Origin: Candidatus Hadarchaeales archaeon
Lineage (GTDB): Archaea > Hadarchaeota > Hadarchaeia > Hadarchaeales > WYZ-LMO6
Assembly (NCBI GenBank): GCA_038851755.1
Contig: JAWCKR010000005.1
Location: 5,819 to 69,818 of the forward strand
Direction of reading: 5' to 3'
Length of the DNA: 64,000 nucleotides
Each line of letters begins with the position of its first letter. Positions within the stretch are counted from its first letter, which is position 1. The notes beneath the pieces were generated by a model that saw nothing but the letters and a program-made list of their open reading frames with translations, searched no databases and was not told where the DNA came from. The position numbers were made by a program, and so were the translations under genes. Positions 1-64,000 of this stretch are shown here, piece by piece.

Positions 1-194
1 CTGCTCATCCCCAGCCTGCGGAAGGCGTGAAGCCAGTTGGGCCTCACCAGGAAGATCTCCAGGTTCCTGGGTACCTTCCCCGGAAAGGGGCTGACCTCCT
101 CCAGCCTCCTCCAGATGTCCGTCAGCCCGCTCTCCTCCACCCACTTCCTCCACTCCCCCTCCTGCCTCCTGCTCCTCTCCTCCATCCTCTCCAT
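1..194 (-). CDS. hypothetical protein, 3' part runs off window
   Basis: Manual translation MERMEERSRRQEGEWRKWVEESGLTDIWRRLEEVSPFPG..., open to the window edge, starts 3 nt after the stop of the upstream ORF. Confidence 0.6.
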   Translation of the reverse strand, partial: MERMEERSRRQEGEWRKWVEESGLTDIWRRLEEVSPFPGKVPRNLEIFLVRPNWLHAFRRLGMS

Positions 195-197
195 CCT

Positions 198-563
198 TCA
201 CCTCCGCAGGCTGGAGGCCAGGAAGGGGAGAAGTCTCGCCCAGAGGGGGATGCTCCTGGAGAGGAGCCTGAACTTCCCCTTCGCCCTGATCTCCCTGTTG
301 ATCACCATCCACACCAGCTCCTCCTCCCCCCTCATCCTCCTCAGGCGAGCAAGGGGACCCGAGAGGACCATTTCCACCCCCTCCTTTGGGGGAGGGGACA
401 GGCGGGCCATCCTCCACCCGTCCATCTCCACCAGGACCCCCTTCCCGTCCAGGACCACCAGAACTCTCCCCCTGAACCCTCCTTTCCCTCCGAACCTGTG
501 GGAGTTCCACCTCGCCCTTACCCTCTCGTACCAGTCCTCTTTCGCTTGGGGGGGCACATACAC
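198..563 (-). CDS. hypothetical protein
   Basis: 121 aa ORF with genome-typical codon usage, divergent from 642 gene. Confidence 0.6.
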   Translation of the reverse strand: MYVPPQAKEDWYERVRARWNSHRFGGKGGFRGRVLVVLDGKGVLVEMDGWRMARLSPPPKEGVEMVLSGPLARLRRMRGEEELVWMVINREIRAKGKFRLLSRSIPLWARLLPFLASSLRR

Positions 564-641
564 ACATAGAAAACTCCAATATTAACCGTTGGGGGGGCAG
601 GAGGGGCGCGATAAGGTTAAATCCGTGGGGAGAAAAACGGG

Positions 642-1592
642 TTGTTTCGGATGCCCGTCCTCCGTTCCCTCATCCAGAGGCTGAAGACGTTCAAACCCCT
701 CCTCAGGAAGTCGTACATCTCGGAGCTGATGGGGATTGTGGGAAGCCGATCCCTGGAGGACGCCGGTTTCGTGGAGGTGGGCGGTAGGACGGTGGTGGTC
801 TCGTGCGATGGCATCCTGGAGGAGGTGGTGAGGGCCTTTCCCAGGCTGGCAGGCTACTACTCCGTGCTGGTCAACGTCCAGGACGTGGTGTGCAAGGGGG
901 CCAGGCCTCTGGGCTTCCTCTACGTGCTCTCCTCCTCCTCGCCCAGGGTGAGGAGGGAGATGACGGAGGGAATAAGGGAGGGTCTGGGGAAGTTCGGCCT
1001 GGAGTTCCTGAAGGCCCACACCCATCCGGACACCTCCTACGACGCCGTGGACGGGATGTGCGTGGGCCTCGCCAGAAAGGTTCTGAGGAGCAACACGGCG
1101 AGGGCGGGGGAGCACCTCCTGCTCGCGGTGGACCTGAAGGGGACCTTCAGAAAAGGGGAGCTCTTCAACGCGCTGGACTCCGTGAGGGAGAGGAGCAGGA
1201 AGGAGGTGCTCAGGCAGGTGGAGGGAATGGTGAAGGTGGCGGAGGGCGGCCTGGCCTCCGCCTCGAAGGACGTGAGCGCCCCGGGCATCGTGGGGACCGC
1301 GGCCATGCTGTGCGAGTACAGCGGGGTGGGGGCGGTGCTGGAACTGGACCGAATTCCCCTTCCAGAGGGAGTGGGGATGGAGGAGTGGCTCCTCACCTAC
1401 CCCAGCACCTGCTACCTCCTCACCTCCTCCCGCCCGGAGAGGTGCCTGAAAACGCTGAGGGCCCACGGGCTGGAGGCCGAGAGGGTGGGGGAGATCACTA
1501 GGGAGAGAAAAGTGGTCCTCAGGCTGGGAGGGAAGGAAGAGACCTTCCTGGACCTGAGGAAGGAATCCGTCTTCGGCTTCAAGCGAACCTGA
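642..1592 (+). CDS. AIR synthase/PurM-like protein (methanogenesis marker 2-like)
   Basis: EDAGF, VVSCDGI, GYYSVLVNVQDV, HTHPD, SKDVSAPGIVGT motifs. Confidence 0.8.
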   Translation: MFRMPVLRSLIQRLKTFKPLLRKSYISELMGIVGSRSLEDAGFVEVGGRTVVVSCDGILEEVVRAFPRLAGYYSVLVNVQDVVCKGARPLGFLYVLSSSSPRVRREMTEGIREGLGKFGLEFLKAHTHPDTSYDAVDGMCVGLARKVLRSNTARAGEHLLLAVDLKGTFRKGELFNALDSVRERSRKEVLRQVEGMVKVAEGGLASASKDVSAPGIVGTAAMLCEYSGVGAVLELDRIPLPEGVGMEEWLLTYPSTCYLLTSSRPERCLKTLRAHGLEAERVGEITRERKVVLRLGGKEETFLDLRKESVFGFKRT

Positions 1593-2316
1593 TCCCGAAG
1601 ACCTTCTCCGCGTTCCCCGTGGTGAGGCTGGCCACCTCCTCCGGGTCCAGGCCCTTGAGCTCCGAGAGGGCCCTGAGGCTCCTCACCACGTCACCCGGTC
1701 TGGCTTCCTTCCCCCCGTACTTCACGGGGGAGTCCGTCTCCAGCAGGATTCGCTCCACCGGGCAAGCCCTCAGGGCGTTGCGGTGGGGGGGACTGTACTC
1801 CAGGGCGGGGGTGGCGGAGAGGTAGTGTCCCAGGTCCAGGATCTCCCCCACCAGCTCCTCCGGCCCCGAGTACCAGTGGAAGACGGAGGGGGGGAGGTCC
1901 CGCCCCCTCAGCTCCTCCAGCACCTCGCGCCAGGCCCAGCGGGTGTGGAGGAGGAGGGGCTTCCCGTACTCCTCAGCCACCTTCACCACCTCCCTCAGCA
2001 CCCCGCGCTGCAGCTCGGGGGGTTTGGGGATTTTCAAATCCATCCCCACCTCCCCCAGCGCCACGACCTCCCCCGCGTGCTCCCTCAGAAACTCCAGCTC
2101 ACCCCTGGGCTCAGGGGAAAGGGACCAGGGGTGCAGACCCACCGCCGGAAGGACGAACCCACCGTGTTCTCTCCCCAGCCTCAGGGTCTCCAGGTTGGAG
2201 TCCCTGTCCATGCCCACGGCGACCACGGCGACCACCCCCGACCCCCTTGCCTCCTCCAGCTCCCTCGCCAGCTCTGGAATTTCGTTCAGATGGGAGTGAG
2301 TGTCCACCAGCTTCAA
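1579..2316 (-). CDS. tatD: TatD family hydrolase
   Basis: DTHSHL, GLHPW, GEVGMD, LLETDSP. Confidence 0.92.
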   Translation of the reverse strand: MKLVDTHSHLNEIPELARELEEARGSGVVAVVAVGMDRDSNLETLRLGREHGGFVLPAVGLHPWSLSPEPRGELEFLREHAGEVVALGEVGMDLKIPKPPELQRGVLREVVKVAEEYGKPLLLHTRWAWREVLEELRGRDLPPSVFHWYSGPEELVGEILDLGHYLSATPALEYSPPHRNALRACPVERILLETDSPVKYGGKEARPGDVVRSLRALSELKGLDPEEVASLTTGNAEKVFGIRFA

Positions 2317-2362
2317 CGGGAAAAGAGGGGGTGACGGAAGGAAAAAGGTTGCGGGGCAAAAA

Positions 2363-3562
2363 TCAGAAGGTCTTCGTTATGTCCCTTCCCAGCATCAGCC
2401 TGGCGATGGCGTTCTTCTGGACCTCCTTCGTCCCCTCGATGAGCTCCAAGCACTTCGCGAACCTGTACCAGCGGTCGATGTCGCTCTCCACGTACCCGTA
2501 CCCCGCCATCACGTCCATGGCCAGGTCACAGGCCTGGACCGCCGTCCTGGCCCCGAACCACTTCGCCATGGAGGCCATCTTCACGGACTCCTCCCCGTAC
2601 ACCGCCGGGTTCTCCCTGGCCTTCTGCACCAACCAGGCGGTGCGGAAGCAGTGGGCCTTCAGCATCTCCACCTGCGTGGCCATCTCCACCAGCCTGAAGG
2701 CGAGGGCCTGGAAGCCCCCTATCTTCCTCCCGAAGGCCTCCCTCTCTCCCGCGTAGGAGATGGCCCTCTCCAGGGCTGCCTCGGCCGTGGCCAGACCCTG
2801 CCATCCCACGGCTGCCCTGGTCACGTCCAGGAACATGAGGCCCAGGTAGAAGCCCTTGTTCAGGTTGGAGGGTCCTCCCAGGATGTCGTTGTCCGTGACC
2901 CTCACGTCGTTGAACCTGACCTCGCAGGTGGGGGAGGCCAGCCAGCCCATCTTGTCCTCGTACTTCCTGGCCTCGATGGCATCGGACCTCTCTATCACGA
3001 ACTCGGTCTGGCCCCTGTAGGGCCGGTCCACCTTGGTGTCCGTCTGGACGAGGGTCACGAACACGGAGGCGGTGGTCCCGTTGGTGATGAACTGCTTGGT
3101 GCCGTTGATCACCCACTCGTTACCCTTCCTCTCCGCCCTGGTGTCAAGCACGCGGGCGATGTCGCTCCCTCCCCCGGGCTCCGTGAAGCACCCTGCCGAG
3201 GTGATCTCACCCTTCGCCAGCCTGGGGAGCCACTTGGCCTTCTGCTCGTGGGTCCCAGACTCCGCGATCATGTCCGCCCCGAAGATCCCCGCCAGCACGG
3301 CCGCGCTCACGGGTGGGTCCGCCTTCACGAGCTCGTACGTCACCAGCATGGCATCCAGGAAGGAAACACCCTGCCCCCCGTACTCCTGGGGCCAGGTCAT
3401 CCCCAGGAAGCCCTGCTGGCCGCACTTCCTGTAGATCTCCCAGGGGAACTCGTGCTTCTGCTCGAGCTCCTTCGCCTTGGGCTGGATCTCCTTGAGGGCG
3501 AACTCCCTCGCCGTTTGCTGGATGAGCTTCTGCTCCTCCGTCAGTTCAAAATCCAGAGGCAC
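2363..3562 (-). CDS. acyl-CoA dehydrogenase
   Basis: FTEPGGGSD, INGTKQFITNG, REAFGRKIGGFQ, IEGTKEVQK. Confidence 0.93.
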   Translation of the reverse strand: MPLDFELTEEQKLIQQTAREFALKEIQPKAKELEQKHEFPWEIYRKCGQQGFLGMTWPQEYGGQGVSFLDAMLVTYELVKADPPVSAAVLAGIFGADMIAESGTHEQKAKWLPRLAKGEITSAGCFTEPGGGSDIARVLDTRAERKGNEWVINGTKQFITNGTTASVFVTLVQTDTKVDRPYRGQTEFVIERSDAIEARKYEDKMGWLASPTCEVRFNDVRVTDNDILGGPSNLNKGFYLGLMFLDVTRAAVGWQGLATAEAALERAISYAGEREAFGRKIGGFQALAFRLVEMATQVEMLKAHCFRTAWLVQKARENPAVYGEESVKMASMAKWFGARTAVQACDLAMDVMAGYGYVESDIDRWYRFAKCLELIEGTKEVQKNAIARLMLGRDITKTF

Positions 3563-3731
3563 GTTTTTTTTCCTCTCCGCCCTTTAAAAAATTTTCTATG
3601 CTTCCGGTCCAGGTCATCACCCGCACCGTCGGGACCTGCTCCGGCGGACCCGGAGCCCCTTCCCCTCCTGGAGCGAGTGATCCAGCCTCTCCTGCGATGA
3701 CGTTAAATAGAGGGGAGAGGAAGGGATTCAC

Positions 3732-3956
3732 GTGAAGAGGAGAGTCGAGGAGATCCTGAACCAGCTCCGTCCCGAGCTCCAGGCCCACGGGGGAGACGTG
3801 GAGCTGGTGGAGGTCACTAAGGATAACCTGGTGAAGGTGAGGCTCACGGGGGCCTGCGCGGGCTGCCCCATGTCCACCCTCACGCTGGCCATGGGTGTGG
3901 AGAGAGCCCTGAAGAGAGAAATCCCTGAGGTAAAGGGAGTGGTAGCCGTTCCTTGA
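3732..3956 (+). CDS. NifU C-terminal (Nfu-type) Fe-S carrier
   Basis: LRPELQAHGGDVELV, GACAGCPMS. Confidence 0.92.
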   Translation: MKRRVEEILNQLRPELQAHGGDVELVEVTKDNLVKVRLTGACAGCPMSTLTLAMGVERALKREIPEVKGVVAVP

Positions 3957-4120
3957 GGGGGAGGAGCCTGTCTGGAGAGGTGCTGGTCTGTCCGAAATGC
4001 AAGTTCAGGTTCAGCAAGTCCTACGCCAGGATAACGGCCTGCCGCGGCTGCACCCTCTCGGTCTCCTCCTGCTCCAGCATCAAGTGCCCAAGGTGCGAGC
4101 ACGAGTTCCCCTTGAGGTGA
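3953..4120 (+). CDS. small Cys-rich protein (55 aa, not in ORF track)
   Basis: TTG overlapping the Nfu stop; ...VLVCPKCKFRFSKSYARITACRGCTLSVSSCSSIKCPRCEHEFPLR; start could be 3968 or 3980. Confidence 0.75.
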   Translation: MRGRSLSGEVLVCPKCKFRFSKSYARITACRGCTLSVSSCSSIKCPRCEHEFPLR

Positions 4121-4133
4121 TGGGGGATAGGGG

Positions 4134-4934
4134 ATGGAGAGCAGGACCGAGGACCGCCTGAAGGAGAGGATGTCCAGGATCAGGCACAAGGTGGCGGTGC
4201 TCAGCGGTAAGGGTGGGGTGGGGAAGAGCACCTTCACCGCCAACCTGGCCCTCGCCCTCTCGGTGAGGGGCCACCGGGTGGGCATCCTGGACGCCGACCT
4301 CCACGGCCCCAGCATCCCCAAGCTCCTGGGCATGAGGGGAAGGAGGATGGAGGGAGGAACCCCCGTGGAGGGTCCAGCGGGGTTGAAGGTGGTCTCCCTG
4401 GACTTCCTCCTACCGGACGACAGCACGCCCCTGATCTGGAGGGGACCGATCAAGGCGATGGCCATAAGGCAGCTGCTGGAGGAGGTCGAGTGGGGTGAGC
4501 TGGACCTCCTCCTCATCGACCTCCCCCCGGGCACCGGGGACGAGCCCCTGAGCATAATACAGGAACTCCCCGAGATGGACGGGGTCCTCATCCTCACCTC
4601 CCCCTCCGAACTCTCCGCCTTGGTGGTGGGAAGGGCCGTGGGCTTCGCCAGGAAGATGGGCGTGAGGATCCTGGGGATAGCGGAGAACCTGAGCGGGTTC
4701 ACCTGCCCCAGGTGCGGGGAAACCGTGAGGATCTTCGGGGAGGGAGGGGGAAGGAAGATGGCCGGGGAGCTCGGGGTGCCCTTCCTGGGCGAGGTCCCCC
4801 TGGACCCGCACCTCTCCGAAGACTCGGACCGGGGTGAGCCCTTCGTCCTGAAGAGGCCAGAGGCCCCCGCTGCAAAAGCCTTCCTGGAGCTCGCCGGAAG
4901 GCTGGAGCAGGAGCTGGGGCTGAAAAGGCTTTAG
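4134..4934 (+). CDS. apbC: Mrp/ApbC/NBP35 Fe-S cluster carrier ATPase
   Basis: SGKGGVGKST, DADLHGPSIP, DLPPGTGD, CPRC. Confidence 0.93.
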   Translation: MESRTEDRLKERMSRIRHKVAVLSGKGGVGKSTFTANLALALSVRGHRVGILDADLHGPSIPKLLGMRGRRMEGGTPVEGPAGLKVVSLDFLLPDDSTPLIWRGPIKAMAIRQLLEEVEWGELDLLLIDLPPGTGDEPLSIIQELPEMDGVLILTSPSELSALVVGRAVGFARKMGVRILGIAENLSGFTCPRCGETVRIFGEGGGRKMAGELGVPFLGEVPLDPHLSEDSDRGEPFVLKRPEAPAAKAFLELAGRLEQELGLKRL

Positions 4935-7354
4935 AAGAACCTCCCCAGCCTGGTCTGCTCCCCACCCGGTGAGCGCAGGTCCTCCTCCCTGTATCCCAGC
5001 ACCTCCATGATCCTCATCACGGCGGGGAGGACCTGGTGCTCCACGTAGTAGCTGGCGTCGTACTCCATCCTCTCCGGGTCGAAGTCCTCCACGGGGGTGG
5101 CCCTGTCGCTTATGCTCCCCGGCCCCTTCACCTCCACGTAGGCTATCATGGTCCCGGGCTCCACCGGATAACCTTTCTTCCTGAGCTTCTTGGCCGCCAC
5201 CACGTGCGGCCCTATCGCCCTGTAGCTCTCTATGGGCATCTTGAGCTGGGTGTAGATCACCAGGTCCTCCAGCCCCACCTTCCCCCCCTGCAGCTCCCTC
5301 ACCACCCTCTTGATGATCTCCGCAGCCTTCCTGGGCGATCCCTCCCTAAGGATGGCGTCCAGCACCTCCTGCTGGGTGCGCTTGGCCACGGCCGCCCAGT
5401 CCCTGCGCACGAACTCCAGACCCTTCACGATGAGCCTCCCCTCCTCGTCCACCAGGGCGTACCTCTTCTTGGTGATGAAGACCCCCCTCGGGTAGAAGCC
5501 CTCCAGCTCCAGCTCCATCACCCCGGGCAGCTCCCTGTTCACCTCCTCCAGGAACCTCAGGATCTCCTTCCTGCTCTTCCCCCCCGTCCTGCAGTAGAGG
5601 CCGTCGGTATCGGCGTACACCACCTCCATCCCCTCCCTCTCCGCCCTCGCTATCGTCTGGTGGATGTAGTGTCTGCCCAGGCTGGTGATGCTCTCCGCGC
5701 ACTCCTTGGAGTACCACCTGGCCCTGGCGTACCCGAACATGCCGTAGAAGGAGTTGGAAACGATCTTCAGGGCCATCTGGCGGCTGTCCAGCTCCAGGTA
5801 CTCGGGGGTTCCGGGCCTCAGCTTCTTCAGTTCCTTCTTCAGCTCCGCCCTCCTCTCTATCAGCCGTTCCAGGATGGAGGGGACGAAGCCCTTCCTCTTC
5901 CTGCAGAACCTGTAGCCCAGCTCAGGGACCACCGTGGCCTCCTCCGGGCCGCAGCAGTCGCAGTTCAGGGTGGAGGGGTCTATGTTGTGGGAGACGATGA
6001 TGCTGGGGTACAGCGACCTGAAGTCGAAGGCCACCAGGTCCTCGTGCAGCCCGCGCTTGGGCTCCATCACGTAGGCTCCCGCGTAGGTCTCCTCCATCCT
6101 CTCCCCGTACTCCTCACCCCTGGGCCTCGGGGGGACCAGCTCCCCTCGTCCGAAGGCCTCCCTTATGAGCAGCCACTCCACCAGCTGACCGGGGGTCATC
6201 CTGCTCACGTCGAAGAGGGTCTGACCCACCAGCCTGGTGAGCTCCCGGAAGAGGGGGAGGAAGGCCAGACCCAGCTCCAGGGTGGCCTCGGCGTCCGAGA
6301 GGGAGTACTCCAGCAGGCGCTTCAGTTCCTCCCCTCCCCTCTCCCACGCCCTGGCTATCCCCCCCATCTCGAAGTCGGGTTTTTCCTTTCCCAGCACGTG
6401 CCTGTACACGTCCTCCAGGGTGTAGTGGATGAGCCTGATGGCCCCTATGGTGGCCAGGAAGCTCACCATGGCGTACACGTCCACATGCACCCTCCCCGGC
6501 ACCCGGGTGGCGGTGGCGAACTTCCTTCTCCTGGTCCTGGCCCCTCCCCCCTCCCTCCCCAGCGCCAGGTCCACCCCCAGCCTCCTCGCCCTCTCCCTGA
6601 GATAGGGGAAGTCGAAGAAGTCGGTGTTGTACCCCAGGAGGAGATCCACCTCCCTCTCCCGCACGAGCTCCACGAACCTCTCCAGCATCTCCCTCTCGCT
6701 CCCCACCACCTCCACGAACTCCGGAGCCCCCTCCACCTCCTTCCATGTCAGGACCTTCCTGAAGCCGCCGGGCGCCGCCAGGCTTATCATGATCACCGGA
6801 TCCCTGTCCGACCTGGGGATCCCGGCGGGGTTGTGGACCTCGATGTCGAAGCTCATCACCTCCAGCTCCTGAGGGTGCTCCGGCCCAGGCTCTGGGGGGC
6901 GGGAGGCCAGGACCACGCCCTCCCTCCTCTCCCCCTCCACCCTCACCCCCTCCAGGGGTACCATCCCCCTCTCGATCAGGTACTGCCGGGCGAGGGGGAG
7001 GTCGAAACCGTAGAACTCCTTCACCCCCGGGAGTTCCCGGATGGCGTGCCTGAGGGGGGTGAGGTGCCTGGGACTCTCCAGGAAGACCCGCACCGCCTCC
7101 ACCTCCTTTCCCAGCAGCCCCCTCCTCACCACCTCCACCCTCTTCGGCCTGAGGGTCTCCCCCTTCTCCGTCACCTCCACCTTGGAAACCAGCTTGGCCG
7201 CCCTCTGGGGGTCCTCGGCGGTGAAGTAGAAGGAGGGCTCAAAGCTCGGGTCCTGCACCACCTCCACCTTCCCCCCGCGCTTGAGGTAGAGGGCCAGGGA
7301 AGGGAGTCCCTCCTCAGCCTGATCCACGTCCAGGAGAAGACCTTCGAGGATCAT
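4931..7354 (-). CDS. polB: family B DNA polymerase (PolB3 type)
   Basis: Exo motifs FDIE, YNTDFFD, YSLSDA; pol motifs DFRSLYPS, KIVSNSFYG, YADTDG; C-terminal PIP box QTRLGRFF; start moved to MILEG behind a GGAG site. Confidence 0.96.
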   Translation of the reverse strand: MILEGLLLDVDQAEEGLPSLALYLKRGGKVEVVQDPSFEPSFYFTAEDPQRAAKLVSKVEVTEKGETLRPKRVEVVRRGLLGKEVEAVRVFLESPRHLTPLRHAIRELPGVKEFYGFDLPLARQYLIERGMVPLEGVRVEGERREGVVLASRPPEPGPEHPQELEVMSFDIEVHNPAGIPRSDRDPVIMISLAAPGGFRKVLTWKEVEGAPEFVEVVGSEREMLERFVELVREREVDLLLGYNTDFFDFPYLRERARRLGVDLALGREGGGARTRRRKFATATRVPGRVHVDVYAMVSFLATIGAIRLIHYTLEDVYRHVLGKEKPDFEMGGIARAWERGGEELKRLLEYSLSDAEATLELGLAFLPLFRELTRLVGQTLFDVSRMTPGQLVEWLLIREAFGRGELVPPRPRGEEYGERMEETYAGAYVMEPKRGLHEDLVAFDFRSLYPSIIVSHNIDPSTLNCDCCGPEEATVVPELGYRFCRKRKGFVPSILERLIERRAELKKELKKLRPGTPEYLELDSRQMALKIVSNSFYGMFGYARARWYSKECAESITSLGRHYIHQTIARAEREGMEVVYADTDGLYCRTGGKSRKEILRFLEEVNRELPGVMELELEGFYPRGVFITKKRYALVDEEGRLIVKGLEFVRRDWAAVAKRTQQEVLDAILREGSPRKAAEIIKRVVRELQGGKVGLEDLVIYTQLKMPIESYRAIGPHVVAAKKLRKKGYPVEPGTMIAYVEVKGPGSISDRATPVEDFDPERMEYDASYYVEHQVLPAVMRIMEVLGYREEDLRSPGGEQTRLGRFF

Positions 7355-7386
7355 CACTCCTGAGTGCCCCTGGGACCAAAAAAAAG

Positions 7387-7619
7387 TGGCGGGGATTTCG
7401 ACCCGTCCGCTACTCTTTGGACGGAACCCCGAACCTCGACCACTTTCAGGGCACCGCCCTTTTTTCACGTCCCGGGTCTGTCTCCCGCGATAGGTGCATC
7501 GCACCGACCTCCCCGGTGCCTATCCGCCGCCTTCCCGGGTTTTTACCCCGGTTTTTCGGCGGCTCCCCGTTGCCCTTAGGCTCCGGTTCTGCCCCTCTCG
7601 CGGGCTTCCATCCCCGCCA
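7387..7619 (-). ncRNA. candidate large structured ncRNA, family unassigned
   Basis: 10-bp terminal stem (UGGCGGGGAU/AUCCCCGCCA), several nested helices, TTAAAA box about 25 nt upstream, T-run directly downstream. Confidence 0.75.
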
Positions 7620-7700
7620 ATCATCTATCCTACCTGGCTTCTTTTAAGAGTTGTTCACCCAGAATGTGATATTCCAACCCTCAAGATATCTCCGGGTAGA

Positions 7701-8336
7701 CTATATGGAAGATTTTGAGAGGTGTGGTTTCACCTCGTAGGCGGAGGGGAAGACCCCTGCGGGACCCTCGGGGGGGATCTTCCCGGTGGGGCAGGCCCTG
7801 GAGCAGTAGCCACAGAGCTTGCAGTACTCCGTCTTGTCCGGGAAGAGGGACACCAGGCGATTCACCCCCCTGCCCACGAAGGTCAGCACCCCGTCCTGGG
7901 TGACCGAGGAGCAGGTGCGCACGCAGAGACCGCACAGGATGCACTGCTCTTCCTTCTTCCCCACCCTGTTAGCAAACCTGGAGGGGTCGGCACCGTGCTC
8001 CCGGACCATCCGCCAGAAGTGGCTCCCCTCCTTCAGCGGCAGTCCCCTGAGGGAGGCCAGCTCAAGCAGGGTCTTTCTGAGCAGGTGCAGCTCCGGGTTC
8101 CGTGTCGTGACCTTCAGGCCCTCCTCGGCGGGGTAGGAGCATGAGGCCACGATCCTCTTTCTCCCCTCCCTCTCGATCTCCACGCTGCATACCCTGCAGG
8201 CCCCGTAGGGCTCCAGCCCCTCCCCCTGGCACAGGGCGGGGATTTCTATCCCCCCTCCCCTGGCCGCCTCCAGGAGGGTCATGCCTTCCCTGGCCCTCAC
8301 GACCTTCCCGTCGATTTCCAGCGTGACCTCCTTCAC
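7701..8336 (-). CDS. NuoG/HoxU-like Fe-S subunit ([2Fe-2S] plus 2x[4Fe-4S])
   Basis: [37 protein letters not shown]. Confidence 0.88.
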
Positions 8337-10246
8337 TTCCTCACCTCCCGTCTCTTGGGCCTCGTCCCGGGCGCAGGGGGTGGAGGGACGGGTTCACCGG
8401 AGAGCTTCCTCACCGCCTCGAAGGTACAGACCTCGAAGCAGGTGCCGCACTTCGTGCACTTCCCCTGGTCTATCACGTGCACCTCCTCCTTTCCTCCCCT
8501 GATGGCCCCCACCGGGCACCGGGTGAGACAGAGGCCGCAGGCCTGGCAGAGGTCGGGATCGATGTAGTAGGCAAGCAGGCCCCTGCACACCTTCGCCGGG
8601 CACCTCCCCCTAAGATGGGCCTCGTACTCCTCCCCGAAGTATTTCATGGTGGTGAGGACGGGGTTCACGGCCGTGGTACCCAGGGCGCAGAGGGAGGCCT
8701 CGGCCATGGTCTCGCCTATCTCCTCTATGGTCTTCAGGTCCTCCTCCTTCCCCCTCCCCTCGCACAGGTCCGTGAGGAGGCGGTTGAGCACCCTCAGCCC
8801 CTCCCTGCAGGGGATGCACTTCCCGCAGGACTCCTCCAGGAGGAAGTGGATGAAGAAGCGGGCCACGTCCACCATGCAGGTGTCCTCGTCCATCACGATC
8901 ATGCCCCCCGAGCCCATCATGGAGCCCAGCTTGGTGAGGGCGTCGAAGTCCACGGGGGTGTCCAGGTACTGCTCGGGGATCACCCCTCCCGAGGGTCCGC
9001 CCGTCTGGACGGCCTTGAACCTCTTCCCTCCCCTTATCCCTCCCCCCACGTCGTAGATGATCTGCCTGAGGGTCATGCCCATGGGGACCTCCACCAGCCC
9101 CGTGTTGTTGACCTTCCCCACCAGGCTGAAGATCTTGGTACCCGGGGACCCCTCGGTCCCTATCCTCCTGAACCAGTCCGCCCCGTTCAGGACGATCAGG
9201 GGGACGTTGGCCCAGGTCTCCACGTTGTTCAGGCAGGAGGGCCTGTCGTGGATCCCCTTCACGGCGGTGTGGATGTACTTGGGCCTGGGCTCCCCGACCT
9301 TCCCCTCTATGGCCGTCATGAGGGCGCTGGACTCCCCCGAGACGAAGGCCCCCGCCCCGCGGTGGACCTCCACGTCGAAGTCGAAGCCTGAGCCCAGGAT
9401 GTTCTCCCCCAGCAGGCCTCGCTCCCTGGCCTGCTCTATGGCCGTGGTCACGTTCTCCACGGCCAGGGGGTACTCCTCCCTCACGTAGATGTAGCCCTGG
9501 TGGGAGCCTATGGCATAGGCCCCTATGATCAGGCCCTCCAGGACGGAGTGGGGGTTGCCCTCCATGAGGGAGCGGTCCATGAAGGCTCCGGGATCGCCCT
9601 CGTCGCAGTTCACGATCACGTACTTGGGCTCACCCGGGGCGTTCCTGGTGGTCTCCCACTTCCTCCCCGTGGGGAAGCCCCCTCCACCCCTCCCCCTCAG
9701 GCCGGAGCGCTTCACCTCCTCCAGGACCTTCTCGGGGCTGAGCTCGAAGAGGGCCCTGGCCAGGGCCCTGTATCCCCCCTCCGCCACGTAGTCCTCTATC
9801 CTGGTGGGGTCGATCCTGCCGTTGAGGGAGAGGAGGAGCCTGTGCTGGTGGCGGTAGAAGGGGAGGTCGGAGGCCTTCCTGATCCTCTGCCCGGTGACGG
9901 GGTCCTGGTAGAGGAGGCGGTCCACCACCCCTTTGGAAACCACGGCGTCCACGATTTCCTTAACGTCGGAAGGCTTGACCGAGACATAAAAGGTCTCCTC
10001 GGGGTAGACCGTCACCACGGGCTCCCTCTGGCAGAACCCGTTGCAGCCCGTCTCTTTCACCTCTATTTCCCCCACCAGTCCTCTGCTCTCTATTTCCTCT
10101 TCCAGAGCCAGGAAGACCTTGTCACTTCCGGCCGCCAGACCGCAGGCAGATTTGGTGCAGATGGTGAGGAGGGGGCGGTGGGGGTCCCTGCCCCTAAGAA
10201 GCTCCTCCCTCCATCTGTCCAGGTCCGCGGGAGAGTTCAGCCTCAT
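8333..10246 (-). CDS. NuoF/HydB-like NADH-binding flavoprotein
   Basis: [40 protein letters not shown]-terminal 2x[4Fe-4S]. Confidence 0.93.
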
Positions 10247-10914
10247 CCTCTCACCCTAGTCCCCACCTCCGCAGGCACGGCCGGGGGTGCGGCCTTCACT
10301 CCGAACTTCTCCAGCAACCTCGCCACGGAGGCGGGCGTGAGGTTCCCGTAGTAGTCATCGTTGATCATGATCACCGGTCCTATCGCGCAGCACCCCAGGC
10401 AGTTGACGGTTTCAAGCGTGAACTGGAGGTCGGGAGTGGTCTCCCCGGGCGAGATGCCCAGAAGGTTCGTTATCCTCTCCAAAATCATCTGCGAACCCCT
10501 CACCTGGCAGGAAGTACCCATGCATACCCTGATCAGGTTCCTCCCCCTGGGGCTCAGGGTGAAAGCCTTGTAGAAGGTCACGATGCGGTAGACGTTACTC
10601 AAAGGCACATTGAGCTGTCTGCTCACCTCCAGGAGGACCTCCATCGGAAGCCAGCCCAACCCCTTCTGCAGTCTCAGCAGGATCTGGATCAGCTTGGTCC
10701 TGTCGTAGCCGAACTCCTCCAAAACCTTGTTCACTAGGTTGCCCATCCCGCCGAGCCTCATCTGTTGCTCAGGCTGTGGCTCCGGCGCCTTTTCCTTCTC
10801 CGTACCCTCCGGCAACTTGACCTTGAACCTGCAGCGAGGACAGGTGGTGTAGAAAGCCCCCTTCCCGCGGTAATCCCAGACGTACCCGCAGTGCTGACAC
10901 TTTACCTTACTCAC
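10243..10914 (-). CDS. NuoE/HydC-like [2Fe-2S] subunit with N-terminal zinc ribbon
   Basis: [23 protein letters not shown]; N-terminal CQHC..CPRC. Confidence 0.9.
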
Positions 10915-10986
10915 CTACTCACCAACCTACTTTACCTCCCTCTTGTTTTATATACTTTTTCCTTATAATATATAAATATCCTTAAT

Positions 10987-10998
10987 ACGATATATCGT
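10987..10998. promoter_or_regulatory. palindromic candidate operator upstream of nuoE-like gene
   Basis: Perfect 12-bp palindrome ACGATATATCGT next to a TATA-like element in an AT-rich spacer. Confidence 0.35.
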
Positions 10999-11059
10999 GA
11001 GTACTTATTACCTTTTATCCCCTCAAACGGCATAACTTGTTAATACTAATGAGGAGGGC

Positions 11060-11287
11060 CTACCACCTCACGTGCGACCAGCCCGTCCCTTCACAGGATG
11101 GACACATCAGATGGTCCTTTGTCCGGCCAGTCCCACCGCACAACCCGCACTTGGTGGGTGGGGAGGCCACTACCACGCTTCCTTTCCCCTTACAGGCTGG
11201 ACACTTCGCGTTACAGCATCCCCATCCGCTTCCCCTGCACCAGGCGCAGGTGACCTTGACCTCCTTTCCCTCTTCCATCTCACCCAC
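11060..11287 (-). CDS. small DnaJ-type zinc finger protein
   Basis: Four CxxCxGxG repeats (CAWCRGSG, CPACKGKG, CGLCGGTG, CPSCEGTG). Confidence 0.8.
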   Translation of the reverse strand: MGEMEEGKEVKVTCAWCRGSGWGCCNAKCPACKGKGSVVVASPPTKCGLCGGTGRTKDHLMCPSCEGTGWSHVRW

Positions 11288-12332
11288 TGGACTCGCTCGG
11301 ACTCTCGGTCAGGGGGTAACCGAAGGTGTGGTTAATCACGGTCTTGGCTATCTCCCCGCCGCAGGTGTAGATATCCATGAGATTGGCCCTCACCAGGCAG
11401 GTGGAGCACACCGCGAAGGGGCGCTTTTCCTTCTTCGCCATCTCCCCCAGCACCTGCATGTTCAGGTCCTCCATCTCCCCCAGGGCATCCAGCACCTTGT
11501 TGGCCTTCTCGGTGTCCTTGCCCCAAAAAGCCTCCACCGCCTCCTCGAAATGCACGTAAGAGGCCTGCCCCATGTTCACCATCCTCTCCAGCACGGAGGG
11601 ATGGAACTTTTCCTCCTGGTGGACGAGCAGGTTGGAGATGTTGACCGCCAGGTCGGCCACCCTCTCCATCTGCTGGACGAAGTTCTGGTAGTCCAGACAG
11701 TCCAGGAGGTTGATCCCTATCCTCCCGGCTATCACGGGATCGAAGGCGGCGTTCCGCAGCATCCTGAGGAGGAGGAGGGAAAAGCGGTCCACGTCCTCAT
11801 CCAGGGAAGCGATGGTCTTGGCCAGCTCGGCGTTTTCCTCCTGGAGGGCCTTCAGCATGTCGGCGCACATGGAGGCCACGATGGTGTGCATCCTCTTCAT
11901 GCCGGTGTGAAGGGAGATCTTCGACATGTCCAGAAGGCTCTCGATGATGAATTCCTGGGAATCGGCCTTCATGATCCTCAGGTAGAGCTTGCCCGCTATG
12001 TCCCTCACCGTCTGTTGTTGCTCGGCGTTGAAGACCTCCTCGGAGACTATCCGGAAGCGGGAGGCCCCGTTCAGGTATCCAGACACGACCTCCCTGACGA
12101 ACACCTCCTTCCTCTTGTCCTTCTCGAAGTTGATGGTGAGTTCCCTCTCCGCCTCCCTGAGCTCCCTGGGATAGACTACCAAGGACCCGTCTCCCCTCAT
12201 GCTCAAATGAACGGTCCTACCAGGTTCCAGCCCGTGGAGATCCACCCACTGCTTGGGAAGTGAAACCACCAGTGTCGACTTCCCCAGTTGGACTACTTTC
12301 CTGGGCTGCACATAATTATGTTTCTCTTTCAT
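11280..12332 (-). CDS. archaeal PhoU-family regulator with N-terminal AbrB domain
   Basis: RKVVQLGKSTLVVSLPKQW, DEDVDRF, MERVADLA. Confidence 0.88.
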   Translation of the reverse strand: MKEKHNYVQPRKVVQLGKSTLVVSLPKQWVDLHGLEPGRTVHLSMRGDGSLVVYPRELREAERELTINFEKDKRKEVFVREVVSGYLNGASRFRIVSEEVFNAEQQQTVRDIAGKLYLRIMKADSQEFIIESLLDMSKISLHTGMKRMHTIVASMCADMLKALQEENAELAKTIASLDEDVDRFSLLLLRMLRNAAFDPVIAGRIGINLLDCLDYQNFVQQMERVADLAVNISNLLVHQEEKFHPSVLERMVNMGQASYVHFEEAVEAFWGKDTEKANKVLDALGEMEDLNMQVLGEMAKKEKRPFAVCSTCLVRANLMDIYTCGGEIAKTVINHTFGYPLTESPSESSG

Positions 12333-12712
12333 ATATATATCTCCTTCTTTTTTTACCCATCAACCTTCTTTTCTTTGAATATATAAATTTAGCAGTTATA
12401 TGTATTATATGGAAAAAGTATTTATTTCAACCTGTTCGAAAAATAAGGATGCTGAAATTAAAGGTGGAAGAACGCTGGGGGAGGCTCAGGCTAGTGGTAT
12501 ACCTCCCCAAATCCGGGATCTGCAAGTGGATGCCCAACGGAGGAAATAAAACCTCTCTCCCAAAGGATCCCTGAGCTTTTCTGGAAAGGGAGGATACAGG
12601 GAATTCTTGGGTTTAACTTCATGTTTTAAATATTTGGTATATATCCAAAGAAATTTGTTAAGAAATCTATTCCAAAAGTATATAAATTAGAAGAAAGTAT
12701 GTATAAACGGAG

Positions 12713-14416
12713 GTGAGAAAAATGAAAACCCTTGAGTTGGAACCCCTGGGCAAGAAGTGGACGGTGCTGATGGTGGAGAAGGAGTACGACGAGCCTCTCT
12801 GGGAGCACGACGAGGTTCTGTTCCCCCGTCTACCCAAAGCCCTGGAAGTGGTCCGGACCCCCTCCGTGGCCTTCAGGGAGTTCCTCTGGGAACTCCTGAC
12901 CAAGGAGAGACCGGACTTCGTCACCGACGAAAAAGGAAGGAAGAGCGACAGGGAGTTCTACGAGGAAAACCCGGTGGCCCAAATATGCTCCGAGAAGGGG
13001 ATACCTCTCTATCCTGCAGACGTGGACGAGAACGCCAGGTACTACCTGGAGGGAAGGGCGAGTGAAATCAGGGAGAAAAGGGACGAAGTCTTGAAAGTGC
13101 TGGCCCGCAAAAGAAGGGGTGAAAAGCTCTCTCCCCAGCAGCTTGAGTACCTGAAGGCCTACGCACAGTACCTCCACCAAGAGCTGGAGGAAGAGGTGAG
13201 GAAGGCGGAGTTCGAGGTCAGGGAAGCCTGGATCACCATGGGAATTCTGGAGAGGGCCAAGAAGACCGATAAAGACAGGATTCTGGTGGTGCACCTGAGC
13301 AGCCCAAGGCACGTGGAAGGTGTGGCGAAACTCCTCAGGTCGATGGGAGCCACCATCACCCACGTGAAGCTGGAGAAGAAGGCCCTCCCCAACCTGAGGA
13401 TGAATTTTCCCCCCACCAGGTTGGGGAGGGACCTCGAGCTACCCGGCTTCGAGGTCGTGCCCACGGCGAGGGTTGTGGGAGAGGAGGAGATACCTTCCCT
13501 CCTTTTTTTTCTCGACACCGAGCCGCACGTGAGCCCCTTCGACATCTCGCTGGCCTATGATGTGGGGTTCGACGCGGTCATCCCCTACGCTGGGGTCAGG
13601 GCTGAGGACGCCAAGAGCATCGTCCAGGACGCCCTTTTCTCCAGGGGACCCAAAGGGGTGAAGCGTTCCACCTTCCTCATAGGCGGAAGGTCCCTGGAGG
13701 AGGCAGAGAAAATCCTGAAGGTGGTGAAGGAGAGCATGTTTCCCCCCTTTGAGACCTCAGTGGTGATAGACCCACACGGGGCCTACACCACCTCCGCGGC
13801 CCTCGTGGCCAAGGTAGAGGAAGGAATCAAGAAGCTGGGGATGGTGAGCAAGGGCCTGAAGGCGGTGGTGCTCGCCGGAACAGGACCAGTGGGAATGGCC
13901 TCGGCCACTCTGCTGACCAGGCTAGGCTTCAGGGTGTACCTCACCTCCAGGAAGGAGGAGAGGGCCAAAAAGAGCGCGCAGGAAATCCTGGAGAGGTGGG
14001 GCGCAGAGGTGGAGGGCGTGCAGGTCGAAGACCAGGAAAAAACCTTCGAACTTCTCAGGGACACCTCCGTGGTGGTGGCAAGCGGGGCCCCCGGAGTGGA
14101 GCTGGTCTCGGACACCACCCTGGCAAGGCTGGAGGGAGACAGAAGGATCATGACGGACATCAACGCTGTGCCTCCGAGCGGGATTGCGGGGCTGAAGCCC
14201 GACTATGACCTGCGGGAGTTCCGTCCCGGAATTTTCGGAATAGGAGCCCTAGTGGTGGGCAAACTCAAGAACAGAACAGAGAAGGAGATCCTCACCAGGG
14301 CCAGGCTCACCGGAAAGGGGGTGTACGACCTAGACTACGCCTTCAGAACGGCCAGGGAAATGCTCAGGGGAGTGGAGAGGGAAATAAAGCTGGCCCCTCT
14401 GCAAATCACCTACTGA
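12713..14416 (+). CDS. fusion: unknown N-terminal domain plus NAD(P)-dependent methylene-H4MPT/H4F dehydrogenase (MtdA/MtdB family)
   Basis: SPFDISLAYDVG, VQDALFSRGPKG, DPHGAYTTSAA, AGTGPVG, DINAVPPSGI; about 250 extra N-terminal residues. Confidence 0.85.
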   Translation: MRKMKTLELEPLGKKWTVLMVEKEYDEPLWEHDEVLFPRLPKALEVVRTPSVAFREFLWELLTKERPDFVTDEKGRKSDREFYEENPVAQICSEKGIPLYPADVDENARYYLEGRASEIREKRDEVLKVLARKRRGEKLSPQQLEYLKAYAQYLHQELEEEVRKAEFEVREAWITMGILERAKKTDKDRILVVHLSSPRHVEGVAKLLRSMGATITHVKLEKKALPNLRMNFPPTRLGRDLELPGFEVVPTARVVGEEEIPSLLFFLDTEPHVSPFDISLAYDVGFDAVIPYAGVRAEDAKSIVQDALFSRGPKGVKRSTFLIGGRSLEEAEKILKVVKESMFPPFETSVVIDPHGAYTTSAALVAKVEEGIKKLGMVSKGLKAVVLAGTGPVGMASATLLTRLGFRVYLTSRKEERAKKSAQEILERWGAEVEGVQVEDQEKTFELLRDTSVVVASGAPGVELVSDTTLARLEGDRRIMTDINAVPPSGIAGLKPDYDLREFRPGIFGIGALVVGKLKNRTEKEILTRARLTGKGVYDLDYAFRTAREMLRGVEREIKLAPLQITY

Positions 14417-14450
14417 ATCCTTTTTTAGCTCGAGAAGAAAAGAAGAGGAG

Positions 14451-14738
14451 ATGGGAACCGATCCAAGCTGGCTCGTCCCCCTCCTCGCCCCCTTCCTGAT
14501 AGGGCTGGTGGTGGGGGCCATGGTCAAGGCGGCGGCTAAGTTCGTCCTCCTCCTGCTGGTGCTGGTGGCCATCCTGGCCGTGACCGGGCTCATCGCCTTC
14601 TCCGTGGAGGACCTCTTCGGGAGGGCCATGGACTACCTCCCCAACCTCCTCAAGACGGGGAGCGCGGCCAAGGACGTCCTCCCCTACACCTCCCTCAGCT
14701 TTCTGCTGGGCTTGCTGCTGGGGCTCTGGAAGCTCTAG
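14451..14738 (+). CDS. small membrane protein
   Basis: Three hydrophobic segments, purine-rich leader. Confidence 0.75.
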   Translation: MGTDPSWLVPLLAPFLIGLVVGAMVKAAAKFVLLLLVLVAILAVTGLIAFSVEDLFGRAMDYLPNLLKTGSAAKDVLPYTSLSFLLGLLLGLWKL

Positions 14739-14743
14739 AGACC

Positions 14744-15532
14744 TTGAGGATCCGTCCCGTGGTGGGTTCTCCCGCTCTCTCCTTCTCGGCGGGAGGGGAG
14801 CGGGTGCTGGTGGTGGCCGACCTCCACCTGGGGATGGAGGGAGAGCTGGCGGAGAAGGGGATCTCCCTCCCCAGCCAGATCCCTTCCGCGAGGAGGAGAC
14901 TTGAGGAGCTGGTGAGGACGGAGAGGCCACACAGGCTGGTCTTCCTGGGGGACGTGAAGCACAACGTCCCCACCAGCACCTGGAGGGAATGGGCCGAACT
15001 TCCCTCCTTCTTCGAGGCCCTGCTGGAAGCGGTGGAGAGGGTGGAGGTGGTGAAGGGCAACCACGACGGGGACATAGAGGGGATGATCCCGCACGGGGTG
15101 AGGGTGCATGATCCCGGAGGAATGAGGGTGGGCGAGGTAGGACTGCTCCACGGGCACACCTGGCCCTCCCGGGACCTCTGGGGGGCGAAGGTGCTGGTGT
15201 GCGCCCACAGCCACCCGGCGGTGGAGTTCAGGGACCCGCTGGGCGGGAGGGTGGTGGCGCCCGTGTGGCTGAGGGGAAAGCTGGACACCTCCCTCCTCCC
15301 CCCCGAGAGGAGGAAGGGGGTGGAGGGGCACCGGAAGGTGGTCGTGCTGCCGGCCTTCGGGGAGCTGGTGGGGGGATACGCCGTGAACGGGCCCTCCTCC
15401 GAGGAACTCCTCGGGCCCCTCTTCCGCTGCGGAGCCGTTCGGATGGAGGAGATGGAGGCCTTCCTGCTGGACGGCACCTACCTGGGAAAGGTGGGCGGGC
15501 TCCCAGGGAAGCCTAATTACTCGGGAGGGTGA
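14744..15532 (+). CDS. calcineurin-like metallophosphoesterase
   Basis: ADLHLG, LGDVKH, KGNHDG, HGH, AHSHP. Confidence 0.9.
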   Translation: MRIRPVVGSPALSFSAGGERVLVVADLHLGMEGELAEKGISLPSQIPSARRRLEELVRTERPHRLVFLGDVKHNVPTSTWREWAELPSFFEALLEAVERVEVVKGNHDGDIEGMIPHGVRVHDPGGMRVGEVGLLHGHTWPSRDLWGAKVLVCAHSHPAVEFRDPLGGRVVAPVWLRGKLDTSLLPPERRKGVEGHRKVVVLPAFGELVGGYAVNGPSSEELLGPLFRCGAVRMEEMEAFLLDGTYLGKVGGLPGKPNYSGG

Positions 15533-15542
15533 GGGAAAGGAG

Positions 15543-15740
15543 ATGGGAGCGGTCTTCAGGCCGGAGGACATGAAGAGGAGGGAATGGGTGAGGAGGGCCC
15601 TGAGGGACCTGAGCCCGGAGGTGGTGAGAAGGGTGGAAGAACTCCTGACCAGGAGGGGGGAGGGATGGGAAGGAGAGCTGGAGAGGCTGGTGGGGAGGGA
15701 GAGAAGCAAGCGGCTTCTGGAGGAGCTGGGGGGGCGGTGA
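15543..15740 (+). CDS. small hypothetical protein
   Basis: 65 aa, typical codon usage, in operon. Confidence 0.6.
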   Translation: MGAVFRPEDMKRREWVRRALRDLSPEVVRRVEELLTRRGEGWEGELERLVGRERSKRLLEELGGR

Positions 15741-15741
15741 A

Positions 15742-15834
15742 GTGGTGGTCAAGGGTTTGGTCTACCTGCTCCTGGCCCTCCTCCTGCTGGGCCTTCACCT
15801 CCTCCTCCGCCACCTCAAGCGGAAAATGGTCTAG
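15742..15834 (+). CDS. 30-aa single-pass membrane microprotein
   Basis: MVVKGLVYLLLALLLLGLHLLLRHLKRKMV; exactly fills the gap between two genes. Confidence 0.45.
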   Translation: MVVKGLVYLLLALLLLGLHLLLRHLKRKMV

Positions 15835-17013
15835 CTACCTTCCCTTCGCGGCCACGATGCTTATCACGTCGCCGTCCTTCAGCTCGTGGTCCTCCCCCAC
15901 CCTGCGCTTCGTCCTGGCGTCTATGGCGTAGAGGAAGGATTCCCCCAGCTCCGTATGGATCCGGTAGGCCAGCTGTCTGGCTGTGGTCCCCTTCGGCACC
16001 AGGAAGGCGTCCGGGAGAACGTTCCCGTCCTTGTCCGTGAGCTTGTTCTCGTCCTCCACGGGGTAGACGGCTATCAGGCCCAGGAACCTGTAGACGGCGG
16101 TGTCCAGGCACTCCTGCACCCCCGTGCTCCCCCACCTCTCCAGGTACTTCTTCACCGCCTCGAGCGCCCTGGCCTGCTCGGGGGTGAGGGCCTCCGGCTT
16201 CAGGACCCGGAAGGTGGGATCCCCAGGCCTGTAGGAGACCAGCCCCTTCTCGGCCGCCCTCCTCAGGAGGAGCTCGGCCTCCGAGCTCACCGGGACCACC
16301 GTGTAGCCCGCGGCGCGCATCCTCTCCACGTTCTCCGCCGCCCCCCCCAGGTCGGCCTTATTGGCCACCGCCATGATGGGCTTGCTCAGCTTCCTGAGCT
16401 CCCTGGCCAGCTCCAGGGGACGGGAGGGATCGAAGGGAGCACGCTGCAGGGCGAGGGAAACCTGCTCTTCCGTGATACCCAGGCCGCTCAGCCTCTTCGA
16501 CAGCTCCACCGCCAGGTCCTCCCCCCTCAGCTCCACCGCCCTGGCGAACTTCTTCCATCCCCTCTCCAGAATCCCGCACAGCCACAGGTCTATCTCCTCC
16601 TCCAGGAAGGCAAGGTCCTCCAGCGGGTCATGGGTACCCGGGGGGCACGGTCTCCCGTTCTCGTCCGTGGAGCCAGCGGCGTCCACCACATGCAGGAGGG
16701 CGGAGGCCATGCGAAGGCTGTCCAGAAACTTGTTCCCCAGTCCCTTCCCCTGGTGCGCCCCCTTCACCAGACCAGCCACGTCGATAATCCTCACGGGGAT
16801 GTACCTCACCCCGCCCACGCAGGCGGAGTTCCTGGGATGGCATTTCACCCCGAACTCCCCGCAGGGGCACTTCCCCCTCACATGGGCCACGCCCACGTTG
16901 GGCTCTATGGTGGTGAAGGGGTAGTTGGCCACGGGCACGCTCGCCAGGGTGGCGGCGTTGAAGAAGGTGCTCTTCCCGGTGTTGGGTTTGCCCACCAGGC
17001 CCAGCTCTATCAT
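15835..17013 (-). CDS. ychF: YchF/Obg-family ATPase (archaeal type) with TGS domain
   Basis: GKPNTGKST, NYPFTTIEPN, DVAGLV, ANKAD, C-terminal TGS. Confidence 0.92.
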   Translation of the reverse strand: MIELGLVGKPNTGKSTFFNAATLASVPVANYPFTTIEPNVGVAHVRGKCPCGEFGVKCHPRNSACVGGVRYIPVRIIDVAGLVKGAHQGKGLGNKFLDSLRMASALLHVVDAAGSTDENGRPCPPGTHDPLEDLAFLEEEIDLWLCGILERGWKKFARAVELRGEDLAVELSKRLSGLGITEEQVSLALQRAPFDPSRPLELARELRKLSKPIMAVANKADLGGAAENVERMRAAGYTVVPVSSEAELLLRRAAEKGLVSYRPGDPTFRVLKPEALTPEQARALEAVKKYLERWGSTGVQECLDTAVYRFLGLIAVYPVEDENKLTDKDGNVLPDAFLVPKGTTARQLAYRIHTELGESFLYAIDARTKRRVGEDHELKDGDVISIVAAKGR

Positions 17014-17348
17014 GGGGAACCCAGGTGCTCGAAGTAGTATCCAGGTTCCTTCTTGCTCCCGAAGCTCCTGACCCCCTTCTCCCTCAGCTGCTTCCTCAGC
17101 CCCCCGGCGTACTCGTGGGTGATCTCCCCCCTCCTCTCCAGATAGTCGATGATCTCCTCCGCCTCCTTCTCGCTCTCGCACCTCCGCAGAAAGTCCACCG
17201 CGGAGGGGGAGAAGCCCTCTCCCCTGGCGGCCCTCTCCGCCTCCCCCCTCTCCGTTCTGCTCCCGGAAATCCTCACCGTTCCCTCCCCACCCATCTCCTC
17301 CGCCAGGTGGGGGAAGAGCTTCCTGAACTTCTCGGGGGTGAACTCCAA
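17010..17348 (-). CDS. DUF2095 family protein
   Basis: FPHLAEEM, PSAVDFLRRC, GVRSFGSKKEPGYY; TTG start inferred. Confidence 0.8.
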   Translation of the reverse strand: MEFTPEKFRKLFPHLAEEMGGEGTVRISGSRTERGEAERAARGEGFSPSAVDFLRRCESEKEAEEIIDYLERRGEITHEYAGGLRKQLREKGVRSFGSKKEPGYYFEHLGSP

Positions 17349-17349
17349 G

Positions 17350-18654
17350 CTACTCCTCCGAGGTCCCCGCTCCCGCCTCGCTCCCCCAGCTCCTGCGCTC
17401 GATGGTGGGCCTGGCGAGGAAGATCTGCCTGGGAGGCACGTCCTCGTACACCACGGCCCCCGGCCCAATGGCGGAATCGGGACCTATCTTCACCCCCGGG
17501 TTGATCATGCAGTTCACTCCCGTCTTCACGTTGTCCGCTATGATGGTCCCCAGCTTCCTCCTCCTGGTCCCCACCCTGTTCCCCTCCACCTCCATCTCCA
17601 CCTCGGCCTCGTCAAGGCGCAGGTTGGCGATGGTGGTCCCCGCCCCCAGGTTGCACCCGCTCCCGATCACGGAGTCGCCCACGTAGGAGAGGTGGGCGAT
17701 GTGGGTGTGGTCCATCACGATGCTGTTCTTGATCTCCACCCCGTGTCCCACCCTGACGTGGTCCCCTATGTAGGTGCATGGCCTGATGTAGCAGTTGGGG
17801 CCTATGTCACAGTGCTTCCCTATGTACACAGGACCCTCGATGTAGGAACCCGACCTTATCCTCGTTCCCTCCCCCACGTACACGTTCTCCTCTATGTGCA
17901 CCCCGAACTCTATCTTCCCGTGGACCTCCCCCTTCTGCCTCCTCAGGAAGTGCTCGTTGGCCACCAGGAGGTCCCACGGTCTCCCCAGGTCCGCCCAGAA
18001 ACTCAGGGGGGAGGCGTAGATCTTCCTTCCTTCCTGGAGGAGCAGCTGCAGGGAGGTGGTGATCTCGTACTCGCCCCTCTCCGACCTCCCCGTCCTCTCT
18101 ATGGCCCTGAAGATCTCGGGGGTGAAGGTGTAGACCCCCGCGTTCACCGTCCTGACCTCCGGTGCCCTGGGCTTCTCCTCCACCCTCGCCACCTTCCCAC
18201 CCTGCAGGTACACCACCCCGTACTGGCTGGCGTCCTCCACCTCGTAGGTGGCCAGGCAACCCCCGAAGTCGGGAGAGGAAACCCTCTCGGCATGGAGGTC
18301 CAGGAGGCGCCGGATGGACCCCTCATCGGTGAGCGTGTCCCCGTTGATGACCAGGAAGTCCTCCTTTCCCACCCACTCCCTGGTGAGGGAGATGGCCTGG
18401 GCCGTCCCCAGGAGCTCCTGCTGGTGGAAGTAGGTGATCTTCAGGCCCAGGCCCGAGCCATCCCCGTACCTCTCCATGATCTGTTCCTTCCCGTAACCCA
18501 CCACCATGCCCACCTCCTGGAAGGTCCCCGCCAGGAGCTCCAGCACCCTGTCCAGCGCGGGCTTTCCCGCCACGGGTAGGAGGAACTTGGGGCGGGTGAA
18601 GGTCAGGGGACGCATCCTCTTCCCCAGCCCTGCCGCCAGGACCACCGCCTTCAT
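17350..18654 (-). CDS. glmU: bifunctional sugar-1-phosphate nucleotidylyltransferase/acetyltransferase (archaeal GlmU)
   Basis: LAAGLGKRMRPLT..PK, hexapeptide repeats, HLSYVGDS. Confidence 0.9.
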   Translation of the reverse strand: MKAVVLAAGLGKRMRPLTFTRPKFLLPVAGKPALDRVLELLAGTFQEVGMVVGYGKEQIMERYGDGSGLGLKITYFHQQELLGTAQAISLTREWVGKEDFLVINGDTLTDEGSIRRLLDLHAERVSSPDFGGCLATYEVEDASQYGVVYLQGGKVARVEEKPRAPEVRTVNAGVYTFTPEIFRAIERTGRSERGEYEITTSLQLLLQEGRKIYASPLSFWADLGRPWDLLVANEHFLRRQKGEVHGKIEFGVHIEENVYVGEGTRIRSGSYIEGPVYIGKHCDIGPNCYIRPCTYIGDHVRVGHGVEIKNSIVMDHTHIAHLSYVGDSVIGSGCNLGAGTTIANLRLDEAEVEMEVEGNRVGTRRRKLGTIIADNVKTGVNCMINPGVKIGPDSAIGPGAVVYEDVPPRQIFLARPTIERRSWGSEAGAGTSEE

Positions 18655-18679
18655 CCAACCTCCCTCTCCACCGCCCGAT

Positions 18680-20011
18680 TTATACGATGAGGGAGAGGAC
18701 CTCCCTCATCCTCCTCCTGGCCACGCCCTCCTCCCGCGCCTCGCAGGTGATCCTCAGGTAGGGCTCGGTGCCCGAGGGCCTCACCAGCACCCAGCTCCCC
18801 TCCTCGAAGGTGATCCTGAGACCGTCCACCTCCTCCGCCCCCACCACCCCGCCGAGCTTTCTGTACTCCCTCCTGAGCCTCTCCATCTTCTCCACCCTCT
18901 CCGCCGGGGAGCAGGGAAGCTTCTCCCTCAGGAGGGGATAGGAAGGCACCTCCTCCAGGAGCTCCGACAGCTTCCTCCCTCCCTCCTCCAGCATCCTGAG
19001 GACCATCACGGCGGCGAGGGGACCGTCGGGAGCCAGGTGTGCCTCCGGGAAGATCCAGGCGCCGCTGGGCTCCCCTCCGAACCTTCCCCCCACCTCCTTC
19101 AGGGCCCTGGCCACGCTCACGTCCCCCACCCTCGTCCTCACCACCTTCCCCCCCTTCCTCTCCACCCACTCCTCCACCACGCTGGAGGCGTCCACCGTGG
19201 TCACCACCTTCTCCCCCCTCCCCACCAGGTGGGAGGCCACCAGTGCCAGTAGCCTGTCGGGCTGCACGAACCTGCCCCTGTCGTCCACCACGGCGATCCT
19301 GTCGGCGTCCCCGTCGTGGGCAAAACCCAGCTCGGCCCCGCTCGATACCACCACCCTCGAGAGGCCGGAGAGACTTTCTGGCGAAGGCTCGGACCCCCTC
19401 CCCGGAAACTCACCGCTGGGGAAACCGTTGAGGGAGAGGACCTCGCACCCCCCCTCCCTCAGGAGGAAGGGGGTCACCCTGGAGGCCGCCCCGTTCCCGC
19501 AGTCCACCACCACCCTGTGCCTTTCGCGCGGAGAAAAGCGATCCAGAACCCACCGGAGGTACTCACCCACAGGGTCGCGCTCCTCCGTCCTCCCTACCCT
19601 CTTCCACTCCACCCCGCCGGCCCCCTCCATCTCCCTCTCCAGTTCCTCCTCCCTCTCGGGCGTGAAGGCCGCACCCTCTCCATCCCAGCACTTCAGGCCG
19701 TTGTACTCGGGCGGGTTGTGGGAGGCGGTGATCATCACCCCGGACCTCGCCCCCCACTTCCTGGTGGCGAAGGCCAGCACGGGGGTGGGGATCATTCCCG
19801 CCCTCACCGCCGTGCACCCTCCCGAGAGGAGCCCGGAGAGGAGGGCGCTCTCCAGCATCTCGCTCGAGGTTCTGGGATCCCTTCCCACCACCACCCTCCC
19901 CGAGTTCCCCAACAGGCTGGCCAGACCCAGACCCACCCTCATGGCCAGAGGTGGGTCCACCTCCCGGTTGGCCACGCCCCTTATGCCCGAGGTCCCGAAC
20001 AGGCGGGGCAA
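18680..20011 (-). CDS. glmM: phosphoglucosamine mutase / phosphohexomutase
   Basis: LFGTSGIRG, ITASHNP, HDGDADR, RPSGTEP. Confidence 0.9.
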   Translation of the reverse strand: MPRLFGTSGIRGVANREVDPPLAMRVGLGLASLLGNSGRVVVGRDPRTSSEMLESALLSGLLSGGCTAVRAGMIPTPVLAFATRKWGARSGVMITASHNPPEYNGLKCWDGEGAAFTPEREEELEREMEGAGGVEWKRVGRTEERDPVGEYLRWVLDRFSPRERHRVVVDCGNGAASRVTPFLLREGGCEVLSLNGFPSGEFPGRGSEPSPESLSGLSRVVVSSGAELGFAHDGDADRIAVVDDRGRFVQPDRLLALVASHLVGRGEKVVTTVDASSVVEEWVERKGGKVVRTRVGDVSVARALKEVGGRFGGEPSGAWIFPEAHLAPDGPLAAVMVLRMLEEGGRKLSELLEEVPSYPLLREKLPCSPAERVEKMERLRREYRKLGGVVGAEEVDGLRITFEEGSWVLVRPSGTEPYLRITCEAREEGVARRRMREVLSLIV

Positions 20012-20015
20012 TCTC

Positions 20016-20672
20016 TCAGACCCCGGCTCCCTCCGGGGCCGGGACTTCAGGGGCGGGGGGCTCAGCCGGTGCTGCAGGGGCCGCCTCACTCCTGGGCGGT
20101 GCCTTCATAACCTCCGTCTTCTGGACCTCCACCCTGCGTATGGGGCAGTACTTCTTGGCCACCTTGTAGATGTCGGCGGAGAGCTTGCCGAGCACGGCCT
20201 CCTGTACGAACTGGTCGAAGGTGCGCTCGGAGGCCCTGGTCGTGAGGAGGTCGGTGATCTCGGAGCGTATGGCCCGCACCTTCTCCCTGGAGATCTTCCT
20301 CACGGTCATCACCACCGAGGTGAGCTGGATCTCCCTCCCGTCCTTCGTCCTCACGGTGAGAATGTGGGTGATCTTGGTGGCCCTCCTCCTCACCTGGCTC
20401 CTCAGGAAGTGCTGCGCCAGGTCGTGACCCACGAAGTCCGTGTAGGCCTTCTCCCCGTCCACCTTCACCACCTGGAAGAAGAGCTTGAGGTAGGATTTTG
20501 AAACGTCCTGGACCAGGTCACCCAGCGAAACCTCCACCTTCCTCCCCAGCAGCTTCTCGGGCTCGGAGGCGAGGGTCTCCCCTATCCTAGTCCCCCCGAA
20601 CATAGGGGGAGCGTACAGGTCGTACCAGACCTTCTTCTTCCACACCTTCGCCTGGCTTGCTTTCTCGGGCAA
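20016..20672 (-). CDS. rps3ae: 30S ribosomal protein S3Ae (eS1)
   Basis: WKKKVWYDLYAP, LLGRKVEVSLGDL, PIRRVEVQK; start uncertain (20672 or 20687). Confidence 0.93.
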   Translation of the reverse strand: MPEKASQAKVWKKKVWYDLYAPPMFGGTRIGETLASEPEKLLGRKVEVSLGDLVQDVSKSYLKLFFQVVKVDGEKAYTDFVGHDLAQHFLRSQVRRRATKITHILTVRTKDGREIQLTSVVMTVRKISREKVRAIRSEITDLLTTRASERTFDQFVQEAVLGKLSADIYKVAKKYCPIRRVEVQKTEVMKAPPRSEAAPAAPAEPPAPEVPAPEGAGV

Positions 20673-20676
20673 AGCC

Positions 20677-22158
20677 TCACCCCCCACCTTTCTCCCCGGT
20701 GGATAAAACCCTCACGTGTGCCCTCACGGGACCAGGCCAGGAGCCTTCCTCCAGCCCGTAATGGGCCAGGAAGCCCACCGCCCACCGGGTGGTCCCAAAA
20801 CCGCAGCAACCCGTCCAGATCCTCCTCCCCCTGGCTTCCTTTATCCCGAAGGACTTGACGAACTTGTCCCCGTGCACGTTCAGGGAGGCCACCTCCAGCC
20901 AGTCCTGCTTGTAGGGCAGCCTCACCTCCAGGTCGTAGGTGGCCACCTCGGGCCCGCTCTTCTCCTTCTCCCCCTCCCTGAGGTAGAAGGGAGTGGCCAC
21001 GGTCAGCCTCCACCTCACCCCCAGCTTCCTCAGGAGGTTCTCGCTCCTCTCCCTCACTCCCTCCCTGAGCTCCACCACCTGCTCTGGGGAGCCCAGGAAC
21101 ACCAGCTCTATCCTCCTGAACTCATGGGTGCGAATCAGCCCCTCCGCCCCTCCCCCCTCCCACCTGTAGGTCCAACCGCTCCTGTCGAAGAGCTTGACGG
21201 GGAGTTCCTCCAGCCTCACCTGCCTCCCGCTGAACATCTGGTAGAAGGGCTCACACTGGGCGGGGGCCAGCACGTAAGAGGGGTTCTCCACCGCCTCCTT
21301 CAGCAGCTCGGACGCCACCCTCTTCCGCAGCTTCATCTCGGCCTTGAACCTCGAGAAGGCCTGGGGGTCCCTCGGCGGGGAGCAGACGTAGTACATCCCC
21401 TCCGGTATGCCGTCCAGGTACCCTGGCATGTTCTTCATCACCTCCAGGGAAATCAGCTTGGGGAACATGGCCTCCCTGAAGCCCAGGGGCCTCACCACCT
21501 CCTCCAGGATCAGCTCCTCCAGGGCCCTCAGCAGGGACACGAAGGGGGGACCGTAGAGCCACTGACCCCTCCCTGGGAACTCCTGGATCCAGCCCCTCTT
21601 CTCCATTTCCTCGGTGGGGTTGCCGGAAAAGATGGGCGGGGTCCCCTCCTCCTCCCTGACCGCCTCGGGTACCTGCCCTGCGGTGGGGATCACGGGCTGC
21701 TGTTCCACCAGTGAAACCAAACGATCCACCGTCCCCCTCCTGAGATCGGACTCCGAAAGCCCCCTGAGCACCAGAGACACGCGTCCCTCCTCTCTCTCCA
21801 CCTCGTAGTGGAGGCCCCGGAGCAAGTCATCCACACCCCCCGGGAGGGAGGGAAGCTCGAGGCGGTACTCCAAACCCTTTATCTCCCTAAGGCCCAGTCT
21901 GTGCCTCCCCAGCATCTCCCTCAGCACTCTGGCCAGCCTCAGGAGAGCGCTGTGCGCCCTCACGTACCTGTCGGAGACCAACAAGAGCTCCAGTTCCTCC
22001 CCCCTCACCTCCCATCCCTCCACTCTCGCGCCCTCCTTTCCGGGGGGGGCCCCCTTGCGCAGGAGCTCGGATGAGCTCTCCAGCAACCTTCCTATCTCTT
22101 CCCTGCACTCCTCCAGTCCTCCGCTGAACCTCAGCCTCGCCCTAAGCGTGAACTTCAA
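20677..22158 (-). CDS. serS: seryl-tRNA synthetase, methanogen type
   Basis: YVRAHSALLR, PAQCEPFY, FDRSGWTYRWEGGG, HEFRRIE, WTGCCGFG. Confidence 0.9.
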   Translation of the reverse strand: MKFTLRARLRFSGGLEECREEIGRLLESSSELLRKGAPPGKEGARVEGWEVRGEELELLLVSDRYVRAHSALLRLARVLREMLGRHRLGLREIKGLEYRLELPSLPGGVDDLLRGLHYEVEREEGRVSLVLRGLSESDLRRGTVDRLVSLVEQQPVIPTAGQVPEAVREEEGTPPIFSGNPTEEMEKRGWIQEFPGRGQWLYGPPFVSLLRALEELILEEVVRPLGFREAMFPKLISLEVMKNMPGYLDGIPEGMYYVCSPPRDPQAFSRFKAEMKLRKRVASELLKEAVENPSYVLAPAQCEPFYQMFSGRQVRLEELPVKLFDRSGWTYRWEGGGAEGLIRTHEFRRIELVFLGSPEQVVELREGVRERSENLLRKLGVRWRLTVATPFYLREGEKEKSGPEVATYDLEVRLPYKQDWLEVASLNVHGDKFVKSFGIKEARGRRIWTGCCGFGTTRWAVGFLAHYGLEEGSWPGPVRAHVRVLSTGEKGGG

Positions 22159-22195
22159 GCCGGTCTTCCCCTTTGTCCCTCCGGAAATAAGTATT

Positions 22196-22438
22196 TCACA
22201 GCCCGCCCAGGTCCTCCGCCACCTCCGTACAGGCGAGCAGGTCGTCCAGGGTGGCCAGCAGGGTTTCTATCCTTCCCTCCATTCTGACCACCGTCACCAC
22301 CGCCTTCCCCCTCCTCACCGTCCTGAGCTCCACACCCTTTCCTTCCACGTTGTCGGGGGAGAGGGCCCTTGCCACGGCCTCCGCCACCCTTCGCTCAGGA
22401 TAGAGGCAACGCACCCTGGCCCTGAGCTCCATCTCCAC
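22196..22438 (-). CDS. pcc1: KEOPS complex subunit Pcc1
   Basis: AEAVARALSPDN, LLATLDDLL; next to serS and rps3ae. Confidence 0.8.
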   Translation of the reverse strand: MEMELRARVRCLYPERRVAEAVARALSPDNVEGKGVELRTVRRGKAVVTVVRMEGRIETLLATLDDLLACTEVAEDLGGL

Positions 22439-22443
22439 ACCGC

Positions 22444-23385
22444 TCAGTCCCTTATTCCTGCCTCCGAAACGGAGAAGATGGTCTCCCCCTCCGGCAGGGA
22501 GGGGCTGTCCACCACCCTGGCTATGCGCTTGTTGGCCTTGCTCCTCCTCAGGTAAACCCTGGTAGTCACGGAGTGCGCCAGCACGTGACCCCCTATGGGC
22601 TTGGTGGGGTCCCCGAAGAACATGTCCGGCCTGGCCTGCACCTGGTTGGTCACCAGCACAGCCAGGTCCCTGAGTTCCGAGAGCCTGTGGAGGGTGAGGA
22701 GATGCCTGGCGAGCTTCTGCTGCCTGGCGGCCAGGGCCTCCCTCCCCACGAACTCCGCCCTGAAAAGGGAGGTGAGGGAGTCCACCACCACCAGCCTGAT
22801 GCTCTCCCTCTCCGCCAGCTCCTCAACCTTCTCGGCGAGGAGAAGCTGCTGGTCGGTGTTGTAGGCCCTGGCGAAGAAGATATTCCTCACCGCCTCGCCC
22901 GGGTCCAGCTCCAGCGCCCTTGCCATGTCCTGAACGCGCTCTGGCCTGAAGGTGTTCTCCGTGTCTATGAAGACGGCCTTGCCCTCCAGGCCCCCCTTCT
23001 CCCTAGGGAGCTGCACGTTTACACAGAGCTGGTGGGCCAGCTGGGTCTTTCCCGTCCCGAACTCCCCGAAAACCTCCGTCACGGCCTTGGTGGGTATCCC
23101 TCCCCCCAGCAGCGCATCCAGCTGCTTGCTGCCCGTGGTAATCCATCCCAGTTCCTTCCTGAGCCTCAGGACCTCGTCACCCGTGATGAACCTCCCTATG
23201 TCGGCCTTCTGCTTGGCCGCCTCTATGATCCTCTTGGCCGGAGCCTCCCCTATCTCCAGCACTTCCCTGAGCTCCTCCACCGTCGCCACGGCGATGGAGG
23301 AGAAGGTCCTGTACCCCGCCTCCTTCAACCTCTCGGCGATGGCAGGCCCCACCCCGGGGAGATCCTCCAGGTTGTCCTCTTCCAA
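22444..23385 (-). CDS. radA: DNA repair and recombination protein RadA
   Basis: LEDLPGVG Hh[27 protein letters not shown]. Confidence 0.97.
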
Positions 23386-23399
23386 GTTCCCACCCCTCT

Positions 23400-25466
23400 T
23401 TATCCTCCCCTCACTTTAACCTTTTCCAGCAGCCGCTCCGCCTCCCTCCTGGCGTCGGGGTACTCCACGGAGGTCACCCTCAGCTCCAGCTGGTCCCTGT
23501 ACTCGTCTCTCCTGGTGGTGCCGGAGAGAATCACCTCCCTCCCCTCCAGCCCCAGCGATCTGTAGAAATCGGCAAGGTTCTGGAACTTCCTGTACTCCTC
23601 GAAGATCCTGGAGGAGCTCATGCCCACCAGCTCCTCTGCCACCCTCCCGAAGAGGACGGCCCTGATCGCCCCCGTTCCGTCATCCACGACCAGGTTCAGC
23701 ACGGCCCTGTGCTCCGGGGAGACCACCTTCCCGCACTCCTCGCACAGGAGGCTGGTGTCCACCGTGCCCAGCGTCCTGCCGCAAAGGGGACAGAGGTCGA
23801 AGATGGGTCGGCGCCTGACCACCTGCACGATGGTACCCCTCACCCTCACCTGAAGGTTGGGCTCCTGGATCTCCCCTATCTCCCTGGTCTCGGGGGTCAT
23901 GGAAAGGCGGGAAAGAACATCGGCCGGAGGAAGCTCCTCCTCCACAGCTGGGTTCACTTCCAGCTCCCCCATCCTCCCCAGGTGCAGCTCCAGCGGGGAA
24001 GACCAGGGGGTATAGGCGTTCCGCAGGAGCAACACATCCCCCACCCTGGGAACCCTCTCAGCATGGTCACCCCAGAGAAGGACCCTCACCTTGCCCGTCC
24101 TGTCCCCCAGAACCAGGCTGGCGAACCTCCCCTTCTTCCCCTCCCTCTGGAACTCCCTGACCTCTCCCGCCTCCACCACCCTGCCCACCACCTCCAGCCC
24201 GTCCATGCCCGGCTCCAGCTCCCCGATGCTCAGCCTTCGGGTCCCGAACTCCCCCACCTCCACACCTGGAGGGTTCACCTCCACCGAAGCCGCTCTCCCC
24301 ACGTGCAGCTCGGGCCTCCCGGAAGCTCCCTCCCTCGTGTACGCCCCCCTGAGGAGCACCACATCACCCTCCCTAAGCCTCTCCGCCCTCTCCACCGCCC
24401 CGTTCCAGAAGGAGACCTTCATGAGCCCCGTCTCGTCCTCCAGGAGAGCCCCCAGCACCCTGCCCACGCCCCCGTCCGGTCTCCCGAACTCCCGGACCTG
24501 GTACTTCCTCCTCACCCTGGCCGCCACCTCCACCCAGGGCATTCCGGATTCCACCTCCTCCAGCTTCAGCAGCTTTCCATCCACCTCGGGCAGCTGGGAG
24601 ACCCTCGGTGACTCGGGAGAGAGGACCACCCTGCTTCCTCCACCCACCCTGAGGTAAGGCTTCCCGGAGGGGTCCACCCTCACCTGCGCGTTCTCCAGCT
24701 TGATTACCTCACCCCTCCTGAGGTTCTTCACCAGCTCGGCTTTCTCTCCCCACAGGAAGACCTTGACCTTTCCCGTTTCGTCAAGCAGCACGAGGGAGGC
24801 GAACCTGTCGGTGGTGCCGTCGGGACGCTCGGAGGTCTTCACCTCACCCACTGCCGCCACCCTCCCCACCAGGTCCACTTCCCTGTGGCCCTCCCTCAGG
24901 TCGGAAATCCTCAGCAGGGGCTCCTCGAGCGGCGGGAACTTCCCCTCCAGGGAGGGATCCCTGACCACCTCCACGGAACTCCTGGCCGAGAGCTTCAGCT
25001 CCGGCTCTCCCCCCCTGCCCTCCTGCACGTAGGCCCCGGCGATCTTGAGCAGGTCACCCTTCTGGATCGTCCCCTCTTCCACCAGGGAGACCTTGCTGTC
25101 CCAGAGGGAGGCCCTGAGGGTACCCGTGCCGTCCTGCAGGAGGAGGGAGGCCACCCTCCCTACCGAGCCATCCCAGCGGGAGAAGCTCCTGGGCTCGTAC
25201 ACCCTGACCACCCTGGCGAGCAGGTTCACATTCGACATACCCGGCACCAGGTCCCTGAGGGTGATCTCCCTGGGCTTCAGCTTCTCTTCGGGGAGCCTCA
25301 CCCCCAGTTCGGCTGCCACCATCTTGGCCAGGCCCTCGGGGGTGGAGATGGACCCGAACTCCCTTTCCTTCTCCCTTATCCTGACCATCACCTCCTCCCG
25401 CCTCATCCCCTTCTGCCTCATTATCTCCTCCACCACTCGATCGAACCCGGTCCCCATCCCGCTCAC
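23400..25466 (-). CDS. rpa: replication protein A (multiple OB folds plus zinc finger)
   Basis: Repeated OB units (D.TG...V.LW), CPLC..CEEC, upstream of radA. Confidence 0.9.
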
Positions 25467-25504
25467 CCCTACTTCACCGTGGAAGTCTTATAAAGAGAGA
25501 AAGG

Positions 25505-26770
25505 CTATCCGCGCGACTCCAGCTCGGCGAGGATCTCCCTGGCCCGGTCCATCCTTATGCATCCCTCCTCCACCATCCTCCTCGCCACCTCCTCCACCTG
25601 CTCTCCCCTGGCTCCCGCCGCCATCGCCACATTCCTGGCGTGGAGCTTCATGTGCCCGCGCTGTATGCCCTCCGCCACCAGGGCCCTCAGGGCGGCCAGG
25701 TTCTGGGCCAGACCCACCGCTGCCATCACCTCCGCCAGCTCCTTCGAGGAGCCTACCCCCAGGATCTTCCTGCAAACCCTGGCCACGGGATGAACGCCGG
25801 TGGCCCCACCCAGCACGCCCACCGCCAGGGGGAGCTCTATCCTCCCCCTCAGGTCTCCGTTCTCCTCCCTCTCCCAGGAGGTCAGGGGTTTGTAGCCCCC
25901 CAGTGCCGCGTAAGCGTGGGCCCCCGCCTCCAGCGCCCTCACGTCGTTGGAGAGGGCAAGGGCCACCGCTATGATCCCGTTCATGATCCCCTTGTTGTGG
26001 GTGGAGCAGCGAAAGGGGTCAGCTGCCGCCAGGGCATGGGCGTAAAGAATACCTTCCACCACCTCCTCTCCCCCCAGGGCCTCCTTCGGGAAGGAAGCCT
26101 CGGCCCTGGCCCTCCTGTAAACGGCCAGATTGGAGAGGATGCGGAGGTAGACTTTTCCCCCCGTGAGCTCCTCGATCAGCGGAGCCACGGCCTCGCACAT
26201 GGTATTCACCGCGTTGGCCCCCATGGCGTCCCTCACGTCGACCAGCAGATGCACCACCACCATGGGCCCCATGCTGGTATCAAGCACCCTCACCTCCACC
26301 CCTCTCGCCCCCCCTCCCGCCTTCACCAGGAGGGGGTCCTGCTCGTTGGCCTTCGCCAGGATCTTTTCCTTTTCCCCCAAAATCCTTCCCCTGGCCTTCT
26401 CAGGGTCCTTCAGCTTGCACACCTGGATCTGCCCTATCATGATGGGTTCATCGGCGCTGGCCCTGAAGCCGTACTTCATCCTGGCCATGCGGGCTGCGTT
26501 GGAGGCGGCGGCCACCACGCTTGGCTCCTCTATGGCCATGGGAACGAGGTAGTCCCTTCCGTTGATGAGGAAGTTGGTGGCTATGCCCAGCGGGAGGTGC
26601 GTGGCTCCTATCACGTTCTCTATCATCCGGTTGGCCAGATCGAGAGGGAGGGAGCCCGTGTTCCTCAGGATTTCTACCTCTTCGTCCGTCAAACCCGCGA
26701 ACTCCTTCACCAGCTTCAGCCTCTCCTCTGGAGAGATTTCGTGGAAGCCTGGTAGTCGGGAGGACCTCAA
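25505..26770 (-). CDS. mvaA: class II HMG-CoA reductase
   Basis: ENVIG, EEPSVVAA, DAMGAN, THNKGIMNG, GIQRGHMKLH. Confidence 0.93.
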   Translation of the reverse strand: MRSSRLPGFHEISPEERLKLVKEFAGLTDEEVEILRNTGSLPLDLANRMIENVIGATHLPLGIATNFLINGRDYLVPMAIEEPSVVAAASNAARMARMKYGFRASADEPIMIGQIQVCKLKDPEKARGRILGEKEKILAKANEQDPLLVKAGGGARGVEVRVLDTSMGPMVVVHLLVDVRDAMGANAVNTMCEAVAPLIEELTGGKVYLRILSNLAVYRRARAEASFPKEALGGEEVVEGILYAHALAAADPFRCSTHNKGIMNGIIAVALALSNDVRALEAGAHAYAALGGYKPLTSWEREENGDLRGRIELPLAVGVLGGATGVHPVARVCRKILGVGSSKELAEVMAAVGLAQNLAALRALVAEGIQRGHMKLHARNVAMAAGARGEQVEEVARRMVEEGCIRMDRAREILAELESRG

Positions 26771-26852
26771 GCTCTCAATCTTTCTTCCTTCTTACTGTTT
26801 ATTTAACGATACCAACCCCCAACCTTTAAATCTCCCTCCCAAAGCACAAAAC

Positions 26853-27635
26853 GTGAAGCTGGCGGTGTGTGGGAAGGGTGGGAGCGGGAAGAGCACCCTG
26901 GTGGCCCTCCTGGCCCACGAAGCCCTCTCCAGAAAGCACCGCGTGGTGGTGGTGGACTCAGACGAATCCAACCCCGGGCTCTTCAGGTTGCTGGGTTTCG
27001 AGAGACCTCCCTCCCCCCTGCTGGAGCTGGCGGGAGGAAGGAAGGGTGTGTGGGAGACTCTGGAGGGTGGAAAGGGAGTGCTGGCAAAGGAAAGTTTCGG
27101 AGTGGAGGAACTCCCACCCGAGTATGTGGGGAGGAAGGAAGGGCTTTCCCTCCTGTGCGTGGGGAAAATCACGATGGTGAGGGAAGGGTGCGCCTGCCCC
27201 CTGGGAGCGCTGGCCAGGGAAGTTCTGCGGAGGTTGAGGCTGGCGGAGGGGGAGCTGCTGCTGGCCGATTTGGAGGCTGGGGTGGAGCACCTCGGCAGGG
27301 GAGTGGAGGAAGGGGTGGACGTGGTGCTGGTGGTGGTGGACCCTTCCTTCGACTCGATCGTGCTGGCGGGCAGAACGGCGCAGATGGTGGAGAGAATGGA
27401 GAAAAGGGTTTACGCCGTGCTCAACAAGGTAAGGCAGGGAAGGATGGAGGAAAGGCTTAGGGCAGAGGTGGAGAGGAGGGGGCTGAGGGTGGCAGGAGTG
27501 ATCCACGAGGACCGAGAGCTCTTCGAATCCGAACTGGAGGGGAGGGAACTGAGAGCGGGAAAGGCCTGGGAGGAGGCCGGGAAGGTGCTGGACTTCCTGC
27601 TCGGGGTGAATGAAGATGTGTATTGCCACCGTTAA
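26853..27635 (+). CDS. CooC/AcsF-like nickel-insertion ATPase
   Basis: GKGGSGKST, DSDESNPG, EGCACP, DLEAGVEHLGRG. Confidence 0.88.
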   Translation: MKLAVCGKGGSGKSTLVALLAHEALSRKHRVVVVDSDESNPGLFRLLGFERPPSPLLELAGGRKGVWETLEGGKGVLAKESFGVEELPPEYVGRKEGLSLLCVGKITMVREGCACPLGALAREVLRRLRLAEGELLLADLEAGVEHLGRGVEEGVDVVLVVVDPSFDSIVLAGRTAQMVERMEKRVYAVLNKVRQGRMEERLRAEVERRGLRVAGVIHEDRELFESELEGRELRAGKAWEEAGKVLDFLLGVNEDVYCHR

Positions 27636-27783
27636 GTCGGGGGAGAGGGAAATCAAGGACGTGGTGCTGATAGAGGAGAGGGAGGGGGGATACGTGGTCA
27701 CCACCCTGCTGGGAGAAAGGGTGGAAATCAAGGGCAAAATTCGTAAGATAGACATGGAACAGCACTTGGTGCTCTTGGAATAG
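27616..27783 (+). CDS. CooT family nickel-binding protein (55 aa, not in ORF track)
   Basis: MCIATVKSGEREIKDVVLIEE...TLLGERVEIKGKIRKIDMEQHLVLLE; Cys2 and C-terminal His. Confidence 0.82.
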   Translation: MCIATVKSGEREIKDVVLIEEREGGYVVTTLLGERVEIKGKIRKIDMEQHLVLLE

Positions 27784-27804
27784 CTTGAGAATTCAAGAAA
27801 GTTA

Positions 27805-27832
27805 GTATTACTTTTTTGTAAAAAAGTAATCT
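27805..27832. promoter_or_regulatory. inverted-repeat operator, NikR-like
   Basis: ATTACTTTTTT-GT-AAAAAAGTAAT perfect 11-bp arms; GTATTA-N16-TAATCT, abutting TTTAAATA box. Confidence 0.6.
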
Positions 27833-27867
27833 TTAAATAGAGTGGATGATACAGTGTATCGATTCCA

Positions 27868-28551
27868 TTGCTGAGCAGGACTAGGGAACTGGTAGAGGAG
27901 GCCAAAAGGTTTCACGGACATCTCTGTCCCTTCCTCTCTCTGGGAGTGAGAGCCTCCGAGATCGCCATGAAAAGGCTGGGGGTGAAAAGGGCCGGAGAGG
28001 GGGAAACGGTGGGGGAAAGGCTCCTGGCCCTAGTGGAGTGCAACAGCTGCTTCACGGACGGGGTACAGGTGGCCACGGGATGCACGCTGGGGAACAACTG
28101 CCTGATCTACCTGGATTTAGGGAAAACTGCAGTCACGCTGGTGAAGAGGGGGGAGTGGAAGGGGATAAGGGTGTGCGTGGACCCTGAGTACCTCAGGGCG
28201 AAGCACTTCAGCAGGGAGGCGCTGGAACTCTTCGAGAAGGTGGTGAGCAGGAGGGAAGGAACGGAAGAGGAGGCAAGAAAACTGGGTGAGCTGTGGGAAG
28301 AGATAGGTTACAAGATGGCAGAACTCCCGGAGGAGGAGTTCAAGATCGAGGAAGTGGGGGTTAAGGAGCTGGAGCTGGCCCCCATCTTTGACAGCGTGAG
28401 GTGCGAAGAATGTGGTGAGCTGGTCATGAAAACCAGGATCAAAAAAAGGGAAGGAAAGAACCTCTGCCTCGGTTGTGAAGGGAGGTGCAACGCCGTGATG
28501 GGAAGGGGGATAGTGGTGGGAATGGAGGTACCCCTCAGGAGGGGAAGTTGA
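27868..28551 (+). CDS. FmdE family protein
   Basis: FHGHLCP, ECNSCFTDGVQ, GCTLGN, C-terminal CEEC..CLGC. Confidence 0.9.
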   Translation: MLSRTRELVEEAKRFHGHLCPFLSLGVRASEIAMKRLGVKRAGEGETVGERLLALVECNSCFTDGVQVATGCTLGNNCLIYLDLGKTAVTLVKRGEWKGIRVCVDPEYLRAKHFSREALELFEKVVSRREGTEEEARKLGELWEEIGYKMAELPEEEFKIEEVGVKELELAPIFDSVRCEECGELVMKTRIKKREGKNLCLGCEGRCNAVMGRGIVVGMEVPLRRGS

Positions 28552-29684
28552 TGGAGAAAGGAGGCCTGAACATCCCCGTGGTTTTGGTGGGCGCTCTCGC
28601 CCTCATTCTCCTCTCTTCCGCGGTCTTTCTCCTAATCAGTCCGGCGGAGAAAAAAGAAACTGTAGGACCTGTAGTAATCCAAGACCTTTTGGGAAGGGAA
28701 GTGGTAATACCCGAAAACCTCAGCAGGGTGGTGGCGGCGGGACCGGGCGCGCTCAGGCTTCTCTGCTACCTAGATGCCACCGACCTGCTCGTAGGTGTGG
28801 AGGAGGCGGAGAAGAACTGGGGCTTCACGGGCCGTGACTACGCCATGGCCTATGGCCAGCGGTTTGAGAACCTCCCTGTGATAGGCCCAGGAGGTCCGGG
28901 CAGACCCCCCTCTCCCGAACTACTGCTGGCCGTGCAGCCCCAGCTCATTCTCCTCTCCCCCACTTACGCCAGCATGTATGATCCCGACCGCCTCCAGAAC
29001 GAAACCGGGGCCGTCGTGATGGTGACGGGGTACGGGGCTACCGGAGTGGCGCTGGAGGCCTTGGAAAACATGATCAGTACCCTGGGGAGGGCCCTCCGCA
29101 GGGAAGAAAGGGCCAAAGAGCTGGTGGATTTCATCGAGGGACTGCGCCGGGACTTGGACCTCAGAACCGCGGGTCTGGAAAACAGGCCGAGCGTTTACGT
29201 AGGTGCCATTTCCTACAAGGGGCCCCAGCCCTTCACCACCACCCAGTCGCCCTACCCTCCCCTCCAGCTCCTCAACACGCCAAGCATAGCGGATAACGCA
29301 ACCAGTGGCGAACCACCCACCGTCGATTTCGAATTCATCCTCCAGAAGGATCCGAACTTCGTCTTCATAGACCAGAACAATCTGAACACCGTACTACAGG
29401 ACTTCAACAAGGACCCGGCGAAGTACCGGCATCTCTCCGCCTTCCGAGAGGGGAGGGTTTACGGCCTTCTACCATACAACTACTATGCCACCAACTTCAG
29501 CGTGGCCCTCGCCAACGCTTACTACTTGGGGAAAATACTATACCCAGACCGCTTCGCCGACGTGGACCCAGTGAAGAAAGCCGACGAAATCTTCAGAACT
29601 TTTGTGGGTAAACCTCTCTACTCAGCCTACGAGAACGCCTATGGGGGCTTCCGCAACCTCTCCGCCCTCTTTCCACCTTCCTGA
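28551..29684 (+). CDS. metal-chelate ABC transporter substrate-binding protein (BtuF/FepB-like)
   Basis: N-terminal anchor, DLLGREVVIP, RVVAAGPGALRL. Confidence 0.88.
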   Translation: MEKGGLNIPVVLVGALALILLSSAVFLLISPAEKKETVGPVVIQDLLGREVVIPENLSRVVAAGPGALRLLCYLDATDLLVGVEEAEKNWGFTGRDYAMAYGQRFENLPVIGPGGPGRPPSPELLLAVQPQLILLSPTYASMYDPDRLQNETGAVVMVTGYGATGVALEALENMISTLGRALRREERAKELVDFIEGLRRDLDLRTAGLENRPSVYVGAISYKGPQPFTTTQSPYPPLQLLNTPSIADNATSGEPPTVDFEFILQKDPNFVFIDQNNLNTVLQDFNKDPAKYRHLSAFREGRVYGLLPYNYYATNFSVALANAYYLGKILYPDRFADVDPVKKADEIFRTFVGKPLYSAYENAYGGFRNLSALFPPS

Positions 29685-29687
29685 ATC

Positions 29688-30743
29688 ATGGACCCAAAGT
29701 TCAGAAGGCTAATCCGCAGGAAGAGGCTTGTCCTCCTCTTCCTGATCCTATTCGTCCTCCTCCTCATTCCCCTCTCCCTGAGCCTCGGCACCTACAGGGC
29801 CTCGCCCCTCGACGTCCTGAGGGTGCTTCTCAGGCCCGACGGTAGTCCCCTCTCGACCGTCATCTGGGATCTACGGCTCCGGAGGATTCTGGCAGCCCTT
29901 CTCATAGGTGCGGTGCTTGGCTCCTCGGGAGCTGCCGTACAGGCCTCCATGAGGAACCCGCTCGCCTCCCCCTTCACCTTCGGCCTTTCCTTCGCTGCCT
30001 CTTTGGGAGTAGCGGTGGCTCTCCTCTTCATGCACGGCGGAAACGTGGGCAGGTTCACCATCTCCGTGTACAACCCCTTTCTAGTCTCCGCCTCCGCCTT
30101 CTCCTTTTCCCTCCTGCAAGTGGCCCTCATCCTCCTCCTCGCCCGCAGAGCCGGGCTTGACACCAGGGCCGTGATCCTCTCCGCTATCGCCATTTCCTTC
30201 CTCTACCAGGCCCTCCTCTACCTGCTGCAGTATTTCGTCCTCAACGAGGTCCTGGTCTCCACCGTGATTTTTTGGACCTTCGGGGATTTGGGGAGGGTAA
30301 GCTGGACGGAACTCTGGTTCCTCTCCCTACCCTCCCTGCTCCTTGTGCTCCCCTATTTCCTGTACCGCAGCTTGGACTACGACCTTCTGGCCAGCGGTGA
30401 CGAACTCACCCGCTCGAGCGGGGTGAGCCCTGAAAGGATAAGACTGGAAACATGTATAGTGGCGGCCTTGGGCACGGCCCTGGCCACTTCCTTCGCGGGC
30501 ATCATAGGTTTTGTTTGCCTAGTGGCACCTCACGCCTGTAGGCTTCTGTTGGGGGGAGGACACAGATACCTGATGCCAGCCTCCATGGTCATGGGTGCCC
30601 TCATCCTCCTCCTCTCGGACACCGTGGGGAGAACCATCCTTTCGCCAACGATTATACCCGTGGGCATCATGACCTCGCTGGTGGGTGCCCCCCTCCTAGT
30701 CTACCTGCTCATGAGGGGTGGAAGGCTTGGCGGTGGATATTAG
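29688..30743 (+). CDS. FecCD/BtuC-family ABC permease
   Basis: RNPLASPFTFG, GIIGFVCLVAPH, IPVGIMTSLVGAP. Confidence 0.92.
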   Translation: MDPKFRRLIRRKRLVLLFLILFVLLLIPLSLSLGTYRASPLDVLRVLLRPDGSPLSTVIWDLRLRRILAALLIGAVLGSSGAAVQASMRNPLASPFTFGLSFAASLGVAVALLFMHGGNVGRFTISVYNPFLVSASAFSFSLLQVALILLLARRAGLDTRAVILSAIAISFLYQALLYLLQYFVLNEVLVSTVIFWTFGDLGRVSWTELWFLSLPSLLLVLPYFLYRSLDYDLLASGDELTRSSGVSPERIRLETCIVAALGTALATSFAGIIGFVCLVAPHACRLLLGGGHRYLMPASMVMGALILLLSDTVGRTILSPTIIPVGIMTSLVGAPLLVYLLMRGGRLGGGY

Positions 30744-31482
30744 AGTAAAGGGGGTGAGTGTCCTCTACCGGAGCTTCAGGGCCCTAGAGGGAGTCTCGCT
30801 GGAGGTGGGGGCAGGTGAAATCCTCTCGCTGGTGGGACCCAACGGGGCGGGAAAAACCACCCTCCTTAAGGTAATCGATGGAGTGCTGAGACCCCACAGG
30901 GGAGTGGTGTTCTTGGACGGGAGAGCGGTGGGGGAGATGCCCAGGAGGGAGGTGGCGAGGAGAATGGGAATGGTGCCCCAAAAAACTCTGCCCACTGGGA
31001 TGCTCACGGTCTTCGACTTCGTGCTGACCGGTAGAAGGCCATACATGAAATGGGCGCCTTCCAGAGAGGACGAGAAAAAAGCCTACGAGAGCCTTCGGAA
31101 GGTGGGAGCACTGCGGTTGGCAGGAAGAACGCTGGAGGAACTCAGCGGGGGGGAACTCCAGAGGGTGTACTTAGCCAGGGCACTGGCTGGGGATCCAGAA
31201 ATCCTGTTGCTAGACGAGCCCACGGCAAACCTAGACCCCAAACATCAGCTGGAGACCCTGGAGCTGCTGGAAGAACTGCGCTCCCATGGTCTGTGCCTGG
31301 TTCTCGCCACCCATGACCTGACCCATGCTTACAGGGTTTCGGATAAAGTCCTCATGTTAAAAGGAGGCAGGGTCTTTGCCTTGGGTAGCCCGGAGGAAGT
31401 ATTGACTCCGGGAAACCTCCTCAAGGTATACGGGGTGAGAATGCTCGTGCTGCCCACACACAGGATAATCGTGCCCGCGTGA
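30733..31482 (+). CDS. ABC transporter ATP-binding protein
   Basis: GPNGAGKT, LSGGELQR, LLLDEPT. Confidence 0.93.
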   Translation: MDIRVKGVSVLYRSFRALEGVSLEVGAGEILSLVGPNGAGKTTLLKVIDGVLRPHRGVVFLDGRAVGEMPRREVARRMGMVPQKTLPTGMLTVFDFVLTGRRPYMKWAPSREDEKKAYESLRKVGALRLAGRTLEELSGGELQRVYLARALAGDPEILLLDEPTANLDPKHQLETLELLEELRSHGLCLVLATHDLTHAYRVSDKVLMLKGGRVFALGSPEEVLTPGNLLKVYGVRMLVLPTHRIIVPA

Positions 31483-31523
31483 GGCATGGGTTTCCGTGTG
31501 CCGTGCTTTTCGCCCTCCGCAGC

Positions 31524-32108
31524 TCACTCCTCAGGAGATGAGAACCTGCGGTGGTAAATCCTTGCCAGTACACCCAGCACCGCCGGAACGAGGGCAAAGA
31601 AGAAGGGCCAGCCCAAGGACATTCTGAGCGGAAGGGTGATGGTCGTGTTCTCCATCTCCAGCACGGCGGTGGAGCTTCCCGAGAGGTAGGGCAGGCTGAA
31701 GCCCCGCAGTTCGGGGACCTTTCCTGCAAGGAAGTTGCCCAGCAAGGAAAGTGCCAAGAGCAGGACGAGGAAGCCTACCCACATCCAGAGCAGCTTGGTG
31801 GCCCCGAACTTCAGCAGCCTCCTCGACCACCACCTCTTGGGGTAGAGGGAAGCCAGGATAAGGAAGATCCCCGAGATGACGAGGGTGAGGGTGGCTCCCA
31901 GACATATGAAGCGCACGAGCGTAGAAGAAATGGGCTGATCCAGCGCCACCAGCCTGAAGCTGAAGGGGGAGAGGGAGAAGTCTACCGCTCCAGTACCCAG
32001 GGTCAGGCTCCACCAGGCGCCCAGGAAGGGCAGGAGGATCATGAGGGGGCCCGCCACCAGACCGAACCAGTTGGGGCCCTTCGGACCCCACTTCAGGGAA
32101 AGCTTCAT
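31524..32108 (-). CDS. hypothetical membrane protein
   Basis: About four hydrophobic helices; overlaps the upstream stop. Confidence 0.75.
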   Translation of the reverse strand: MKLSLKWGPKGPNWFGLVAGPLMILLPFLGAWWSLTLGTGAVDFSLSPFSFRLVALDQPISSTLVRFICLGATLTLVISGIFLILASLYPKRWWSRRLLKFGATKLLWMWVGFLVLLLALSLLGNFLAGKVPELRGFSLPYLSGSSTAVLEMENTTITLPLRMSLGWPFFFALVPAVLGVLARIYHRRFSSPEE

Positions 32109-32665
32109 CCCTCCACCTCCTGATAGACCTCCGTCGACTCCTCCACCGGCACCCTGAATTCTATGCCATAGACGTCCAGCGTGAAGTCTCCCCTAAGGTC
32201 CAGGCGGGCTTGCAGGTAGGAATCGGTCACGTGCTGCTCCAGCAGGTGGCGGGAACCCTCATGCGTGAAAATCAGGAGAAGCCTCAGGTTCTCCCTCGAC
32301 TCCGGCTCGACCACCACAGCACTCTCCAGCCTCCCCTCCCCCACTTTGAAACCATCTTCCGAGCAGAAGACCTCTAGGGAGACCTCCTTCATCCCGAGCC
32401 TGAAGGAATAGTGATTGGTGAGGGTGATGGACGAGACTAAAGGAGGGAGGTCGTTCTCCAGGGTCACCGGCCCCTGGAAGGCGGTACCCCCCGTCTCTAT
32501 CGTCGGCTCCTTGCCCTCGGAGGTCAGGTCCTCGAAGGGGCCCAAGTCCCCCAGGAGGGTGGAGCGGAGGTCCCAGCCCTCCGATGCAAAGGCCGCTAGG
32601 AAGGGGCCTACCGAAAGTGCCAAGGAAAGAAGGAAGAGCCCGACGCGAAGCGCTCTTTCGCCCAC
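32105..32665 (-). CDS. membrane-anchored hypothetical protein (possibly LEA_2-like fold)
   Basis: N-terminal hydrophobic segment then a beta-rich domain. Confidence 0.7.
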   Translation of the reverse strand: MGERALRVGLFLLSLALSVGPFLAAFASEGWDLRSTLLGDLGPFEDLTSEGKEPTIETGGTAFQGPVTLENDLPPLVSSITLTNHYSFRLGMKEVSLEVFCSEDGFKVGEGRLESAVVVEPESRENLRLLLIFTHEGSRHLLEQHVTDSYLQARLDLRGDFTLDVYGIEFRVPVEESTEVYQEVEG

Positions 32666-32707
32666 CCTTTCCCTCCCGGCAGAGGTTCGGCACCCGAGCT
32701 TTTAACC

Positions 32708-33283
32708 CTATTTGGCCCCTGCCCTCTCCACCAGGACCCTGAGCACGTCCGCCTTGGTGATGATGCCCCTCACCCTTCCCCTCTCCACCACCAGCACGGC
32801 GGGGGCGTGCTCCAGCATCGAGAGGACGGCGGGGGCGGGGAGTTCTGGACCCACGGTGGGAAAGGGCCCACCCATCACCTCCATCACCCTTCTCCTCAGG
32901 AGTCCCTTTCCCTCCCCCTCCGCCACCTTCCTCATCACGTCGGCCTCGGAGAGGGACCCAACCTGGGTACCCTCCTCCAGCACGGGAAGCTGTGAAATGC
33001 CTTTAGCCTCCATGAGCTTCACCGCCTTCTCCACCAAATCGGCGGGTCTCACGTGAAAAACGGGAGAAGTCATCATCTCCCCCGCCCGAAGCAAGGGTTC
33101 TTCCTCTTGCTGGAGGAGCACGGAGGAAAGCCGCTCCAGGGTGGAGAGCTTGGGGTCGGCCTTGCCCGCCTCCATCTTCGCGATGTAAGCCTGGGTGAGA
33201 CCCGTGAGTTCCGCCAGCTTGGCCTGGGTCAGGCCCCTCTTCAGGCGAAGGGCCCTGAGTTCGGACGGTCTGAGAAGCCTCAT
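32708..33283 (-). CDS. XRE-HTH plus CBS domain regulator
   Basis: GLTQAKLAELTGLTQAYIAKMEAG, ISQLPV, GIITKAD. Confidence 0.9.
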   Translation of the reverse strand: MRLLRPSELRALRLKRGLTQAKLAELTGLTQAYIAKMEAGKADPKLSTLERLSSVLLQQEEEPLLRAGEMMTSPVFHVRPADLVEKAVKLMEAKGISQLPVLEEGTQVGSLSEADVMRKVAEGEGKGLLRRRVMEVMGGPFPTVGPELPAPAVLSMLEHAPAVLVVERGRVRGIITKADVLRVLVERAGAK

Positions 33284-33362
33284 ATTCCTACAGGTTATTT
33301 CGGTGACCAAAAGTATATAGACCGCCCCTCCAAAACCCACGGGGGCTCCCGGGAGGCCGTCC

Positions 33363-34154
33363 TTGGACCAGCGAGCGGAGGAACTGCTCACAAGGGGTGC
33401 CAGGTTCCTGCTCTCCTCCCGCTACGCCCTGGCCCTCACCGGAGCGGGGATGTCCACGGAGTCGGGAATCCCCGACTTCAGGGGGCCCTCCGGGATTTGG
33501 ACGAGGCACCCCGAGGAGGAAGCCAGGGCTTACCTGCTCTACCCCAAGTTCCTCTCCGATCCCAAGGGATACTGGGAGGAGGTTCTGAGCAGGCCCTCGC
33601 CACTCGGGGACCTGCGCGCGTTCTCCCCCAACCCGGGGCACCTCGCCCTGGCCGAGCTGGAGAGGATGGGGATCCTCAAAGGGGTGATCACCCAGAACAT
33701 AGACGACCTCCACCGCAGGGCAGGAAGCGTGAAGTTGCTGGAGTACCACGGGAACGCCTTCAAGCTCAGGTGCTTGCGGTGCGGTGCCAGGTATCCCAGA
33801 GAGGGGTTCGACCTGGAGGGAATGAGGAGAAGGGGAGAACTGCCTCCCAGGTGCAGGTGCGGGTCCCCCCTGAAGTCCGATGTGGTCTACTTCGGAGAAC
33901 CCATCCCTGAAGACGTGATGAGGGAGAGCCTGGAGGAGGTAGGGAAGTGCGACCTCGTCCTCGTCTGCGGCACCTCGGCGGTGGTCTACCCCTTCGCCCA
34001 CCTCCCGCGTCTGGCCAAGGAGAAGGGGGCTCTGCTGATGGAGGTGAACCTGGAGCCCACGCCCCTGACCGATTTCTCCGACCTCTCCCTTTTCGGGAGG
34101 GTGGGAGAAATCCTCCCAGCGCTGGTGGAGAGGGTGAAGAGGCTGAAGGGATAA
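33363..34154 (+). CDS. cobB: NAD-dependent protein deacylase (Sir2 family)
   Basis: GAGMSTESGIPDFRG, TQNIDDLH, HGN, GTSAVVYP. Confidence 0.93.
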   Translation: MDQRAEELLTRGARFLLSSRYALALTGAGMSTESGIPDFRGPSGIWTRHPEEEARAYLLYPKFLSDPKGYWEEVLSRPSPLGDLRAFSPNPGHLALAELERMGILKGVITQNIDDLHRRAGSVKLLEYHGNAFKLRCLRCGARYPREGFDLEGMRRRGELPPRCRCGSPLKSDVVYFGEPIPEDVMRESLEEVGKCDLVLVCGTSAVVYPFAHLPRLAKEKGALLMEVNLEPTPLTDFSDLSLFGRVGEILPALVERVKRLKG

Positions 34155-34178
34155 AAAGAGGGAAAACCACGGGGCGGG

Positions 34179-34436
34179 ATGGAGGAAGTCAGGAAGCAGC
34201 TGAAGAAGATAAGGAACGCGGGAATCCTCATGCTCTCGGCGGGGACTCTCCTGCTCCTCACGGGCGTTCTCCTGCTGAGGGGGGCGGAAAACTCGGGAGC
34301 GGCCCTCCGGGACTCCTTCCTTTCCTTCCTGGGGGGCTTCATGGCCCTGCTGGGGGCAGGGATCCTCTACCACGTGTGGAAGGCGACACGGGCGCTTGTG
34401 AAAATGGGGTCGGGGACGGGGGGACCCGGTCACTGA
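34179..34436 (+). CDS. small membrane protein
   Basis: Two hydrophobic helices. Confidence 0.65.
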   Translation: MEEVRKQLKKIRNAGILMLSAGTLLLLTGVLLLRGAENSGAALRDSFLSFLGGFMALLGAGILYHVWKATRALVKMGSGTGGPGH

Positions 34437-34469
34437 TACCTTTTTATACTGGACCTACAAGAGAGGCGC

Positions 34470-34531
34470 GGATATACCGTCTTCTGGATTCGTCCGGGAG
34501 ACCCGAGAAACGCGAGTTTCTTGGTATATCC
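34470..34531 (+). promoter_or_regulatory. structured 5' leader (three-way junction) of CxxC-x17-CxxC gene
   Basis: GGAUAUA/UAUAUCC closing stem, UUCG and GCGA tetraloop hairpins, TTTTTATA box about 25 nt upstream. Confidence 0.7.
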
Positions 34532-34559
34532 AACAAAAAAGAAGAAAGGAGGTTAGGAA

Positions 34560-34718
34560 ATGGACATGGGAAGAGGTCCCCGGCGGGGCTTCAGGCCTAG
34601 GGAAATGCACAAGGCCGTGTGCTCCGACTGCGGGAAGGAATGCGAGGTGCCCTTCAAGCCCACGGAGGGCAGGCCCGTCTACTGCAGGGACTGCTGGGAA
34701 AAGCGCCGCAGGAGATAG
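34560..34718 (+). CDS. CxxC-x17-CxxC zinc-ribbon protein (52 aa, not in ORF track)
   Basis: REMHKAVCSDCGKECEVPFKPTEGRPVYCRDCW; strong AGGAGGT site. Confidence 0.92.
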   Translation: MDMGRGPRRGFRPREMHKAVCSDCGKECEVPFKPTEGRPVYCRDCWEKRRRR

Positions 34719-34766
34719 GCGGAAACGGAGTTGATCCGTTTCCGTGGCCTCTATTTTTTTTCTTTT
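34719..34766 (+). terminator. hairpin plus oligo-T terminator
   Basis: GCGGAAACGGA-GTTGA-TCCGTTTCCGT followed by T tracts. Confidence 0.6.
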
Positions 34767-34914
34767 CACTTTTTGTCAATCCGTTATTTTGCTGCATCGC
34801 GGTTAGCTTTCCATTTTCTTCCACCTCTTTAAGAAACACTACTTTTGGAGATCTTACCCCATCGCCAAGCCCGCTTACTCTCTTTGAGACCAGTGGATTC
34901 ACAAGGCAGGGAGG

Positions 34915-35286
34915 TCATGACCCTTTAACCCGAAAGAACAGCCAGTTCTTCGGCTCCCCCTTCTTGAACCTCAGCAGGCAGTAGGTCCCCTTCAGCTTCT
35001 TCCCCCTCAGCTCGAAAACCAGCCTGTCCTCCCTCCTCTCCTTCAGCACGTACTCCCCCCTGTCCCAAATCTCCACCTCCCCCGCCCCGTACTGCCCCTC
35101 CGGGATGATACCCTCGAAGTTTTCGTACCCCAGGGGATGGTCCTCCACCTGAACAGCTAGCCTCTTCACACCCTCCTCGCGCGGCGGCTCCTTGGGTACC
35201 GCCCAGCTCTTCAGCACGCCATCCATCTCCAGTCTCAGATCGTAGTGCAGACGCCTGGCCCTGTGCCTCTGGATGACGTAGATCAC
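34915..35286 (-). CDS. stand-alone LigD-type 3'-phosphoesterase
   Basis: VIQRHRARRLHYDLRLE, SWAVPK, RLAVQVEDHP, YGAGEVEIWDRG. Confidence 0.92.
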   Translation of the reverse strand: MIYVIQRHRARRLHYDLRLEMDGVLKSWAVPKEPPREEGVKRLAVQVEDHPLGYENFEGIIPEGQYGAGEVEIWDRGEYVLKERREDRLVFELRGKKLKGTYCLLRFKKGEPKNWLFFRVKGS

Positions 35287-37184
35287 CTTCCCAGGACCTT
35301 CCTGGCCCAGGGGAGCTTACCCCCCACCCTGACGATTTCCTCTTCCTTCTCCGAGAGAGGGGAGGAAAGGACCATCCACTCTTCCCTGTACTTTATCCTC
35401 ACCTTACGGAGTTCGGCGGTTTCCACCCTCAACACCTCTTCCACCTGCAGCCTCTCGTACTGGGAAGAATCCAGCAGCAGGGGAAGCACCCCGAAGTTGA
35501 TCAGGTTGTCCAGGTGGATGCGGGCGAAGGATTTAGCCAGCACCGCCCTCACCCCCAGGTACCTCAGGACCAGCGCGGCATGCTCCCTGCTGGACCCCTG
35601 CCCGTAGTTCTCTCCCCCCACCACGAAGCCTCCTCCCTCCTGCTTGGCCCTTGGGTAGAAGGTGGGGTCCAGGCGGGAGAAGGCGTATTTTGCGAGCTCC
35701 GGGAGGTTGCTCCGGAGGGGGAGGACCTCCGCCCCCGCCGGGAGGATGTGATCGGTGCTCACGTCCTCCCCCACCTTCAGCAGGACCTTGCCCTCCAGCA
35801 CGGGGGGGAGGGGGGAGAACTCTGGGAGGGGACGGATGTTGGGTCCCCTCACCACCTCCACCCTATCCGCCTCCCCTAGAGGAAGAGGAGGGAGGAAGCC
35901 CGTGGAGGGAAGGAAGCGTCCTGGCATCCTCACCCTGGGATACCTGCCCATCCCCCTTGGATCCGTCAGCTTCCCCGTGAGGGCGGAGGCGGCCGCCACC
36001 TCTGGACTCACCAGGAAGACCCTGGCATCGGGAGTTCCGCTCCTCCCCTCGAAGTTGCGGTTGAAGGTCCTGAGGGAGGCCGCTCCCGAGGGAGGGGCAC
36101 CCCCCATCCCTATGCAGGGACCGCAGGCACACTCCAGGATCCTGGCACCTGCCTGCAGGAGGTACCTCATCTCCCCGCTCTTCACCAGGTGCTCCACCAC
36201 CTGCCTGGATCCCGGACTTATGAGCAGGTCCACCCCCTCGGCCACCTTTTTCCCCTTGAGCATGTGGGCCACCACCTTCAGGTCCCTGAGCGAAGAGTTG
36301 GTGCAGGAACCTATCACCACCTGCTGTACCTCCTCCCCCTCCACCTCCCTCACCGGCTTCACATTGCCCGGGCTGTGGGGGAGGGCCACCAGGGGCTCCA
36401 GCCTGTCCAGTTCCACCTCCTCCGCCTCCCCGTAACCTCCCTCCTCAGGAAGGGGAACCCAGTCACCCTCCCTCCCCTGTGCCCTGAGGAAGTGCCTGGT
36501 CACCCCGTCGCTGGGGAAGAGACTGGTGGTGGCACCCGTCTCCGTCCCCAGGTTGGTCACCGTGGCCCTCTCCGGAACGCTCAGTCCCCTCACCCCCGGT
36601 CCGAAGTACTCCAGCGCCTTCCCCCTCCCCCCTCTGACCCCGAGCCTCCTGAGCACCTCCAGGGCCAGGTCCTTGGCGGAGACCCACTCGGGAAGCCCGC
36701 CCGAGAGCCTGATTCCCAGCACTTCAGGATAGGTGAAGGAGTAGGGAAGGCCGGCCATGGCCAGGGCCACGTCCAGCCCACCCGCCCCTATGGCCAGGCA
36801 ACCCACCGCCCCGGCGGTGGGGGTGTGGCTGTCCGAGCCCAGGAGGGTCTTCCCTGGGGAGGCGAAGCGTTCCAGGTGGAGCTGGTGGCAGATGCCGTTG
36901 CCGGGTGGAGAGAAGTGAATTCCGTACCTCCTGGCCACCGAAAGCAGGTAACGGTGGTCATCAGCGTTCCTGAAGTCGGTCTGGAGGGTGTTGTGGTCCA
37001 CGTAGCTCACGCTGAGCTCCGTCCTCACCCGCGGAAGCCCCAGCGCCTCAAACTCCAGGTACGCCAGCGTGCCCGTGGCATCCTGTGTGAGGGTCTGGTC
37101 CACCCTCACCGCCACCTCCTCACCGGGCGAGGGCCTGCCTTCGGCCAGGTGCTTCTTTACTATCCTCTCCAGCAGGGTCGCCAT
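35283..37184 (-). CDS. aconitate hydratase
   Basis: QDATGT, GSDSHT, GSCTNS, CGPCIG, RTFNRNF, GQGSSREHA. Confidence 0.92.
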   Translation of the reverse strand: MATLLERIVKKHLAEGRPSPGEEVAVRVDQTLTQDATGTLAYLEFEALGLPRVRTELSVSYVDHNTLQTDFRNADDHRYLLSVARRYGIHFSPPGNGICHQLHLERFASPGKTLLGSDSHTPTAGAVGCLAIGAGGLDVALAMAGLPYSFTYPEVLGIRLSGGLPEWVSAKDLALEVLRRLGVRGGRGKALEYFGPGVRGLSVPERATVTNLGTETGATTSLFPSDGVTRHFLRAQGREGDWVPLPEEGGYGEAEEVELDRLEPLVALPHSPGNVKPVREVEGEEVQQVVIGSCTNSSLRDLKVVAHMLKGKKVAEGVDLLISPGSRQVVEHLVKSGEMRYLLQAGARILECACGPCIGMGGAPPSGAASLRTFNRNFEGRSGTPDARVFLVSPEVAAASALTGKLTDPRGMGRYPRVRMPGRFLPSTGFLPPLPLGEADRVEVVRGPNIRPLPEFSPLPPVLEGKVLLKVGEDVSTDHILPAGAEVLPLRSNLPELAKYAFSRLDPTFYPRAKQEGGGFVVGGENYGQGSSREHAALVLRYLGVRAVLAKSFARIHLDNLINFGVLPLLLDSSQYERLQVEEVLRVETAELRKVRIKYREEWMVLSSPLSEKEEEIVRVGGKLPWARKVLGR

Positions 37185-37218
37185 TTCTGATTCTTACGTC
37201 CCCCGACCTAAAAGGAAG

Positions 37219-37491
37219 CTAGCCCCGGGGCTTCATCAGCTTCCTGAGTTCCTCCGCCCTGGCAGGGGTAATGATTTTTCTCTTCTCCAGGTCTTCCAGG
37301 CACTTGTCCGCGTACTTGCACCAGACCACGCAGGAAGGGGAGGCCTCCCTGTGGACCTTCCTCCCGCACTTCGGACACTTGGTCTCGGTCTCGTACTCGA
37401 AGAACTCCACTTCCTCCCCACAGGCTGGACAGGTCCTGAGCACGATCTGCGGCTCCACCAGCTTTCTTATCCCGGGGCAGGTGTCCATCAT
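37219..37491 (-). CDS. small Cys-rich zinc-ribbon/Fe-S protein
   Basis: CPG, CPACG, CPKCG, CVVWCKYADKC. Confidence 0.8.
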   Translation of the reverse strand: MMDTCPGIRKLVEPQIVLRTCPACGEEVEFFEYETETKCPKCGRKVHREASPSCVVWCKYADKCLEDLEKRKIITPARAEELRKLMKPRG

Positions 37492-37502
37492 CCCTCCTCA
37501 CC

Positions 37503-37874
37503 TCACCTGCTCTTCCAGAGGCCGTGGATGTTGCAGTACTCCCTGGCCCTCTCCGCCTTCACCCTGAACTCCGCCTCCGGTGCCTCGCCTGGGTTCAGGA
37601 ACTTCAGGCAGAGGAAACCCTCTCCTTCCGCCTCCACCCACTCGATGTAGTGCTTCTCCTCCATCGGGTGGGGCACCGAACCCACCTTCACCTTCGCTCC
37701 CCTCTCCGTTCCCTCCACCACCGGCACGTGCTTCTCCCTTCCCACTTCCTCCGTTCTCTCCTGCAGGAGCTCCATGGGCTGACCGCAGCAGACCAGCTGC
37801 CCCCTCCCGGCGTGTAGCACCATCACGATGTTACCGCAGACGTTGCACCTATAGACCTGCTTCCTTTCCGTCAT
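37503..37874 (-). CDS. dfx: desulfoferrodoxin (2Fe superoxide reductase)
   Basis: [31 protein letters not shown]. Confidence 0.95.
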
Positions 37875-38870
37875 TCATTTCCTCTTTTTTCCCCGCGATA
37901 AAATACTTCTCTTCTTCCCCTTCAGGACCCAAAGAGTCCCCCCGGTCAGGAGAACGAGGATTGCGACGGCCACCGCCACGAGAAGGGGCAAGGATGTAGC
38001 TGGAGGGGAGTACTCATAGGAGATGCTCGTTTCCCCCAGATCACGGATCAAGGACTGAAATAGCTCCATGTTCTCGCCCGAAAACGTGTAGATTGCGCCC
38101 TCGTTCTCAAAGCCCGGGGGGAGGCCGGAAACCGACGCCCCTTCGGGAAGCTTGAGGACCAGGGAAAAGTTTCCCACGGATGTTTCCCCCAGTAAACCAC
38201 CCAGGTTGAGGTTCTCGGGCAAGTTCACCACCACCCGGCCTTCCTCATGTGGGAGGCTGAACTCCGAGCGCGCCGAGAGAAGCGCTCCTCCCTCCGCCAG
38301 CTCTAGGGAAAGCTGCAGGCTCAAGGGCAGGTACTCCCTTCCCCTCTCCACCCCTCCCAGCACCACCAGGAGGGAGAACCTCACACCGGGCTGGAGCACC
38401 TTAAGCTCCTTCACCTCCACCTTCTCCAGCACCATCTCCCTCATCTCCTCTGGAAGCTCGATCTCGGGGAACTCCAGCTGGGGGAGTCCCGTGGATTCCC
38501 CTCCCTCCATCAGCTCCCCCAGGGTCTTCCCCTCGTAGGAGGAGAGGAAGGTGTTCAGGAACTGAAGGTCCAAGGAAGAGAGGAGATCCTCCACCCCCTC
38601 GGGAAGCTTCACCTCCGCGCTCCCCCCAAGCTCCAGCTTCACGGAGGAGGAACCCGACGTGGAGACCCTAAGTTCCAGCTCCAGGGGGAAGAGGTTATCC
38701 GTTTCTCCCCGCAGCACGGCCGAGGCCTCCACGAGACACTTCGCCTGGGGAGTCAGCTCCACCTGCAACCGCAGGTTCTCCACCCGCAACTCCTTCCCCT
38801 TCACTCCGGCTAATCCTGCCGAAGCCAGCAAGAAAAGTGCCATCAACGAAAGGGGGAGGAGCCTCCGCAT
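37875..38870 (-). CDS. secreted/surface protein with C-terminal membrane anchor
   Basis: Signal peptide, C-terminal TM and basic tail. Confidence 0.75.
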   Translation of the reverse strand: MRRLLPLSLMALFLLASAGLAGVKGKELRVENLRLQVELTPQAKCLVEASAVLRGETDNLFPLELELRVSTSGSSSVKLELGGSAEVKLPEGVEDLLSSLDLQFLNTFLSSYEGKTLGELMEGGESTGLPQLEFPEIELPEEMREMVLEKVEVKELKVLQPGVRFSLLVVLGGVERGREYLPLSLQLSLELAEGGALLSARSEFSLPHEEGRVVVNLPENLNLGGLLGETSVGNFSLVLKLPEGASVSGLPPGFENEGAIYTFSGENMELFQSLIRDLGETSISYEYSPPATSLPLLVAVAVAILVLLTGGTLWVLKGKKRSILSRGKKRK

Positions 38871-38986
38871 GTCATTCCCTTTAAAATCCCACCTTAAATA
38901 ACAGGGAGTTCCCTCACCCGCTCAGAGGAACATCCCTCCCTCCGGGGGGGTAGAGTTTAAAATGTGGGAGGGGGAAAGAAAGAAAG

Positions 38987-39256
38987 ATGGAGTTCCCCGA
39001 GATCCTGGAAGAGGAGGAAGAAGAGGAAGAGGAGGACTGGATCACAGCGGCCAGACTGGAGGTGCTGGAGTACCTCCTCCGCCGGTACGGGAACCTGAGG
39101 GCCAAGGACCTGGCCGAAATCCTTGGGTGCAAACCCGCCACCATCCAACCCCTCCTGAAGAGGCTCGAGGGATGCGGGAGGGCCAAGTGCCTGAAGGTGG
39201 GGAGAAGCTCGGTGTGGGCGATCAACGAGCGCTTCCCCGATACCATCTACTACTAG
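38987..39256 (+). CDS. small winged-helix protein
   Basis: LRAKDLAEILG..IQPLLKRLE..G..SVW; acidic N-terminus. Confidence 0.75.
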   Translation: MEFPEILEEEEEEEEEDWITAARLEVLEYLLRRYGNLRAKDLAEILGCKPATIQPLLKRLEGCGRAKCLKVGRSSVWAINERFPDTIYY

Positions 39257-39296
39257 GTTCCGATAGGGTAAAAACCGGGGAACCCCAAGGAATGGC

Positions 39297-39512
39297 GTGG
39301 AGAAAATCCCCGAGCTGGAGCTGAAGCTTTCTTCCCTGACCAAGCGGCTGGAGGAGCTGGAGAAGCGCCTGGAGCTGCTGGAGAGGAAGCAATTCCATCC
39401 CAGCCCTCCACCCGGCCCGCAGGAGACTGAGAAACCCAAGAACGAAAAACAGTGGGGTTATCTGAGCAAGACCATAGCCGCGGCCAAGAGGGAGTACCAG
39501 AAAACCCTCTGA
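39297..39512 (+). CDS. small coiled-coil hypothetical protein
   Basis: LEELEKRLELLE heptads. Confidence 0.6.
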   Translation: MEKIPELELKLSSLTKRLEELEKRLELLERKQFHPSPPPGPQETEKPKNEKQWGYLSKTIAAAKREYQKTL

Positions 39513-39554
39513 TTCCCCCAAATAAGGAGGAACCACTATTCCTTCTGGTGGAGC

Positions 39555-40115
39555 ATGAGGGAGGAACTCCTCAGCCCGCTCTTCTGGCTCCTGATCCTTG
39601 GGGGTTGGGTGGCCGGGGTTTCCTTCGGCTACTGGATGGGGGGGGACCTCTCCCGGGAGCTGAGCCTGGTGACCAGCGTTCCCCCACCCTCCGAGCTGGG
39701 GGGATGGTGGGAGCCCCTCCTCTTCTTCGCCCTCACCCCCCTCTCCTGCTACCTGCTCTCCCAGCTCTTCTTCGGTGCGAGCGCCCCGCTCCTCCTCTTC
39801 CTCAGGGGCACCCACGACGGGGGCATCCTGATAAGAACCCTCGAGGCCTCTTTCTCCGGCTTCTCCTTCCCCCACTTCTCCCCACGGGAGGTCCTCTCCA
39901 CCCTCTTCATCCTCCTGGTTCTCTCCGTCAACCTCCCCCTCTGCCTCTGGGCCTCCCACCTGGGGACCTCCAGGGCCACCTACCTGAGGCACAGGCTCAC
40001 GGGAAGGCCCATCCGCGCGGGAGAGGGCTCCTCCACCTTCTCCTCCCTCCCCCTCCTCCTTGGTCTCTCCCTGGTGGCCGGTCTCTTCGCGTCCCTCCTC
40101 TTCGGCCACCTGTGA
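39555..40115 (+). CDS. membrane protein (weak SpoIIM-like resemblance)
   Basis: Multiple hydrophobic helices, GGAG site before ATG. Confidence 0.7.
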   Translation: MREELLSPLFWLLILGGWVAGVSFGYWMGGDLSRELSLVTSVPPPSELGGWWEPLLFFALTPLSCYLLSQLFFGASAPLLLFLRGTHDGGILIRTLEASFSGFSFPHFSPREVLSTLFILLVLSVNLPLCLWASHLGTSRATYLRHRLTGRPIRAGEGSSTFSSLPLLLGLSLVAGLFASLLFGHL

Positions 40116-40128
40116 GGTCAGAAGGGAT

Positions 40129-41247
40129 TCAGGCGGGCCTGAACCTGTCCTTAAGCTTCTCGAGCACCTTCGGGAGGGTGGTGTACTCCATGGCGTCGTG
40201 GGCCAGACGGGCGGGCTCGAACTCGCCCATCCTCCTCAGCACCGCCATGTACTCCATCGCCTCCCTCCTGGCCAGGTCAAAGGCCACGTCCTCGAAAAGG
40301 TCCGCCACCATCGGGTTGCCCGAGTCGTCCTTGGCTATGGCCCCCTCGCAGACCTGGAAGCCCAGCCCCACCAGCCTGGGGGGCCCGTCGAAGACCGTGC
40401 ACCTTGAGTCCTTCAGCCCCACCGGCATCAGGGGGCCCCAGTGGCTTCCCCTCATCCAACCCTCCACGAAGTAGCTGTGCATGAAGGGGGCCAGGATCTC
40501 GCCCACCGCCGGCAGGCCATGCTGGGCCCTCACCACGCACACTGGGTCGTCCTTGCCCACGTACTTCCCTGCGATCAGGGAAAGCTTGGTGGTGCTGGTG
40601 GAGGCGCAAACCATATCATCGGAAGCCCTCCAGATCCTGGAGATCACGTACCTCCCGGGGCTGCCCACCAGCGCCAGCACCTCGTACATCTCCTCCGGGC
40701 ACTTCAGCACGATCTTCTTGCTCTCTATCAGGTCGAACACCTCGAACTTGAACCCTCCCACCATGGCGGGGTCGATGACCAGGCCAGCTGTGTTGAAGGG
40801 ATCGGCGAAGGCCTTGAAGAGGGGATAGTTGAAGGCGCCCGGCTCCGTCTTGTCCATCGCCAGGACTATCACGGGATCGGAAGGACGCTCCTCGAACTCC
40901 ATCTCCGCCACCCCCGGACCCATTCCCTTTACGTTGCCGCTGAAGGCCGTCTTCAGGATGTCCTGCCCCGCCGCGTAGAGCTTCAAGCTCCTGGACCTCT
41001 CCGCGGCCTTCCTGAAGGTCTCCCAGGCCAGGCCGTGGATCTCGGGGTTGTCCTCCCCCCTCCGGTGCACCATGAGGAGCTCCAGGTCGTCCCCGGCGTT
41101 GAACACGTAGGAGCTGTTGATCAGGCCCTCTTTCTCCGCCTTCTTCAGCTCCTCCCTGGCCACCCTCAGGAGGGGTTCCGGCACGGTGTGATGTCCCACC
41201 AGCGAGCCCACGTCAGCCTTGATCACCGATACCGTGGTCTTGACCAT
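40129..41247 (-). CDS. fbp: fructose-1,6-bisphosphate aldolase/phosphatase
   Basis: SVIKADVG, GDDLELLM, DKTEPGAFN, YVGKDDP, GWMRGSH. Confidence 0.95.
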   Translation of the reverse strand: MVKTTVSVIKADVGSLVGHHTVPEPLLRVAREELKKAEKEGLINSSYVFNAGDDLELLMVHRRGEDNPEIHGLAWETFRKAAERSRSLKLYAAGQDILKTAFSGNVKGMGPGVAEMEFEERPSDPVIVLAMDKTEPGAFNYPLFKAFADPFNTAGLVIDPAMVGGFKFEVFDLIESKKIVLKCPEEMYEVLALVGSPGRYVISRIWRASDDMVCASTSTTKLSLIAGKYVGKDDPVCVVRAQHGLPAVGEILAPFMHSYFVEGWMRGSHWGPLMPVGLKDSRCTVFDGPPRLVGLGFQVCEGAIAKDDSGNPMVADLFEDVAFDLARREAMEYMAVLRRMGEFEPARLAHDAMEYTTLPKVLEKLKDRFRPA

Positions 41248-41279
41248 CTCCCTACTTCCTTCCGCGGATATAAAAAGAC

Positions 41280-41468
41280 TCAGCGGACCCTGAGGGCGTA
41301 GCTCCCTTCCTGCTTGATCTTGAGGGCCTTGGCTATCTGGGACCTCTCCGGATCCCTCACCACCACGTATCCCTTCCACTCCGAGGAAAAGGAGTTCCCC
41401 TTGCAGACAGGACAAACCTCCGCCTTGCCCACTATCCTGTAGCACTTCTTGCAGGCCTGCTCCTTCAT
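41280..41468 (-). CDS. spt4: transcription elongation factor Spt4 (RpoE'')
   Basis: ACKKC..CPVC..SSEWKG..SQIAK..YALRVR. Confidence 0.95.
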   Translation of the reverse strand: MKEQACKKCYRIVGKAEVCPVCKGNSFSSEWKGYVVVRDPERSQIAKALKIKQEGSYALRVR

Positions 41469-42022
41469 CCCTTACCCCCCTTCTTTCCCTCCGCCAACCA
41501 CTCCAGCTTGCCCAGACCAGGCTGGCGCATGGTGAGCCCCACCTTCCCCCTGTAGTCCCTCCTGAGGCTGACCGACACCACCCTGGCCCTTAGCCTGTCC
41601 CCCTCCTTCAGCGACCTCCCCGTTTCCTTTCCCACCAGGGCCCCTTTCTTCTCGTCGTAGGAAACGTAGTCGTCCATGACCTGCGAGATATGGAGGAGGG
41701 CGTCCAGAGGGCCCACCCTGACGAAGCTCCCGAAGCTCACCACCTCCACCACCTCCCCCAGCACCACCTCGTTCAGCTCTGGGCGGTAGGTGAGGGCCTC
41801 GAAGACCACCTGGTGGTAGCTGGCCCCGTCCCCCATGATCACCCTCCCCACCCCTATCTCCTTCACCCCCGTGATGGCCACCACCATCCCCACATCTTTG
41901 TCCATCACCCCTTCGTAGGTCTGCTGCAGCAGCTCCGCCACCACCTTCTCCAGGGGCTCGCCGAAGCGGTGGGGTGGAACCCTCACCGTGTCCCTCAGAG
42001 TCACCCTCCAGTGCACTTCCAC
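41465..42022 (-). CDS. rpo7: RNA polymerase subunit Rpo7 (E')
   Basis: VRVPP..FG, GDGASYH, S1 domain, GLTMRQPGLGKLEW. Confidence 0.95.
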   Translation of the reverse strand: MEVHWRVTLRDTVRVPPHRFGEPLEKVVAELLQQTYEGVMDKDVGMVVAITGVKEIGVGRVIMGDGASYHQVVFEALTYRPELNEVVLGEVVEVVSFGSFVRVGPLDALLHISQVMDDYVSYDEKKGALVGKETGRSLKEGDRLRARVVSVSLRRDYRGKVGLTMRQPGLGKLEWLAEGKKGGKG

Positions 42023-42082
42023 ACCTCCAGACCAGAGAACCTAATCATCCTCACCAAAGAGCCTATTAAAAGGTTGCCGAAC

Positions 42083-42490
42083 TCACTCCAGGTCGCGGCT
42101 GAGCATCAGGTAGGACCTGTGCCTCAGACGGGCCACCGGAATCCCCACCTTCTCAAGCTTCTTCTGGAGTACCCTGTCGTTGGTGCCCACCACGCAGCCC
42201 TTGGCCCCCTCCTTCTGGGCCAGCTTCAGGATGGTCTCGTCCGCATCCTCCCCGCCCTCCACGATCTCCCCCTGCTCAGCCAGGACCATCCCCAGTCTGG
42301 CGGAAGACCTCTCGCTCGGGGTTCCCCTCCTCGCCAGATACTCCAGCTCCTTCAGCACGGGGGAGGGGATGAGGAGCTTGTACCTCCTCTCCAGCAGCCT
42401 GTTCAGCTCGCTGATGATGTCCACTCCGAAGGTCCCCGGTATCATCAGGAAACTCGTGTCCGCTATCACCTTCAGGTACTTCAATTCCAT
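42083..42490 (-). CDS. PIN domain protein (Fcf1/Utp24-like)
   Basis: IADTSFLM, VLKEL, ADETI, TNDR; upstream of rpo7. Confidence 0.85.
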   Translation of the reverse strand: MELKYLKVIADTSFLMIPGTFGVDIISELNRLLERRYKLLIPSPVLKELEYLARRGTPSERSSARLGMVLAEQGEIVEGGEDADETILKLAQKEGAKGCVVGTNDRVLQKKLEKVGIPVARLRHRSYLMLSRDLE

Positions 42491-42537
42491 CCCTTAGGGC
42501 CCTCTCAATAAAGAAAAGACCTGAGTCCTTAAAAAAA

Positions 42538-43308
42538 ATGATGCTGGTCTTCGTGGGACTGGGCCTTTGCGGCCAAGAGGGACTCTCCCTCAGGGGGCTG
42601 AAAACCGCCAGGGAGGCCGACTGGGTGTACGCCGAGCACTACACCAGCCTCCTCCCCGAGCTGGACCTGGGGAAACTGGAGGAGCTTGTGGGGAAAAACG
42701 TGAAGCTGGTGGACCGGAAGACCCTGGAGGAGCACCCAGAGGAGATCCTGGAAAGAGCGGAGAGGGGAAGGGTGGCCCTGCTGGTTCCAGGGGACTCCAT
42801 GGTGGCCACCACCCACGTGGACCTCAGGCTGAGGGCGGAGAGGAGGGGCATCCGCACCCTGGTGGTCCCCTCGCCCTCCATCCTCTCCGCGGCCCCGGGG
42901 CTCACGGGGCTGCAGAGCTACAAGTTCGGTCGCTCCGCCACCATCCCCTTCAGGGACAACCCCTCCAGGACCCCCTACGACACCCTGGTGGAGAACCGGG
43001 AAAGGGGGCTGCACACCCTCCTCCTCCTCGACCTGAGGGCGGAGGAGGGCAGGTACATGACGGCGAGGGAGGGGATGGAGGTCATGCTGGAGCTGGAGTC
43101 CAGGATGGGAAAGGGGGTCTTCACCAGGGACAGCCTGGTGGTGGTTCTGGCCCGCGCGGGATGCTCCGACGGGAGGGTGAGGGCGGGGAGGGTGGGGAAG
43201 CTGATGGAGGAGGACTTCGGGCCCCCCCCACACGCGCTGGTCGTCCCGGGGAGGCTGCACTTTCTTGAGGAGGAGGCGCTGAGGGTACTGGCGGGGGCTG
43301 AGCCTTGA
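42538..43308 (+). CDS. dph5: diphthine synthase
   Basis: VGLGL, EHYTS, ATTH, GLQSYKFG, GLHTLLLLD. Confidence 0.95.
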   Translation: MMLVFVGLGLCGQEGLSLRGLKTAREADWVYAEHYTSLLPELDLGKLEELVGKNVKLVDRKTLEEHPEEILERAERGRVALLVPGDSMVATTHVDLRLRAERRGIRTLVVPSPSILSAAPGLTGLQSYKFGRSATIPFRDNPSRTPYDTLVENRERGLHTLLLLDLRAEEGRYMTAREGMEVMLELESRMGKGVFTRDSLVVVLARAGCSDGRVRAGRVGKLMEEDFGPPPHALVVPGRLHFLEEEALRVLAGAEP

Positions 43309-43550
43309 GGGACCCGAAGGAGGAGCTGGAAGCCGAGATAGAGAGATGGTCGAAAAGGCTGGAGGAGGCCTTGGAGAAAACCAGGCCCCTAGACAAGAGA
43401 GGGGAAAAGCTCCTGGAGAACATCAGGGCTTACCAGCAGGACTCTTCCCACTTCAGGTCCCACTCGCCCGTGAAGAGCTTCGAGTGCCTGGTGTGGGCCT
43501 GGGCCCTGCTGGAGATGGGGAAGGAGTTCGGCTGCCTCTCAGGGCCCTAG
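43305..43550 (+). CDS. DUF357 family protein
   Basis: NIRAYQQDSSHF..SFECLVWAWALLE; follows dph5. Confidence 0.8.
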   Translation: MRDPKEELEAEIERWSKRLEEALEKTRPLDKRGEKLLENIRAYQQDSSHFRSHSPVKSFECLVWAWALLEMGKEFGCLSGP

Positions 43551-44231
43551 CGCGGAAGCCAGCCTCCTGACCTCCCCCACCGCCTCCTCCACCGCCCTCT
43601 CCAGCATCCTCTTTCCCAGCCTGAGGTCCGCCCTCACCCCTCCCTCCAGAACCTCCCTGGCATGCCTCTCAGCCCACTCGTACCTACGGCGAGCCTTCTC
43701 CAGCCCGGCGAAGCCCACCTCCGGGTGCCTCTCGGGGTCCACGTGCTCCCTCAGCCTGGAGAGGTCCGCCAGGCCTGCTGCCGCCGCCGCGCTGACCTCC
43801 CCCGTCCCCGCGTGTGGCCCCTCCAGGTCCACCAGCAGGGTGCTGAAGGCCAGCTTCATCCCCAGCCTCTTCTCCAGACGCGGCAGACGGTCCCTGAGGG
43901 GCTTGTTCCCCCCGTGAGCATTGACCAGCACCGCCGCCCTCACTCCCAGTACCTCCCTGGCCTCCTTCAGCCTCCTACACAGCTCACCCACCACCTTCCC
44001 CAGCGGGTGGTGTCTACCCGTCTCTATGAGGGGAAGCTCGTAGGAGGTGAGGAGGACCCCCAGGAACTTGGCCCCGCTGCGCTTGGCAGCTTCCAGGGCC
44101 ACGTGGGCCGCCAGCTTGGCATCGGTGTCGGGGGGGAGCACCGCCCCATGCCTCTCCTGGTGAGAGCCCAGGGCCAGCACTCCCACCCTGGTTTCAGCCG
44201 ATCCCCAGCCTTCTGGCCGTCTTGACCGCAC
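43539..44231 (-). CDS. arfB: creatininase-family deformylase (ArfB)
   Basis: GSHQERHGAVLPPDTDAK, VNAHGGN, HAGTGE; end of rib operon; start uncertain. Confidence 0.82.
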   Translation of the reverse strand: MRSRRPEGWGSAETRVGVLALGSHQERHGAVLPPDTDAKLAAHVALEAAKRSGAKFLGVLLTSYELPLIETGRHHPLGKVVGELCRRLKEAREVLGVRAAVLVNAHGGNKPLRDRLPRLEKRLGMKLAFSTLLVDLEGPHAGTGEVSAAAAAGLADLSRLREHVDPERHPEVGFAGLEKARRRYEWAERHAREVLEGGVRADLRLGKRMLERAVEEAVGEVRRLASALGP

Positions 44232-44604
44232 TCTCCACCGCTCTCCTGGCGTACTCGTTCACCCTGTCCAGCGCCTGCAGTCTGGTCATGCCCGGTCCGG
44301 AGATGCCCAGCGCCACCGGCTTGCCGTACTCAAGAGCAAGGTCCATCAGCTTCCTGGTCGTGTGCTGCATGATCACCTCGTCGTGCTCCGTCTCCCCCTC
44401 TATCACCGCCCCCAGCGTCACCACGGCGTCCACCTTTCCCTCCGAAAGCAGCTTCTTCACCGCCACCGGTATCTCCCAGACCCCGGGAACCAGCACTTCC
44501 CTCTCCAACGACGCACCCAGGAACTCCGCGTGCCTCTTCGCGAACTCCACCATGGGTCCCACTACGTCCCAGGAGAACTCGCTCGCCACCAGTCCCAGCT
44601 TCAC
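44194..44604 (-). CDS. ribH: 6,7-dimethyl-8-ribityllumazine synthase
   Basis: VPGVWEIP, LGAVIEGETEHD, KPVALGISGPG. Confidence 0.95.
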   Translation of the reverse strand: MKLGLVASEFSWDVVGPMVEFAKRHAEFLGASLEREVLVPGVWEIPVAVKKLLSEGKVDAVVTLGAVIEGETEHDEVIMQHTTRKLMDLALEYGKPVALGISGPGMTRLQALDRVNEYARRAVESAVKTARRLGIG

Positions 44605-44611
44605 CAGGTTC

Positions 44612-46403
<1,792 letters not shown>

Positions 46404-46467
46404 TTTACCACTTTTGGTTAAATTACCAAATGTGATTTCTTACCCGCTCGGAGGAAGTTATATATAA

Positions 46468-47490
<1,023 letters not shown>

Positions 47491-48702
47491 ATGTCGATCC
47501 CCACTCTGGACCAGGCGGACGTGAAGGGCAGGACCGTTCTCCTCAGGGTGGACATCAACTCCCCCCTCGACCCCAGGACAGGTGACATCCTGGAGGACTC
47601 CAGGATGAGGGAGTCGGCACCCACCATCAAGGAGCTGGCGGAAAAGGGGGCGAAGGTGGTGGTGCTGGCCCACCAGGGAAGACCGGGGGACGAGGACTTC
47701 ACCAGGCTGGAAAAGCATGCGAGGAGAATGGGCGAAATCCTGGGCATGCCCGTGAGGTACGTTCCCGACCTGCTGGGGCCCTCCGCAAAGGAGGCCATCA
47801 GAGGGTTGAAACCTGGAGAGATCCTTTTGCTGGAGAACGTGAGATTCCTCGCTGAAGAGTCCCTGAGTGGCCCACCGGAAGAGATGGCCAAAACCTTCCT
47901 GGTGAGGGAACTCTCCTCCCTGGCCGACCTCTACGTGAACGACGCCTTCGGGGCCGCACACCGCGGGCAGCCCTCGCTGGTGGGCTTCGGAGCCGTGCTC
48001 CCCACGTATGCGGGTAGGTTGATGGAAAGGGAGCTGAAGGGGCTGGGCAGGGGGAGGGAGCCGGAGAGGCCCTGCGTCTACGTGCTGGGTGGGGGGAAGT
48101 CCAAGGATTCCATGAGCATGATCGAGAACGTGCTTTCGAAGGGAATCGCCGACTGGGTCCTCACGGGCGGGCTGGTTTCACTGCTCTTCCTCTCGGCCTC
48201 AGGAGTGGACCTGGGGGGACCCAACCTGCAGGTCCTGAAGGAAAAGGGATTCGAGAAGGAAAGGGAGAGAGCCAAGAGATTACTGTCCACCTACGGGGAG
48301 AGGATAAAGCTTCCCGTGGACGTGGCCGTGGAGAGGAAAGGGAGAAGGGAGGAGGTGGAGGTTTCCAAGCTCCCCGTGGACGCACCCGTGAAAGACGTGG
48401 GGGGCAGGACCATAAGTGAATACTCCGAGCTCATCAGAAAGGCCAAAACCGTGGTGGCCAACGGCCCGCTGGGGGTGTTTGAGGAGGAGAACTTCGAGAA
48501 GGGAACGGTGGAGGTGCTGCGGGCCATGGCCGGGTCAGGAGCCTACACCATCGTGGGTGGGGGTCACATGGTGGCCGCGGCCGAGAAGGCTGGAGTGCTC
48601 TCCAAAATCAGCCACGTGAGCACCGGAGGTGGGGCCTGCATAAGCTTCCTGGCCGGGGAGCCCATGCCGGTGGTGGAACTCCTTCTGAAGGCCAGGCGCT
48701 AA
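47491..48702 (+). CDS. pgk: phosphoglycerate kinase
   Basis: RVDINSP, AHQGRPG, NDAFGAAHR, HVSTGGGA. Confidence 0.96.
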   Translation: MSIPTLDQADVKGRTVLLRVDINSPLDPRTGDILEDSRMRESAPTIKELAEKGAKVVVLAHQGRPGDEDFTRLEKHARRMGEILGMPVRYVPDLLGPSAKEAIRGLKPGEILLLENVRFLAEESLSGPPEEMAKTFLVRELSSLADLYVNDAFGAAHRGQPSLVGFGAVLPTYAGRLMERELKGLGRGREPERPCVYVLGGGKSKDSMSMIENVLSKGIADWVLTGGLVSLLFLSASGVDLGGPNLQVLKEKGFEKERERAKRLLSTYGERIKLPVDVAVERKGRREEVEVSKLPVDAPVKDVGGRTISEYSELIRKAKTVVANGPLGVFEEENFEKGTVEVLRAMAGSGAYTIVGGGHMVAAAEKAGVLSKISHVSTGGGACISFLAGEPMPVVELLLKARR

Positions 48703-49739
48703 TCCCATTCCCCGGGCCAGAGACCCAGCTCTTTCGCCGTGCGTTTCACCTCTTCCCAGATTTCGTTGGGGAGGGGGATACCCTCCCTCAGGTACCTCTC
48801 CCTCTTCCTGAACTCCGGCTCCCCGGGAAGGAGAATCTCCTGGACGCCCTCCGCCCTCCTGGAGGATTTCACCTCCCGGATGAACTCCTCAGCTTCACCC
48901 AGGAACTTCTCCCTGTCGGTAAAGGCCGAAGGGTCCAGCGCCAGCATCAGGTCCCCCTTCGTGCAGAAGCCCTCCACCGGTTCCAGCGTCCCCCTGACCT
49001 TCTTCCCCGCGGCGGCGTTCACCATGGGACCTGCCAAGAGTTCCAGCACGAAAGCCAGCCCGTATCCCTTGGGACCACCGAAGGGGCTGAGGGCCCCCTT
49101 CAGCCCCTCCTCGGGATCGGTGGTGGGCCTTCCCTCCCTGTCCACCGCCCAGCCCTCCGGTATCCTCTCCCCCTTTTTGGCTGCCTCCACCAGCTTCCCC
49201 CTGGCCGCCACGCTCATCGCCATGTCCAGAAGGATGGGGGGACGGGTGGGGAGACCCAAGGCAAGGGCGTTGGTTCCCAGCAGGGGCTCGCACCCACCCC
49301 AGGGGTGCACCAGGGGATCGGTGGTGGTGGCCACCACCCCCACCATGCCCTCCTTCATGGCCATCTCCGCGTAGTATCCAGCGATGCCGAAGTGATTGGA
49401 GTTGAACACGCCCACCGCCCCTATCCCCGCCTTCCTGGCCTTCTCCACGGCCAGCGACATCGCCCTCTTGGCCACATGGTGCCCCAGCCCGTGGCCCCCG
49501 TCCAGCAGCGCCGTGGCCTGGGTCTCCCTGACCACCCTCACCTCCGCCCGCGGGAGGATGGTCCCCCTCCTCAGCGCCCTCAGGATGTAGGGGAGCCTCA
49601 GCAGGCCGTGGGAGTGAAAGCCCCTCAAATCACCCTCCGTCAGCACCTCCGCCACGTCCTCCGCCTCCTCCTCCCCCGACCCTCCCCTCAGGAGGAGGGT
49701 GCGTATCACCTCCTTCTCCCTCTCAGCCGTGAGGATCAT
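48699..49739 (-). CDS. Ldh_2 family oxidoreductase (ComC/malate-L-lactate dehydrogenase type)
   Basis: GFHSHGLLRL, NSNHFG, GTNAL, GGPKGYGL, LPGEPE. Confidence 0.9.
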   Translation of the reverse strand: MILTAEREKEVIRTLLLRGGSGEEEAEDVAEVLTEGDLRGFHSHGLLRLPYILRALRRGTILPRAEVRVVRETQATALLDGGHGLGHHVAKRAMSLAVEKARKAGIGAVGVFNSNHFGIAGYYAEMAMKEGMVGVVATTTDPLVHPWGGCEPLLGTNALALGLPTRPPILLDMAMSVAARGKLVEAAKKGERIPEGWAVDREGRPTTDPEEGLKGALSPFGGPKGYGLAFVLELLAGPMVNAAAGKKVRGTLEPVEGFCTKGDLMLALDPSAFTDREKFLGEAEEFIREVKSSRRAEGVQEILLPGEPEFRKRERYLREGIPLPNEIWEEVKRTAKELGLWPGEWD

Positions 49740-50830
49740 TCCTTCCTCCCTCCGGGGTTCTCCCTGAACCACTCCATGGCCTCCTTAAAGAAGTCTTCCC
49801 CTCCCACGGGTCTGAGCTCGAACTCGTTCCCCCTCTCGCGGTACCTCTCCGCCACCCTCTCCGGATCCGCCTGCTCCGGAGCGAAGCCCTTCAGCTCCTC
49901 CTTCTCCAGGGGCATGGAGATGAGCCCCGTCCGGTGATGCATGGAGTAGGGCGCCCTCACGTCCCCCATGGGCTTCATCACGGAGGGATCGAAGAGCACC
50001 TTCCCCTTCCTCCTCTCCTTGTGGGCCACATCAGAGGTGGTGAGGCCTGGAAGCTGCTGGGAAACCTCGAACTCCAGGAAGCGGATGAGGTCCGCGTAGA
50101 AGCTGAAGAGGTTCCTCTCCCTCTTGCCCGCCTGCAGCTCCAGCGGGCGGTAACCCTCGGGAAGCCCGTGGGGCCTGAAGCTCGCCCAGAGCTGGAAGCC
50201 CCTTGAACCGCTGTACTTCAGTCTGGGCTCCAGACCGAAGTCCTCCATCCTCTTCAGGGTGACCTCCACCACCTTCCTCACCTCCCTCTCCGGCACTTCC
50301 TTCCCCGCATCCAGGTCCAGCACGAACCAGTCGGGGCGGTCGGAGTTCACGGAGTGGATGTAGGGTATGAAGTCTATGCCATGGAGGTCCAGCCACCTCT
50401 GCAGGTCGGAGGGGCTCCTGAGGGTGATGTATCTGGGCCCCATCTTCCTCTGCAGCCACGCCCTCCCGGTGAAGAGCCTGAAGACGGAAACCCACCTTCC
50501 CCTGCAGAACTCCAGCAGGGTGGGCGCCACCACGGGATAGTAGCGCTTGGCCCTGTAGACCTTCAGGTAGTCCTGGTTCAGCTCCTCCCGGATCTCCCTC
50601 CACCTGCGCTCGAAGTACTCCCTCCCCTCCTCCGTAAGGGCGTAACCCTCGCCCTCCCTCCTCACCAGGCCCTCCTCCGCCAGTTCCTCCAGGAGACCGG
50701 AAACCTCCCTCTCCGAAAGCTCCCTTCCGGTATCGCGGCTCACCTTCTCCCTTATGTGCTCCAGGTCCACCAGCTTTCCCTTCGGCTTTATCGCCAGCGT
50801 CATCAGGATGTGGTCCCTTGGCCCCGCCAT
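49736..50830 (-). CDS. LigD-Pol-like AEP primase-polymerase with N-terminal winged helix
   Basis: RPDWFVLDLD, KYSGSRGFQ, GKVLFD..RAPYS; N-terminal LEELAEEGLV..YALTEEG. Confidence 0.85.
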   Translation of the reverse strand: MAGPRDHILMTLAIKPKGKLVDLEHIREKVSRDTGRELSEREVSGLLEELAEEGLVRREGEGYALTEEGREYFERRWREIREELNQDYLKVYRAKRYYPVVAPTLLEFCRGRWVSVFRLFTGRAWLQRKMGPRYITLRSPSDLQRWLDLHGIDFIPYIHSVNSDRPDWFVLDLDAGKEVPEREVRKVVEVTLKRMEDFGLEPRLKYSGSRGFQLWASFRPHGLPEGYRPLELQAGKRERNLFSFYADLIRFLEFEVSQQLPGLTTSDVAHKERRKGKVLFDPSVMKPMGDVRAPYSMHHRTGLISMPLEKEELKGFAPEQADPERVAERYRERGNEFELRPVGGEDFFKEAMEWFRENPGGRKE

Positions 50831-50846
50831 GTCGGCTCCAGAGGGA

Positions 50847-51011
50847 TCAGAGCTCGGCCAGCTTCCTGCCCAGCAGCTTCTCGGCGCAGTCCTGGCAGAA
50901 GAACCTGGCCTTGGCCTCCCCGGGGACCACCACCTTCAGGTAACCGGCGCCGTAGCTCATGAGCTGGATCTGCTTCCCGCAGGACTTGCACTTCGGCCCC
51001 TTGGCGCGCAT
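50847..51011 (-). CDS. small zinc-finger protein (54 aa, not in ORF track)
   Basis: MRAKGPKCKSCGKQIQLMSYGAGYLKVVVPGEAKARFFCQDCAEKLLGRKLAEL; GGAGG before ATG. Confidence 0.75.
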   Translation of the reverse strand: MRAKGPKCKSCGKQIQLMSYGAGYLKVVVPGEAKARFFCQDCAEKLLGRKLAEL

Positions 51012-51082
51012 CCTCCCTTTCCTCCTCCCCTTAAATCAGCTTTTCCCCCTCCCCAAGATAAAAGCTCCCCCTCCCAGAGTTC

Positions 51083-51775
51083 ATGGTGCTTCCCATCCTC
51101 AGACCCCGCGGCGCGGTGAACCTGAACCAGCTGATAAAAATCCAGCGCAGAGTGGCCGAGAAAGTCAGTACCGTGGACGGGTGGAAAAGGCTCGAGAGGG
51201 TGGCGGGGCTTGACCTGGCCTACGCGGGAAAGGACCGGGGATACTCCTCCTGCGTGGTGCTGGACCTCACCACCCTCGAGGTGCTGGAGCAGAGGGTGAA
51301 AAAGGTCAGGATAAGGTTCCCCTACCTCCCCACCTTCCTGGCCTTCAGGGAGCTGGAGGGGATGCTGGAGGTGGCCAGGGGGGTGGAAGCGGACGTGTAC
51401 ATGGTGGACGGGCACGGGGTGGCCCATCCCAGGAGGGCTGGACTGGCCTCCCACCTGGGGGTGGTGCTGGACAAGCCTGCGCTGGGGGTGGCGAAGTCCA
51501 GGCTCTGCGGCGAAGGGGAGGACCCCCCCCTCCGCAGGGGTGGATGCTCCCTGCTGAGGGAAGGGGGGGAGGTGGTGGGGGCCGCGGTGAGGACCAGGAC
51601 AGGCGCGAAACCCGTGTACGTGAGCGTGGGACACAGGCTCTCCCTCCGAACGGCCATAGAGCTCACGCTCAGGACCTCCCCCTCTTTCAGGATACCACAG
51701 CCCCTCAGGCTGGCCCACCTTCTAGCCACCCTCAAAGCTTCGAGGAGAGCTGTGGAAGGGTTCGGCCACCTTTGA
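51083..51775 (+). CDS. nfi: endonuclease V
   Basis: AGLDLAY, FPYLPTFLAFRE, VDGHGVAHPRRAGLA, GVAKS, YVSVGH. Confidence 0.95.
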   Translation: MVLPILRPRGAVNLNQLIKIQRRVAEKVSTVDGWKRLERVAGLDLAYAGKDRGYSSCVVLDLTTLEVLEQRVKKVRIRFPYLPTFLAFRELEGMLEVARGVEADVYMVDGHGVAHPRRAGLASHLGVVLDKPALGVAKSRLCGEGEDPPLRRGGCSLLREGGEVVGAAVRTRTGAKPVYVSVGHRLSLRTAIELTLRTSPSFRIPQPLRLAHLLATLKASRRAVEGFGHL

Positions 51776-51778
51776 AAA

Positions 51779-52091
51779 GGCGGCGGGCGCGCCGAAGGTG
51801 GACGCCTTCGCCGCGCACCGTTGACCGGCCCCTCAGGCTCCATCCCGCTTTCCGCAAGCGCCGAACGTCCTGCCCACCCTTGCTGACTTCCGCCCCTGGG
51901 GGGTTCAGCAGGCAAGGGAGGTTCTCCCCGGCCCTCCGGTCGGGGCCCCTCCGCCGCCGACCCTGCGGGGCGGGACTTCCGCGCCCGGAACCGGGCGGTG
52001 CGAGGTTCCAGCGCCGCCCCCCGGCTTCGGCCCGGCGTGTAGCGGATTTCCGGTCACAGGGGACCGCTAGCCCCCCGCCTAGCCCGCCGCC
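51779..52091 (-). ncRNA. ffs: archaeal signal recognition particle (7S) RNA
   Basis: 5' GGGCUAGGCGGGGGG..CCCCUGUGACCGGAAAUCCGC Alu domain, helix 8 CCAGGGGCGGAAGUCAGCA, 10-bp terminal stem, about 313 nt. Confidence 0.93.
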
Positions 52092-52128
52092 ATTTAAAGA
52101 GTGGTTCCCCCACCTTATCAATTTTGGT

Positions 52129-53325
52129 TTACAGGAGGGAGGGGAAGAGGTTCAGGAGGAGGATGAAGAGGAGGAAGAGGGAGAAGGAATTGGAGAGCTG
52201 CCTGGCCCTCCTTTTCGACATCCTCAGCTCCAGCAGGCCCCTGAACATGTAGCCCCCGTCCAGGGGCACCAAGGGAAGGAGGTTGAACATCCCTATGCCC
52301 AGGTTCAGGACGAAGATCCACTTCAGGAGGTCCACCAGCGGCCAGGGAACGGAGGGGGTGTAGAAGTAGCGGTGGAGGAGGGCGTAGGGGGGGAGGACGG
52401 GCCTTCCCAGCAGCTCGTTCACCATGAGGCCTAGCATGGAAACGGGATGGAGGAGCTCGAGGCGGGAGGGCGAGGAAACGGGCCATATCCCCAGACCCCC
52501 CCTGTTGTCCCTGTTGTCCGCCGTGACCAGGAGGTTCTCCTTCTCCGTCTCCAGGACCACGTTCTCCCCCGGTCTCAGGTTCTCCACCTCCCTGGCGTAG
52601 TCCTCCCAGGTGCGCAGGGGCTTGCCGTTCAGGGAGAGGAGGAGGGTGCCCAGCTCCAGGTTCTCGCAGGGTCCGTTCTCCCTCACCCCCCAAACGCGCA
52701 CGCCCGGACGGGGGGAGAGGAGGAGGAAGAGCAGCAGGAAGACCAGGAGGCCCACCAGAACGTTGGCGAAGGGACCCGCCGCGAAGACGCGCAGCCTCTT
52801 CCTCAGGGGGGAGACGTTCAGCCTCTTCTCGTCGGGCTCCACGAAGGCCCCGGGTATGGCCACGAAGAGGAGGAGACCCATGGACTTAGCGGGGATGCCC
52901 TGGGCCCTCATCAGGAGGCCGTGGGAGACCTCGTGCACCAGGAGAACCACTGCCACCGAGATCAGCCACCAGTAGACGGTGAGACCGGGGATGACACCGG
53001 GGAGCACGAACCTGGCCCCGGCCACGGACAGCTCGGGCCTCCGCAGGATGAGGTAGGCGTTGAGGAGGAGGTTGAGGAGGACGAAGAACATGAGGAGGAG
53101 GCCCACCCAGACCCCCACCTCTCCGAACCGAACCCATCCCGTCCTTCGGCGTCGCGCGGCGCGGTCGATGAGGCTGAGGCCCCTCTCGGTCCTCCAGAGG
53201 AGCATACCCCCCTCCAGGGAGAACCCGTACCTCTTCAGCCCCCACTCCCGGTAAAGGAGGAGGAAGACCGCCCAGAAGAAGCCCAGCCCAAGGAGAAACA
53301 GGAGAAGGTGCTGTGAGGGATCCAT
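52129..53325 (-). CDS. site-2 protease (M50) with PDZ-like insert
   Basis: HEVSHG, GAFVEPD, AGPFAN, NLLPLVPLDGG. Confidence 0.93.
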   Translation of the reverse strand: MDPSQHLLLFLLGLGFFWAVFLLLYREWGLKRYGFSLEGGMLLWRTERGLSLIDRAARRRRTGWVRFGEVGVWVGLLLMFFVLLNLLLNAYLILRRPELSVAGARFVLPGVIPGLTVYWWLISVAVVLLVHEVSHGLLMRAQGIPAKSMGLLLFVAIPGAFVEPDEKRLNVSPLRKRLRVFAAGPFANVLVGLLVFLLLFLLLSPRPGVRVWGVRENGPCENLELGTLLLSLNGKPLRTWEDYAREVENLRPGENVVLETEKENLLVTADNRDNRGGLGIWPVSSPSRLELLHPVSMLGLMVNELLGRPVLPPYALLHRYFYTPSVPWPLVDLLKWIFVLNLGIGMFNLLPLVPLDGGYMFRGLLELRMSKRRARQLSNSFSLFLLFILLLNLFPSLL

Positions 53326-53392
53326 CCTTTCCCCTCTCCCCTCCCCTCGTATAAGCCCACCCCAACCCTAATACTTCTGGGGTCGGAGTGGA

Positions 53393-53698
53393 ATGATGTA
53401 TGTGCTCCTCACCACCGTGGACGAAAGGAGGAAGGCCGAAGAGCTGGCGAGGAGGGTGGTGGAGGAGAAGCTGGCCTCCTGCGTGACCGTGCTCCCGGGC
53501 GCCAAATCTTTCTACTTCTGGAAGGGAAAGAGGGAGGAGGCGGGGGAGCTCCTGCTCCTGATGAAGACCCTCAGTCCCAGGAAGCTGATGAGGAGGCTGA
53601 AGGAGATCCACCCCTACGAGGTGCCCGAGCTGCTGGTCCTCAAGGCCTCCGCGGTCTCGGAGGAGTACCTGCGATGGGCAAGAGAAGCGGTGGGGTGA
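53393..53698 (+). CDS. cutA: divalent-cation tolerance protein CutA
   Basis: LVEEKLASC-like, SFYFWKG, HPYEVPE. Confidence 0.92.
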   Translation: MMYVLLTTVDERRKAEELARRVVEEKLASCVTVLPGAKSFYFWKGKREEAGELLLLMKTLSPRKLMRRLKEIHPYEVPELLVLKASAVSEEYLRWAREAVG

Positions 53699-54408
53699 AC
53701 CCGGCCTCCCCGAAGGCCGACAGGAGGGAGGTGATCTACCCTCCCAAGAGATGGGAGTTGCTGAAGGGGCTGAGGGAGAGGGCGCTGGAGGTGATGGAGG
53801 CCCTCTCGAGGAGGGGGATGGAGGCGCTGGCGCACGGAAGCCTGGCCAGGGGTGACGTGGAGGAGGATAGCGACATCGACCTCTTCCTTCCCCAGCCCTT
53901 CCCCTCCTACCTGGTGGAGACGGCCCTGTTGGAGACGGGCCTCGCTCCCGAGCGGAGGGAACTGGTGATGGCCACACCCTGGCAGCTTCCCAAGGCCCAC
54001 CTCCACCTGGATGAGCGAACCGTGGTCACCTTTCCCCTCCTGAAACCCAGACCCCTGGAGCTGGAGTTCTACCACTTCGGGGGCGCGCTTGAGAGAGAGG
54101 GCCTGGGCAGGGGAGAGAGGGTACCGGGAGTGGACAAGAGGCTCATGCTCATCGAGCCCACCCCTTCGGGGCACGTGGAGAGCCCGGTGAAGGGAAGGGA
54201 AGGGGAGGTGGCCAAGAGGCTGGGCGTGAGCTTGGAGATCGTGAGGGAGAGGGTACAGGTGCTCACCGCCAGAAAGGAGGAAGGGCACACGGGTCTCTTC
54301 CTCAGAAGGGAGCTTTCGCCTTCCGAGAGCTTCGAGGAGGTCTTCGACTCCCTGGCCCGCTCCCATTCCTTCCTGAGGCTGAGGCTCAAGCCCGGGAAGC
54401 CTCGGTGA
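53695..54408 (+). CDS. archaeal nucleotidyltransferase-domain protein
   Basis: HGSLARGDVEEDSDID, EFYHFGG, RVPGVDKRL, GHTGLF. Confidence 0.85.
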   Translation: MNPASPKADRREVIYPPKRWELLKGLRERALEVMEALSRRGMEALAHGSLARGDVEEDSDIDLFLPQPFPSYLVETALLETGLAPERRELVMATPWQLPKAHLHLDERTVVTFPLLKPRPLELEFYHFGGALEREGLGRGERVPGVDKRLMLIEPTPSGHVESPVKGREGEVAKRLGVSLEIVRERVQVLTARKEEGHTGLFLRRELSPSESFEEVFDSLARSHSFLRLRLKPGKPR

Positions 54409-55960
54409 GGCGGGAGATGACGAAGTCCCTCTCCATGGCGGAAAGGAAGTTCCCCACCCTGGGCCCCGCTTCCCTACCTATGAAGACCAGGTAGAGGGCC
54501 TTGAAGAGCTCCGGGGGATCCATCCCCAGTTCCCTAGCCACCTCGTAGACCCTGTTGTGGAGGGCCACGGGGTCGTACTCCCTCTCCCTCAGGTCGGAAG
54601 CCAGCTGGGAGAGGGCCCTCCTCTGCACCTCCGTGAGCCTCCCCCTCACCTCCTCCGGCAGGACCTCCAGCACCCTGAACCTCATCCACTCCGGGGCGTA
54701 CTCCTCCGCCCACCTCCTGGCCCTCCTGAGCCTGGCCAGGGCCCGCTTCACGTCCTCCTCCTCCGGCCGTACCAGGAAACCCCTCTCCCTCATGATTTCC
54801 AGTCCCCTCTCCTCCTTCTCCCCCACCACCTGGCTCAGGACCGCCGCGAACCTGAAGGGGACGCGCTGGGGCTTCCCGGCGGGGACTTTCCCCACCTGGG
54901 AGAGCTCGTAGATCCTGGAGAGCTGCTCCTCCCTCTTCCCCTCCCCACCGGAGAAGTAGACCTCCTCTACCCTGTCGTACTCGTCGTAGAGGTCCAGCAG
55001 GGGGAGACCGGGATCGAAGGACTTGCTCTTCATGGCCTTGCTCCTGAAGATGAAGTACCTGAGGAGCTCCGGCTCGGCTATCGAGAGCCACTGGGAGAGG
55101 GTGAAGACCACCCCCCTGGAGGAGGACATGCGCTTCCCCGACAGGCTCACCCACTCGTAGGGGATGGGATAGGGGGCGGGCCAGCCGAAGATCCTCTCCG
55201 CAATCTCCTTCCCCGTCTCGTAGCTGCCCCCTTTCACCGCGTGGTCCTTCCCGAAGGGCTCGCAGGTCACGCCCAACAGCTTCCACCTGGCCGGCCACTC
55301 CACCCTCCAGGTGAGCTTACCCTCCCCCTTCGTGTAGTCCGCCTTCCCCTCGTGCCCGCATCCCCCCACGTAAGTGCAACCCTCGCACACGTACTTCACG
55401 TAGTCACCAGACCACGCGTACGCCCTGGTGGTGGAGATCCTGCCGCAGTTCTCGCAGAGGGGATCGTAGGGGAGCCATCCCTCCGGGAGGGGCTTGTCCC
55501 GGTGCCGGTTGAGGATTCCCCTTATCTCCTCCGCCCTCTCCAGGGAGAGCCTTATCAGGGGTGCCATTCTTCCGCTCCGGTAGACCTCGCTCCCCCTCAT
55601 CACCTTCAGCCTGAGGCCGAACTCCTTGAAGGAGGCTATGAAGTCACGGGAGAAGTAGTCCACAAAATCCTCGAAACCCTCCTCGGGAGAGGGAAGCGTG
55701 GCGTAGGGCATCCCCAGGTACTTCTGGTAGGAGGGGGGCAGTGGCCAGGGGACCCGGCGGAGGGGGTCGAAGTCGTCGGCATACCAGACGGCCTCGGCCT
55801 CGCCCCCCCTCTCCTCTATCGACCTCCTCACTCCGTCCGCGATGAACACGTCGTTGGAGTGCCCTATGTGGATGTGTCCGGAGATGGAGATCCCGCTCGC
55901 CACCAGGTGCTTCTTCCCCCGGGCCAGGAGTTCCTCCGCCACCTCGTCGATCCAGTGCAT
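54386..55960 (-). CDS. lysS: class I lysyl-tRNA synthetase
   Basis: SGISISGHIHIG, KLTWRVEWPARW, EPFGKDH, RMSSSRG. Confidence 0.95.
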   Translation of the reverse strand: MHWIDEVAEELLARGKKHLVASGISISGHIHIGHSNDVFIADGVRRSIEERGGEAEAVWYADDFDPLRRVPWPLPPSYQKYLGMPYATLPSPEEGFEDFVDYFSRDFIASFKEFGLRLKVMRGSEVYRSGRMAPLIRLSLERAEEIRGILNRHRDKPLPEGWLPYDPLCENCGRISTTRAYAWSGDYVKYVCEGCTYVGGCGHEGKADYTKGEGKLTWRVEWPARWKLLGVTCEPFGKDHAVKGGSYETGKEIAERIFGWPAPYPIPYEWVSLSGKRMSSSRGVVFTLSQWLSIAEPELLRYFIFRSKAMKSKSFDPGLPLLDLYDEYDRVEEVYFSGGEGKREEQLSRIYELSQVGKVPAGKPQRVPFRFAAVLSQVVGEKEERGLEIMRERGFLVRPEEEDVKRALARLRRARRWAEEYAPEWMRFRVLEVLPEEVRGRLTEVQRRALSQLASDLREREYDPVALHNRVYEVARELGMDPPELFKALYLVFIGREAGPRVGNFLSAMERDFVISRLTEASRA

Positions 55961-55995
55961 CCGCAAGATTTTATTCGCGCCCTCTAAAAGGTGCT

Positions 55996-57153
55996 GTGTC
56001 ACCCAGACCCGCGGAGAGGATGAAAAACATACCTCCCTCCAGCACCCTCAGGGTGCTCTCCCTGGCCAAGCGGCTGGAGAGGGAGGGAAGGAAGATCCTC
56101 CACCTGGAGGTGGGGGAGCCCGACTTCGACACCCCGGATCACGTGAAGAGGGCCGCCTGGGAAGCCCTGCAGAGGGGGATGACCAAGTACACGCCCTCGG
56201 AGGGGCTGCCCGAACTGAGGGAGGCCGTGGCGGAGAGGGTGGGAGCGGAAGCTGGGAACGTGCTGATCACCCCAGGGGCCAAGCACGCCATCTTCTGCGC
56301 CATGGAGGCCATCCTGGACCCCGGGGAGGAGGTAATCCTTCCCTCCCCCTGCTGGACCTACGACGGCATCGTGCTGAGCGCGGGGGGCAGGCCTGTCTTC
56401 CTGGAGACGAGGATGGAGGAGGGCTTCAGGGTGGATCCGGGGAGGCTGGAGAGGGCGCTCACCCCCAGGACCAAGCTCCTCGTCCTCAACTCCCCCTCCA
56501 ACCCCACGGGGGCCGTGCTGGACGAGGAGAACCTCAGGGCCATCCTGGAGCTGGCCAGGGAAAGAAACCTCTGGATCCTCACGGACGAGATCTACGACCA
56601 CCTGGTCTACGAGGGGAAGAGCGCCAGCCTCCTCTCCCTCGCGGGCTCCCTGGAGGGCATCGTCTACATCAACGGCTTCTCCAAGACCTACGCCATGACG
56701 GGCTGGAGGCTGGGATACGCGGTGGCGCCCAAGGAGCTGGTGGCGGAGATGAACAAGATCCAGCAGGCCTCCACCTCCTGCGTCCCTGGCTTCGTGCAGG
56801 TGGCGGGGCTGGAGGCCCTCAGGGGACCCCAGGACTTCGTGGAGAGGATGAGGGAGGAGTTCCGGAGGAGGAGGGACTTCCTGGTGAAGGGGCTCTCCTC
56901 CCTGGGCCTGAGGTGCCTGCCACCCCAGGGGGCCTTCTACGTCTTCCCCCGCCTGCCCGAGGGGATGGGGGACTCCACCCGCTTCTGCGAGCTGCTTCTG
57001 GAGAAGGCCGGGATAGCCTCCGTCCCTGGAGCGGGTTTCGGGCCCTTCGGGGAGGGCCATGTGAGGTTCAGCTTCGCCTGCTCCATGGAGGTGCTCAGGG
57101 AGACCCTGGAGAAGCTTGGTGAGTTCCTGAGGAACCTCCGTACCCGAGGGTGA
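55996..57153 (+). CDS. PLP-dependent class I/II aminotransferase (AspAT-like)
   Basis: GEPDFDTP, NSPSNPTG, DEIY, GFSKTYAMTGWRLG. Confidence 0.93.
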   Translation: MSPRPAERMKNIPPSSTLRVLSLAKRLEREGRKILHLEVGEPDFDTPDHVKRAAWEALQRGMTKYTPSEGLPELREAVAERVGAEAGNVLITPGAKHAIFCAMEAILDPGEEVILPSPCWTYDGIVLSAGGRPVFLETRMEEGFRVDPGRLERALTPRTKLLVLNSPSNPTGAVLDEENLRAILELARERNLWILTDEIYDHLVYEGKSASLLSLAGSLEGIVYINGFSKTYAMTGWRLGYAVAPKELVAEMNKIQQASTSCVPGFVQVAGLEALRGPQDFVERMREEFRRRRDFLVKGLSSLGLRCLPPQGAFYVFPRLPEGMGDSTRFCELLLEKAGIASVPGAGFGPFGEGHVRFSFACSMEVLRETLEKLGEFLRNLRTRG

Positions 57154-57772
57154 GGAGCTCCCTGATCCTCCTCGCCTTGACCCTTCCTATCCCCCTCACC
57201 TTCCTCAGCTCCCCCTCCGAGGCCCTCATCACCGCCTCCACCGTCCCGAAGTGCTGGAGGAGCCTCTCGGCCAGCACGGAGGAAACCCCCGGAAGCCCCT
57301 CCACCACGAACCTCTGCTGAAGGGAAAGGGGAAGACCCTCCCTCTTCCTCCTCAACGGGGGGAGCCTCCTCCTCTCCTCCCTCTCCCTCCTGGTGAGGAG
57401 CCAGAGGAGGGAGGCGGTCTGGGAGCAGTTCCTGGTCCTGAGCACGGGTATCCCCAGATCCATGACCAGGTGGAGCATCGCCCCCTGCACCGCGTGGGGG
57501 TGGAGCTTCCCCAGCTCCTCCGGGGCTTCCTCACCCTCCACCACCAGCACCGGCCTCTCAAACTTTTCCCTCATCCTCCTGGCCTGGTCCATCAGCCTGC
57601 CGTCCACGATCGACCTCACGAAGTCCCTCACGCTCTTCCTCTCCACGACCACCCTGTCGCTCACCACGAAGTCTCCCACCTCCAGCCTGCTCACCTCGGG
57701 CTCCACGCCCCTCTTCCTCAGCTCCCTCTCCAGCTCCCCTCCAAGCTCCTGCCTGTCCGCCAGTATCCTCAG
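57095..57772 (-). CDS. xpf: short XPF/ERCC4 structure-specific endonuclease
   Basis: LADRQE, GDFVV, VERKSVRDF, two HhH motifs; CTG start inferred. Confidence 0.88.
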   Translation of the reverse strand: MRILADRQELGGELERELRKRGVEPEVSRLEVGDFVVSDRVVVERKSVRDFVRSIVDGRLMDQARRMREKFERPVLVVEGEEAPEELGKLHPHAVQGAMLHLVMDLGIPVLRTRNCSQTASLLWLLTRREREERRRLPPLRRKREGLPLSLQQRFVVEGLPGVSSVLAERLLQHFGTVEAVMRASEGELRKVRGIGRVKARRIRELLTLGYGGSSGTHQASPGSP

Positions 57773-59667
57773 GCGCTCCGGAAGAACTCCTCCAGCCTCC
57801 TCCGTAGCTCTCCCTCCTCCACCCTCCTCAGCCTCTCCGCCATCCAGCCCGGCAGGCTCCCCCTCACGAAGGGGGAGAACACCCTCTCGTCCAGGAAGAC
57901 GATGGCCGCCCTGTCGGAGAGGAGGCGGTGGGCCCTCCCGGCGGCCTGGGCCAGGCGCCGGTGGGCCGGAAGGTAGTACCCGTACCTCCTGCCAAGGCCG
58001 GGGAACTGGTCCTCCCAGTACTCCACCGTCCTCTCCAGACGCTTGCTCGGGGGTGCGTAGGGAATCCCGACCGCCACCACGGAGTCCATCTGGTGCCCCG
58101 GGTAGTCTCCCCCCTCCGCGTTCCTCCCTCCCATCACCCCCAGGAGAACCGCTCCACCCCTCTCCGCGCAGGACTTGAACTCCCTGATCTTCCTGTCGTT
58201 CTCCTCCGAGGAGCTCTCCCTCTCCTCCACGAGGAGGGGCTTGGAGAGGCCCTCCTCCAGACCCTCCTTCAGCAGCCCCTCCAGGACCTCGTAGCTGGCC
58301 GTGAAGACCCCCACGTTGCCCGGGGTGGCGGCCTCCACCTCCAGGATTGCCTTCACCATCCTCCGGTACATCCCGGGACCCCTGCTCTGCTCCCTGGTGG
58401 TGACTCCCCTCACCACCAGGGCGAGCACGTTCCCCGGGGGAAAGGGGGAGGAACACCTGAGCTTCAGGGAAGAGGGGAGGCCCACCACGTCGGCGTACGC
58501 CTCGAGGGGGGAGAGGGTGCCCGAGGTACAGACCACCGCCCTCGCCCTCTCGAAGACCGGGAGGGTGAGGAACCTGGGGTCCAGAGCCTGCACCTCCAGC
58601 ACCGGCGTCCCGTCTCCCCTCACCGAAACGATCCTGAGGAACTCCTTCCTCCCCGCCGTCTCCGCCACCCACAGCAGGAACCTCCCCACCGCCCGCAGGT
58701 GGGACCTGGGCGCCCTTCCCTCCCTCAGCCTGAGCAGGACCATCCTCTCTCCAGCTTCCAGGAGGTGCTCCCCAGCCTCCCTCGCCCCTCCCAACCTCCT
58801 CCTCATTTCCTCCTCCAGCTCTCCCCCCTCCAGCACCCTCTCCTCACCCTCCCTCAACCCCCTGGAAAGCTCCCCCAGCACCTCCTCCATTACCGAACAG
58901 AACTCCTCCGCCTCCCCGTCCTCCAGCTCGGAGGCCTCCCTCTCCCCCTGGAGGAGGGAGCCGAGCACCAGCCTCTCACTAGCCAGCTCCACCGCCAGCT
59001 CGGGAAGGTTGTGGGCCTCATCGAAGACCACCGCCAGCTCGGGCAGGCCGGCCCCCAGGCCCTTGAGGAAGGGGGGGCGGATGGAGGGATCGAGCAGGTA
59101 GAGGTAGCTGCAGGCCACCACCCTCATCTCTGGCATCAGACCCCTGGAGATCTCGTAAGGGCAGAGACCCTCCTCCTTGCACCGCGCGAGGAGCTCGCCA
59201 GCCGTGACCTGGTCCCCAGAGAACTCTGAAACCAGCTCCTCCCCCTTCCTCTCCAGCCTGTCGAAGAACTGGCACCTCCCCTCCTTCCTGAGAACGGTGC
59301 ACAGGTGGGCCGCCTCTCCGGCCCCGGAGGTGAACCTCCTCAACAGGGGATGGAGGCACATCTCCCTCCTCCCCCTGAGGGACATCCCTGGGGCGTCAAG
59401 GCGGGAGGAGAGAGTTCTCAGTTCCTCCACCACCCTGTCCAGCTGACCGTGCGTTCTGGAGCAGTACACCACCTTGACACCCTCCAGCTCGGGGGAGGAG
59501 AGAAGACCGCAGAGGAGGGCCACCGTTTTTCCCATCCCGGTGGGGCCCTCCGCCACCAGCGGAGTGGACTCCCCCATGGCCCTCCTGACCGCCACCATCA
59601 GCTCCAGCTGGGGCTCCCTGATCTCCCGGTAGGGGAAGATCGAGAGCAGCTCGGGGTAGTCCCTCAG
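57769..59667 (-). CDS. xpd: XPD/Rad3/DinG Fe-S DNA helicase
   Basis: FPYREIREPQ, PTGMGKT, four Fe-S Cys, DEAHNL, SGTL, QAAGRAHR; CTG start inferred. Confidence 0.92.
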   Translation of the reverse strand: MRDYPELLSIFPYREIREPQLELMVAVRRAMGESTPLVAEGPTGMGKTVALLCGLLSSPELEGVKVVYCSRTHGQLDRVVEELRTLSSRLDAPGMSLRGRREMCLHPLLRRFTSGAGEAAHLCTVLRKEGRCQFFDRLERKGEELVSEFSGDQVTAGELLARCKEEGLCPYEISRGLMPEMRVVACSYLYLLDPSIRPPFLKGLGAGLPELAVVFDEAHNLPELAVELASERLVLGSLLQGEREASELEDGEAEEFCSVMEEVLGELSRGLREGEERVLEGGELEEEMRRRLGGAREAGEHLLEAGERMVLLRLREGRAPRSHLRAVGRFLLWVAETAGRKEFLRIVSVRGDGTPVLEVQALDPRFLTLPVFERARAVVCTSGTLSPLEAYADVVGLPSSLKLRCSSPFPPGNVLALVVRGVTTREQSRGPGMYRRMVKAILEVEAATPGNVGVFTASYEVLEGLLKEGLEEGLSKPLLVEERESSSEENDRKIREFKSCAERGGAVLLGVMGGRNAEGGDYPGHQMDSVVAVGIPYAPPSKRLERTVEYWEDQFPGLGRRYGYYLPAHRRLAQAAGRAHRLLSDRAAIVFLDERVFSPFVRGSLPGWMAERLRRVEEGELRRRLEEFFRSA

Positions 59668-59951
59668 AGGGCTAGGTTGTAGACCAGAATCCATACCAGC
59701 AGCCAGCAGGCGAGGAAGGACCAGATGCCCAGCTTGAGGGCCTTCACCGCCGACCACCCTCCCTCGGGGAACTGGGAGGGAGGGAGCTTCAGGAGGAAGG
59801 GGGTGAGCCTGTAGGCCAGGAAGAAGAAAACGAGGAAGAGGAGGAGGGCTGGGGAGGAGGAGCCCAGCTCAGCCGAAGCCAGGCCGGAGAGGAGACCTGC
59901 CAGAGCACCGAGCGCCATGAAGGGAAGGGAAGCCCTGGTCTTGAACTCCAA
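59664..59951 (-). CDS. small three-TM membrane protein (EMC6-like, tentative)
   Basis: GALAGLLSG, GIWSFLACWLLVWILVYNL; TTG start after GGAGGTGA. Confidence 0.7.
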   Translation of the reverse strand: MEFKTRASLPFMALGALAGLLSGLASAELGSSSPALLLFLVFFFLAYRLTPFLLKLPPSQFPEGGWSAVKALKLGIWSFLACWLLVWILVYNLAL

Positions 59952-59982
59952 CCTCTCACCTCCCGTTCTTCGTGGGGGGAGA

Positions 59983-60660
59983 CTAAAAAGGTTCCATCCT
60001 CGCCTCCACCACCACCAGCTCCTCGAAGGGTAGCTTGAGCCTGGAGAGGAGGCGAATCCCCAGCCCTTCCTCCCTGACCCTCCTGAGGGTTTCCTCCACC
60101 CCCGAGAGGGAGGACTGTACGAAGAGGGCCCTTCCCCCCTTGGAGAGGTGGAGAGGAAGAGCGGAGAGGAAGGGGTCGAGCACCTTCCTGCCGTCCTCCC
60201 CCCCGCTCCACCTGGGATCACCCTCGCCCTCTTCGGGGAGGTAGGGGGGGTTGAAGACGATCAGGTCAAACCTCAACTCCCCCACCGGCTCGAAGAGATG
60301 TCCCTTCCTCAGCTCCACCCTCGGCCCCACCCCGTTCCTCCATGAGTTGAGCCAAGCGCACCTGAGGGCCTCCTCACTCACGTCGGTGGCCAGCACCCTT
60401 CCCCCCCTCTCCGCCGCCAGCACGGCGAGGATTCCGCAACCCGTTCCCAGCTCCAGCACCCTCTCCCCCTCCCTCACCTCGAGGTGGTCGGCGAGCAGGA
60501 AGGTATCCTCCGCCGGCTCGTAGACCTCGGGGAGAACGAGGAACTCCCTTCCCCGGTAGAACGTTCTGAGGACTCGACGGTGGGTCCCCCCACCTCCCCT
60601 CTCCACCTCTGCTCTCGGGAGGATTTTCCTTGTGTCAACCGCAGTACCACCACCAGTCAA
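59983..60660 (-). CDS. HemK2/N6AMT1-type SAM methyltransferase
   Basis: VYEPAEDTFLL, LELGTGCG, FNPPYLP, WSGGEDGR; start uncertain. Confidence 0.9.
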   Translation of the reverse strand: MTGGGTAVDTRKILPRAEVERGGGGTHRRVLRTFYRGREFLVLPEVYEPAEDTFLLADHLEVREGERVLELGTGCGILAVLAAERGGRVLATDVSEEALRCAWLNSWRNGVGPRVELRKGHLFEPVGELRFDLIVFNPPYLPEEGEGDPRWSGGEDGRKVLDPFLSALPLHLSKGGRALFVQSSLSGVEETLRRVREEGLGIRLLSRLKLPFEELVVVEARMEPF

Positions 60661-60807
60661 AGGCTCACCCCACCGCTACCTGCTGGTTTTAGAGGTTTAA
60701 AGTCAAAAATCTCCCCTCTTCTTGTCCATGTGACTCGGCCCTTAAGTGCTGGGTGTGGCGCACTCCAGAAGATTTAAATCCCCACCAACAGGGGAGCATG
60801 TGGTCTG

Positions 60808-61338
60808 ATGAAAAACGAAAGGATGGGGATAGCCACAAGTGTTCTCTTAGTAATAATAGTGATCGTCGGTGCTGCCGCGGCTGGAGCATACGTGGTGCTC
60901 ACGCGCGAAGGCGGGGAGAGCGGCGGCGAAACTGGTGGAGGTGGGGGCGGCGTGGGGTCGGCGAGCAGCCTGAGTTATACCGTGGATGTGACCCCCCAGG
61001 GTTACGAGACTGTGACCTATACCTTCAAGATAAAAGACATTGGGCAGGCGACGGTAAGGTACAGAATAGAGTGGACCTCGGGAGGATTCCCTACAGTACT
61101 AATCGTGAACCGGGCGGAAAATAAAGTGTGGATGCGGGTCGGAGAAATGGAATGGATGGACATGTCAAGCCAAATGAATTGGCAAAGCTACACCGCCTCC
61201 GCTGAGCAGTACAGGACCCGATTGCAGAACTGGGTAAGTGGCGACTACACCTACACGGACCCAAACGGAACCAGGGTGAGGATTTACAACATCCAAGTGA
61301 ACCCATCGCTTCCCGACTCTCTGTTCACACCCGATTGA
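60808..61338 (+). CDS. membrane-anchored extracellular protein
   Basis: N-terminal TM, Gly-rich linker, beta-rich domain ending NPSLPDSLFTP. Confidence 0.8.
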   Translation: MKNERMGIATSVLLVIIVIVGAAAAGAYVVLTREGGESGGETGGGGGGVGSASSLSYTVDVTPQGYETVTYTFKIKDIGQATVRYRIEWTSGGFPTVLIVNRAENKVWMRVGEMEWMDMSSQMNWQSYTASAEQYRTRLQNWVSGDYTYTDPNGTRVRIYNIQVNPSLPDSLFTPD

Positions 61339-61418
61339 GAGGAAAGCTGCATCCTCCTTTTCCTTCATGGGCAGGGGACTCGCTGAACCCCAGCGGTATT
61401 CTGGCCGAGACCACCTCT

Positions 61419-61949
61419 TCAAAGAAGGAGCCTTGCAGAGAGAAGCAGAGAGCACATCCCCAGCACGTCGCAGAGGGAAGTGATGACGGGTCCCGTGACG
61501 TTGTCGGGGTCCAGCCCCCTGGCGAAGGATATCAGGGCGAGGAGGGCCGAGGAGAAGACCACGACGGGGGTAAGGATGAGACCGCTCATCAGCATGACCA
61601 GGGCGAGTCTCCCGGACCCGCCCACCACGAGGAGATAGAGGAGGAGAACGGCGGAGGTTGCCGTGTACATCAGCAGGCTGGAAGCGGAGATGGCCTTCAG
61701 GTTGAAGTAGAGCACCTTCCTCTGCCCCGGAGCTATGGTGCCCAGGTGGAGGGCCGAGCTGAGCCTGGCCCCCAGAATCGCGCCCACGTTTCCGGCGATG
61801 TCGTTGATGGGTGGCACCATCACCAGGAGGAAGGGGATGGAGTAGAAGAGGTCGAGCTGGTGCTCCGCCAGCAGGCCTGAGAAGGTGGAGATGAAAGCGC
61901 AGACGACCAAAACGGAGTAGGTTTCTGCCACCGTCCTCCAGAAGCGCAA
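61419..61949 (-). CDS. MgtE-like integral membrane protein
   Basis: AGNVGAILGARLSSALHLG, GLDPDNVTGP. Confidence 0.88.
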   Translation of the reverse strand: MRFWRTVAETYSVLVVCAFISTFSGLLAEHQLDLFYSIPFLLVMVPPINDIAGNVGAILGARLSSALHLGTIAPGQRKVLYFNLKAISASSLLMYTATSAVLLLYLLVVGGSGRLALVMLMSGLILTPVVVFSSALLALISFARGLDPDNVTGPVITSLCDVLGMCSLLLSARLLL

Positions 61950-61953
61950 CCCC

Positions 61954-62505
61954 TCACCCCCAGAAGATGACCACCAGGTAGATACAGAGGACGGTGATGA
62001 TATCCCCCAGGGTGGTCATCACGGGCCCCGTAACATTATCTGGATCCCACTTCCGCCTGAAGGAGAGAAAAGTCACGGTGATGGTCAGGAAGGTGATCAG
62101 GACGCCTGCCAGGGTGCCGGAGACCAGGGCGATGCCCAGCAGGTCCAAGAAGTGGGAGGAGAGGCCCAGGGAGCCCCGGATCACCAGCGAAACCCCAGCC
62201 ACGGTCACGGAGCCCACGATGCTGAGGAAGACCGCAGCCAGCGCGTTTCCCACCAGCTCCCAGCTCCTGGAGAGCTTCGGCCTGAGGACACCCAGGTGGA
62301 GAGCGGTACCCAGCCTGGAGCCCAGCGCGCAGCCTATGTTTCCCCTCAGCCCCACCAGGGGAGGAACCATCGTGAGGAGGCCAGGAATGACGTAGAACCT
62401 CTCCTTCATCCCCTCCAGCACCGAACCAGCAGTGAAGTCTGCCACGGCACACAAGGTCAGCACGGAAAGACTCTGAACCAGCAGGTTCCTGAGGGCCTTC
62501 TCCAT
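61954..62505 (-). CDS. MgtE-like integral membrane protein
   Basis: GLRGNIG..GSRLGTALHLG, DPDNVTGPVMTTLGD. Confidence 0.88.
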   Translation of the reverse strand: MEKALRNLLVQSLSVLTLCAVADFTAGSVLEGMKERFYVIPGLLTMVPPLVGLRGNIGCALGSRLGTALHLGVLRPKLSRSWELVGNALAAVFLSIVGSVTVAGVSLVIRGSLGLSSHFLDLLGIALVSGTLAGVLITFLTITVTFLSFRRKWDPDNVTGPVMTTLGDIITVLCIYLVVIFWG

Positions 62506-62615
62506 TCCCCCACCGAACCCCCCTCGGCACCTTTTCCTTAAAGGGTTAGGCCCCCGCCGCCCCGGGGAGCTACGATAGGGTTAAAAGGGGGTGAAAGGGA
62601 GGAGGATGGGAGAAA

Positions 62616-62969
62616 ATGAAGGCGGACATGAAGAAGCTGATAGGGCCCATAGCCTTCTACATAGCCCTGCTGATAGCGGTGGTGGCAGCGGTAGCCGTGG
62701 ACCCGTCTGGCAAGCTCTACGGGGCGCTGGCGGTGCTGGGGCTCATCGTGGCCGTGTGCAACATCACGGGAGAGGAGACCGAGAAGTTCATCATGAGTTC
62801 CATAGCCTTCATCATCGCCGCGCTGGGCATGTACAGCATGATCACCGTCACCGGCGTGGACCTGGCGGACGAAATCGTCAACTTGGCGGCTAACATCACG
62901 GTGCTGCTGGGCGCCGGAGTGGCCCTCATCTCCCTGAAGGCCGTCTACCAGCTGGCCAAGAGCGCCTAA
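62616..62969 (+). CDS. small membrane protein
   Basis: Four hydrophobic helices, upstream TTAAAA box, T-rich terminator downstream. Confidence 0.75.
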   Translation: MKADMKKLIGPIAFYIALLIAVVAAVAVDPSGKLYGALAVLGLIVAVCNITGEETEKFIMSSIAFIIAALGMYSMITVTGVDLADEIVNLAANITVLLGAGVALISLKAVYQLAKSA

Positions 62970-63028
62970 AACCCGCTCTTTTCTTTTTTTCTTTTTTCTC
63001 ACACCAACCAGCAGGAACTTTCTTTAGG

Positions 63029-63120
63029 AGCCCCGGGCGGGAATTGAACCCGCGACCTCGCGCTCTTCGGTTCCTCGGGGAATACCAAGCGCGCGCTCTT
63101 ACCGACTGAGCTACCGGGGC
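63029..63120 (-). tRNA. tRNA-Thr(GGT) with 18-nt intron (63065-63082)
   Basis: GCCCCGG acceptor, GCTC/GAGC D stem, CGCGC/GCGCG anticodon stem, GGT anticodon, intron at 37/38 with BHB-like motif, TTCAATT T loop. Confidence 0.95.
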
Positions 63121-63195
63121 CTTCTTCTTTCGCTTCCCCGGCTAAAAAAACCGACGGAAAGGGCAGGGGGAAAAGAATCCTCCATCACCCCTCCT

Positions 63196-63211
63196 TGTTT
63201 CATATGAAACA
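63196..63211. promoter_or_regulatory. perfect 16-bp palindrome, candidate operator
   Basis: TGTTTCATATGAAACA about 40 nt upstream of an ABC binding protein gene. Confidence 0.5.
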
Positions 63212-63248
63212 GTAAAGGATAAAGGGAAACTGCTGGGGAAGTCGTGAG

Positions 63249-64000
63249 ATGAAGGCTGGCTTAGCCGGCATGCTGGTCATCCTGGTGGCCGCTCTCCTGG
63301 CCCTGGGCTACCTGGGTTACTCGGGGAAGCCCAAACCCCTCCTGAGCCCTGAAAACACCCTGACCACCGTGGACGACTCTGGAAAGTACGTGGAGGTCCC
63401 GCAACCCGTCGAGAGGGTGGTCCTGCTGCACAGCGATGCCGGGGAGATCGTGTGCGCCCTCGGCGCGGAGAACCTGGTGGTCGGGGTGAGCCCCACCACC
63501 AAAAGGAAGATGGCCCCCAAGTTCGACAACCTTCCGGAGGTAGGCAGCTGTTCCTCCCCCAACTACGAGGCCATCCTGGAGCTCCAACCCGACCTGGTGA
63601 TCACCTACAGCGGGAGCGTGGGCTCGGAGGAAGAACTGAGGAAGAGGCTGGAGCCGCTGGGCATCAGGATCCTGTGCCTGGATGCCTACAAGCTGGAGCT
63701 CATCCCCAGAGATGTGAGGCTGCTGGGACTGGTGCTGGGCAAGGGGGAAAGGGCGGAAGAATACGCGGGCTTCTTCGAACGAAACCTGAAACTCATTGAA
63801 AACAGGGTCTCCGGTCTTTCCCCCGAAAACAAGGTGCGCGTCTACGTGGAGGGACACAAAGACTATCAGACGGCCTCTTACGGCACGATGGCCCACGGCA
63901 TCGTAACCGCCGCGGGTGGTCTGAACCTGGCGGCCGGGGAGCCCACCTCCTACCCCATCGTCTCCCCCGAGTGGGTGCTGGAGAAAAACCCCGACGTGAT
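63249..64000 (+). CDS. metal-chelate/cobalamin ABC substrate-binding protein, partial
   Basis: Manual translation MKAGLAGMLVILV..TVDDSGKYVEVPQPVERVV..PNYEAILELQPDLVI; runs off window. Confidence 0.88.
   Translation, partial: MKAGLAGMLVILVAALLALGYLGYSGKPKPLLSPENTLTTVDDSGKYVEVPQPVERVVLLHSDAGEIVCALGAENLVVGVSPTTKRKMAPKFDNLPEVGSCSSPNYEAILELQPDLVITYSGSVGSEEELRKRLEPLGIRILCLDAYKLELIPRDVRLLGLVLGKGERAEEYAGFFERNLKLIENRVSGLSPENKVRVYVEGHKDYQTASYGTMAHGIVTAAGGLNLAAGEPTSYPIVSPEWVLEKNPDV

Follow-up and report, generated by a model that had tools for sequence, protein, structure and literature searches.

The stretch of DNA analysed here, called the window throughout, comprises 64,000 nucleotides of a Candidatus Hadarchaeales archaeon and carries, directly upstream of the polB gene, a gene for a structured non-coding RNA (Table 1). 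The RNA begins at 7619 of the minus strand with UGGCGGGGAU and its last letters, AUCCCCGCCA, reach to 7387, after which come one C and the eight T residues at 7385-7378. A preliminary description of this DNA, made from the letters alone, had placed a TTAAAA ahead of the RNA on the minus strand, had paired the two ends of the RNA over 10 bp and had noted a T-run followed by polB. All three elements were confirmed: the hexamer reads from 7647 to 7642, the pairing of the ends (helix P1) is supported by covariation, and past the T8 run polB has an ATG at 7354, 32 nt past the RNA, and a conserved GTG at 7357.

Table 1. Features of the RNA gene and its surroundings, in window coordinates.
Feature	Position	Strand	Basis and remarks
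ncRNA gene	7387..7619	minus	233 nt as drawn in the preliminary description; homology in relatives is limited to this interval
TATA box TTAAAA of the RNA gene	7642..7647	minus	sequence; predicts a transcription start at about 7617-7619
P1, 5' strand	7610..7619	minus	partner 7387-7396; 99.6% of cells paired; 3 of 7 modelled pairs compensatory
P1, 3' strand	7387..7396	minus	model and mutual-information pairs
Domain 1 (helix A, H1, H2, H3)	7484..7604	minus	helices 2-6 of the model
Domain 2 (helix B, 3-bp helix, loop-E/S-turn-like module, H4)	7400..7478	minus	helices 7-10 of the model
T8 run, terminator of the RNA gene	7378..7385	minus	sequence; T-runs after the 3' ends of homologues
polB (family-B DNA polymerase)	4931..7357	minus	Pfam DNA_pol_B 1.4e-70, exonuclease domain 9.7e-26; directly downstream of the RNA
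Near-palindromic element TTGGAATATCAC	7666..7677	minus	about 47-58 nt upstream of the RNA; GARATATCTC-type in relatives

For this locus a search for homologues, with an analysis of their covariation and of their synteny with polB, had been proposed in the preliminary description, together with a comparison to Rfam and the mapping of metatranscriptomes. Homologues do exist. The covariance model of the RNA (R1), which scores 225 bits at the window RNA, matches 51 of the 66 Hadarchaeota genomes with one to six matches each, and none of 85 archaeal genomes outside the phylum. An exact degenerate pattern for helix H1 was found in 27 stretches of a collection of 185,579 species, 26 of which are titled Hadarchaeota, Hadesarchaea, Hadarchaeales, Hadarchaeum or Hodarchaeaceae and the remaining one "uncultured archaeon"; a pattern search of viral contigs gave no match. 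As far as these genomes were searched, the RNA family appears to be restricted to the Hadarchaeota. The model finds no match in 15 of the 66 Hadarchaeota genomes. Negative are genus g5 (0 of 7 genomes), genera g8, g19 and g20 and three of the four genomes of g7, and among the negative genomes is one that is 95% complete (G010). The RNA is therefore either not essential to the phylum or has in these genomes diverged beyond the model.

Two forms of the RNA can be distinguished, a long form of about 232 nt scoring 200-250 bits and a short form of about 200-225 nt scoring 37-143 bits. Most short copies have a short stem-loop in place of the upper part of helix H4 and retain the remaining core. The model-based alignment of long copies holds 96 genomic matches, 55 of them distinct, and the 24 further matches of the covariance model are mostly short forms. 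In nine genomes of genus g9 a long copy and a short one are tandemly arranged with about 85 nt between them, and each has its own promoter.

The signals flanking the RNA are conserved together with it. When positions 7370-7650 were compared by BLASTN to 41 related genomes, the full-length matches comprised the RNA and the T-run (query positions 31-33 to about 273). A TATA-like hexamer lies between -40 and -17 in 39 of 40 long copies and in 17 of 21 short ones, with a median start at about -28/-29. The 14 nt past the 3' end hold four or more T residues in 39 of 40 long copies and in 13 of 21 short ones. The RNA is a stand-alone gene with its own TATA promoter and its own oligo-T terminator. About 45-58 nt before the RNA, 30 of 39 long copies carry a near-palindrome of the GARATATCTC type, as counted with a regular expression written post hoc; this element is a candidate operator for a dimeric regulator. 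The palindrome-plus-TATA pattern gave, in the genomes of five relatives, six listed matches at four places, two of which are promoters of this RNA. The idea of a wider regulon was dropped, the strict and then a looser pattern having returned almost only the RNA's own promoters.

The RNA has a strong and evolutionarily supported fold. The minimum free energy of the 233-nt stretch is -125.2 kcal/mol, as compared to -90.35 +/- 4.4 for 200 dinucleotide shuffles, none of which is as low (z -7.9); the fold of the opposite strand is weaker (z -5.8). RNAalifold predicted 59 pairs from 39 copies, 41 of them with compensatory changes. In the covariance-model structure, which has 61 pairs, 97.1% of 2244 cells are paired and 39 of the 61 pairs change on both sides; controls in which the 3' partners were slid by 1-3 columns have 34.6-46.9% of cells paired and 12-19 pairs, and none of 500 column shuffles reaches any of five measures. 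Helices 2-6, which make up Domain 1, are 96.6-100% paired with compensatory changes in 22 of 34 pairs, and helices 7-10 of Domain 2 are 91-96% paired with such changes in 14 of 20. Among the 55 distinct long copies the top mutual-information pairs all fall within the model. Mutual information adds a few isolated pairs: 10/224, which lengthens P1, one of G-A/A-G type within H2, and one that may be long-range. No pseudoknot or tertiary helix was detected by this measure in the same 55 copies. The modelled pairs contain 148 G-U cells versus 28 A-C cells, an excess which identifies the minus strand as the sense strand; the promoter and the terminator have this orientation too.

The architecture is that of two domains closed by the terminal helix. 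P1 is GC-rich, pairs nucleotides 1-10 of the RNA with 224-233 and is followed by a GGAAG junction. Helix A (16-22/130-136) extends to a four-way junction carrying H1 (34-53) with a YAMG tetraloop, H2 (58-96) with A-rich internal and apical loops, and H3 (101-119) with a GGNRGNR loop. The junction AAAAAG leads from Domain 1 to Domain 2, where helix B (142-147/215-220) is followed by a helix of 3 bp, by a module in which GAA at 7464-7466 faces AGUA at 7411-7414, and by H4 (161-201) with the invariant loop GUGGUCGAG; a GAA links Domain 2 back to P1. The GAA/AGUA module is a putative loop-E/S-turn-like element. In an alignment of 37 copies the junctions and loops are nearly invariant and the helices are variable; the invariant single strands are rich in purines and include GGAAG-like elements, present three times, and the A-rich junctions.

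This structure differs in part from the one drawn from the single sequence. The arm GCCGCC/GGCGGC capped by CCGGG/CCCGG corresponds to H2 and is supported by covariation. Absent from the comparative models, which rest on 37-55 homologues, are the long-range helix GAACC-G-GAGCCU/AGGUUC-GG-GGUUC, the closing helix GGCACC/GGUGCC, the hairpin GGUGC/GCACC with the overlapping GCGAU/AUCGC switch, which is moreover not conserved, and the hairpin CCGUCC/GGACGG. The bases of these helices pair instead as H1, H3, helix A and H4. About half of the internal helices first proposed survive the comparative analysis.

Contigs from RNA-Seq metatranscriptome libraries cover the RNA gene: on 7385-7619 there are 36 short contigs in library X11 and 267 in library X14, most at 95% identity or more, both libraries coming from one study. 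All four runs (X4, X5, X11 and X14) consist of contigs, from which one learns neither how strongly nor from which strand the RNA is expressed nor where exactly it starts and ends, and whose depths do not allow a comparison of the RNA with polB. Outside the RNA, X11 had no contig on 7000-7371 or 7620-7900, X14 had depths of at most 3.7 in these parts, and X4 and X5 had none on 7620-7900; such gaps carry no weight as evidence. Several of these contigs join the 3' end of the RNA to its 5' end. A 152-nt contig in X11 runs from nucleotide 130 of the RNA to the C past its last A and continues with nucleotides 3-49, which is a joint of 7617 to 7386 with a word depth of 1677 and 47 nt on its shorter side. 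The same joint is found in X14 at a depth of 113, together with a joint of 7618 to 7385 at a depth of 1693, which has 39 nt on its shorter side and contains a single ambiguous letter. X14 also has a third variant, in which a C is added. Since no head-to-tail arrangement exists among the 96 genomic matches (55 distinct), the joints mark the ends of RNA molecules. They place the 5' end at 7617-7619, where it coincides with the start predicted from the TATA box, and the 3' end at 7385-7387, where the terminator begins.

The joints derive either from covalent circles of about 232 nt or from template switching between abundant linear molecules. They suggest a circular isoform of the RNA; reverse transcriptase might also have produced them by switching templates. 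Of the enzymes that could be of interest here, the Rnl family of ATP-dependent RNA ligases (TIGR01209) has no match in this genome, which is 93% complete, and RtcB is present. No bulge-helix-bulge motif, on which circularisation by the splicing endonuclease and RtcB depends, was seen at the junction by inspection, the CGGG past the 5' site being unable to pair with the UUUU past the 3' site. The C/D box families gave no match above noise, and the one hit, to sR7 with 12.4 bits, falls outside the RNA.

The gene neighbourhoods of the copies are of several kinds. At 13 loci in three families (f1, f2 and f5) polB lies downstream of the RNA on the same strand and starts 29-50 nt past it. In another set, with 12 loci each, a gene for a DRG-type GTPase lies divergently upstream and a gene for a FAD-dependent oxidoreductase lies convergently downstream, and a third set adjoins an aminotransferase gene. 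The neighbourhoods examined show no constant partner gene, be it a transposase, a Cas gene or another. In a tree of the copies, which is descriptive given the short RNA and midpoint rooting, the polB-linked and the DRG-linked copies of f2 fall into different clades. That the adjacency to polB was kept over three families may mean that a link in cis is underrated.

The polB start itself could be refined. Homologues in f1 conserve AGTGAT at this place, which makes the GTG at 7357 the likely start codon. The T-run at 7378-7385 lies 21-28 nt before this GTG and may be the TATA box of a leaderless polB mRNA. Given that its spacing fits a TATA box, the earlier view that polB has no obvious promoter of its own is not established.

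As a whole, these observations are probably best explained by a stand-alone, stable and structured ncRNA of about 232 nt which founds a family of the Hadarchaeota and would act in trans; paralogs facing convergent genes argue for a trans-acting stable RNA rather than for a polB leader. The RNA would form the core of a lineage-specific ribonucleoprotein and would there serve, most plausibly, to bind proteins as a scaffold or a decoy, much as 6S, Y or CsrB-type RNAs do, with the invariant purine-rich single strands (the three GGAAG elements, the A-rich junctions and the S-turn) as docking surfaces. The scaffold or decoy mechanism is a tentative guess, made because rigid covarying helices present invariant purine-rich single strands and by analogy to these RNAs. 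A fraction of the molecules may be closed into a circle, which would protect the RNA at high temperature, and in the polB-linked copies the T-run of the terminator could double as the TATA box of polB, with some read-through. Candidate targets complementary to the invariant H4 loop were also considered and discarded; the four exact 10-mers in this genome all lie in coding-looking sequence and none in a tRNA.

The same anatomy could belong to a catalytic RNA or to an assembly made of RNA only, that is to a self-processing ribozyme or an ornate multimeric RNA and not to a protein scaffold. The size and multi-junction architecture, the near-invariant junctions and loops beside covarying helices, the end-to-end joined form and the lack of a constant neighbouring protein gene would all be in keeping with this. 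However, no ribozyme family of Rfam is matched and covariation gives no pseudoknot, and as the predicted transcription start is already the 5' end seen in the joints, cleavage at the 5' end is unnecessary. We regard a catalytic or RNA-only nature as distinctly unlikely.

The preliminary description had also offered a cis-regulatory leader of polB, on the ground that polB lacked an obvious promoter. Transcripts of polB would then begin with the RNA, and the amount of transcription leaking past the terminator would set polB expression. The 13 polB-linked loci speak for this, as do the genomes of f1 and f5, whose only copy is the polB-linked one, and a 437-nt contig from run X5 that spans 7158-7593 across the terminator; X5 is, however, labelled "RNA? 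(probably DNA)", so this contig may be DNA. Against it stand at least 12 paralogs with a convergent gene downstream, further copies that have unrelated genes there, the T-run that ends nearly all long copies and the head-to-tail joints, which put the 3' end of the RNA ahead of polB. The RNA is not consistently placed in a 5' UTR, as 12 other loci with a convergent downstream gene and further copies with other neighbours show. As to alternative terminator/antiterminator helices or a sequestered start site, the T-run follows P1 itself and covariation supports no competing helix. In genera g5 and g8, which lack the RNA, polB has an ordinary short A/T-rich upstream region. In the RNA-negative genome G010 an element of about 155 nt precedes polB, in which a P1-like terminal helix is kept and the interior is unrelated. 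A leader or attenuator acting in cis is thus not favoured and is very unlikely to be what the RNA is, and some coupling of RNA and polB by read-through is possible because of the adjacency at the 13 loci and the one bridging contig of a run that may be DNA.

Known RNA families do not account for the locus. Rfam 15 gave no match at the gathering threshold, and at E<=10 both the region 7300-7720, with three hits, and 14 divergent homologue loci including short forms yielded hits at chance level only, so that no existing family is matched. The chance-level hits at the locus and at the 14 homologue loci are to STnc400, mir-425, sR7, Hairpin and Arthropod_7SK. Elsewhere in the window Rfam 15 recognises only the SRP RNA at 51781-52089, which had already been noted, and an intron-bearing tRNA at 63029-63120.

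A divergent housekeeping RNA, whether a minimal RNase P RNA, an expanded 5S rRNA or a tRNA- or tmRNA-like molecule, would fit the ends paired in a terminal helix, the three-way core and the AGUA/GAA module, presumably as in loop E of 5S rRNA. It would also fit the lack of an RNase P RNA in this genome, where the best matches, 17.7 bits for RF00373 and 11.7 bits for RF02357, are both at other places. RNase P RNA was the first idea, and it was given up: 38 of 41 genomes of the order have a locus elsewhere that passes the RF00373 cut-off, RF02357 gives nothing, and neither the gathering threshold nor E<=10 brings up a hit of the RNase P RNA models at the RNA locus. The RNase P RNA of a relative has what we take to be ordinary CR-I/CR-V-like motifs, unlike the window RNA. 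An expanded 5S rRNA came next, on account of the three-way topology and the AGUA/GAA module, and was rejected as well, the genome having a canonical 5S rRNA of 121 nt at C4:52894-53014 (98.1 bits), 34 of the 41 genomes having one above the cut-off, and RF00001 having no hit at the RNA locus. As to a tRNA- or tmRNA-like 3' end, ARAGORN finds no gene in 7000-8000, and the bases of the supposed 3' end are by covariation those of helix B and P1. Membership of the RNA in a housekeeping family is refuted and keeps hardly any probability.

The weakest alternative, a chance fold or a small protein gene in GC-rich DNA, can claim several frames open throughout in many homologues, including one antisense frame in 25 of 54, and is refuted, with next to no probability left, by the scattered single-nucleotide indels between homologues, by the compensatory changes, by conservation that stops at the helix ends and by the promoter and terminator that flank the RNA. 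The earlier statement that no credible ORF covers the RNA holds in its conclusion, because about ten scattered 1-nt indels and compensatory pair changes separate the homologues; stop codons are not a valid reason for it, many frames being open in this GC- and purine-rich sequence.

The published literature that was searched contains no description of the RNA; supplementary material might hold unnamed candidate motifs. With no Rfam match, no description found, covariation and contigs in RNA libraries, the proposal of a previously undescribed large archaeal ncRNA with its own promoter stands, and we are highly confident that this is a genuine new ncRNA family. New refers here to the family of sequence and structure and not to the kind of mechanism.

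Like RNase P RNA, 5S rRNA and SRP RNA, the window RNA has an independent gene flanked by a TATA promoter and an oligo-T terminator; it also resembles them in the helix that closes its ends, in helices that covary around invariant junctions and in being present in RNA libraries. Circular forms would be a further likeness; they are suggested for the window RNA and documented in archaea for 5S RNA in full length, for C/D RNAs and, as segments, for RNase P and 7S RNA (PMC3326292). The window RNA differs from these RNAs in lacking any match in sequence or structure, with the canonical genes located elsewhere (that of RNase P in relatives), and in being confined to one phylum, missing in 15 of 66 genomes and present in one to six paralogs. 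With the circular C/D box sRNAs of Thermococcales it has in common that a small stable RNA has its ends brought together by a terminal stem and shows reads joined 3' to 5'; in T. kodakarensis circularisation by Rnl needs the terminal stem (PMC9014305). In contrast to these sRNAs the window RNA is about four times longer, has no C/D-box match and comes from a genome without TIGR01209.

Other comparisons concern possible function. The 6S RNA, the Y RNAs and CsrB/RsmZ are likewise trans-acting and multi-copy, with paralogs that differ in the periphery and with paired ends, and they too repeat short purine-rich motifs in loops and junctions. By Rfam they have no homology to the window RNA, and we know of no 6S, Y or CsrB/RsmZ family or partner protein in Hadarchaeota. 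The raiA motif, OLE, ROOL and GOLLD RNAs are lineage-restricted, ornate multi-junction folds that came out of comparative genomics with their function unknown at discovery, as is the case for the window RNA. They are bacterial or phage RNAs and most are much larger, whereas the window RNA is archaeal, and it has no Rfam match to any of them.

A more specific role can be put forward as a speculation that we consider rather unlikely. The RNA would be a subunit of a ribonucleoprotein or ribozyme specific to Hadarchaeota, partly circular and tied to genome replication or translation; the ancestral gene lies directly upstream of polB, and a second paralog stands head to head with the gene of the ribosome-associated DRG GTPase. 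If this were true, it would be the fourth major stable RNA in these cells, beside RNase P, SRP and 5S RNA.

Hadarchaeota are heat-loving archaea that occur worldwide, are uncultured and possess very small genomes. To our knowledge few large and elaborately folded archaeal RNAs are known beyond rRNA, tRNA, RNase P, SRP and guide RNAs. With its ten covarying helices, near-invariant junctions, own promoter, paralogs and evidence at the RNA level, the RNA described here is a ready target for biochemistry and cryo-EM. It may add a large circular ncRNA to archaeal RNA biology, and a protein partner or catalysis, if true, would reveal a cellular function that is invisible to protein-based annotation.

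The RNA, a structured Hadarchaeota family that occurs in a long form of about 232 nt and a short form of about 200-225 nt, can be present in two neighbouring copies. At the related loci L118 and L119 one short paralog (~205 nt) and one long paralog (~233 nt) lie in tandem, separated by a gap of ~85 nt, and each of the two has its own TATA box and T-run. This tandem short and long arrangement was found in nine genomes of genus g9.

Coordinates of the features (window coordinates unless a locus is named).
Feature	Location	Strand	Basis or size
Three genes 5' of the RNA, co-directional	7701-10914	-	
Near-palindrome of GARATATCTC type, 5' of the TATA box	7666-7677	-	sequence
Archaeal SRP RNA	51781-52089	-	Rfam search, 149.5 bits, full length
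tRNA gene	63029-63120	-	92 nt; Rfam; tRNA-Pro(tgg) by ARAGORN
Short and long paralog, L118	1501-1705 and 1791-2023		
Short and long paralog, L119	1819-2023 and 1501-1733		
Element 5' of polB in G010	L158:1320-1470	+	~155 nt

The GARATATCTC-type element was found at the matching place in 30 of the 39 long copies of the RNA, using a regular expression defined post hoc. In the loci which have a divergent DRG-type GTPase gene upstream of the RNA, this element is located between the two divergent promoters; the copies of families f2 and f5 with polB, the family-B DNA polymerase gene, directly downstream do not carry it. Further upstream in the window, the three co-directional genes encode a 2Fe-2S/4Fe-4S protein (211 aa), a NuoF-like FMN/Fe-S protein (637 aa) and a NuoE-like thioredoxin-type 2Fe-2S protein (223 aa), and constitute a HydBC/NuoEF-type flavin module.

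The Rfam search confirmed the preliminary description in placing the SRP RNA elsewhere in the window, apart from the RNA. In the Rfam alignment the tRNA gene has 20 extra nt, presumably an intron, in the region of its anticodon loop. RNase P RNA was undetected across the whole assembly to which the window belongs (top score 17.7 bits); it was found in 38 of the 41 genomes searched within the order, including all four relatives of the same genus (4/4), and its absence from this 93% complete assembly is most likely an assembly gap.

Two long contigs of low depth (4607 and 3105 nt), from the sequencing runs X4 and X5, match the window at 7388-7415 and 7561-7619. The relative of the RNA on these contigs has 144 other letters in place of ~145 nt of its interior, and its genomic context differs from that of the window.

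The covariance model of the RNA gave no match in G010, a 95% complete Hadarchaeota genome. The element preceding polB in this genome (fold z -4.6) has ends that pair as a helix (GGCGGGGAGG/CCUCCCCGCC) similar to P1, the 10-bp helix joining both ends of the RNA, while its interior is unrelated to the RNA and contains a T-run. It is possibly a copy of the RNA that has decayed or been replaced.
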